Below, in pieces: positions 1 through 32,000 of a stretch of DNA of 32,000 bases. The notes under the pieces were generated by a model, which worked only from the letters and a program-made list of their open reading frames with translations, was not told where the DNA came from and searched no databases. Position numbers and translations under genes: made by a program. The stretch is taken from positions 1 through 32,000 of the forward strand of contig JAWOFX010000033.1 of assembly GCA_046497275.1 (NCBI GenBank). Direction: 5' to 3'. The stretch's first letter is position 1; every line of letters begins with the position of its first letter. Source of the stretch: Promethearchaeia archaeon. Lineage in GTDB: Archaea; Asgardarchaeota; Lokiarchaeia; Sigyniarchaeales; SOKP01.

Positions 1-56
1 ATCGATTTTTTCATTAGTCCCGAGAAGATTATATTGGAATCTATAATCAACTTCAT
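1..56 (-). CDS. PIN-domain (VapC-like) toxin, 5' fragment running off the window edge
   Basis: Not in the ORF track. The reverse strand from ATG at 56 reads MKLIIDSNIIFSGLMKKS, a PIN N-terminal pattern (hhhDSNhhhS). Its ATG overlaps the upstream gene's TGA (ATGA, 53-56). Confidence 0.7.
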   Translation of the reverse strand, partial: MKLIIDSNIIFSGLMKKS

Positions 57-295
57 TTTTTCAAAGTTTCCAAGTAATATTTATGCCTTTGCCACATTTT
101 TTCCTTTACTTGATCCCCGAATTTGTCTGCCTCTTCGAATGTGAAATTACTTTTTTCTGCTAATTTATCTGCAACCTCTAGTTTCTCAAGATAGTTTTCA
201 ATAGCACCTTGAGCTACCATATCCCAATTAATTTCAGGATATTTTTTCATTTTTTCCAATATATCTTGTGAAAGGGAAAATCTTATATCAGTCAT
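53..295 (-). CDS. Ribbon-helix-helix-type antitoxin (VapB-like), 80 aa
   Basis: Start moved to MTDIRFSLSQDILEKMKKYPEINWDMVAQGAIENYL (ATG at 295), an archaeal RHH antitoxin pattern. Translationally coupled to the PIN ORF. Confidence 0.7.
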   Translation of the reverse strand: MTDIRFSLSQDILEKMKKYPEINWDMVAQGAIENYLEKLEVADKLAEKSNFTFEEADKFGDQVKEKMWQRHKYYLETLKK

Positions 296-748
296 ATTAG
301 GTCTATAAATTTTATGGTAAATAAAATTTATATTTTTTCGCATTAATTCTATTTTCTTAAAATTAATAGTTTTCGATTATTCTTTTTAATTAAAAATGTG
401 GATTTTCAAAATAAATAATCCGCTTTATCGCTCAAAAAAGTTCATATAAATATTACTTTTATTAATATTTGGCTATATTGTAAGCACAGTATTTTTATTT
501 GTTTCTCTAATCTTTCGATTATATTATAAAAAAGAATTTATTATTGATAACCTATTTTAATACTCCGATTATCTTAAAAGAGAAACACGACTCACAAACA
601 TTATAAAAAAAATCTTTAAGAATATATTTTGATTTGATGGTATAGACTTACATAATTTAATCAGATTTTGCGTTAGGTTAATGGACCCTAGAAAAAATTG
701 TTAAATTGATTTAAATTTTTTCTACTTAGGCTTTTTATATCTATACCT

Positions 749-1615
749 TTAATCCTCAGAGAATTCATATTGGTGGAAATCAATTATTGGTTTATATCCA
801 ATTTTCATGTAAATACTATTTGAAGTTGGATTCGCCAAATCCGTGAAAAGAAAACAAAATTTATTATTTTCCTCCTCCAGTAAATGTTTACTTAATTTTG
901 CCACGCATTCAGTAGCATAACCTTTTCTTCGCAAATGAGGAGGGGTATATACATAATTGATCAGTCTTCCGTTTGGAGTTTTTCCTGCTTTACGTGCCAT
1001 ACAGACGGGCTTCTCATCATGGAATAATAAATAAAATTTCTTATTGGGAATCTCATCTCGAATAATATTAATGTGATTATTTATGATATCTTGATTTTTT
1101 TCTTCATGAAAAGCCTCGTATAGGAAATTTTTAGCCCAATCAATAATTACATCTTTATGAATTTCTTTCGCAAGCATGAATGTATTGTTACCTAATGTGT
1201 TCTCATTTACAGAGGTTAATTTATAGTTTCTTTCATCCATTACTAGAGTCGATTGTATATTTTTGTGTTCTATCCATAAATTAGCGAATAGATCCGCTCC
1301 CTTTTTGAAACCCAATATTCCTGGTAATACAATATTTCGTTTTGTTAATTGTTTTACAAGAAATTTTATTGTGTCGAGATTTTGACTATATGAGATCACT
1401 AAATTGTATGGAGGGGTTCTGAGAAACACCATTCTAACTTGATTTTTCTGTAATATCGCACCTAATAGTGGTTTTTCTTTTCCATATTTATAAAAATCCT
1501 CCTTCAGTGAATTGAGGATTGAAAATAAAAGAATATTCTCAGTTTCATTCTTAATCAAAAAGGGATACACGAGGTAATAAAACTCCTCAATATCATCAAA
1601 TAATTTGAATTTCAT
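749..1615 (-). CDS. GNAT family N-acetyltransferase (C-terminal GNAT domain)
   Basis: Acetyl-CoA motif VYTPPHLRRKGYA and NPTSNSIYMKIGY. Confidence 0.85.
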   Translation of the reverse strand: MKFKLFDDIEEFYYLVYPFLIKNETENILLFSILNSLKEDFYKYGKEKPLLGAILQKNQVRMVFLRTPPYNLVISYSQNLDTIKFLVKQLTKRNIVLPGILGFKKGADLFANLWIEHKNIQSTLVMDERNYKLTSVNENTLGNNTFMLAKEIHKDVIIDWAKNFLYEAFHEEKNQDIINNHINIIRDEIPNKKFYLLFHDEKPVCMARKAGKTPNGRLINYVYTPPHLRRKGYATECVAKLSKHLLEEENNKFCFLFTDLANPTSNSIYMKIGYKPIIDFHQYEFSED

Positions 1616-1658
1616 AACAAACTTAGTATAACTTATTATTGTTATTATTATTATTTAA

Positions 1659-2243
1659 TTATTTGAACTTTTTACGTCCGAGTAGCGACCATCTTGTCTT
1701 TTCTTTCGGGGCCAGAGCCCCTCCTTTTACAGACTGTACACTCTGAACAGACACAAAAGCATTAGGATGTAATTTTTTAATCATTTCATAAACTTCATTT
1801 AAATCTTTTCGTTTGATAACCATTACAACGAGTTTTACATTTCCCTTCATACCTTCTGCGGTTAATGTGGTTAATCCATAACCTTGTGATTTTAATTCTT
1901 TAATTAATGGCCCGGGATTTTCCTTAAGAATTAAATATACACTTAGTAAACCAAGCGATAATTTTTGTTCAATGATTAGCCCTACATAATTTCCGGTCGC
2001 AAAACCACCAGCATAAGCTATATAATATATGGGATTTGTTAAGTTATTAAAAATTTGTCCCATAGCTATAAGCCAAATTGTTACTTCAAAAAACCCCGCT
2101 AAAGGAGCCAATTTTCGGTTTCCTTGAGAAATAAAAATAATTCTCATAGTTCCAATACTTACATCTCCAACACGCGCTAAAAAAATGAGAATAGGAAGAA
2201 TAATTAATGAAAAAATTTCTAATTCCATATTTTTTTTAACCAA
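1659..2243 (-). CDS. DUF5698/DUF2179 (UPF0316-like) membrane protein
   Basis: N-terminal TM helices with RVGDVSIGTMRII, GFFEVTIW and YAGGFATGNYVG, then a PII-like C-terminal domain (GYGLTTLTAEG...PNAFV). Confidence 0.8.
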   Translation of the reverse strand: MVKKNMELEIFSLIILPILIFLARVGDVSIGTMRIIFISQGNRKLAPLAGFFEVTIWLIAMGQIFNNLTNPIYYIAYAGGFATGNYVGLIIEQKLSLGLLSVYLILKENPGPLIKELKSQGYGLTTLTAEGMKGNVKLVVMVIKRKDLNEVYEMIKKLHPNAFVSVQSVQSVKGGALAPKEKTRWSLLGRKKFK

Positions 2244-2370
2244 TAAAGAAAGTAATTTAGAATAAGAATCTATTATAATTAATTAGTTTTCATTATTTAG
2301 TTTGAAAAATCTTGTCTTTATTTTAAGAAATAAATTTTATTAAAGATATTATATTGAGGGACGTAAGTTT

Positions 2371-2952
2371 TTAACTGTTCCCAACTTTCAAATCTTTAAT
2401 TTTTTGATGAATAAACTTCCAATTTTTTACTCTAATAATATTTTCTCCATCATTCACTTGTCTATTCCATGGTTGATCATATAGAAAAAGGATAGAATTG
2501 TTTTGCTCTCTAATGGCTGCGGCTAAGTGGGGGCTATCATCAATATAAATATCATAATCTAATCTAAGTTTAATATCATAAGGTTTATCATCTACTAAAA
2601 TGAGGCTTTCATAATGAGTTCCTTTTTTAATCCCATGACTTTTAAGTTTTTTCTTAAGCTGTTTTTTGAACTTACTAGTGCGTGCTGAAACAATATCGAT
2701 ATGATTAGTTTTATTTAACTCTTGCAATACATTTAATGCATCTTTATCAATAAAAGGTACTTCTGAAGTCTTTTCATAAATTCTATGAAAAATCTCAAAA
2801 GCTTTGCTTTCATCTATTTCCCATGCTTCGAAAAAATCCCAGCGAATGACATCTCGTTTCTTATAATTTGTCTGATAAAGCTCATTATATACTTCACAAT
2901 ATGTGATCATTAAATCGAGTAATACTCCGTCTACATCAACTGCAATTCTCAT
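2371..2952 (-). CDS. HAD-superfamily 5'(3')-deoxyribonucleotidase-like phosphatase (NT5C-like)
   Basis: Motif I IAVDVDGVL, motif II IVSAR, motif IV IYIDDSP, and DQPWN. Confidence 0.8.
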   Translation of the reverse strand: MRIAVDVDGVLLDLMITYCEVYNELYQTNYKKRDVIRWDFFEAWEIDESKAFEIFHRIYEKTSEVPFIDKDALNVLQELNKTNHIDIVSARTSKFKKQLKKKLKSHGIKKGTHYESLILVDDKPYDIKLRLDYDIYIDDSPHLAAAIREQNNSILFLYDQPWNRQVNDGENIIRVKNWKFIHQKIKDLKVGNS

Positions 2953-3207
2953 GATCTAGATGTGATTTAGCTGTAAATATTATAAACTTAATGCTTAAAA
3001 ATATTTAAAAAACTAATATTATTAAATCATTGTTAAAACTGTTAAGTCATTAATTTTTATTAAATATATTTCCTTTCTAAACTAAAATATCTCTTAAACA
3101 AATTTCTACTAATTAATTAGGATATTTACAAAAATTGTTGAACCCTTAATATTTAAAATTATAATTATGTTTAAATTCTAAAAGTAGTAGAAATATCAAA
3201 TAGAATC

Positions 3208-4338
3208 ATGCAACTAAAGCAAAAAAAGTCACCGTTGAAAAAATGTGTTGATTTTCTCAAGAATTCTAAATTAAAATTTTCAAAGGATGAAAAAGCTTAT
3301 CCGATTAGAGATCAAATAAAGGGTTATGAAATAATTGAAGACAGTTTTCATCCAATTCCCTCTTTGCATAAGGATAAAAAAAAGATGGGTTTTGTTGATG
3401 GAGGGAGTTCTTCCCTCATTACAAGCTCAGATTTAGATATAAGTTTTAATAGAGTAGCAGGTTGCTTATTCAAAGGACAGAAACCACTTGAATTAAATAA
3501 TATACCCACTCTAATCGAATATTATACCGCAACTATTATTGATGTCCAAGAGGATGGAAAACTAAAATTTATAATAAAATCATTTCCGCGTGAAGAAGAA
3601 CATAGAGAATTTATCCCTGATGAATTAACATTCTTTATTAATGATGAAAGCATCAGAGAACAGTTTGGATATCTTCCTAAAATAGAGCAAATGGGGGGGA
3701 TTGTAATGAGATTTAGCGAATGGATATATGGTAAACATCTAATCGAAAATGAACTTGACAGTGAGGATATTTTTATTCGTGACGGGTCTTTACAAACCGG
3801 ATATACCAATGAAATTAAAGAGGCAGAAAAATTATTCTCAATTGGATCCAAAAAAAATGTATATATTACTGGATTATCAAAATCATGTAGATTAATTACA
3901 GATAAAGGAAATTCATTAATCTCAGTGGTAAATGCGCTAGGCAATAATAAAATTTCAGATTCACCTTGGTATTTTTACCCTAGTTTTCGAATCACAAGAG
4001 CTGATAATCAAGCTGATGTATATTTTGTTAAACTTCATAAACACGCCACTCATTCTTTTCGATTTGACATTTTCCTTGAACAATCTCAAGTGTTGAAAGA
4101 ACAAGATAGAGAGATAATTATCTCAAACATCGCATATAATTCGACTGATTTATCATTCCCGGGTTATCCCTATGGATTAATCAAAGCGGATCAATTAGCG
4201 AGAATATCTATGAGAGAATTAGATTCGCAGAAGATAGCATTATTATCTGAATTTGATCAAGACATATATAAAACATTTATTATACCTCGTTTGCGCTCTA
4301 TGGATGCGCACGATATTATCAATAAGATTAGAAAATAA
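3208..4338 (+). CDS. nurA: NurA 5'-3' nuclease
   Basis: FVDGGS and FIRDGSL acidic motifs, GLSKS, and C-terminal [15 protein letters not shown]; adjacent to herA/mre11/rad50. Confidence 0.85.
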
Positions 4339-4381
4339 AAATTTCAAAAAAAAAATAAAAAATAGTATAATTAAATTAAAA

Positions 4382-5929
4382 ATGACACATTTAGGAGATA
4401 AGATAGGAAGTTTTGTAGCAGGCTCTTTAAATAGACTTGTTGTAAGAAAAAAATCTGACCAATTATTTGAATTGGGTCAATTGTTTGTGGCAGGAAGTAG
4501 TTTTGATGACTATTCAATATATCAGATCAAGGATTTAATATATGGAAGTCAGATACCCGAAAACTCACTTGAATTAATGGCAGGGTATAATCTTGAAAGA
4601 GAGGCCACGGATCTTAGGGTTTATGAACCTGAATTGAGAAATTATGAGCTAGGAATCGTTAAACCCCTCACAAATGTAAAAAATAAAAATCTATTTCTAC
4701 CTAAAAAACTCCCTACATTTTTTGCAGAAATCTTTGATATTGAAGATGATCATTTAGATTTTTTTGAAAAACCAGAAAATCCAATCACATTCGGAAAAAT
4801 TAGGTCTGGTTCAAAAGTTTTGAATACTGAAGTCAAACTTGAAGGACCTAAAGTTTTAAGACATCATATTTTAATACCCGCAACCACGGGCAGAGGAAAA
4901 TCAAATTTAGTGAAAGTTATTCTTTATAATTTAATCGAAAATCATAAATGCGGTAAATTGGTCTTTGATCCTCATAATGAATATTATGGAACTGCCAAAG
5001 TTAAAGGATTGAAAGAACATCCAAATAGTAGTAAGTATCTTGATTTTTACACTATAAGAGATATACCTGGAAAATTGGATTTAAGATTTAACGTTAATCT
5101 TTTAAATCCATGGCATATAATGGGAACTTTGGATATAACCACACCTCAAAGTGACGCTTTAATATTATATTATCGACAATATGGGGATGAATGGATTCAA
5201 AGTATATTCAATGACTCTCTTGGAACACCTGAAGGCGTTGGTGAGGTGACACAATCTGTCTTGAGAAGAAAACTAGCAGTTTTATTAGATTTTGGTTTTG
5301 ATACTGAAGAAAATATCATTGAAAATGGTATTTATAAATTAGATGGGTATGAATCTACGGTGGAAAACATTATTACATCTTTATTAGAAGGAAAGACAGT
5401 AATCATTGACACTTCACTTTTTAGTGGCAAAGAGGAGATCTTCATTGCTACAATAATTACAGAAAATTTATTTAAAAGATACAAAAGTTTAAAATTCCGG
5501 GACGAACTAGAAGATAAACCCGTTATAACAATAATTTTAGAAGAAGCACCACGAGTCATCGGAAAGAAGGTATTAGAAGTTAGAGATAACATATTTGGCC
5601 AAATCGCTCGTGAAGGCAGAAAATTTAAAATCGGGCTTATTGGAATAACACAATTACCGAGTCTTATCCCTCGGGAAATTTTAGCTAATATGAATACAAA
5701 AATTATCCTTGGAAATGAAATGGGTCCAGAAAGAAACATTTTGATAGAGAGTTCTGCTCAAGATTTATCTGATGATAGCCAAACTATTGCAAGCTTAGAT
5801 ATAGGAGAGGCAATAATCACCTCACATTTAACTAAGTTTGCGATTCCTATAAAGATTCCATTATTTGAAGATCTGATCCAAGGTAAGAAAAAAAGTTCAA
5901 AAATCAAAGAAAGTAGTCCAGGATTTTAA
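4382..5929 (+). CDS. herA: HerA helicase/ATPase (515 aa from ATG 4382)
   Basis: N-terminal HAS-barrel-like region, Walker [16 protein letters not shown], Walker B ILEEAP, and IAREGRKF. The track's 4253 start overlaps nurA by 86 nt and adds a low-complexity extension. Confidence 0.9.
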
Positions 5930-5937
5930 GATAATCA

Positions 5938-6261
5938 ATGAATATTAAAATTATAGAAAAGGAAATCGAAAAAAACTCTTCGAAATTAAAGCAATTGACA
6001 GAATTAAAGGAATTAATTCTTAGAGGTGCAAATGGTTTCGATGTATTATTTGAGATTGAGAAGAATTACCAATTAACATATATTTTCGATAAGGTTGATA
6101 AATCAATCTTAAAGGAAATTGGAGAACACGAAATTCTTAATGAAGATGTGAAATCACTTGGAAATGAGATTCTCATAACTTTAAATTCTCAGATATATAA
6201 TTTAGAACAAAATATACAATATTTAAATTACAAATTGAAAAGGGTTTCTAATTTAAAATAG
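5938..6261 (+). CDS. Hypothetical helical protein (107 aa) inside the herA-mre11 operon
   Basis: ATG 8 nt after the herA stop and 30 nt before mre11. Heptad-like helices at both ends; no recognised motif. Confidence 0.6.
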   Translation: MNIKIIEKEIEKNSSKLKQLTELKELILRGANGFDVLFEIEKNYQLTYIFDKVDKSILKEIGEHEILNEDVKSLGNEILITLNSQIYNLEQNIQYLNYKLKRVSNLK

Positions 6262-6291
6262 GAAGAAATATTCTAAAATATAAGATATAGA

Positions 6292-7593
6292 ATGAAGTTA
6301 AAATTTGCACATATTTCCGACTGTCATCTCGGGGCGTGGCGAAATGACCAATTAAATTATCTAGGCTATGAAGCTTTTGAAAAGGCAATTCAGAAATCTA
6401 TAGAAGAGAGAGTTAATTTTGTAATTATTAGTGGAGATTTGTATGATGTGAGTAATCCAAAAGTAGAAGTTATTGATTTTGCGACTAAAAATTTGTATAA
6501 ATTAAAGGAGGAAGGTATTCCCGTATATGGTATCATGGGCTCTCATGATTTTAGTCCTTCAGATAAAAGCATGATTCGCCCTTTAATTTCTGCAAAACTA
6601 TTTATAAATGTGTCTCAAGGTGAAAAATCAGATGATAATAAACTGAATTTATTTTTCACGGAAGATGAACAAACCGGAATTAAGCTAACAGGTATTAGAG
6701 CGAGGAAAAGAAGCCTAGAAAGGGATGATTTTGAAAAATTAAATCGATTAGCATTAGAAAAAGAAAAATCTCCAAAAATTTTTGTGTTTCATACCATGTT
6801 AAGCGAGCTAAAACCCAAGGAATATAAAGATATGATAGATACACCATCCTCATATTTACCTAAAAACTTTATTTATTATGCTGGTGGCCACATCCACAAG
6901 ACTTTACCAGAAAAATTGCGTGAAAAAAAACAAATACAACTTGGGGAAAATAAAGTAGTATATCCTGGTTGTTTATCGCCAGTTAATTTCAAAGAGCTTG
7001 AAGAGTTTAATTTTGGAGGTTTTTGTATTGTTTCGGGGAACATTAACGATGAAGATGAAAAATCTGATTTGATTGTAGAATATATACCTATTAAAACGAA
7101 TGATGTGATTAGCCTCACATTTAATTGTGATAATAAATCAGTCCCCCAAGTAAAGAATATTACAAAAAAGAAATTGGATGATTTAGATATCCAAAATAAA
7201 ATAATTACATTGCGCTTCGAAGGTGAATTATCCTCTGGAAAATCCTATGAAATTAATTCAGGTGAAATTATTCAAAGCTTGAAAAAAAGAGGAGCCTATG
7301 AAGTATTAATTAATAAAAATACGTTGAAATCTAAGGAATATTTGCCGATTAGAGTCCAAGTAGGAAAAACAAATGAAGAAATCGAAAATATACTAATTCA
7401 CGAACACTCTCAAAAAATAAAAATTAAAAGCCTTTCATCAGATCTTATAGAAAATAAAATTCATAAAGTTTTAGAAATTCTGGGAAAAGAAAGAGCTGAA
7501 GGTGCTAAAGTAATGGAGTATGAAAATGAATTAATACAGAATTTTGAGGACATATTTGATATTAATAACGAAGAAGAAGGTGTTCAGATCTGA
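6292..7593 (+). CDS. mre11: Mre11 nuclease
   Basis: Phosphoesterase motifs SDCHLG, SGDLYD, GSHD, FHT, GGHIH and YPGC; directly upstream of rad50. Confidence 0.95.
   Translation: MKLKFAHISDCHLGAWRNDQLNYLGYEAFEKAIQKSIEERVNFVIISGDLYDVSNPKVEVIDFATKNLYKLKEEGIPVYGIMGSHDFSPSDKSMIRPLISAKLFINVSQGEKSDDNKLNLFFTEDEQTGIKLTGIRARKRSLERDDFEKLNRLALEKEKSPKIFVFHTMLSELKPKEYKDMIDTPSSYLPKNFIYYAGGHIHKTLPEKLREKKQIQLGENKVVYPGCLSPVNFKELEEFNFGGFCIVSGNINDEDEKSDLIVEYIPIKTNDVISLTFNCDNKSVPQVKNITKKKLDDLDIQNKIITLRFEGELSSGKSYEINSGEIIQSLKKRGAYEVLINKNTLKSKEYLPIRVQVGKTNEEIENILIHEHSQKIKIKSLSSDLIENKIHKVLEILGKERAEGAKVMEYENELIQNFEDIFDINNEEEGVQI
7576..7582 (+). promoter_or_regulatory. Putative Shine-Dalgarno (GAAGGTG) for the CTG start of rad50
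   Basis: Lies 7 nt before CTG 7590, the same spacing as GAGGT before spt4. Confidence 0.5.
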
Positions 7594-9686
7594 TAATAAA
7601 TTCGATAAAAATACGAGATATTAGAAGTATAAAAAAATTAGACTTAGAATTCCCCTCATCAAGCATTCTCTTTTTTGGAGATATTGGAAGTGGTAAATCT
7701 TCCGTTCTTAAGGCAATAGAATTTGCATTATTTGGAATTTTAAATGCGGCGGATTTAAGCGGGACCTCACTTCTCAGAAGAGGAGAAAAAACAGGAAAAG
7801 TGGAATTGACTTTTTCAGTAAATGGAAAATCCTATACAATTGGTAGAAGTCTGAAAAAAAGAGTAGAGAGAAAAAATAGCGAAAAAAAAATATATGTATT
7901 TCAAGAAGATGGTTTCTTCATTGAGGATGGAAAAGAAACGCAATACTCTCCTAATGATTTAAGGAGAAAGGTACTCGAAATTCTTAATTATTCAATTACA
8001 CGATATGAGAATGCACGTAAGATCCCTCTTTTCCGATATACTGTATACACTCCACAAGAAGAGATTAAGGAGATATTAAAGGCTGATCCTGAAGAAAGAT
8101 TCGAAATATTAAAAGAAGTTTTTGATATAGAAAAATATGAAATCGCTCTTAAAAATGTTGATGTAATAAGAGGATTCTTACGTGATAAAATAAAAGAAAT
8201 AGAAATTGTCATAAAACAAATAGGAGAACCATCAAAAGAAATTCCAGAAACTAAGAAAAAAATATCGGAACATACAGATAAAATAAACAAAATAAAAAAT
8301 CAAATCAAGATAAAAAATAAGGAAATATTATCTGAAGAGGAAAAGTTAGATGAATTACAAAAAGAACTCAGTAACTACTCCAATAAGTTAGTGGAAATTG
8401 ATAATAAAGAAAATTTAATAAAAGAAACCACTAATAATCTTAATAAAAACGAAAATTCTCTAAAAAGTTTGAGATCCGAAATTAAAAATTTAGAAAATAA
8501 ATTGCGTGAGTTACCAGAAATCGAAAAAACAATTGAAAAGACTGAAAATGATTTTAAAGAGGAAATCAAATCCAAAAGACATATTATCTCTAAAAAAGAA
8601 AAAAAAGAAGCCGTAATTCGGGATAAAATCAATAATATTAAATCCTTGTTGAAAGATGGAAAATGCTCATTATGCGGTCAAGAAATTCATGAAAAAGAAC
8701 GATTCGAAAATGAATTAAAAAGTCATAATGATACATTGAAACAATATAATGATGATTTAAGCAATTTGAAAAATGATATTAATACACTCGAAGAAGATCT
8801 CAGAATAAAAACAGCGAATGATAAATTAATTGACAAAAAGACCTCTCTTTCAGATTTAATTGAAGAAAAGGGTAAAAGAGAAAAAGATCTCACAGAATTA
8901 ATAGACGAACAAAAGAAAAAGATTAAGCAAAACAGAGAAGATATAAGAGATATAATAAATAAATATGAGATCCAAAATCTAGATGATTTTAGAGAGTATA
9001 AAGTAAAAATTACTGAAAAATTGCAAAAACAGAAAAACATAGTTAAGCAAAAAGACGATGAGAAGATACAAATAGAAAAAGCTCTAACTGCCGAAGAAAA
9101 AGTATTAGAGCAAAACAGAGAAGAACTAAAAAAACTGGAACAAGATTTAAAACGGAAAGATTCATTAACCCAAAGATTAGAATATCTTAATGATTTATAT
9201 AGTTGGGTCTCTGATAAATTCCAAATATTACTCAGAGATATTGAACGAGAAATATTAGCATCGAGTGCTCACGAATTTAATGAATATTTCAAAGAATGGT
9301 TTAATATACTGGTTGAAAATGAAAGTATTGATATTGAAATACGACCAGATAATTTCGAGCCTTTAATAAATGTTAATGGCTATGAATCTCCATTTGAAGA
9401 TCTTTCCGGTGGAGAAAAAAGTGCTCTTTCTTTAGCATATAGGCTTGCGTTAAATAAAATTATAAATAGCCGCCATCAAGAAGTGAAGACTAAAAATTTA
9501 CTTATATTAGATGAACCTACTGACGGTTTTTCTCAGGAACAAATAAATAAAATGCAGGATGTTCTTGGTAACTTAGATACTGAACAAATGTTTATTATTT
9601 CTCATGATAGAAATTTGGATTCATTTGTTACTGATATTTTAAATTTCAAAAAAGAAAACCATAGAACTAAAGTTATTCAAGAATAA
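7590..9686 (+). CDS. rad50: Rad50 ATPase (698 aa, inferred CTG start)
   Basis: The frame is open from 7569. From CTG 7590 it reads (M)IINSIKIRDIRSIKKLDLEF...GDIGSGKSS (Walker A, missed by the track ORF starting at 7800). Also zinc hook CSLC near residue 359, signature LSGGE, Walker B LILDEPT and H-loop ISHD. Confidence 0.9.
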   Translation: MIINSIKIRDIRSIKKLDLEFPSSSILFFGDIGSGKSSVLKAIEFALFGILNAADLSGTSLLRRGEKTGKVELTFSVNGKSYTIGRSLKKRVERKNSEKKIYVFQEDGFFIEDGKETQYSPNDLRRKVLEILNYSITRYENARKIPLFRYTVYTPQEEIKEILKADPEERFEILKEVFDIEKYEIALKNVDVIRGFLRDKIKEIEIVIKQIGEPSKEIPETKKKISEHTDKINKIKNQIKIKNKEILSEEEKLDELQKELSNYSNKLVEIDNKENLIKETTNNLNKNENSLKSLRSEIKNLENKLRELPEIEKTIEKTENDFKEEIKSKRHIISKKEKKEAVIRDKINNIKSLLKDGKCSLCGQEIHEKERFENELKSHNDTLKQYNDDLSNLKNDINTLEEDLRIKTANDKLIDKKTSLSDLIEEKGKREKDLTELIDEQKKKIKQNREDIRDIINKYEIQNLDDFREYKVKITEKLQKQKNIVKQKDDEKIQIEKALTAEEKVLEQNREELKKLEQDLKRKDSLTQRLEYLNDLYSWVSDKFQILLRDIEREILASSAHEFNEYFKEWFNILVENESIDIEIRPDNFEPLINVNGYESPFEDLSGGEKSALSLAYRLALNKIINSRHQEVKTKNLLILDEPTDGFSQEQINKMQDVLGNLDTEQMFIISHDRNLDSFVTDILNFKKENHRTKVIQE

Positions 9687-9810
9687 ATTATTCTTTAATG
9701 ATCTTCTCATTTATACTGAAAAGATTTACTCACAAAAACCACAAAATATTAATTTTATAGTTCATTCTATGATTTAATTAAATTTTATCCTCTTTATCGG
9801 TGTTAGATAC

Positions 9811-10416
9811 TTGTTCAAATTAATTACTCTGGAGGCAAAAGTAGAAATCCCTCCATTTCTATTTAGTCAACCAAAAGAAATTAGTGCTCGATTAATTCTG
9901 AGTGAAGATTATGAAGGAATAATTACCAAACAGTATGGATTTATAATCGCTGTTGTTGATGTACTTTCAGTATCAACTGGACAAATTATCCCAGGTAATG
10001 CTAATACTTTTCATGAAGTTGAATTTACTATATTAAGCTTTCGTCCAACAGTGTCTGAAGTTGTAGAGGGAGAAGTCGTTGAAATTGTTGATTTTGGTGC
10101 TTTTATTCGATTGGGTCCTTTAGATGGTCTCGTTCATGTCTCGCAGGTTACGGACGACTATATTTCCTATGAACAAGTAGGAAATAGATTTATCGGAAAA
10201 GAAACTGGAAAAATTCTTGAAGTTGGAAATACTATAAGATCGAAAGTTATCGCAGTTTCTTTAGGTGGAGGTAGAAGTGGGAAATTAGGACTTTCAATGA
10301 GGTCACCATATCTTGGAAAAATTGAATGGATAGAAGAAGATATTGAAAATTATTTTTCAGAAAAGAAAACAGAAGAAGCAAAGAAAGAAATTAAGGAAGA
10401 AGAAATTGTACCTTGA
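9811..10416 (+). CDS. rpoE1: RNA polymerase subunit Rpo7 (RpoE'), TTG start
   Basis: S1 domain EGEVVEIVDFGAFIRLGPLDGLVHVSQV; LSMRSPYLGKIEWI; GGTG 8 nt upstream of the TTG. Confidence 0.95.
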   Translation: MFKLITLEAKVEIPPFLFSQPKEISARLILSEDYEGIITKQYGFIIAVVDVLSVSTGQIIPGNANTFHEVEFTILSFRPTVSEVVEGEVVEIVDFGAFIRLGPLDGLVHVSQVTDDYISYEQVGNRFIGKETGKILEVGNTIRSKVIAVSLGGGRSGKLGLSMRSPYLGKIEWIEEDIENYFSEKKTEEAKKEIKEEEIVP

Positions 10417-10455
10417 TTGAAAATCTCCTATATTATTAAAATAATTATTTTTAAT

Positions 10456-10460
10456 GAGGT
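10456..10460 (+). promoter_or_regulatory. Shine-Dalgarno GAGGT for spt4
   Basis: 7 nt upstream of ATG 10468. Confidence 0.55.
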
Positions 10461-10467
10461 TCATATT

Positions 10468-10656
10468 ATGAAAGAAAAGGCATGTAAAAATTGTCATTTA
10501 ATCACTAAAAATGAGCAAATTTGTCCTAAATGTAAAACTCATACTCTTAGTGAGGATTACACTGGAGAAGTTATTATTATTAAACCAGAAGGGTCCAAAA
10601 TTGCGGAATATCTTAAAATCCATATTCCTGGTAAATATGCTCTAAGAGTGAGATAA
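10468..10656 (+). CDS. spt4: Transcription elongation factor Spt4 (RpoE'')
   Basis: ACKNCH...CPKC zinc finger and PGKYALRVR end; start corrected to ATG 10468. Confidence 0.95.
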   Translation: MKEKACKNCHLITKNEQICPKCKTHTLSEDYTGEVIIIKPEGSKIAEYLKIHIPGKYALRVR

Positions 10657-10723
10657 TTTTTTTGAAATTATGAATTTCTTTTTGTTTTATTAATTTTTAT
10701 AGATTGAATTATTTATTTAAGAT

Positions 10724-11314
10724 ATGACTGATAAATTAAAAATCCCTGACGATAAAAGGCATTTGTTTTCTCAACCGCTTGGTGAATTGATTTCAGGTTC
10801 TCGAGAGAAAACGATTCCAATGGTAGAAAGCAAAATTCAAAAGCTCGAGACTGAAGGAGAAAAATTTTTCTTTTATATTGTGGGAGATATTGTTGCCCAA
10901 GATTTTTTAGCAAATAACCTTCTCAGAACGCATATTAAATTATGTGTTATTGATGAAAAGACTCAACGAAAAAAAATTAATGTGTCTAATATAGAATTTT
11001 TTGAAGAGGTCTTAACTTTAAAAAATCCAAAAGGAACGATTTCAGAAAAAAGCTGGGATATTTTGGAAAAAATAATTTTCTCCGATAAACGAACTTTATT
11101 AAAAATTACAGATGGAGAAGAAGATTTATTAGTACTTCCCCTAATATCTTTGCTCCCTCTAAATAATGAGAGAATTGATTTTGTATTTTATGGACAACCT
11201 CCAATTACTGATTCGAAACAAAATATTCCTGAAGGTATCGTTATGGTTCAAGTGAATAAAAAAGTTAAGAATACTGTCAATCAATTTCTTAAATTTATGG
11301 ATAAAATAAAATAG
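10724..11314 (+). CDS. GTP-dependent dephospho-CoA kinase (DUF359 family)
   Basis: VGDIV, IDEKTQR, NPKGTI, DGEEDLL and YGQP motifs; conserved position after spt4. Confidence 0.85.
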   Translation: MTDKLKIPDDKRHLFSQPLGELISGSREKTIPMVESKIQKLETEGEKFFFYIVGDIVAQDFLANNLLRTHIKLCVIDEKTQRKKINVSNIEFFEEVLTLKNPKGTISEKSWDILEKIIFSDKRTLLKITDGEEDLLVLPLISLLPLNNERIDFVFYGQPPITDSKQNIPEGIVMVQVNKKVKNTVNQFLKFMDKIK

Positions 11315-11316
11315 AA

Positions 11317-11544
11317 TTACAATTCATCATTTTTACTATTTTCATTATTAGTTTTATTATAAATCATTAAAGTAATCACTATTGCTATAATCCATACAAT
11401 TAGACTTATAATAAAAAGGATGTAGTAAGGTCCTACTAGTATCGGTTTTAACCATAGAAAGACCACATATAACCCAAAAAATATCAAAATTTCTAATATG
11501 ATCATGATCCTAGCTATGCGGTTAAATTTTTGGGGCTCAGACAT
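11317..11544 (-). CDS. Small two-TM membrane protein (75 aa from ATG 11544)
   Basis: Two hydrophobic stretches (IMIILEILIFFGLYVVFLWL; YYILFIISLIVWIIAIVITLMIY). AGAAGG lies upstream, and the ORF fills an otherwise empty gap. Confidence 0.6.
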   Translation of the reverse strand: MSEPQKFNRIARIMIILEILIFFGLYVVFLWLKPILVGPYYILFIISLIVWIIAIVITLMIYNKTNNENSKNDEL

Positions 11545-11657
11545 CCTTCTATACCTTAAAATCAAAAATTTTATTTGGTATCTAATTATTACTTTATATA
11601 ACGTATAATCATCTTTAAATTAAGAGATTCGGAAAACTAATTAAAAAAAGAATCAAC

Positions 11658-12011
11658 ATGACATTCGAAATAGAAATTCTTGAAGAGAAAAAAAACCCAT
11701 TAGTCGATCGAACTGAAATCAAATTTAGAATCGACCATTTCGGCGAGGCTGTCCCAAATCGACTTGAAATTAAGAAAAAGATTTCCGCAATGCAGAGTGC
11801 TGATGAAAAATACACAATTATTAGAAAAATCAAATCCCATTTCGGAGGCTCTTACTCCATGGGAACAGCAATGATATATGAAGATGCTGAGGATCTTAAA
11901 TATTTCGAACCATTTCATATCCAAGTGAGAAATTTACCTCAAGAAACTCGATCAGAAATCTATAAATTAAAAAGAAAAGGAGAACCATATCAAGAATTAT
12001 TTGATTATTAA
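11658..12011 (+). CDS. rps24e: Ribosomal protein eS24
   Basis: KKNPLVDRTEI...PNRLEI...FG...G.AMIYED...FEP pattern; conserved gene context. Confidence 0.92.
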   Translation: MTFEIEILEEKKNPLVDRTEIKFRIDHFGEAVPNRLEIKKKISAMQSADEKYTIIRKIKSHFGGSYSMGTAMIYEDAEDLKYFEPFHIQVRNLPQETRSEIYKLKRKGEPYQELFDY

Positions 12012-12034
12012 ATTTAAAAGGTGTAAAAAACAAC

Positions 12035-12250
12035 ATGACTGATGCTTCAAAATTCTATAAAATTGAAGGAGAAAAAGTTGTAAGAACACATCGCACATGT
12101 CCAAAATGTGGAACCGCCGTTTTTATGGGAGATCACTACGACCGCTGGGTTTGTGGTAAATGTGGATATACTGTTTTCAAACGGAAAGGAAAGAAAACTA
12201 CTCCTAGAACAAGAAGACGCTCTCCGAGAAAGCGTTCAAAATCAACATAA
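12035..12250 (+). CDS. rps27ae: Ribosomal protein eS31 (S27ae) with a basic C-terminal extension
   Basis: CPKCG..VFMGDH.DR..CGKCGYT zinc ribbon. Confidence 0.93.
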   Translation: MTDASKFYKIEGEKVVRTHRTCPKCGTAVFMGDHYDRWVCGKCGYTVFKRKGKKTTPRTRRRSPRKRSKST

Positions 12251-12377
12251 TTTTGTTTCAAATATTAATTCTATTTGGTTTTTGCAGCTTTTTCTATTAT
12301 ATTATTATTTAATCATAATTTTTATTACAAATATCAAAATCAATAATATTTTAAACCTAAAATAATAGAATTTAAGC

Positions 12378-13382
12378 ATGACTAAAATTGCTCTTGGCAT
12401 AGAATCGACTGCTCATACCTTTGGAGTTGGTATTATAGATTTTAAAGGTAAAACCCATAGTATAGTAAATGATATTTATACGCCCGAAACTGGTGGTTTG
12501 CATCCTGCAATGGTAAAGGAGCAGCATTTAACTAATTTTCAAGATGTTATTGCTAAAGCTCTTCATGAGGCAAATATTTCCATCAAAGATATTGATTTAA
12601 TAGCTTTTAGTCAAAGTCCGGGACTTGGACCGGTTTTAAAAGTGGGTGCATTAATATCACGCTTATTAACCCAAACTCTCAATATTCCCATTGTGGGTGT
12701 AAATCATTGTGTTGCTCATATTGAGATTGGACGACTTATGTGTCGGATAGACGATCCACTCACATTATATGTATCAGGTGGAAACACCATCGTGAGCGCT
12801 TTTGAATCCTCTAGATATCAAATTTTTGGAGAGACTCTTGATTTAGCGATTGGAAATATGATCGATTCCTTTGCAAGAGAAGTAGGACTTTCCCATCCTG
12901 GTGGACCAAAAATAGAAAAATTAGCGCAAAAATCGAATAATTATCTAAAATTGCCTTATGTTGTGAAAGGAATGGATCTCTCATTTTCTGGTTTATTTAC
13001 CGCTGCAAAAAAACTGATTGAATCAGCAGATTATGAAACAAAATATAATCTAAATGATATTGCAAATTCTCTACAAGAAACAGCTTTCGCAATGCTCACA
13101 GAAGTAACTGAAAGAGCCTTGGCTCATACTGAGAAAAAAGAGGTTCTTTTAACGGGGGGAGTTGCAGCTAATAAGAGATTACAAGAAATGATTCATTATA
13201 TTAGTAAAGAACATGAAGCTCGTTTTGAAGCAGTTCCCCTACGATATGCTGGAGATAATGGAGCAATGATCGCCTGGACCGGAATTTTAAAATACAAATC
13301 CCAAGGGAGTGATGCAATTGAGGAAACTATTATTATGCCTAAAGAGAGAATGGATCAAATACCCATACCATGGAGGAAATAG
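12378..13382 (+). CDS. kae1: KEOPS Kae1 (t6A tRNA threonylcarbamoyltransferase)
   Basis: LGIESTAHT, HCVAHIEIG, YVSGGNT, GETLD and DNGAMIAW. Confidence 0.96.
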   Translation: MTKIALGIESTAHTFGVGIIDFKGKTHSIVNDIYTPETGGLHPAMVKEQHLTNFQDVIAKALHEANISIKDIDLIAFSQSPGLGPVLKVGALISRLLTQTLNIPIVGVNHCVAHIEIGRLMCRIDDPLTLYVSGGNTIVSAFESSRYQIFGETLDLAIGNMIDSFAREVGLSHPGGPKIEKLAQKSNNYLKLPYVVKGMDLSFSGLFTAAKKLIESADYETKYNLNDIANSLQETAFAMLTEVTERALAHTEKKEVLLTGGVAANKRLQEMIHYISKEHEARFEAVPLRYAGDNGAMIAWTGILKYKSQGSDAIEETIIMPKERMDQIPIPWRK

Positions 13383-13385
13383 GAC

Positions 13386-14060
13386 TTGAATTATCTTTAT
13401 AAAAAAGAAGAGATCATAAAGAAAGGAGCAGAAGCTAATCTATATTTAGGAACTTGGTTCGGAAACGAAGTTATATTCAAATGTAGGATCCCCAAAAACT
13501 ATAGAATAAAAGAATTAGATCAAGATCTGCGTTCCTTTAGGACCATTAATGAGGCCCGTGCCCTAATTCGGGCAAAGGAACACGGAATAAACGTACCCCA
13601 AATTTATGAAATTGATACTTTGAATACTACAATTATAATGGGGTATATTCGAGGACAAAAATTAAAAGATATTATCAAAAACTTAAATCAAAATGAGAAA
13701 GAACATATATTTGAAACGATTGGTCAATATATTGCTAAATTACATCAAAATGGACAAATTCATGGTGATATAACTACTAGTAATATCATTTTAACTTCTA
13801 ACGAGAAAGTTTTTTTGATAGATTTTGGCCTCCATGAATATTCTGATTCTATTGAAGATAAAAGTGTTGATCTACATTTATTTAAAAGAGTTTTAATGTC
13901 ATCTCATGGAGAAGATTATGAATTCTGTTTCAAATGCTTCCTTAATGGTTATAGAAGTGCGTATCTCAATGATTCTAAAAAGCTTTGTCAATTAATAATA
14001 AATAATATAAAAAATATTGAAACTCGCGGTCGTTATATCAAGAAAGAAGACAGAGCTTAG
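13386..14060 (+). CDS. bud32: KEOPS Bud32 kinase/ATPase, TTG start, separate from kae1
   Basis: KGAEA, IHGDITTSN, LIDFGL, ETRGRY; GGAGG upstream. Confidence 0.94.
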   Translation: MNYLYKKEEIIKKGAEANLYLGTWFGNEVIFKCRIPKNYRIKELDQDLRSFRTINEARALIRAKEHGINVPQIYEIDTLNTTIIMGYIRGQKLKDIIKNLNQNEKEHIFETIGQYIAKLHQNGQIHGDITTSNIILTSNEKVFLIDFGLHEYSDSIEDKSVDLHLFKRVLMSSHGEDYEFCFKCFLNGYRSAYLNDSKKLCQLIINNIKNIETRGRYIKKEDRA

Positions 14061-14388
14061 TAAGATTCATAAATCAATTACATCGGGAATACACTATTCA
14101 AAAAGATCATTAGATTTAACTAAAAATATTACTCTCTTTAATGGCTAAAATTTGTTCATTAATATTAAAGATATGTATATGCAATGTTCAAGATCTCTAT
14201 GATGATTTGGACAACTATATAAAAAGAAATCGGAGAACGAAATTTTTATATACTACTTTAACTTAAAATAATATATATTTCGGATAAATGAAATTGACTA
14301 AGGGTATTAATTGAATACATAAATCTAATTCACTTTAGATCATATTTCGAGTTTCCTTTTGAAAACTTTAAATTCGAGGACATTTTTT

Positions 14389-14616
14389 ATGACCAAAAAG
14401 GATAAGTATAAAGCAAAAAAATCTCCCATGCAAAATATAACCATTAATATCCCTGAGTGTTATGATAAAAATATTCAAAAATTAATTGAGATGGGATTAG
14501 CCTCAAGTAGATCTGAAGCGATTAGAACCGCTATACGTGAATTTTTACAAAAAGAATATAGTTTAAATTTAGAACTATTAGATTTTTTTAGCGACGAACC
14601 TGAAGAAGAGAAATAA
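14389..14616 (+). CDS. CopG/Arc-MetJ ribbon-helix-helix transcription regulator
   Basis: MQNITINIP...LIEMGLASSRSEAIRTAIREFL. The start is uncertain (ATG 14389 or 14428). Confidence 0.8.
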   Translation: MTKKDKYKAKKSPMQNITINIPECYDKNIQKLIEMGLASSRSEAIRTAIREFLQKEYSLNLELLDFFSDEPEEEK

Positions 14617-14684
14617 AATTAGGAAATATTTTATTTTTATAAAATTTCGTCTTTTTGTTATTCTTTCATTTATATAGATGGAAA

Positions 14685-14927
14685 CTATCTCCGTTTCCTT
14701 ATTTTTCGTGCTTCTCGCTCCACTTCCCTGAGAAGAACAACATCATCTTCTCGAACAGGACCTTTGACATTTCTTGTTAAAATTCTATTTTTGTCTTTTC
14801 CCTCCAAGATTCTAACCTTTATTTGATTAATCTCACCTGTCAAACCAGTTCTCCCGACGACTTGGATTACTTGAGCTGGAATAGAGGCATCCTCTTCATA
14901 TTCTTTCACATCTTTACCTGATGACAT
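14685..14927 (-). CDS. rps28e: Ribosomal protein eS28
   Basis: [12 protein letters not shown]...[24 protein letters not shown]. Confidence 0.95.
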
Positions 14928-14952
14928 AATTGTCCACGTAGAGTTTAATAAA

Positions 14953-15318
14953 TTATTTTAAATTCTTAAGTTTATTAATCAAATCTGTTAATACTTTCTC
15001 TTCAGAACCTGCATCTTCAATCGCAACTGAGGAGGAACTAACATTAATTCTCACAGCATTCCCTAAATCTTGTTGACTAGACACATATCCATAGGGTATC
15101 CCTTTCTCATCACAGAGAATCGGAATATGGAATAAGATTTCGGGGGGAGTCACATCTTCGGACATTATGACTAATTTAGCTGTCCCTCTTTCAATAGATT
15201 TAGTTGTTTCGTTCATTCCTTTTCTAATTTTTGAATCTTTTGCTTGTGCGATCTGATTTAAACCGCTTTTTATTTGATCCTGTAATTTTTCTGGAGTCTT
15301 AAATTTTACATAACTCAT
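14953..15318 (-). CDS. rpl7ae: Ribosomal protein eL8/L7Ae
   Basis: [37 protein letters not shown]. Confidence 0.96.
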
Positions 15319-15545
15319 TTCTTTATTTTCATCTCATTCAAATATTTATAAAATATTCTCATTAATCATTGAGTATAGATAGAAATGTTAATGAGTTATA
15401 ATAAATAAAATTTTTCACTCCTCTTAATCTGCGTGTTCTAATTAGCATAAAAGTAATTATTTAGATTTTTTTTGAGAACTTTTTTTCTCTTCAGCTTATT
15501 TTTGCAGACTTAAAAGAATATATATTATCTTTTTTTAGAAATGAT

Positions 15546-15725
15546 ATGTATAAATGCATTTTTTGCAATTCTGTAACCTCTTTTATATTTGAAGGAGAGG
15601 GGAAATACAAGGGAAAGCCTATTTGTCCTAAATGTCAATCTGAAAAATTGGGGACAAGATTTCATACAGGGTGCGCTGATGATGATGATTGCTCTCTTAA
15701 ATTAAATCGCAATGATAATAATTAA
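15546..15725 (+). CDS. Small zinc-ribbon protein (FmdB-like), 59 aa, absent from the ORF track
   Basis: MYKCIFCNSVTSFIFEGEGKYKGKPICPKCQSEKLGTRFHTGCADDDDCSLKLNRNDNN: CxxC-x19-CxxC. The ORF looks purine/GC-richer than its flanks. Confidence 0.7.
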   Translation: MYKCIFCNSVTSFIFEGEGKYKGKPICPKCQSEKLGTRFHTGCADDDDCSLKLNRNDNN

Positions 15726-15824
15726 TTTTGATTTATAAAGAAATAAGGATTTTAGTTTAAATTTTAAACTCCTCTACAATTTTTAATAAAAACTATATCT
15801 TAGAAAAAGTAAAATAAGTTTTCT

Positions 15825-16025
15825 TTATTGTAATCGAGGAAATTTGAGTAAATCATCAATCAAATCTACATGTGAGATAATACATCGTTTACAACAAAAT
15901 CGTTTAATTCCTAGTTCTTTAAATGCTTTTTCAGAGCTCTCGCCTTTTTCCAGATATTCTTTGTAGGGTTGATACACATCTGCTATAAGCTTACCGCAGG
16001 AGAAACATCTAATCGGAATGATCAT
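15825..16025 (-). CDS. rpoN: RNA polymerase subunit Rpo10 (RpoN)
   Basis: MIIPIRCFSCGK...LGI.RFCCKR...HVD. Confidence 0.93.
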   Translation of the reverse strand: MIIPIRCFSCGKLIADVYQPYKEYLEKGESSEKAFKELGIKRFCCKRCIISHVDLIDDLLKFPRLQ

Positions 16026-16147
16026 TTTGAATTTTCTCGAAATAGTATTTAAATAGTTATTATTCTATTCTAATACAAAAAAGGATTGCAAACCTAAAAT
16101 ATTTTATTGATTTATTATTTTACTAAAATTCTGAGCTATCAATAAAT

Positions 16148-16330
16148 TTAATCTAAATTATAAAATTTAGTCCAACGCGTTTTTCTGGGATTCTTCTTTT
16201 GAACAAGCATTGCTTTTCTACATTTATTGGAACAAAAATGCAGAATAGACCCATCTCGTTTTACATACATAATTCCTCTCCCAATTGGAATCTGATAACC
16301 GCAAAAATTACAATTATTAGTTTTTGGCAT
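16148..16330 (-). CDS. rpl24e: Ribosomal protein eL24
   Basis: CNFCG..I..GRG.MYVKRDG....FCSNKC...NPRK..WT. Confidence 0.96.
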   Translation of the reverse strand: MPKTNNCNFCGYQIPIGRGIMYVKRDGSILHFCSNKCRKAMLVQKKNPRKTRWTKFYNLD

Positions 16331-16375
16331 ATTTTAACTCAATCTGCTATTTAATTAAATATAAATGATTTAAAA

Positions 16376-16780
16376 TTATTCTTCTTCGCTAGGTTTAAAT
16401 AATTCCGTTTCTCCCATTTTTATAACCTTAAGATTAACCAGTGTCATATCTGCTGTGATTTCATTTCCTCTCACAGTTTTTCTTCGCTTCTGCCCATCTC
16501 GTTTTGGGCGATATCCTGTTGATCTTTTTGAAACTAATATTTTTTTTTTGACAGGGCCATGTATGTCTTTTCTCATTGGGAAACCGCTTGAATCAGATCC
16601 TCCAGTTATTAAAAATTCATAATTTGGAAACCCAATCAATCCTCCCCTCAGTGTATCACCAATTTTCATACCTTCAAGTCTGCTAAATCTATTTTCGTCT
16701 AATGTTATTTTCCTTGATTGCGACTTAAACTCCCCATCAGGCGCTGAGATATTTAATTTATAAACTGTTTTTTCTGACAT
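16376..16780 (-). CDS. rps6e: Ribosomal protein eS6
   Basis: LNIS.P..., ITGGSDSSGFPMR, G.KRRKTVRGN.I. Confidence 0.95.
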   Translation of the reverse strand: MSEKTVYKLNISAPDGEFKSQSRKITLDENRFSRLEGMKIGDTLRGGLIGFPNYEFLITGGSDSSGFPMRKDIHGPVKKKILVSKRSTGYRPKRDGQKRRKTVRGNEITADMTLVNLKVIKMGETELFKPSEEE

Positions 16781-17039
16781 AATGTTTTCTTACCGATCTT
16801 AAAAATGTTTAACTATCTTTAAAAATGCATAAAAATTTAAATATTTTATTGAGAGAGTCTTTCACAGATGGTTTTTATTATTTCTCTTTTTCTTATATGA
16901 TCTAAAGCTAAAATACTTTTAAGGTATATTTTACACTATTTTATAAATAGCAGAATCACTAATAAAAAATTTGAATAACAGTAATTATTTTTATATTCAA
17001 AAAATTATTAACTCTATTGAATAAATTAGAAGGTTTTCT

Positions 17040-17840
17040 ATGCAAATTTTTGAAGCGATTGAGTTAAAGGAATTCCCATACATGAGAACTAAGGAACTTA
17101 CAAATTTACAGGAAATAAGTAAGGTTTCAGATATTATCAATGAAAATAGTCTAGAGCGAGTCTTCCTTTTAGTTGATCATGATGAGAAAAGAATTTGGTT
17201 TTACAATGGACCAAAAAGTTCATTTAAACTACAAATCTTTGGAGGAATTCTTGCTGGTGAATTGAGAAAACAACTACGTTTATTTTACAGGATTTTTTCA
17301 TTAAATCAATATAGAAAGGAAGATAAAACTTTTCAGGACGTTATGAAAAAATCTTTAGGACCAGGGAGAGCGAAGGAAATTATAGAAGACGATATCTCAG
17401 AGGAAACAATAGGGAAGTTTGAACCTCGTGAATTATCTGTTCATCCTAATCTAAAAATAAAAGATTCCCTTGAAAATGTGAATTCTTTACCTACCCCCAA
17501 TAATTTTATAAGAAAGTTTCTCATATCTGGAGTAAATATTTACACAGATGAAAAAAAAGTTAAAACCTTAATACCCGAAAAAGAAACATTTGAAAAAACC
17601 ATAAAATTAGGACAATTGAATGATGGCTTTACTTTTTTTGATGATCGGTTATACTCTACAAGAGTGATTATTAATCAAAGAAAAGTTCAAGGGATAGAAT
17701 TATATATTGATGAAGGAGATAAAAGGGAATCCATTACTTTAAACATACCTGTTCTTCCAGATGAACGAGTGGATCAGGCTAGAGATATTAATCAGTTAGA
17801 AAACGCATTTAATGTTTCAGAACGCCCGGCTAAAGAATAA
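17040..17840 (+). CDS. Divergent single gelsolin-like domain plus an uncharacterised C-terminal domain
   Basis: VFLLVDHDEKRIWFYNGPKSSFKLQIFGGILAGELRKQ follows the gelsolin strand-strand-W-x-x-x-G-x-x-S-long-helix pattern. Confidence 0.6.
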   Translation: MQIFEAIELKEFPYMRTKELTNLQEISKVSDIINENSLERVFLLVDHDEKRIWFYNGPKSSFKLQIFGGILAGELRKQLRLFYRIFSLNQYRKEDKTFQDVMKKSLGPGRAKEIIEDDISEETIGKFEPRELSVHPNLKIKDSLENVNSLPTPNNFIRKFLISGVNIYTDEKKVKTLIPEKETFEKTIKLGQLNDGFTFFDDRLYSTRVIINQRKVQGIELYIDEGDKRESITLNIPVLPDERVDQARDINQLENAFNVSERPAKE

Positions 17841-17856
17841 AATAGAAAAGATAAAA

Positions 17857-19206
17857 ATGGTTCTATTAATTAATCCTAAAACAACTAAACCTACAGAAAG
17901 AAAAACTGAATTTTTTAGAGAACCTAATACTGGATTACTTTATCTAGCTGCTATCTTAGCAGATAATAATATCAATGTCGAAATACTTGACCTTGAACAA
18001 TATTCTAATCTTTCGAGGAATTCTATAGATCATATTATCAAAGAAATCACATCATTTCATAATATCATTGGAATCACTTCACTTACTAATACTTTTAAAT
18101 ATGCCAACTATATTGCTAAAATTATAAGAAATTCTTATCCCACGAAAATAATAGTTTTCGGAGGACCTCATGTATCTTTTCTCTATAAAGAGATCTTAAC
18201 TCAAGATTATGAAAACGAGCAACTAATTGATTTTATTTGTATTGGAGAAGGTGAATATAATTTCTTAGAATTAGTAAAACTTCTTAATTCGCACTCTGTA
18301 GAGCATGGCAATATTGAAGAAGTGGAAAAGAAAGTAAATAACATTCCAAATATTTCATACATAAATTCTAAGAAAAAAGTTAAATTAACGGGAGATAGAA
18401 AAAAATCAATAAAACTTAGTCATTTACCACTCCCAGCCCGTTATAAATTATCTCCAGTTAATTATTATTATACTGTAGCAAACATTATAGTTAACAGAGG
18501 TTGCCCTAATCAGTGTAGTTTTTGTTCAAGACAGAAACTGTTTGAAACCACTAGATTAAGAACACTTTACTCCATTGCGGAAGAAATTAGAGATATTATC
18601 TCTTCTCAAACGTATGAATTTGTTAATTTCTATGATAATATTAATTTTAATCTTGAATTTTTCGAGAATTTTTGCAAAATGCTTCAATCATCTGATCTTC
18701 ACATTTCTTGGGGATGCGAATTGCGTGTGGATAATCTATTCTCATCTCATGCTAAGCTTTTGAAAGATGCAGGATGTAAAGTGATCGCTACTGGAATAGA
18801 ATCTGCGAGCCGTAAAATCTTAAGGAAAAATTTTAAGTATCAAGATCCTCAACAAGTAAAAAAGGGCATAGAAAATTTAAAGAAATTTGATATACCTGTC
18901 CAAGCTTATTTTGTTCTTGGATTACCTGGAGAAACTGAGAAATCCTTCAAAAAGACTATTAATTATATTAAAGATTTGCCATTATCAGCAGAAGACACGA
19001 TCAATTATTTTGTAGCAACTCCATATCCGGGTTCTAAATTATGGACTGAGCGAGAAAAATTTGGAATTAATATTATAGAGGAGGATTTTTCCAAATATGA
19101 TTGTGAACATATTATTTTTGAAACTAAAGATCTTTCTTATTTTCAATTAAAAGATATGCTTAAGGAGGCAAAGAATATCGAATCCTATTTTGAAGATTTG
19201 CATTAA
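17857..19206 (+). CDS. B12-binding radical SAM protein
   Basis: GLLYLAAIL, GITS and FGGPH (cobalamin-binding domain); RGCPNQCSFC (CX3CX2C); GIES, LGLPGET, TPYPGS. Start corrected to ATG 17857. Confidence 0.9.
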   Translation: MVLLINPKTTKPTERKTEFFREPNTGLLYLAAILADNNINVEILDLEQYSNLSRNSIDHIIKEITSFHNIIGITSLTNTFKYANYIAKIIRNSYPTKIIVFGGPHVSFLYKEILTQDYENEQLIDFICIGEGEYNFLELVKLLNSHSVEHGNIEEVEKKVNNIPNISYINSKKKVKLTGDRKKSIKLSHLPLPARYKLSPVNYYYTVANIIVNRGCPNQCSFCSRQKLFETTRLRTLYSIAEEIRDIISSQTYEFVNFYDNINFNLEFFENFCKMLQSSDLHISWGCELRVDNLFSSHAKLLKDAGCKVIATGIESASRKILRKNFKYQDPQQVKKGIENLKKFDIPVQAYFVLGLPGETEKSFKKTINYIKDLPLSAEDTINYFVATPYPGSKLWTEREKFGINIIEEDFSKYDCEHIIFETKDLSYFQLKDMLKEAKNIESYFEDLH

Positions 19207-19310
19207 TTTAATAGAGCATACTACCTTAGTTTAATTGTAATACGAGAAAAATATATCATTTAATATAATCAGATTAAAATTATTAATTAATTAAAAAGGA
19301 CTCTTATAAA

Positions 19311-20609
19311 ATGCCGAAAATAGATTTTTATATCGGAGAGGCATTGATTGGAGACGCACCCAACTTGGCCCATGTAGATGTCATGGTGGGTTCAAAAGAA
19401 GGTCCTGTGGGATATGCGTTTTCTCAAAGCCTTAGTCAACCTTCGATAGGACATGGCAGTTTACTTGCTGTTATTCGCCCTAATTTAGTTCCAAAACCTC
19501 AAACGTTGATAATTCCTAAAGTTACAATTAAGAAAATGGATGAGGCTAATAAGATTTTCGGACCCGCACAATCAGCAGTTGCGAAGGCAGTTGCTGATGC
19601 TGTTGAGGAAGGAATTATCCCGATGGATAAATTAGATGATTGGGTAATAATTGTAAATGTATTTATTCATCCCGAAGGGGATGATTATAGAAAAATCTAC
19701 CAATATAATTATGGTGCGGTAAAATTGGCACTGAAAAGAGCATTACAGAATTATCCTCCTATTGAGAAAATTTTCTATGATAAAGACAGAGCAAAGCATC
19801 CTGTAGCTGGAATTAAAGCTCCTAAATTATGGAGACCTCCTTATCTTCAAGTTGCTCTTGATCATCCCTCAATAGAACATCAAAGTAAAGTTGTAGAAAA
19901 GCTTCCTAAAAGTGACAGGTTAATTTTAGAAGTAGGTACTCCTTTTCTGAAAAAGTATGGTATGGATGCTGTTAGTAAAGTACGAGAATTAGAACCAAAT
20001 AAATATATAGTCGCAGATCTCAAAACTTTAGATGTGGGAAAACTTGAGGTAGATGATGCATTTAATGCAGGAGCCGATGGAGTTGTATGTAGTGGTTTAG
20101 CCTCGCCTGCCTCCATTGATAAATTTCTTTTAGAAGCGGAGAGATTAGGGATTGATGGAATCATCGACATGATGGAGGTCCAAGATCCTGTGGAAAAATT
20201 AAAAGCTCTTAAGCAAATCCCTCGAGTAGTAATTCTTCATCGTGGTATTGATACTGAACAATCAACAGAATCTTCTGGAACGGATGAAGCACAATTGAAA
20301 AAATGGGGTTTTGTTCCGAGGATTAAAGAACTATACGCAAATAAGAAACTCGCCAGTGGAAGAGACCGTGTATTAGTTGCGGTTGCTGGAGGAATTACAC
20401 ATGAAACAGCTGAAGATGCCTTATCAATGGGTGCTGATATCCTTATTGTTGGTCGATTTATCACTTCTAGTAAAGATATTAAAAATTCAGCGAGAAGGAT
20501 AATAAATGCGCTTCCTGGTTATTCTGATATCGATTTAAAGCGCATTCATAGTGAAGACGATGATTTAGAAGCCTTAGAAAAACAATTAGAAGAGAACGAC
20601 AGCAAGTAA
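19311..20609 (+). CDS. fae-hps: Bifunctional formaldehyde-activating enzyme / 3-hexulose-6-phosphate synthase
   Basis: Fae: IGEAL.G...[29 protein letters not shown]. Hps: [35 protein letters not shown]. Confidence 0.93.
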
Positions 20610-20623
20610 ACCGAAATAAAACA

Positions 20624-20642
20624 TTTTTTCTTCCTCTTTTTT
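20624..20642 (+). terminator. Pyrimidine/oligo-T tract after fae-hps (putative archaeal terminator)
   Basis: TTTTTTCTTCCTCTTTTTT 14 nt after the stop; a mirror T-tract on the minus strand (20731-20760) follows the convergent gene. Confidence 0.4.
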
Positions 20643-20763
20643 AAACTTAGATTTAATATACTCTTTATTTGTTCTTCAATAATTTTACAAATGAGTAGGA
20701 AGATTAGCATTTTTATTGAGTGAGAAATCTAAAAAATATAAAAAAGAAAAATAATAAAAAATT

Positions 20764-23031
20764 CTATTTTATTGGTCTTGAATTTGCTTGGAAGATGGGG
20801 CCGATGAAACTGCTGTACAATTTTGCGTAAGCCTCCTGATTGCTAATAATACTAATCATGTCAGTCTCTTTATCTGTAAATGGACATATAATAACCTCCT
20901 CAGCATCGCGAGTGACTGCATAATAGTCCCCTTGTTGTGCCAATTGTCGGAATTGAATATTTCCCAATTGCTTCATTTTTCCGATTATATTACCATATTG
21001 TCCCATATCAAAATTACTCGTAAGCATGAATCTAGCGGCTTTTTTCTGAAATGCATATTCAGATATAACTTGGAGTACATCCGGAACTGGAACTGGAGTT
21101 ACAATAATTATAGACGATTTTGTTCGATATACTGCATCCTTTATCGCCGAGATCAACGCGTGCTTGCCTACTGTATGCCAAGTGGTAATTTTTGATATTT
21201 CTGGAATTGATTTAGATGCTTGAAAAATATCCATTACTTTCTCCTCATTCACTTCTCCTTTTTCTGTTGCATCATCAATTGAATTCATGAATTCTAACGT
21301 AAAATCCGCAATAGCATCTTTAATATTTTGGGTAGTCGCTTTTGTAGTGTCAGAAAGGCTGTTTTGTAATTTTGTTGCGTTATCCTTATATTTTGACTTG
21401 TGATCTTCAAGCATATTACCTAAATTTGAATTTAATTCCTTAGATTCATTATCCCATTCTGCAATATGCCCATTTATTTTATCCGATACATTTTTTTTTG
21501 CATCGCTGAATTTATAATCAACATCTTTAGTCCATGTTTCATTTTGGAGTTTAATTTCTTTATCAAATTCAGTATAATGCCCCAAACTGCCCTCTTGATG
21601 GCGATTAATAGCTTCATCATATTTTCGATGATGCTCAGCAAAAGATTTCTCAACAGAGTCCTTTAATTTAATAGTGGTATCAGAACAATCATCAATTCCA
21701 GATTTAAACGTATCATCAATTTCCACTGTAAGATCAGAAGCTAAATTCTCAAGTTGGATATCAACTTTTTCCTGTGCTTCTTGATTTAGCTCTGTTGTTT
21801 CTCCTGATAATTTATTGTTTTCATTTGAAATAATTTCAGTCAGTTCGCTTTTCACTTCATCAGTAGTACTTTTGTCGGTTGTTATGAACCCTTCACTTTC
21901 ATTAACAAAATCCTCTTTTAAAGGTTTAGAATAAGTAAGAATATCTTCTCTTACTTGAGCATAACGGGCTTTATATTTTTTATGTTGCCCAAATAGTAAT
22001 GCTTTAAAAGCAGATCCTCTACTTGCTAAATCATCAGATAAATCAGTAAAACGACCAGAAATCTCTAATAAGTTTTCTATTAATTGAACCGTTTTATTTT
22101 TAAAATCTGTTGTTTGCTTATCAACTTCTGCATGTTTCTTATTAAAAGTTGCTTTCAAATCTTCTTGCAAGACATCAGTTGTATTTTTCAGATGATTAAT
22201 ATGGCGAGTTAATAAGGTATCTATCTTATCTTTTAATTCATTGACAATCTTGTCCATCCTATCAAGATATTTTTCAAGAATCATTTCCGTTTTGGGTTTA
22301 AGCTCATTCGCTGTGGTTTTATGACGTTCTACGTGTCCATCCAAATCTTTCTTTATTTCTGTTTCTAACCCACTAATCCTATTTGAAAAATCATCTAAAA
22401 GATCTGATATGATGCCTTTTAAGTTATTTTTTGTCTGATTAATTTCATTCTCATTATTCTGCACAAAAGATTCTGAAATGTTTTTCAAATCTGTATTTAA
22501 AGAATTCATTATAGAATGAATATTAGACTCAAGATTCTTTTCTGTGTTTGTGAATCTCTCCTTAGCTCCGTTTATCCTATTTTCTTTATTTGTATTTTTA
22601 ACGTCAGAATCTTCAAAGAAACTATTAATTTGTGAACTTACTGCATTTTCCACTTTTCCAATACTCTGATTTTGAATTCCTTCAAGTTTTTCAAAACGAT
22701 TAGATTGATCTGTGAGTACTCTATCCTTAATATCAGCGATTTCTTCTCTAAATGTCTCGGACTCATTAATAAATAATTCAAAAAATGGCTCAAGAGGAAT
22801 ATATCTCGTTACAACTCCTTCAACTTCCTTAAGGAACCCCTTATCTACGAGTTTATTGGTAATCTCGACAACCCTTTCAAATTCTATTGCATTTTCATCT
22901 TCTTCTTCGAAGGAAAAATATACCTCTGAAACTGTCGCGCGAGGAACCCTAAGGTAAACTAAATAAATTTTTATATCATCTTCATCAAGACCATATCTTG
23001 TGAAGATTTTTTTTGTAAATTCTTTCAACAT
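20764..23031 (-). CDS. TrmB-like protein: N-terminal wHTH, ~520-aa hendecad helical region, C-terminal TrmB effector (PLD-like) domain
   Basis: N-term YGLDEDDIKIYL...ATVSEV...LVDKGFL...RYIPLEP. C-term TWHTVGKHALISAIKDAVYRTKSSIIIVTP...RDAEEVII. GGAG SD-like sequence upstream. Confidence 0.65.
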   Translation of the reverse strand: MLKEFTKKIFTRYGLDEDDIKIYLVYLRVPRATVSEVYFSFEEEDENAIEFERVVEITNKLVDKGFLKEVEGVVTRYIPLEPFFELFINESETFREEIADIKDRVLTDQSNRFEKLEGIQNQSIGKVENAVSSQINSFFEDSDVKNTNKENRINGAKERFTNTEKNLESNIHSIMNSLNTDLKNISESFVQNNENEINQTKNNLKGIISDLLDDFSNRISGLETEIKKDLDGHVERHKTTANELKPKTEMILEKYLDRMDKIVNELKDKIDTLLTRHINHLKNTTDVLQEDLKATFNKKHAEVDKQTTDFKNKTVQLIENLLEISGRFTDLSDDLASRGSAFKALLFGQHKKYKARYAQVREDILTYSKPLKEDFVNESEGFITTDKSTTDEVKSELTEIISNENNKLSGETTELNQEAQEKVDIQLENLASDLTVEIDDTFKSGIDDCSDTTIKLKDSVEKSFAEHHRKYDEAINRHQEGSLGHYTEFDKEIKLQNETWTKDVDYKFSDAKKNVSDKINGHIAEWDNESKELNSNLGNMLEDHKSKYKDNATKLQNSLSDTTKATTQNIKDAIADFTLEFMNSIDDATEKGEVNEEKVMDIFQASKSIPEISKITTWHTVGKHALISAIKDAVYRTKSSIIIVTPVPVPDVLQVISEYAFQKKAARFMLTSNFDMGQYGNIIGKMKQLGNIQFRQLAQQGDYYAVTRDAEEVIICPFTDKETDMISIISNQEAYAKLYSSFIGPIFQANSRPIK
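21247..21642 (-). repeat. Protein-level hendecad repeats, residues 464-595
   Basis: 12 consecutive 11-mers, e.g. FSDAKKNVSDK/INGHIAEWDNE/SKELNSNLGNM/LEDHKSKYKDN/ATKLQNSLSDT. Confidence 0.65.
22048..22509 (-). repeat. Protein-level 11-residue (hendecad) repeats, residues 175-328 of the 755-aa protein
   Basis: 14 consecutive 11-mers, e.g. LDGHVERHKTT/ANELKPKTEMI/LEKYLDRMDKI/VNELKDKIDTL/LTRHINHLKNT, with hydrophobic residues favoured at positions 1, 4/5 and 8. Confidence 0.7.
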
Positions 23032-23252
23032 AGAAATTCTCCGTCCTTCTAATTAAAATATACTATGAATATTATAAATACTGAATGATTTTTAATTATT
23101 TATTTATTAATATTTTCACTTAAAAATTTAATTTTGCCATAAAATATTCAATTTATATTCTTATAAATCGATTAATTTAATCCGATAAATTCTTCATTAT
23201 AAAAGGTAAATATTGGACTAAATTCAGAAGAAATTGGCAAAGCGAATGATCA

Positions 23253-24548
23253 TTAGATTTTAATAGTAAAATTATCAAACATTTGGAGATCTCCATATGT
23301 ACTATTAATAATTGGCATTCCCCATGCCTCTAATGAAATGATAGTGTGAGTTGTTTGCTGTATTATTTCCAAAAAACAAAAATGATGAATCTTTTCGGCT
23401 CGTGCTATATAATCATAATCATAGGTATCATAAAGAGGAGCTCCTGCTCCTCCGGATACAATATAAATCGGATCATAGAGATATTCATAATTATATTTAT
23501 CTGAATCATCAAATGTATAATTCTCAGGATCCAAACTTGATTGATTAATTATTGGATAAGATCTTTCATAATGATGATTATGTCCGGAAAATACACAAGT
23601 GACATTGTATTTTTGAAATAATGGAGGCCAATCCGTCCTATGATATATTTCAGATCGGGTTGATAATAGTGGATGATGAAGGAATACGAAATTGATTTCG
23701 TTCTCTTTAGAATATTCGTATAGTGTTTTATTTAACCAATCAGTCTGATTATCTTCTTGATATAAATCATAATATCCATTTGAATTCAAAATAACAAATC
23801 CACAATTGCCAAAGACAAAAGAATAATATCGCTTATAATCTATAAATCCAGGATATAAATTATCATACATTAAGCTACTTAGATCACCTCTTTCATGATT
23901 ACCTTCTAAAAATAAAGCAATATTATGGGAATATAACTCTTCCACATTTTCGAAATAAGTATTCCATTGAGCTTGAAATCGTCCATCAGCAACAATATCT
24001 CCCGAATGAAATGAAAAATCAGAATATTGCTCTAAAGAAAAATTATTCATTCTATTTGCTAAGGCAGTTCTATCTTCCACTTCTGTTCTTGAATCTCCAT
24101 ACACCGAAAAGCTAAAATTTTTGATATCTGTTTTATTTGGTAAGGATTTAAAAAATAAAACCTCTCTATAATTATATTTGTCAGACCTTATTCTGTAAAA
24201 ATAAGTAGAATTGGGAATTAAATCATTCAAGATAACAGCATAAGTGTGTGTATTTTGAATATTAAAATATAAAGCATTACAGGTTTTATTAATGGATAAA
24301 TCCTCATCTAAAGAATACTCCACCAATGGGTCAGTAGCATTTTTTTCTGTATACCATGAAAGAATAATAGTCCCATTAAGGTTTTGAAAAGTAGTTAATC
24401 TAATGCCTTTTGGAGTAAGTTCATCTTCTTTATAATTAGAATCATCATCTCCATCATTATTTAAACTCTGTGGAATGAGAATGAATAAATAACTCAATAT
24501 TAAGAAAAGCAGAATAATGAATCCTATAAGAGTCTTTTTATTTCTCAT
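23253..24548 (-). CDS. Membrane-anchored metallophosphoesterase (purple acid phosphatase-like with FN3-type N-domain)
   Basis: N-terminal TM helix; LSWYT...L.PNSTYFYRI; YGDSR, SGDIV, GNHE, FLHHP, SGHNHHYER, SGGAGA. Confidence 0.85.
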   Translation of the reverse strand: MRNKKTLIGFIILLFLILSYLFILIPQSLNNDGDDDSNYKEDELTPKGIRLTTFQNLNGTIILSWYTEKNATDPLVEYSLDEDLSINKTCNALYFNIQNTHTYAVILNDLIPNSTYFYRIRSDKYNYREVLFFKSLPNKTDIKNFSFSVYGDSRTEVEDRTALANRMNNFSLEQYSDFSFHSGDIVADGRFQAQWNTYFENVEELYSHNIALFLEGNHERGDLSSLMYDNLYPGFIDYKRYYSFVFGNCGFVILNSNGYYDLYQEDNQTDWLNKTLYEYSKENEINFVFLHHPLLSTRSEIYHRTDWPPLFQKYNVTCVFSGHNHHYERSYPIINQSSLDPENYTFDDSDKYNYEYLYDPIYIVSGGAGAPLYDTYDYDYIARAEKIHHFCFLEIIQQTTHTIISLEAWGMPIINSTYGDLQMFDNFTIKI

Positions 24549-24644
24549 TCTATTATTGTATTAGTTTGGCTAATATAAAAATTAAATTGAAATTCTCATA
24601 AGATAATAAAATTGATTCAACCTAAATTTATAAATTGAAAAATT

Positions 24645-26558
24645 TTAATAAAAAAGGTTATCTATTTGTTCTTTTAACTTTTGTGGTGGAAATTTTGGCT
24701 CTCTTTCAATAGTCAGTAATCCATTTATTTCTTGAAATTGATCATAAAGTTCTGTATAACAAATTCCATTTATATATTCTTTTCTTTTGTCAAATTCTTT
24801 TAAAAGGTTTACAACTCGATTAAGTAGATCTTTAGGAGATTCTACTTTTCCATACCCAACTGCTTTATCGATATTATTATGTAAATCTAAATGAAATCCA
24901 CCTATTTCACTATATATGATAGGTTCGTTTTGATAATCAAAATCTTCTAAATAAATTGCACTTTCATATGCCTCAGGATACTTCATCTCAATTTCTTCAT
25001 TAAAATCTTTAGGTAATAGATTTGAATCGTGATAGAAATGTTTAGTACATAAATCAGTTTTAGCATGAAACCAACCATCATCATCTATTACTAAACGAGT
25101 TGAATCTAGTGATTTCACCAGATAATACATGGAGAGGGTGTAATGCATTTTTTTTATATCCGAATTGGCCCCTGGAACGCCCCACCCTTCATTAAATATT
25201 GTCCATGCAATAATTGAGGGATGATTATAATCTCTTTCAATCATTTGGATATATTCATTAATAAATCGTTCTTGTGCTTTTATAGAGAATGTGTATGGTG
25301 CACCTAACTCACTCCATATTAAAACTCCTTTTTTATCACACCAATATAAAAATCTTGGATCAAATGCTTTTTGATGTGTTCGTAATCCATTAAAACCAAA
25401 ATCTTTGATAAATTCTATATCTTTTTTAAAGGCTTCATCTGAAGGCGCTGTATAAAGCCCATCCGACCAATATCCTTGAACTAAGAATAACTTTTGATAG
25501 ATTGGTTTTTTATTAAGTAAAACTACTTTATTTTTGGTAGTTACATTCCTGTTGGATTTGCTTATTTTTATGACATTATCGGAGATTGATATTTCTCTCA
25601 TGCCAAAATAAGATCTAATTTTATCGTATCTTTCTCCCGTTTCTTTATTATAGATCGTTAAAATAAGGTCATAAAGGAAAGGATGTTCAATATTCCATAG
25701 ATTTAATTGTTCTTCGGGAATTTTCATTTTAAATTTAAAAGAGTTAAGAGGATATACTTTTAATAATCTCTCTTCTAATCCTAAATCCATTTCCACTAAA
25801 TTTCTTCTTTTACGTTTCTTCTCAATCTTTCCTAAAAAGTCTAATTTTGTTTGATATTCTGAAATTCTCTTATCCTCATTCTCAATAAAAGCTTTTATCC
25901 GAAGATTTTGATTGCCTTTACCAGACACTTGACATTCGATTATTATTGATGAATCACCTATATTAGGAGTTATTTTAATATCTTTAATATAATATTCATT
26001 ATTCACAAATTCAAGCCAGACTGTTTGCCAAATCCCAGATACTCTTGGGTAAAATATTAATTTAGGCTCTTTTTCCCAATATTGTTTTCCTCTTGGAATT
26101 TCATTATCTATACTCGGATCTTCTGCTCTCAGTACAATTATATTTTCTTTTTCAGCAAAATTTGTGATATCACAAGTAAATGGAGTATACCCTCCATCAT
26201 GGGACCCTACAAACTCTCCGTTTATATAAGCTTTAGCGGAATAATCTACAGCACCAAAATGGAGAAGGATTCTTTTATGAAGAATATCTTCCACTAATGT
26301 GAATTTTCTACAATACCATACTACATCATGAAAAGAATTATCATTAATACCACTTAATTTGCTTTGAAAACAAAAGGGAACCGTGATCTCTTCATTAAAT
26401 ACTTCAAGTTTTTGTTTTCGATACCATTCCTCTTTTAGACCTTCATTATTATCATCAAAAGCGAATTTCCATATTCCATTAAGATTTATCCAATTATTTT
26501 TTCGAACTAATTGCGGTCTTGGATATTCTGGTCTTGGAATATTTTCATTTTTGACCAT
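24645..26558 (-). CDS. Glycoside hydrolase family 2
   Basis: PRPEYPRPQ, LNG.W.F, LHFGAVDY, GFNG.R.HQK, NHPSII.W..FNE (acid/base), SEIGG (nucleophile). Start set at ATG 26558. Confidence 0.9.
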   Translation of the reverse strand: MVKNENIPRPEYPRPQLVRKNNWINLNGIWKFAFDDNNEGLKEEWYRKQKLEVFNEEITVPFCFQSKLSGINDNSFHDVVWYCRKFTLVEDILHKRILLHFGAVDYSAKAYINGEFVGSHDGGYTPFTCDITNFAEKENIIVLRAEDPSIDNEIPRGKQYWEKEPKLIFYPRVSGIWQTVWLEFVNNEYYIKDIKITPNIGDSSIIIECQVSGKGNQNLRIKAFIENEDKRISEYQTKLDFLGKIEKKRKRRNLVEMDLGLEERLLKVYPLNSFKFKMKIPEEQLNLWNIEHPFLYDLILTIYNKETGERYDKIRSYFGMREISISDNVIKISKSNRNVTTKNKVVLLNKKPIYQKLFLVQGYWSDGLYTAPSDEAFKKDIEFIKDFGFNGLRTHQKAFDPRFLYWCDKKGVLIWSELGAPYTFSIKAQERFINEYIQMIERDYNHPSIIAWTIFNEGWGVPGANSDIKKMHYTLSMYYLVKSLDSTRLVIDDDGWFHAKTDLCTKHFYHDSNLLPKDFNEEIEMKYPEAYESAIYLEDFDYQNEPIIYSEIGGFHLDLHNNIDKAVGYGKVESPKDLLNRVVNLLKEFDKRKEYINGICYTELYDQFQEINGLLTIEREPKFPPQKLKEQIDNLFY

Positions 26559-26692
26559 GATAAAAGTAAATGAATGGATCAATTAAAGTATATTAAATTT
26601 TGAAATATTTGTTTAATGGGAAACTTTATCCCTCATTTTTTAAAAAGGAAATTAAACTTTTTACTCTTAGAACAACTTTAGGTTGAAAAAAA

Positions 26693-27361
26693 ATGAAAAA
26701 AACTAATAAAATCTTTATGGTTGCTTTTGCCACTTTTTTGATTTTGGCATGGATAGGTTCTCCATTAATTGTAGCGGCACAAGATCCAATGACTTCTCGG
26801 AATTACGAAATCGCATCCGGTGAAACTTATGAAAATGGAAACATTACTCGAATAAGGGTAAGAAATCAACTTAACCAATTTAACATTTCAGGAGTGATTC
26901 AATGGGAAGGAAAAATAGGAGAGAAAGATTTCATCATAGAAGTTACAGATACCTCTGGAGATATGGAAATGAATATGACATGCAACGAAGAACAAGAAGA
27001 ATTAGGATTATTAATGGGAAATAGATACACTATTAGAAATCGAAATCGTTATAGATATCAAGAAGGATTCGCTGTAAATTTAAGTTGTAACTGTTCTGAG
27101 ATTCAAGCAAGATTGAGAATTAAAGCTACTAATCAAAATCGAAATGGAGAATGGGCATTTTATAACGGAGATAATGAACAATGGGAGACTGTTTCAACAA
27201 GCAATGTAGATGGTTATTTAACTGCTACAACGGATCATTTCTCTGTTTGGACAATATTGATTCCTGAAACAAACTTTACTTTATGGATTATTCTTGGCGG
27301 TTCTGTTGCAGCCGTTGCAGCTTTAGGAATTGTAGTTTATCTTTATAAGAGAAAGAGATAA
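26693..27361 (+). CDS. Type I membrane surface protein with a GPS/GAIN-like autoproteolysis motif (H182-F183-S184)
   Basis: Signal peptide, beta-rich ectodomain with N-glycosylation sequons, WAFYN...WETVST...TATTDHFSVWTIL, C-terminal TM helix and KRKR tail. Confidence 0.65.
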   Translation: MKKTNKIFMVAFATFLILAWIGSPLIVAAQDPMTSRNYEIASGETYENGNITRIRVRNQLNQFNISGVIQWEGKIGEKDFIIEVTDTSGDMEMNMTCNEEQEELGLLMGNRYTIRNRNRYRYQEGFAVNLSCNCSEIQARLRIKATNQNRNGEWAFYNGDNEQWETVSTSNVDGYLTATTDHFSVWTILIPETNFTLWIILGGSVAAVAALGIVVYLYKRKR

Positions 27362-27444
27362 AAGTGGCTTCTAATTTAACGAAAATATTATTTATTTTTT
27401 TTATTTTTTATATATTATAAACATAAATAAATCTAAGGATAACT

Positions 27445-28704
27445 TTGAAATTGACAAATAATAAGAAAATAATGATCTCTCTTTTTTGTATATTATTAGT
27501 TATTTTTGAATTTAATTTAGTCATATTCAATATTAAAGGAGAAGATATTTCAGGATTTTCCACATATTATAATCAAAATCCAATTCAAAACCAAACTGTA
27601 TATTACAATTTTGATAATTCTATCCATTTTGGAATATCAACAAATGTATCAGTTAATGGTAAAATTGAATTTGATTCAGCAATTACCAATAGAGACACCC
27701 TCATTATTATAGGAAATGAGCAACCTGCAACCATAAATTTCACCTCCAAAACGGATATTGACGGATTCGATTTCCAAAAGAAACCCAAAGGACCTTCGGG
27801 GGGCAATTTTCAATATAAATATCAATTTAATTATATCCTTCAAATCAAAGCAAATATTACAATCACAAATGTAACAATTCATTATCTAAAAATACAAAGA
27901 TATGGATTAAATCCCAATGGAGATTATAAAATAGCACGATTTCGGAAAGGAGATGAATCATGGGAACTTTTATCAACAGAGGAAAAAATAAATGAAAGCA
28001 CGGGAGAACCTTATCTAGAAACCCAAATTTATGATTTGGATGCAAATAATGAAGACTACATTACCATATTTCAAGTTACTCGAATTTCTTATGATTGGAT
28101 ATGGATTATCGTCATCATTGCAGTAGTGAGTATTGCTGGCTTAGCAATTCTTCTTTCTAAGAAAGAATATATTCAATTTCTTAAAACTCGAACAGTTCCT
28201 GTTGATAAAGGTGCTCATCAACTATCTATGGAGGATGTTTTAGATAATGAAAATCGAAATAAAATTATCGATTTAATATTAGATAAACCTGGTATTCATT
28301 TTAATGAACTTTTACGTGAAACTAACTTATCTGCTGGTAATCTTGCTTGGCATTTAGATATATTAGGAACTTATAAAGTGATTGGAAAAAAGCGGATAGG
28401 GCGATACCTTGTCTATTTTCCATATTATGAAAAAAATCCTATATCAAATATTGACTTGAAACTTCAGAAGAGTGAATTAACATTAGAAATTTTGGAAATG
28501 ATTGAAGTTCAACCTGGGACATATAATAATCAAATTGCGAAACAATTGAATTTAGATCATAAAACTGTCTCTTATCATATCAATAAACTAAAAGATTTAG
28601 GTTTAATACATTCTGAAAAATCTGGAAGGAAAAAGAAATTATATCCTAATTTAGAAGCGGAGTATTTTAACAATCATAATCATAATAACAATGATAATGA
28701 GTAA
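27445..28704 (+). CDS. Membrane-tethered transcription regulator: signal peptide, ectodomain, TM helix, tandem winged-HTH (COG3398-like)
   Basis: TM WIWIIVIIAVVSIAGLAILL; wHTH1 NRNKIIDLILDKPGIHFNELLRETNLSAGNLAWHL; wHTH2 ILEMIEVQPGTYNNQIAKQLNLDHKTVSYHINKL. TTG start. Confidence 0.8.
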   Translation: MKLTNNKKIMISLFCILLVIFEFNLVIFNIKGEDISGFSTYYNQNPIQNQTVYYNFDNSIHFGISTNVSVNGKIEFDSAITNRDTLIIIGNEQPATINFTSKTDIDGFDFQKKPKGPSGGNFQYKYQFNYILQIKANITITNVTIHYLKIQRYGLNPNGDYKIARFRKGDESWELLSTEEKINESTGEPYLETQIYDLDANNEDYITIFQVTRISYDWIWIIVIIAVVSIAGLAILLSKKEYIQFLKTRTVPVDKGAHQLSMEDVLDNENRNKIIDLILDKPGIHFNELLRETNLSAGNLAWHLDILGTYKVIGKKRIGRYLVYFPYYEKNPISNIDLKLQKSELTLEILEMIEVQPGTYNNQIAKQLNLDHKTVSYHINKLKDLGLIHSEKSGRKKKLYPNLEAEYFNNHNHNNNDNE

Positions 28705-28854
28705 AGCTCCCTTTATAGGGATTATTTAATATTTTTCAGTTACATCAAATTTCTCATTTTCAAAATTGAACAATTAAATTCTATTTATGAAATATTGGAA
28801 TAGAATTTAATAAGATTGAAATTAAATTCCTTTAATAATAAGGAAAATTTTAAA

Positions 28855-29367
28855 ATGGAAATGATAGAACCGGAAAAATTATTGGAATTTATTAAAAACA
28901 GAAGGACAATCCGATGCTTCAAGGATGAGATGATTCCCGAAGAAGAAATAATAATGATTCTTCAAGCAGGACAATGGGCACCTTCAGCATCCAACAGACA
29001 AGCATGGGAGTTTATAGTTATAAAGAATAAAGAATTAATTAAAAAATTAGCTGGAATTGCGATATATGGGGAATTTGTAAGAGAAGCGCCGGTTTTAATT
29101 GCGATAATAGGGTTAGTTCATGAAAATCCTAATTGGTATATTCAGGATACAACTCTAGCTTCTATGAATATGATGTTAGTGGCTTGGAGCTTGGGTATAG
29201 GTACTTGTTGGCTTGGAACTATGGACAGGGAGAAAGCAAAAGAAATAATAGGTATCAAAAAGGATAATTTCCTCCTTACTATCTTGCCGTTCGGTTATTT
29301 AAGAAGAGATGTGCCAAAACCACCCCCTCGTAAGGATTTAAAGGAAATAACTGAATTTATTGAATAA
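28855..29367 (+). CDS. Nitroreductase family protein
   Basis: IKNRRTIR.F, APSASNRQAWEF, MLVAWSLGIGTCW. Start at ATG 28855 or 28861. Confidence 0.9.
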   Translation: MEMIEPEKLLEFIKNRRTIRCFKDEMIPEEEIIMILQAGQWAPSASNRQAWEFIVIKNKELIKKLAGIAIYGEFVREAPVLIAIIGLVHENPNWYIQDTTLASMNMMLVAWSLGIGTCWLGTMDREKAKEIIGIKKDNFLLTILPFGYLRRDVPKPPPRKDLKEITEFIE

Positions 29368-29443
29368 AATTTTAAAAATGTTAGATTCAATCGAAAATTC
29401 CGTTCTCTAATCCTTTTTTATAAATTTATTAAATTTTTATTTA

Positions 29444-30613
29444 TTAATCAACACTAATGATTACATCCTCTAAGGTTTCGGGGGCTTTCGTTAGTTTAAT
29501 GTAACCATTTTCTGTGATCAATACAGTATCAGAGTGTCGAAATCCTCCTATATTTGGAATATAAATACCCGGTTCAATACTTACAACCATGTTTGCTTCA
29601 AGCTTTCTATTATATCCCTCCGCAATATAAGGAGCTTCATGACCCGTGATACCGAAACCATGACCAGTTCTATGTATTATATAGTCCCCATAGCCATTTT
29701 CAGTGATATAATTTCTTACTTTCTTATCGATTTCACTCATAATAGTTCCAGGTTTTAACATGTCATAAGCCATTTTTCTTGCGTTGAACATAACTTCAAA
29801 TGGTTTCTTAGCTTTTTCAGGGATATGACCTAGAAAAAAGGTTCGTTCTACTTCTACTCCATAACCATCTACTTGCGCTTGCACTATTGATACATGCGGT
29901 CCTCCTTTTTGCATTTTTGCGAAGATATCTGGCACTAAATGCGGTTCATGAGAAATATCAGGAGGCCAAACTGCGGCTGTAGTTTCAGTAGCTTTAAAAT
30001 TTGCATTTGGGATATCTTGGATTATTTTAGATGTCATAGTAGAGGTTGCTTCTTGAAAAATTCCAAATTCTGCCATACCAGGCTTACATATTTTTAAAAG
30101 TTTTTTATGTCCTTTACTAACAATTTTACTAGCATGAACAATCCTTCCAATTTCATAATCGCTTTTAATAATTCGTACATCATCTAATATTTCGCTTATT
30201 ACCTTTTTTCCGGGGGTCTTCTGATAAATCTCCATCGTCATTGCTGGCTCTACTCCCACCTTGGAATCACTTTCTATTAATTTCTCATATATTTCATACC
30301 AATTTTCCCCCAAAGGAGAGGGAAATTCATAATAATTAACAATTTCTAAATCACCAATCGCTCTGTCAATCACATGAGCTTGTTCTAGAAGCGGTGTAAG
30401 AAATTTCATTGGTCCTTGTTGCCCTATTATTAGAAGAAAGGGTCGTTCATGAACATAAAATGCAAAATTTGTAAGATAATAGATATTGACGGGATCAAAA
30501 CAGACGATATAATCTAATTTGTCTTTAATCATTTTCTCTCTAACTTTCTTCAATCTTGTAGCTATCTCCTCTTCAGATGGAGGTGTCTTTATTGCTTTTG
30601 GTTTTTTTACCAT
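29444..30613 (-). CDS. M24 (pita-bread fold) creatinase/prolidase-like protein with a degenerate metal site
   Basis: Creatinase-type N-domain (NIYYLTNF), RIIKSDYEI, HRTGHGFG...HEAP, SIEPGIY, FRHSDTV. Confidence 0.85.
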   Translation of the reverse strand: MVKKPKAIKTPPSEEEIATRLKKVREKMIKDKLDYIVCFDPVNIYYLTNFAFYVHERPFLLIIGQQGPMKFLTPLLEQAHVIDRAIGDLEIVNYYEFPSPLGENWYEIYEKLIESDSKVGVEPAMTMEIYQKTPGKKVISEILDDVRIIKSDYEIGRIVHASKIVSKGHKKLLKICKPGMAEFGIFQEATSTMTSKIIQDIPNANFKATETTAAVWPPDISHEPHLVPDIFAKMQKGGPHVSIVQAQVDGYGVEVERTFFLGHIPEKAKKPFEVMFNARKMAYDMLKPGTIMSEIDKKVRNYITENGYGDYIIHRTGHGFGITGHEAPYIAEGYNRKLEANMVVSIEPGIYIPNIGGFRHSDTVLITENGYIKLTKAPETLEDVIISVD

Positions 30614-30740
30614 TTTAAAATCACGCTTGAATATTTAATTTATTTCTTTATTTTTTAAATTCTCTTTACTTATTTATTAAATTTATTCTGTTCCATTATT
30701 TAATTCATTTTTTAAATTAGAACTTTAAAATTATTTCAAT

Positions 30741-31475
30741 TCATAAATTTTTAATCCTTTCTCTTGAAAATTTATCTGCTAAATATAATGGTTTAGGCTG
30801 TCGATTCTCGAATGTGGTTTTCAACGCAATCTTTAATGCAAGATCTAAATCTATTTCATAGCCAGCACTTACAAATACAGGTTTTCTTTTTTCAGATAAG
30901 CATACAGCATAACCTATTTTTTCATTTGTATCTGGGGTATTTTTATCTGGATCTTTAGCCCAGACCGGAGTTTTATTTCCTTTATACCTTTTAATTTGAT
31001 TCCAATTTCCAAATCCTATAAATGGATTCTTCGCTACTCCAAACGAGGGAATTTGTAAGGCAAATCCTAAATGAGTTGCTTCACCAAATCTAAGAGGATG
31101 AATAATACCATGTCCATCGCACATAATGACATCTGGACGAATTTTAGATTTTTTTATAACGGTAGAGAGTAAATTATTTTCCCTGAAACCAAGAAAACCA
31201 GCCTTATAGGGAAATTTGATTATAGATTGAGAAAAATATTTATTAACTAAATTATTATTTTCGTAATTCCATAAAATAGCGCAAGCTATACCATGATCTT
31301 GGTTATTTTTTTGAAAATATGAGATATCTACTCCTATAATGTATTGTATATCTGTTTCTTGAATATAAAATCTTCGTTTGCCCTTTTCTTGATGAATTTT
31401 CTCTCTATATTTTTTTTGCAATTCTTTGGCTTCTTTATAGGAATAATCATCTCTTAAAAGTTCATAATACATCAT
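30741..31475 (-). CDS. nfi: Endonuclease V
   Basis: GVDISY, FPY..GFLGFRE, DGHGIIHP.RFGEATHLG, GVAK, PVFVS.G, P.PL.LAD. Confidence 0.9.
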   Translation of the reverse strand: MMYYELLRDDYSYKEAKELQKKYREKIHQEKGKRRFYIQETDIQYIIGVDISYFQKNNQDHGIACAILWNYENNNLVNKYFSQSIIKFPYKAGFLGFRENNLLSTVIKKSKIRPDVIMCDGHGIIHPLRFGEATHLGFALQIPSFGVAKNPFIGFGNWNQIKRYKGNKTPVWAKDPDKNTPDTNEKIGYAVCLSEKRKPVFVSAGYEIDLDLALKIALKTTFENRQPKPLYLADKFSRERIKNL

Positions 31476-31575
31476 TTTATACGAATAGAGATATAAATCT
31501 GAAATAGTTTAATTTTATGATAATCAATAATTGTTATATATCTGTTTATAATTTAAAGATAAAAAAGATGATAAT

Positions 31576-32000
31576 ATGGTACTAGGATATTTTGGATTAG
31601 TTTTGCATGGTCATATGCCTTGGTGTAAAAAGTCTGGGATATGGCCAGCAGGTGAACAATGGTATACAGAAGCAGCTTTGGAAACTTATATTCCTATGTT
31701 GAATGTTTTACGCAATTTAAAGAACAAAGGAATTAGAACAGCAATCACTATCAATATTACTCCAATTTTGGCAGAGATGATGGCAGATGAGTATATGAAA
31801 AATAAATTCGAAGATTATGTAGAAGATTTAATAAAACGCGCCAATAAAGACATAAATCGGTTTGAAAATCATCCTCATAAAAAAAGAATTGCCCAAAATT
31901 ATCTTGAGAATTTTAAAAATATCCTAGATACTTTTTATCATAATTATTATAGAGATCTTTTAGGTAGCTTCAAATGGCTCCAAGATGAGGGGATGATAGA
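31576..32000 (+). CDS. GH57 1,4-alpha-glucan branching enzyme-like (DUF1957-type), 5' part, truncated at the window end
   Basis: Not in the ORF track. Reads MVLGYFGLVLHGHMPW...GEQWYTEAALETYIPML...ITPILAEM, with no stop to the window end. Confidence 0.85.
   Translation, partial: MVLGYFGLVLHGHMPWCKKSGIWPAGEQWYTEAALETYIPMLNVLRNLKNKGIRTAITINITPILAEMMADEYMKNKFEDYVEDLIKRANKDINRFENHPHKKRIAQNYLENFKNILDTFYHNYYRDLLGSFKWLQDEGMI

Follow-up and report, generated by a model that had tools for sequence, protein, structure and literature searches.

The minus strand of an Asgard archaeal contig (JAWOFX010000033.1, of which we analyzed a window of 32,000 nucleotides) encodes at positions 20764-23031 a 755-residue TrmBL2-like protein in which the single amphipathic helix normally found between the winged helix and the C-terminal alpha/beta domain is replaced by an antiparallel hendecad coiled coil of ~520 residues, predicted to fold back on itself as a hairpin. 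The resulting near-straight rod would be about 38 nm long (255 residues x 0.15 nm), with a TrmB-type head (winged helix plus PLD-fold domain) at one end and a short aromatic/basic loop at the other. A preliminary description of the same interval, which did not give the strand, had proposed that two arms of about 255 residues fold back antiparallel and reunite the N- and C-terminal TrmB domains; the underlying observation is confirmed and the hairpin reading is supported. We are confident of this architecture, although pairing within one chain is inferred.

The gene comprises 755 codons plus a TAG stop, and its full-length homologues of 751-764 amino acids are 57-83% identical. A TATA-like tatttataat lies at 23071-23080, and the upper ends of RNA-library contigs, marked by adapter letters, lie at 23038-23045; together these place a probable promoter and 5' end at 23038-23080 and would leave a leader of 7-14 nt, but this is a weak hint only. 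RNA-library contigs of two studies cover the gene, whereas the next gene is uncovered; the lower contig ends (20776-20799) lie inside the ORF and say nothing about the 3' end. T-rich tracts directly after the stop codon (20731-20763) are inferred to be a probable archaeal terminator, the neighboring gene being convergent. No conserved operon partner was found: the neighbors (a Fae-Hps fusion, a B12 radical SAM protein, and a surface-protein/regulator pair) are shared only among close kin and are lost in more distant genomes, which is ordinary synteny, and the gene stands alone between a convergent gene and a gap of 221 bp.

Residues 1-82 (22786-23031) form a TrmB-type extended winged helix-turn-helix. 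The AlphaFold2 (AF2) model gives helices at residues 2-12, 17-28, 34-42, and 51-63, and strands at 67-70 and 76-79. Pfam TrmB PF01978 matches residues 12-82 of this protein at only 19.4 bits, below its cut-off of 25.6, but the relatives P0126, P0149, and P0189 pass the cut-off, and a profile of the family's N-termini finds TrmB 3QPH (residues 10-106) at E 1.6e-11 and TrmBL2 at 1.8e-10. Residues 608-755 (20767-21210) form a TrmB/TrmBL2-type alpha/beta (PLD-fold) domain in which K638, P646, D709, and E712 are invariant. No Pfam family was hit by this domain in the protein itself, but 12 of 51 family members hit PF11495 (Regulator_TrmB), the best PDB sequence hit of the family profile is TrmB residues 104-239 (E 0.0046), and the model of the domain (pLDDT 96) superposes best on TrmB 2F5T residues 110-242 (Z 18.4, rmsd 1.8 A, 131 residues), followed by 3QPH (Z 17.3) and TrmBL2 (Z 16.4). 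Together, the two profiles cover TrmB without a gap, which places the insertion at about TrmB residue 105. The protein ends at the equivalent of TrmB residue 242, and thus the second, sugar-binding subdomain described in TrmB and TrmBL1 is missing, as it is in TrmBL2 (PMC4877046); the earlier suggestion that this is not an ordinary sugar-responsive regulator is accordingly supported.

Between the two domains lie 525 residues, whereas TrmB family proteins have one short helix there and a total length of about 260-340 amino acids. The AF2 model gives two single helices, residues 83-337 (arm 1, 22021-22785, about 23 hendecads) and 350-607 (arm 2, 21211-21984), at pLDDT mostly 75-89. The first ~25 residues of arm 1 align to the TrmB dimerization helix (TrmB residues 77-106). 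The hydropathy spectrum of residues 86-606 peaks at 3.66 residues with a power of 41.9, against a maximum of 13.2 in 200 shuffles, and there is nothing at 3.5; on family-averaged hydropathy, the peak is 52, with nearly constant phase in each arm and a collapse at 325-347. The preliminary description had singled out in-register 11-residue runs at 175-328 and 464-595; these are the most regular parts, but the rest is hendecad too. Residues 338-349 (21985-22020) form the tip, a Gly-flanked loop with aromatic or hydrophobic residues, followed by a conserved basic run (HKKYKAR). It is the only indel-tolerant spot of the rod within the close family; pLDDT is below 50 at 340-345, and alignment gaps occur only at 42 and 340-343. 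The aromatic/basic motif is, however, conserved only in the Loki-type subfamily.

Three independent lines agree on antiparallel pairing of the arms. First, model residues 242-442 superpose on the Maxi antifreeze hairpin 4KE2 (195 of 196 residues, Z 11.1), residues 230-452 on the soluble chemoreceptor hairpin 3G67 (211 of 213 residues), and residues 84-612 on the PrgA stalk 6Z9L (510 residues); the geometry of the model was read only indirectly from these superpositions, and its pTM is only 0.36. Second, when residue covariation (MI-APC) was summed on antidiagonals, the ten best of 260 values of i+j all lay at 681-694, with the maximum at 687 (= 337+350) and an 11-wide window giving z 5.5, whereas the parallel alternative (j-i) gave no concentrated peak. 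Third, relatives carry equal insertions or deletions at mirror positions of both arms: insertions of +44, +40, +51, +62, +106, and +150 occur after residues 165 and 514, and deletions of -11/-11 occur at 185/489 and at 291/389. Measured between conserved anchors, arm 2 exceeds arm 1 by exactly 4 residues in nearly every length class, and the two exceptions (differences of 7 and 12) lie in the tip loop. Modules are also in mirrored order, 44 then 62 in arm 1 but 62 then 44 in arm 2. The earlier prediction that arm lengths change in multiples of 11 was only partly right: 44, 88, and 11 fit, while 40, 51, and 62 do not. These paired indels provide unusually clean sequence-only evidence, comparable to the chemoreceptor length classes.

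Covariation and paired indels would, however, fit an intermolecular arrangement equally well, in which each chain stays stretched out and arm 1 of one chain pairs with arm 2 of the other; this would give a rod of about 76 nm with one winged helix and one C-terminal domain, from different chains, at each end, a two-headed bridge between two DNA segments. TrmB proteins are dimers or tetramers (PMC4877046), and a complex prediction with two copies of the tip half (residues 215-472), which scored 0.27 against a mark of 0.42, counts neither for nor against dimerization. Nevertheless, we consider the extended dimer unlikely, because the Gly-flanked, low-confidence, indel-tolerant loop sits exactly at the midpoint, Pro/Gly loops sit at the arithmetic midpoint of distant long relatives, and AF2 folds the chain back, although a single-chain prediction is biased that way.

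Symmetric indels in both arms are the hallmark of the cytoplasmic hairpin of methyl-accepting chemotaxis proteins (PMC5907407), and the protein could be a true transcription regulator whose hairpin carries a signal from the tip (a partner, membrane state, or modification) to the head by helix sliding or rotation. The match to 3G67 and the fairly conserved polar positions of the rod (0.73, against 0.85 for the core) are in keeping with this. However, receptors use heptads, form four-helix bundles in dimers, and have a conserved CheA/CheW-binding tip, none of which was found here: there is no MCPsignal hit, the period is hendecad, and the hydrophobic stripe is narrow (25-29% of residues), which suits a two-helix pair better than a four-helix bundle. 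No known sensor or output partner is encoded nearby, and a signaling rod seems improbable. Of the other structural matches, Maxi is also built of 11-residue repeats but has only 195 residues, and PrgA carries its globular domain at the tip rather than at the base; both are unrelated in sequence and function.

The best Pfam hit is Apolipoprotein PF01442 (E 2.9e-9), and ApoA-IV is the best PDB sequence hit of the whole protein (E 0.0054). As 11-residue amphipathic repeats appear to bind lipid in apolipoproteins, perilipins, and synuclein, two such helices might shield each other in solution and open to coat a lipid surface. This is very unlikely: the Pfam score is 37.3 bits against a cut-off of 90, only two prolines (P246 and P370) occur within residues 83-607 with no 22-mer punctuation, the register is uninterrupted over 255 residues, the hydrophobic face is narrow, and the paired indels show that the arms are constrained to pair with each other. 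The similarity is one of composition and periodicity, not membership. Weaker hits to the exonuclease VII large subunit, V-ATPase G, ZorA, sll1863, SpiroCoCo, and Baculo_PEP_C are all far below cut-off, fall on the repeat region, and were judged to be coiled-coil noise. The likeness to SMC, Rad50, and MukB arms, drawn for SMC/Rad50 in the preliminary description, is architectural only, with no sign of common descent. There, a long antiparallel coiled coil brings the N- and C-terminal parts of one chain together as a head, as is inferred here, and, as here, arm length is conserved and the two strands co-vary in length, but the present protein has no hits to ABC ATPase halves or Walker motifs, and neither a hinge nor a zinc hook; its rod is hendecad-based and uninterrupted, and its tip is a 12-residue loop without cysteines.

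Among the closest known proteins is TrmBL2 of the Thermococcales (PDB 5BOX, 5BPD), which has the same order of extended winged helix, amphipathic helix, and alpha/beta domain and is likewise highly conserved and near-universal within its lineage. It has one dimerization helix of ~35 residues and 264 residues in all, and identity is only 10-12% in the C-terminal domain. TrmB itself (3QPH, 2F5T) is the best sequence and structure match for both terminal domains, but the linker here is 15 times longer. TrmBL2 is a chromatin protein that forms stiff filaments and stalls SMC (PMC4877046, PMC11840125). By analogy, we infer that the present protein dimerizes through its head as TrmB proteins do, and that the head binds DNA without a sugar effector. 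DNA binding is only somewhat more likely than not: the winged helix is acidic (net -6, pI 4.7), a 6-residue acidic insert sits in the turn before the recognition helix, and the arginine at the start of the TrmB recognition helix is not conserved in the close family, although the wing arginine R76 is conserved.

That the rod serves as a rigid spacer or tether of fixed length between head-bound DNA and whatever the tip touches (membrane, a second DNA, or a partner protein) is a tentative inference, as is the tethering or membrane-binding role proposed earlier, and the explanation as a whole, although we prefer it, is only slightly more likely than not. The rod is as conserved as the globular domains (0.79-0.81 against 0.80-0.84), and its length is conserved across lineages at about 20% identity. 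These features, and the filaments formed by TrmBL2 on DNA, might also suggest that the rods assemble side by side or end to end into a cytoskeleton-like or lamina-like layer, with the head serving for assembly or DNA attachment. There is no direct evidence of self-assembly, though, and the narrow hydrophobic stripe and strongly acidic rod surface (net -35) disfavor lateral packing without counter-ions or partners; we regard this possibility as unlikely.

The family is single-copy in this genome and was found in 63 of 68 genomes of the same (Loki-type) family. Proteins of 751-1316 amino acids occur in every major Asgard lineage named by the sources (Loki, Hel, Hod, Thor, Heimdall, Baldr, Jord, and Atabey), and a ~755-residue class recurs at about 20% identity in Heimdall- and Jord-archaea. 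A count of 199 of 301 genomes in the phylum includes matches to only one domain (paralogues and ordinary TrmB) and is an upper bound for this architecture. Some relatives are in complete single-contig genomes that may belong to cultured strains. Sources call the protein only "hypothetical" or "helix-turn-helix domain-containing," and we found no paper on it. TrmB proteins are known as small sugar-sensing regulators and, in TrmBL2, as a chromatin protein that stiffens DNA; here the same kind of head is mounted on a rod of fixed length. A speculative and improbable, though not excluded, extension is that Asgard archaea possess a dedicated, length-calibrated tether, in which the head sits on chromosomal DNA and a rigid rod of 38-80 nm ends in an aromatic/basic tip that inserts into the membrane or docks on a cytoskeletal partner. 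This would hold chromatin at a set distance from the envelope, a prokaryotic forerunner in function (not in descent) of lamina- or LINC-type attachment, and the length classes would then set different spacings in different lineages. If the head binds DNA, this is a new kind of archaeal chromosome-organizing element in the closest prokaryotic relatives of eukaryotes.

An ORF of 755 codons lies at exactly 20764-23031 on the minus strand, beginning with ATG and ending with TAG. A TATA-like tatttataat is found upstream of the ATG at 23071-23080, and T-tracts directly follow the stop codon. The downstream neighbor, a Fae-Hps fusion (19311-20609, plus strand), is convergent, whereas the upstream neighbor, a purple acid phosphatase-like gene (23253-24548, minus strand), is 221 bp away. 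The 266 amino acid ORF at 17040-17840 (plus strand), which a separate preliminary description had called a divergent gelsolin, has no Pfam hit at E 0.001, but it is conserved next to the radical-SAM gene in related genomes. The genome is that of a Loki-type Asgard archaeon of 3.85 Mb, 98.9% complete, in which the 755-codon gene is single-copy.

The terminal domains are TrmB domains. In the single protein, Pfam recognizes the TrmB wHTH only below threshold (residues 12-82, 19.4 bits, cut-off 25.6) and sees nothing at the C-terminus. Relatives, however, pass the PF01978 cut-off, and a profile made from 30 N-termini finds TrmB (3QPH, residues 10-106) at E 1.6e-11 and TrmBL2 at 1.8e-10, well above other winged-helix proteins. 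Similarly, a profile of 51 C-terminal domains has TrmB residues 104-239 as its best PDB sequence hit (E 0.0046), and 12 of the 51 members hit PF11495. The C-terminal domain folded alone was predicted with a pLDDT of 96; the model superposes best on TrmB 2F5T residues 110-242 (Z 18.4, rmsd 1.8 A, 131 residues), then on 3QPH (Z 17.3) and TrmBL2 (Z 16.4), with the generic PLD-fold proteins NucT, FAM83, and Zucchini following. K638, P646, D709, and E712 are invariant in the family, and K638, N691, D709, and E712 have identical counterparts in TrmB in the profile alignment. The protein ends where the first subdomain of the TrmB effector domain ends, and it therefore lacks the sugar-binding subdomain, as does TrmBL2 (PMC4877046). 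Together, the two profiles cover TrmB residues 10-239 without a gap; the extra ~520 residues therefore sit at about TrmB residue 105, the end of the dimerization helix. The C-terminal domain also occurs alone in Asgard proteins of 145-230 amino acids (those we labeled P0145, P0153, P0155, P0159, P0162, and others), several of which have lysine-rich tails, and in one case (P0162) it is fused behind TPR repeats. These domains are closer to the C-domain of this family (30-45% identity) than to ordinary TrmB, and they could be partners or competitors of the head.

The middle of the protein is one long hendecad region. An AF2 model based on a 42-sequence alignment gives a helix over residues 83-337, a loop at 338-349 (pLDDT below 50 at 340-345), and a second helix over 350-607, with pLDDT mostly 75-89 in the helices. 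The hydropathy spectrum of residues 86-606 peaks at 3.66 residues with a power of 41.9, whereas the largest peak anywhere in 200 shuffles was 13.2 and the power at 3.5 is only 0.1. When hydropathy was averaged over 120 homologues, the peak rose to 52; the phase stays within about 50 degrees along each arm, and the signal vanishes at 325-347. Only two prolines occur in 525 residues, and hydrophobic positions make up 25-29% of the arms, a narrow stripe that suits a two-helix pair. Apolipoprotein hits were also obtained, but they reflect shared 11-residue periodicity only.

Three independent lines of evidence support antiparallel pairing of the arms. First, the geometry of the model was read, indirectly, from structural alignments: residues 242-442 superpose on the 195-residue Maxi antifreeze hairpin (4KE2; 195 of 196 residues, Z 11.1, rmsd 4.1), residues 230-452 on the chemoreceptor hairpin 3G67 (211 of 213 residues), and residues 84-612 on the PrgA stalk (510 residues, Z 10.4). 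Several winged-helix matches also take in residues 604-612, and the two ends of the rod therefore lie together in the model. Second, corrected mutual information between arm 1 and arm 2 was averaged along lines i+j = c, using 120 close homologues (effective number 52) without gaps in the arms. The ten highest of 260 values of c all fall at 681-694, with the maximum at 687, which equals 337+350 from the model; an 11-wide window centered on 686 stands 5.5 sd above the rest. Lines j-i = d, which would correspond to parallel pairing, give no concentrated peak.

Third, longer relatives differ from this protein by equal insertions after residues 165 and 514. The insertion in each arm is +44 in the protein of 848 amino acids, +40 in that of 835, +51 in that of 832, +62 in those of 853 and 873, +106 in that of 962, and +150 in that of 1050. 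Two lineages also carry matched deletions of one hendecad, at 185/489 and at 291/389, and both pairs sum to about 687. Measured between conserved anchors (P82, G348, and W618), arm 2 is 4 residues longer than arm 1 in nearly every length class, examples being 266/270, 310/314, 317/321, 328/332, 372/376, and 416/420; the two exceptions differ by 7 and by 12, and both carry short deletions in the tip loop. The order of modules is mirrored, 44 then 62 in arm 1 and 62 then 44 in arm 2, and in distant relatives of 968-1238 amino acids, Pro/Gly-rich breaks lie within a few residues of the arithmetic midpoint. The 88-residue insertion in arm 1 of the 1050 amino acid relative (P0126, residues 163-250) is made of four 22-residue tandem repeats with a recurring F-x-A-R-D-K/R-F motif, suggesting that the arms grow by duplication of double hendecads. 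The forecast of the preliminary description that arm lengths would change in steps of 11 holds for 11, 44, and 88, but not for 40, 51, or 62; the rule that does hold is equality of the two arms. Chemoreceptor hairpins show the same behavior with heptads (PMC5907407).

Covariation and paired indels fit a fold-back within one chain, but they fit an antiparallel dimer of stretched chains equally well. We clearly favor the fold-back, because the midpoint is a short, glycine-flanked loop that tolerates indels and is the only place in the rod where close homologues differ in length. In this genus-level group, the tip loop has two glycines around hydrophobic and aromatic residues, followed by HKKYKAR, whereas in the main 751 amino acid group the loop is lysines, then FFWMG, then KKKKYKAR. 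The rod is otherwise strongly acidic (net -35), while the tip and the C-domain are basic. It is inferred that such a loop would suit a membrane surface, DNA, or a partner, although the motif is not kept in distant lineages.

DNA binding is plausible but not assured. The wHTH here is acidic (net -6), and a six-residue acidic insert (EEEDEN; residues 42-47, 22891-22908) sits in the turn of the helix-turn-helix, which is unusual for a DNA-reading HTH; the insert is specific to the close Loki-type family, and relatives outside that family lack it. The arginine that opens the recognition helix in TrmB is present here (R53) but varies in close homologues, whereas the wing arginine R76 is nearly invariant.

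Twelve metatranscriptome runs of salt-lake samples hold the gene. In four runs from two studies, contigs at 99-100% identity cover about 20776-23045, and these are separate pieces that end in adapter letters. The convergent Fae-Hps gene, which is covered in all four runs, is on other contigs, whereas the next gene upstream (23180-24583) has no cover in three of the runs and serves as the silent control against DNA carry-over. Contigs cannot give levels, but this pattern supports transcription as a unit of its own, with only a weak hint of a short leader. Three contigs of one run (X6) lack one base, at 20746, in the T-rich tract after the stop codon, which is probably strain variation or a homopolymer error.

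A search of 1.84 billion representative proteins gave 190 hits. All named members are Asgard (Loki, Hel, Hod, Baldr, Thor, Atabey, Heimdall, and Jord), and a stand-alone C-domain occurs in Sigynarchaeota; sources name them only "hypothetical" or "helix-turn-helix domain-containing". In whole genomes, 63 of 68 of the same family have a match, most of them near full length and many single. Across the phylum, 199 of 301 genomes have some match, but this is an upper bound because single-domain hits count. Lengths run from 751 to 1316 amino acids, so that arms reach about 540 residues (about 80 nm). A ~755 amino acid class recurs at about 20% identity in several deep lineages, which points to selection on length, and the rod is as conserved as the globular domains (0.81 and 0.79 against 0.80 and 0.84).

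By descent, this is a TrmB-family protein of the TrmBL2 type (wHTH, helix, alpha/beta domain, no sugar subdomain), departing from the architecture of that family in one respect, the short linker; the protein appears to be undescribed. By design, it resembles an SMC or Rad50 arm, or a chemoreceptor hairpin, but it has none of their defining heads, hinges, or tips. The most likely role, which we put forward only tentatively, is a DNA-associated rigid spacer or tether; a signaling rod, a two-headed bridge, a filament former, and a lipid binder are the alternatives. The same genome has three further TrmB-derived paralogues of 676, 666, and at least 562 amino acids, on contigs labeled C180 (L029:499-2529), C118 (L031:526-2526), and C123 (L028:25-1713). 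Each has a wHTH, a helical spacer of about 270 residues with mixed 3.5-3.7 periodicity and more Gly/Pro breaks, the same type of C-domain, a Pro/Glu/Lys-rich linker, and a C-terminal helical domain of about 80 residues, and some share a hydrophobic-Gly motif near the midpoint of the spacer. Helical inserts in the TrmB linker are therefore a wider theme in Asgard archaea.

Follow-up and report, generated by a model that had tools for sequence, protein, structure and literature searches.

A conserved gene pair in Loki-type Asgard archaea encoding a minimal MAIN/GAIN-like surface protein and a paralogous transmembrane transcription regulator

Introduction

The Microbial Autoproteolysis INducing (MAIN) domain was described in 2026 (Brogan and Rudner, bioRxiv 10.64898/2026.05.12.724683). 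YfkN, a protein with this domain, cuts at an HFS motif containing S1346, as determined by Edman sequencing and with an S1346A mutant, and all of the six bacterial MAIN domains tested cleave at this motif (Brogan and Rudner, 2026). [quoted passage not shown] Asgard archaea, transcription factors and tandem repeats are all unmentioned in that preprint (Brogan and Rudner, 2026), and a literature search found no paper connecting "Asgard" with "GAIN domain".

In the GAIN domains of adhesion GPCRs, an H-hydrophobic-S/T site lies one strand before the membrane and the ectodomain is held non-covalently; these receptors also have a GAIN_A helical subdomain, conserved GPS disulfides and a 7TM domain. 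Domains of the ZU5/FIIND type occur in PIDD1, CARD8 and NLRP1, and PIDD1 cuts at HFS.

Transcription regulators that work from the membrane together with a partner are represented by ToxR/ToxS, TcpP/TcpH and VtrA/VtrC, which have been termed co-component transmembrane transcription regulators (Kinch et al., 2022, as cited in PMC10269533). The SEAL-domain RsgI anti-sigma factors, which are mentioned in the MAIN preprint (Brogan and Rudner, 2026), couple an autoproteolytic, non-covalently held extracytoplasmic domain to transcription.

The window analyzed here is a stretch of 32,000 nt from a Promethearchaeia archaeon (GCA_046497275.1, contig JAWOFX010000033.1, positions 1 to 32,000, forward strand), whose genome is 98.9% complete. 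Occurrence of two of its genes, A and B, was surveyed in 301 Asgard genomes; the family of the window, f1, has 68 genomes. An earlier note on this DNA had described a self-cleaving surface protein (A) and a cleavage-dead, membrane-tethered paralog (B) as a signalling pair. That observation is upheld below for the self-cleaving type of A, the cleavage-dead character of B and the co-conservation of the pair, and the target genes that the note had proposed are set aside. The gene structures, fold, motif, A-B paralogy, co-conservation and promoter element constitute the established level of the analysis.

A Minimal MAIN/GAIN-Like Protein Encoded by Gene A

The features of gene A are as follows.

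26693..27361, plus strand: gene A, minimal MAIN/GAIN-like surface protein of 222 aa (ORF, homolog alignment, model and structure searches)
27236..27244, plus strand: codons of His182-Phe183-Ser184, predicted autoproteolysis site with the cut between Phe183 and Ser184 (alignment and model)
27281..27346, plus strand: TM anchor of A (modelled helix 195-221)

The A protein is composed of a signal peptide (approximately residues 1-29), a beta-sandwich (approximately 45-192), a TM helix (197-218) and a KRKR tail. As read from the sequence, the N-terminus is a signal-like segment ending in VAA before QD, and the ectodomain is rich in N-x-S/T. Only about 20 low-confidence residues separate the signal peptide from the sandwich. 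Export and a surface anchor C-terminal to the domain are features of MAIN proteins that A shares; with a single TM helix and a tail of four residues, it lacks the seven helices of an adhesion GPCR.

The AF2 model of A has a pLDDT of 69 overall and of 85-90 for residues 130-190, the N-terminal half being only moderately confident. Its best matches among solved structures (VIA-align) are the GAIN domains of BAI3 (4dlo; Z 9.4, rmsd 3.7, 136 aligned residues), CD97 (8ikj/9mqr; Z 9.2) and CELSR1 (8vy2; Z 8.9), which align over 136-137 residues, and the CARD8 FIIND (Z 8.6) and ankyrin ZU5 (Z 8.2) domains also match. Foldseek returned the same families with probabilities of 0.99-1.0. In AlphaFold Swiss-Prot, residues 51-194 of A match residues 1219-1356 of Bacillus subtilis YfkN, in an alignment that stops 10 residues past S184 in A and 10 past S1346 in YfkN; further matches include the Streptococcus agalactiae IgA Fc receptor, many adhesion GPCRs and PIDD1. 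At the level of sequence, no Pfam or NCBIfam family matched A above its cut-off, and only weak anchor-like matches to PGF-CTERM and LPXTG appeared. With a Pfam threshold of E <= 1, neither ZU5 (PF00791) nor GPS (PF01825) matched A, ZU5 did not match B, and a profile search of PDB sequences with A gave chance matches only, to picornavirus VP2. Processing of the C-terminus of A by an archaeosortase was also considered and was rejected, PF09721 being absent from the 98.9%-complete genome and detected in a control genome.

The sequence DHFS occupies residues 181-184, and in the model HFS sits in the turn that joins strands 175-180 and 185-191, so that A has the H-hydrophobic-S/T turn preceding the last beta-strand that characterizes MAIN and GAIN_B domains. 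This last strand, SVWTILIPE, lies just before the TM helix and is the positional equivalent of the tethered peptide. By modelled fold and by motif, A is thus a minimal MAIN domain protein (a microbial GAIN) without a passenger, and it probably cleaves itself between Phe183 and Ser184, as MAIN/GAIN domains do; the invariant HFS stands where YfkN and GAIN domains cut. The earlier reading of A as a surface protein of the self-cleaving type, with HFS retained and a cytoplasmic part consisting just of KRKR, is confirmed in these terms.

A different reading holds that HFS is structural, that A remains uncleaved, and that both proteins are ordinary beta-sandwich envelope proteins whose likeness to adhesion receptors is one of fold only. 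Some GAIN and ZU5 domains indeed do not cleave, long A paralogs in which the His is replaced by Thr, Ile or Val (TLS, ILS, VLS) are still maintained, and the catalytic turn is known from a model rather than from observation. However, H182, F183, S184 and W186 are invariant among 21 A homologs of the paired family, the rest of the protein being about 45% identical, and in the six bacterial MAIN domains tested, cleavage takes place at this motif in the equivalent structural position. This reading is therefore improbable.

Although A resembles MAIN proteins in its GAIN_B-like beta-sandwich and the position of its motif, its 222 aa contrast with their mean of 158 kDa, its anchor is a TM helix where theirs depends on sortase or an SLH domain, and its gene is linked to that of a transcription regulator. 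The large N-terminal adhesion or enzymatic passenger that is typical of MAIN proteins, although not defining, is missing from A. Because A has neither a passenger domain nor a cytoplasmic output, cargo release cannot be its role. Unlike adhesion-GPCR GAIN proteins, A has no GAIN_A subdomain, GPS disulfides or 7TM domain, and transduction would fall to a separate, paralogous protein whose output is DNA binding. The ZU5/FIIND domains are similar to A in fold, but they are cytoplasmic and eukaryotic.

A Paralogous Ectodomain and Tandem Winged Helices in Gene B

Gene B begins 83 nt downstream of A in the same orientation, as the earlier note had observed, and comprises the following features.

27445..28704, plus strand: gene B, transmembrane transcription regulator of 419 aa with a TTG start (ORF, Pfam and model)
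27541..28089, plus strand: B ectodomain, paralog of the A domain without the catalytic turn (HHalign, HMMs and models)
28033..28056, plus strand: hairpin loop DLDANNED (residues 197-204), in place of the DHFS turn of A (alignment and survey of B-type proteins)
28246..28614, plus strand: two cytoplasmic winged helices, HTH_HVO_0163_N (268-326) and HTH_24/ArsR-like (344 to about 390) (Pfam)

An N-terminal signal or anchor is followed by a pseudo-MAIN ectodomain (33-215), which is rich in N-x-S/T as read from the sequence, a TM helix (217 to about 237; modelled as a helix at 217-238) and the tandem wHTH. Both proteins accordingly have an N-terminal hydrophobic segment, a sequon-rich ectodomain and one TM helix, the helices being present in the models, as previously noted. 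The winged helices are assigned by HTH_HVO_0163_N (PF24266; E 1.8e-16, 60.4 bits against a cut-off of 31) and HTH_24 (PF13412; residues 344-388, E 3.4e-16, 59 bits against a cut-off of 21.9). B thus carries DNA-binding domains and a TM helix on one chain, as a transmembrane transcription regulator does. Its ectodomain was modelled with a pLDDT of 90.6, and the B model matches GAIN domains with Z 5.0-6.2, ZU5 domains with Z 5.5-5.8 and the PIDD1 cluster with TM 0.51.

The ectodomain of B is a true paralog of that of A and has the same fold. BLASTP relates A and B only marginally (E 8e-4), whereas profile-profile comparison of the full proteins gives a probability of 98.7% (E 1.9e-16), and HHalign of the ectodomains only, from which signal peptides and TM helices had been removed, gives 96.8% (E 2.6e-10). 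Reciprocally, an HMM of A recovers the B ectodomains of other genomes (E 1e-7 to 1e-13) and an HMM of B recovers A proteins (E 1e-8 to 1e-16). The strand order is identical in the two models, and the B model superimposes on the ESM-Atlas model of A's own cluster with TM 0.72/0.69 over 186 residues. The block-by-block alignment of the two ectodomains that had been made by eye is therefore borne out by profiles, by reciprocal HMMs and by structure, which was the comparison of folds that the earlier note had called for.

The catalytic turn has no counterpart in B, where DLDANNED occupies the equivalent hairpin. Of 132 B-type proteins in which a TM helix is recognisable, 131 have no H-x-S/T before it; the remaining one, P0107, has an HLT that is aligned with the strand preceding the turn. 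Among 140 B-type proteins retrieved, none keeps HFS as a single-chain MAIN regulator would. The description of B as a membrane-tethered transcription factor without the cleavage motif is thus substantiated.

Like the co-component regulators, B is a membrane-bound regulator with an extracytoplasmic domain and is encoded beside a small single-pass membrane partner. In ToxR/ToxS, however, an N-terminal cytoplasmic OmpR-type wHTH, a C-terminal periplasmic domain and a lipocalin-like partner are found, and here the topology is reversed, with the ectodomain of B first and the DNA-binding part C-terminal; a pair of ArsR/MarR-like wHTH in B takes the place of the single OmpR-type domain; the partner A is GAIN-like and a paralog of the sensor domain; and the partner gene comes first in the cassette. 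The comparison with ToxR/ToxS that had been drawn from the sequence therefore stands as an analogy of logic, and does not extend to topology, type of DNA-binding domain or partner fold. RsgI proteins differ in another respect, since they are one chain with a SEA-like fold, whereas the A-B pair distributes the cleaving domain and the regulator over two paralogous chains.

Conservation of the Pair among Asgard Genomes

A and B are present in the same 60 of the 68 f1 genomes and are both missing from the same eight, four of which are at least 94% complete; a single deletion can explain the joint absence of adjacent genes. Inspection by eye placed A immediately upstream of B, in the same orientation, at 61 of 62 strong B loci; of 25 fetched A loci, 24 are followed by B or, in the case of a tandem copy, belong to a cassette ending in B. 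The adjacency is kept at locus L007 despite different flanking genes and recurs in family f2, with divergent B proteins. Because all of the genomes with the pair lie within one archaeal order, these counts are not independent. The co-conservation on which the earlier note had staked the pairing was nevertheless found order-wide, including loci with differing flanks, and as far as searched the cassette is confined to Loki-type Asgard archaea.

The divergence of A tracks that of the B ectodomain beyond what the cytoplasmic part of B accounts for (partial r 0.51, 0/2000 permutations), a correlation that is weak because saturation could mimic it. Complex prediction with residues 45-195 of A and the ectodomain of B gave a score of 0.00, which was counted neither for nor against contact. 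Orphan A paralogs without a neighboring B occur at four loci (L005, L006, L009 and L026). B2 regulators, which are paralogs of B, are immediately preceded by a gene of their own for a small single-pass membrane protein, so that the arrangement recurs within the regulator family. The B2 partner (182-196 aa) was examined as a possible relative of A or B and proved unrelated (HHalign against the A and B profiles, about 1% probability). Neither domain, then, strictly needs the other to be adjacent.

These orphan A and B2 paralogs, each existing without the other partner, are compatible with the view that A and B are tandem paralogs with independent jobs, A being a shed or breakable surface protein and B sensing an unrelated extracellular ligand, and that the adjacency persists through duplication origin and shared regulation, without protein contact. 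The T-rich run that separates A and B in every spacer (see below) and the faster divergence of the B ectodomain (p-distance 0.69, compared with 0.57 for A) also fit this view. Against it, typical MAIN proteins have a passenger to release and A has none; about 60 genomes preserve the adjacency of the two genes and their order and strand, even where A identity falls to 37% or the flanks differ; and B2 regulators too keep a small membrane-protein gene upstream. Independent jobs are thus rather unlikely. A functional partnership of A and B is likely, and we are somewhat inclined to regard the two as a conserved two-gene co-component transmembrane signalling device in which one fold is used twice.

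A Conserved Promoter Element and Candidate Targets

Three non-coding features accompany the cassette.

26617..26637, plus strand: conserved promoter element TGGGAAACTTTATCCCTCATT, imperfect palindrome GGGA-N7-TCCC, candidate operator (cross-locus alignment)
26636..26648, plus strand: TATA-like box of A, TTTTTTAAAAAGG, with a putative promoter role (read from sequence, directly after the element)
27388..27409, plus strand: T-rich run in the A-B spacer, possibly an archaeal terminator, an attenuator or part of the B promoter

The element precedes the start codon of A by about 75 nt and lies just upstream of the TATA box, for which TTTTTATA is the counterpart after the element at other loci. It aligns across five loci as the sole conserved non-coding element. 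Most f1 loci have it with 0-3 mismatches at the same distance, which for most of them is reached by 0/200 shuffles. The promoters of the orphan long A paralogs share it, so that it travels with A-type genes. In the window's own genome, three pattern searches for a regulon gave no enrichment over controls, the element being present only at the A promoter. Every A-B spacer examined has such a T-run (T7-T13), which suggests that transcription of A can stop short of B.

The palindrome could be covered by a single tandem-wHTH chain. In relatives, however, the element also stands before a gene for a secreted metalloprotease, and does so even in G148, a genome without A and B. This counts against assigning B as its binder, and binding of the palindrome by B is doubtful. 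The earlier note had proposed the divergent GH2 gene and the downstream nitroreductase gene as targets. GH2 and an adjoining phosphatase gene intervene between A and its usual divergent neighbor only in the window and in L001, and the nitroreductase gene is syntenic only among close relatives. Both candidates are rejected, because neither is conserved in the neighborhood beyond close relatives and neither has the element.

The metalloprotease also bears on a proposal modelled on the protection of TcpP by TcpH, or on SEAL/RsgI systems, in which intact A would shield B from a site-1 or intramembrane protease, and shedding of A would lead to cutting of B and release of its tandem-wHTH part. Such a proteolysis guard shares its setting with the co-component explanation. 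It is consistent with the juxtamembrane SKKEY motif and the cytoplasmic part of B, which are about 70% identical across Asgard MAGs, and with a Pro or Gly in the TM helices of several members of the B family; the presence of the element at the metalloprotease gene of relatives hints at a protease in the same regulon. However, no protease gene is conserved beside the cassette, that metalloprotease gene is absent from the window's genome, and membrane-bound regulators of the ToxR/CadC kind can act unreleased. The guard is accordingly improbable.

A Proposed Model of a Co-Component Device and Its Implications

In the co-component explanation, A would be exported and then anchored through its C-terminal helix. 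After the predicted cut between Phe183 and Ser184, only non-covalent contacts would keep the ectodomain of about 17 kDa on the last strand, which is anchored in the membrane, and force, a ligand or damage could remove it. Most likely, the ectodomain of B would contact A-type ectodomains and report their presence or integrity to the cytoplasm. Transcription would then change, plausibly including that of the A-B cassette itself. As a tentative extension, the pair may be a split archaeal counterpart of adhesion receptors, in which the dissociation of A, an autoproteolysed GAIN-like "fuse", under force, on contact or after damage is read by the uncleavable pseudo-GAIN domain of B, which then adjusts the transcription of A-type surface genes.

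If this is true, signalling into the cell that bears it would for the first time be linked to a microbial MAIN domain, and such coupling would occur in the archaeal lineage closest to eukaryotes. A cargo-less MAIN domain together with a regulator that carries a dead copy of it is a natural candidate for the intracellular readout of a breakable extracellular joint in prokaryotes. The system is small (222 + 419 aa) and has a candidate operator, so that cleavage, binding and DNA recognition are amenable to in vitro work. The confinement of the cassette, as far as searched, to Loki-type Asgard archaea means that it bears on the origin of the GAIN/adhesion-receptor logic of eukaryotes.

Layout of Genes A and B

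The window is AT-rich (G+C ~29%), and the closest database proteins to its own come from Lokiarchaeota/Promethearchaeota MAGs. The two co-oriented genes claimed in the earlier note are present as ORFs with a spacing of 83 nt:

26693-27361, + strand: gene A, ORF of 222 aa
27445-28704, + strand: gene B, ORF of 419 aa with a TTG start

As read from the sequence, A opens with a signal peptide (ending in VAA before QD) that leads into the ectodomain; DHFS occupies residues 181-184 and is followed by the strand VWTILIPE, the TM helix and, last, KRKR. The hydrophobic N-terminal segment of B is a signal peptide or else an anchor that stays uncleaved; after it come an ectodomain (~33-215), a TM helix at residues 217-237 and a pair of winged helices, the first matching PF24266 HTH_HVO_0163_N (E 1.8e-16) and the second PF13412 HTH_24 (E 3.4e-16). 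B belongs to the transmembrane transcription regulators, which have been surveyed as a class (PMC10269533). Its cytoplasmic half shows ~70% identity over hundreds of Asgard MAG proteins of ~416 aa, whereas its ectodomain is diverging much faster (p-distance 0.69 vs. 0.35 for the cytoplasmic part).

The Ectodomain of A is of MAIN Type

The best structural matches of the A model (pLDDT 69 overall, 85-90 at residues 130-190) are GAIN domains (BAI3, Z 9.4; CD97, Z 9.2; CELSR1, Z 8.9), followed by the autoproteolytic ZU5/FIIND domains of CARD8 (Z 8.6) and ankyrin (ZU5, Z 8.2), and the same families are found by Foldseek. Among AlphaFold Swiss-Prot models, residues 51-194 of A match residues 1219-1356 of Bacillus subtilis YfkN, and other matches include the Streptococcus agalactiae IgA Fc receptor, many adhesion GPCRs and PIDD1. 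[quoted passage not shown] The structural alignment of A with YfkN ends 10 residues past S184 in A and 10 past S1346 in YfkN. H182, F183, S184 and W186 are invariant across the A family, the overall identity of which is ~45%, and in the model HFS lies in the turn that joins the final two strands. Because of these fold matches and the invariant HFS in that turn, A is a MAIN-type domain, and we infer that it cleaves itself. The MAIN proteins surveyed in the preprint have a mean mass of 158 kDa and carry adhesion or enzyme passengers (Brogan and Rudner, 2026), whereas A is without any passenger. Since no archaeosortase was found in the window's genome (98.9% complete), the C-terminus of A looks like a plain TM anchor.

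Two side observations concern other A-type proteins. The archaeal proteins P0096, P0097, P0098 and P0100 repeat the A-type domain two or three times in tandem, with DHFSxWT in each copy, and have a single TM helix at the C-terminus; should all copies cleave, such a protein would be a chain of non-covalently joined links. Larger proteins (frames of 360-560 aa) of four Asgard families (f26, f18, f19 and f32) match only the C-terminal A profile around HFS and the TM helix, and seem to be conventional MAIN proteins carrying additional domains at the N-terminus.

The Ectodomain of B is a Paralogous, Putatively Uncleavable Copy

The kinship of the two ectodomains, previously drawn by eye, is confirmed, and they are paralogs. 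Pairwise BLASTP of A against B is only marginal (E 8e-4), but family profiles settle the matter. A has ~55 homologs, every one from Asgard MAGs, and HHalign of an alignment of A homologs against one of B homologs from the adjoining loci gives a probability of 98.7% (E 1.9e-16), and 96.8% (E 2.6e-10, 139 columns) when signal peptides and TM helices are cut out. In whole-genome searches, the profiles match reciprocally, that of A finding B ectodomains at E 1e-7 to 1e-13 and that of B finding A at 1e-8 to 1e-16. Strand order is identical in the AF2 models of the B ectodomain (pLDDT 90.6) and of A, and the B model matches, with TM 0.72/0.69 over 186 residues, an ESM-Atlas model that represents a 229-aa Promethearchaeota cluster, identified by a feature search as A's own. 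Against solved structures of GAIN and ZU5 domains the B model scores lower than A (Z 5-6.2), and the match to the PIDD1-type ZU5 cluster of the Atlas has TM 0.51.

At the site of the DHFS turn of A, B has DLDANNED. No conserved His or Ser/Thr occurs at the equivalent turn in the B family, and of the 140 B-type proteins retrieved, 131 have a recognizable TM helix and lack H-x-S/T in the 45 residues before it; the sole exception, HLT in P0107, falls in the alignment on the strand before the turn. Because the family has no H-x-S/T at the turn, the B ectodomain is, by its sequence, a predicted uncleavable pseudo-MAIN domain, which agrees with the proposal that B is a cleavage-dead, membrane-tethered paralog.

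Co-Conservation of the Pair

Profile searches for A and the B ectodomain covered 301 genomes of the phylum. In the window's own family (f1), A is present in 60 of 68 genomes and so is the B ectodomain; in the sister family (f2), the counts are 7/7 for A and 6/7 for the B ectodomain. Both are missing from the same eight f1 genomes, four of them at least 94% complete, with the caveat that every genome with the pair belongs to one order and that one event can remove two adjacent genes. Comparison of the match tables by eye places A directly upstream of B on the same strand at 61 of 62 strong B loci; the exception (G209:C221) may be a contig-end cut-off. Conversely, of 25 fetched A loci, 24 either have B downstream or, in the case of a tandem A copy, belong to a cassette ending in B, the spacers measuring 38-83 nt; the one remaining locus is a second A copy in genome G018. 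Adjacency is kept at L007/L029, where the identity of A falls to 37% and the genes on either side bear no relation to those flanking the pair in the window. At f2 loci, A adjoins divergent B proteins of 428-470 aa, and one such locus has two A copies in tandem. Co-conservation, by which the earlier note let its pairing stand or fall, is thus observed. The divergence of A tracks that of the B ectodomain beyond that of the B cytoplasmic part (partial r 0.51, 0/2000 permutations), which weakly supports the link, as saturation of rates could mimic such tracking. As a separate observation, the B gene beside an intact A at G283:C206:2956-3593 (- strand) contains two in-frame stops (TAG, TAA) and is possibly a pseudogene.

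Paralogs are also found outside the pairing:

L009:2976-3905, - strand; L005:5001-5834; L006:5001-5768; also L039, L040, L041: long A paralogs
L008:3-1103, - strand (contig C171 of the window's genome, G000): B2, a second B-type regulator, cut off by the contig end
L008:1264-1827, - strand: gene upstream of B2, 187-aa single-pass membrane protein

The long A genes are orphans with a Cys-rich (CxC-rich) insert and no adjoining B; HFS is kept in L041, L005 and L006, and the others have TLS, ILS or VLS, the His being lost. B2 is preceded in five genomes by a conserved gene of its own, for a single-pass membrane protein of 182-196 aa, and L032-L035 carry the same pair as L008. This partner was ruled out as a relative of A (HHalign probability ~1%). 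Orphan A paralogs and a B2 with an unrelated partner mean that A and B do not strictly depend on adjoining each other. The recurring order of a small single-pass membrane protein gene followed by a B-type regulator gene fits a co-component logic, its likeness to ToxR/ToxS being one of analogy only.

Promoter Element and Neighboring Genes

20764-23031, - strand: 755-aa gene, weak N-terminal TrmB-type wHTH and long apolipoprotein-like coiled coil
26617-26637: conserved element TGGGAAACTTTATCCCTCATT, upstream of A, with a TATA-like box directly after

The 755-aa TrmB-like coiled-coil gene is the usual divergent neighbor of A, which it directly abuts at L002 and L003. The GH2 gene, formerly a candidate target, and a purple-acid-phosphatase-like gene lie between them only in the window and L001, and neither is present at L007; the nitroreductase gene, the other candidate, is syntenic among close relatives only. 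Nothing ties either candidate to the cassette.

The element aligns between distant loci, and occurs at most f1 loci with 0-3 mismatches, 60-87 nt before the start codon, which shuffles essentially never reach; in f2 it is seen in degenerate form. The 30-nt promoter signature that includes it (TGGGRAWAnTTRYMCCTYAATCCTTTTTATA) lies upstream of the orphan long A genes as well as of A, all the listed ones having the element ~73 nt upstream. Across the whole of genome G137 the extended pattern matches only these two promoters, of A and of the long A gene (control matches, 0), and in the window's own genome the element is found only at A. In G203 it also precedes the genes for a 781-aa secreted HEFQH metalloprotease and a small 115-aa protein, and in G148, which is without A and B, the orthologous metalloprotease gene; the metalloprotease gene is absent from the window's genome.

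L047:528-552: element; 605-2950: metalloprotease gene (~780 aa)
L048:617-641: element; 685-3018: metalloprotease gene (~780 aa)

The element forms an imperfect palindrome (GGGA-N7-TCCC or GGAA-N5-TTCC), and its size is such that two wHTH domains on one chain could span it. This makes B a natural candidate for its binder, and autoregulation of the cassette a natural idea. Every A-B spacer examined contains a run of T7-T13, 20-40 nt before the B start codon (27388-27409 in the window), which may be an archaeal terminator or attenuator keeping A in excess over B, or may belong to the B promoter or, should the B transcript be leaderless, be its TATA region.

A Model for A and B

The best-supported reading has three parts. 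A would be a minimal MAIN domain, the ectodomain of which is held only non-covalently once self-cleaved; B would be a membrane-bound regulator bearing a dead copy of that domain; and the two would act together, B reporting whether A-type ectodomains are present or intact and adjusting transcription, possibly of A-type genes themselves. The anchored MAIN fragment has so far been associated with no signaling mechanism, and the preprint mentions neither Asgard archaea nor transcription factors (Brogan and Rudner, 2026); our literature search found no paper pairing 'Asgard' with 'GAIN domain'. The MAIN domain itself is already known, and what is new is a form without cargo that is tied to a regulator with a paralogous pseudo-MAIN domain.
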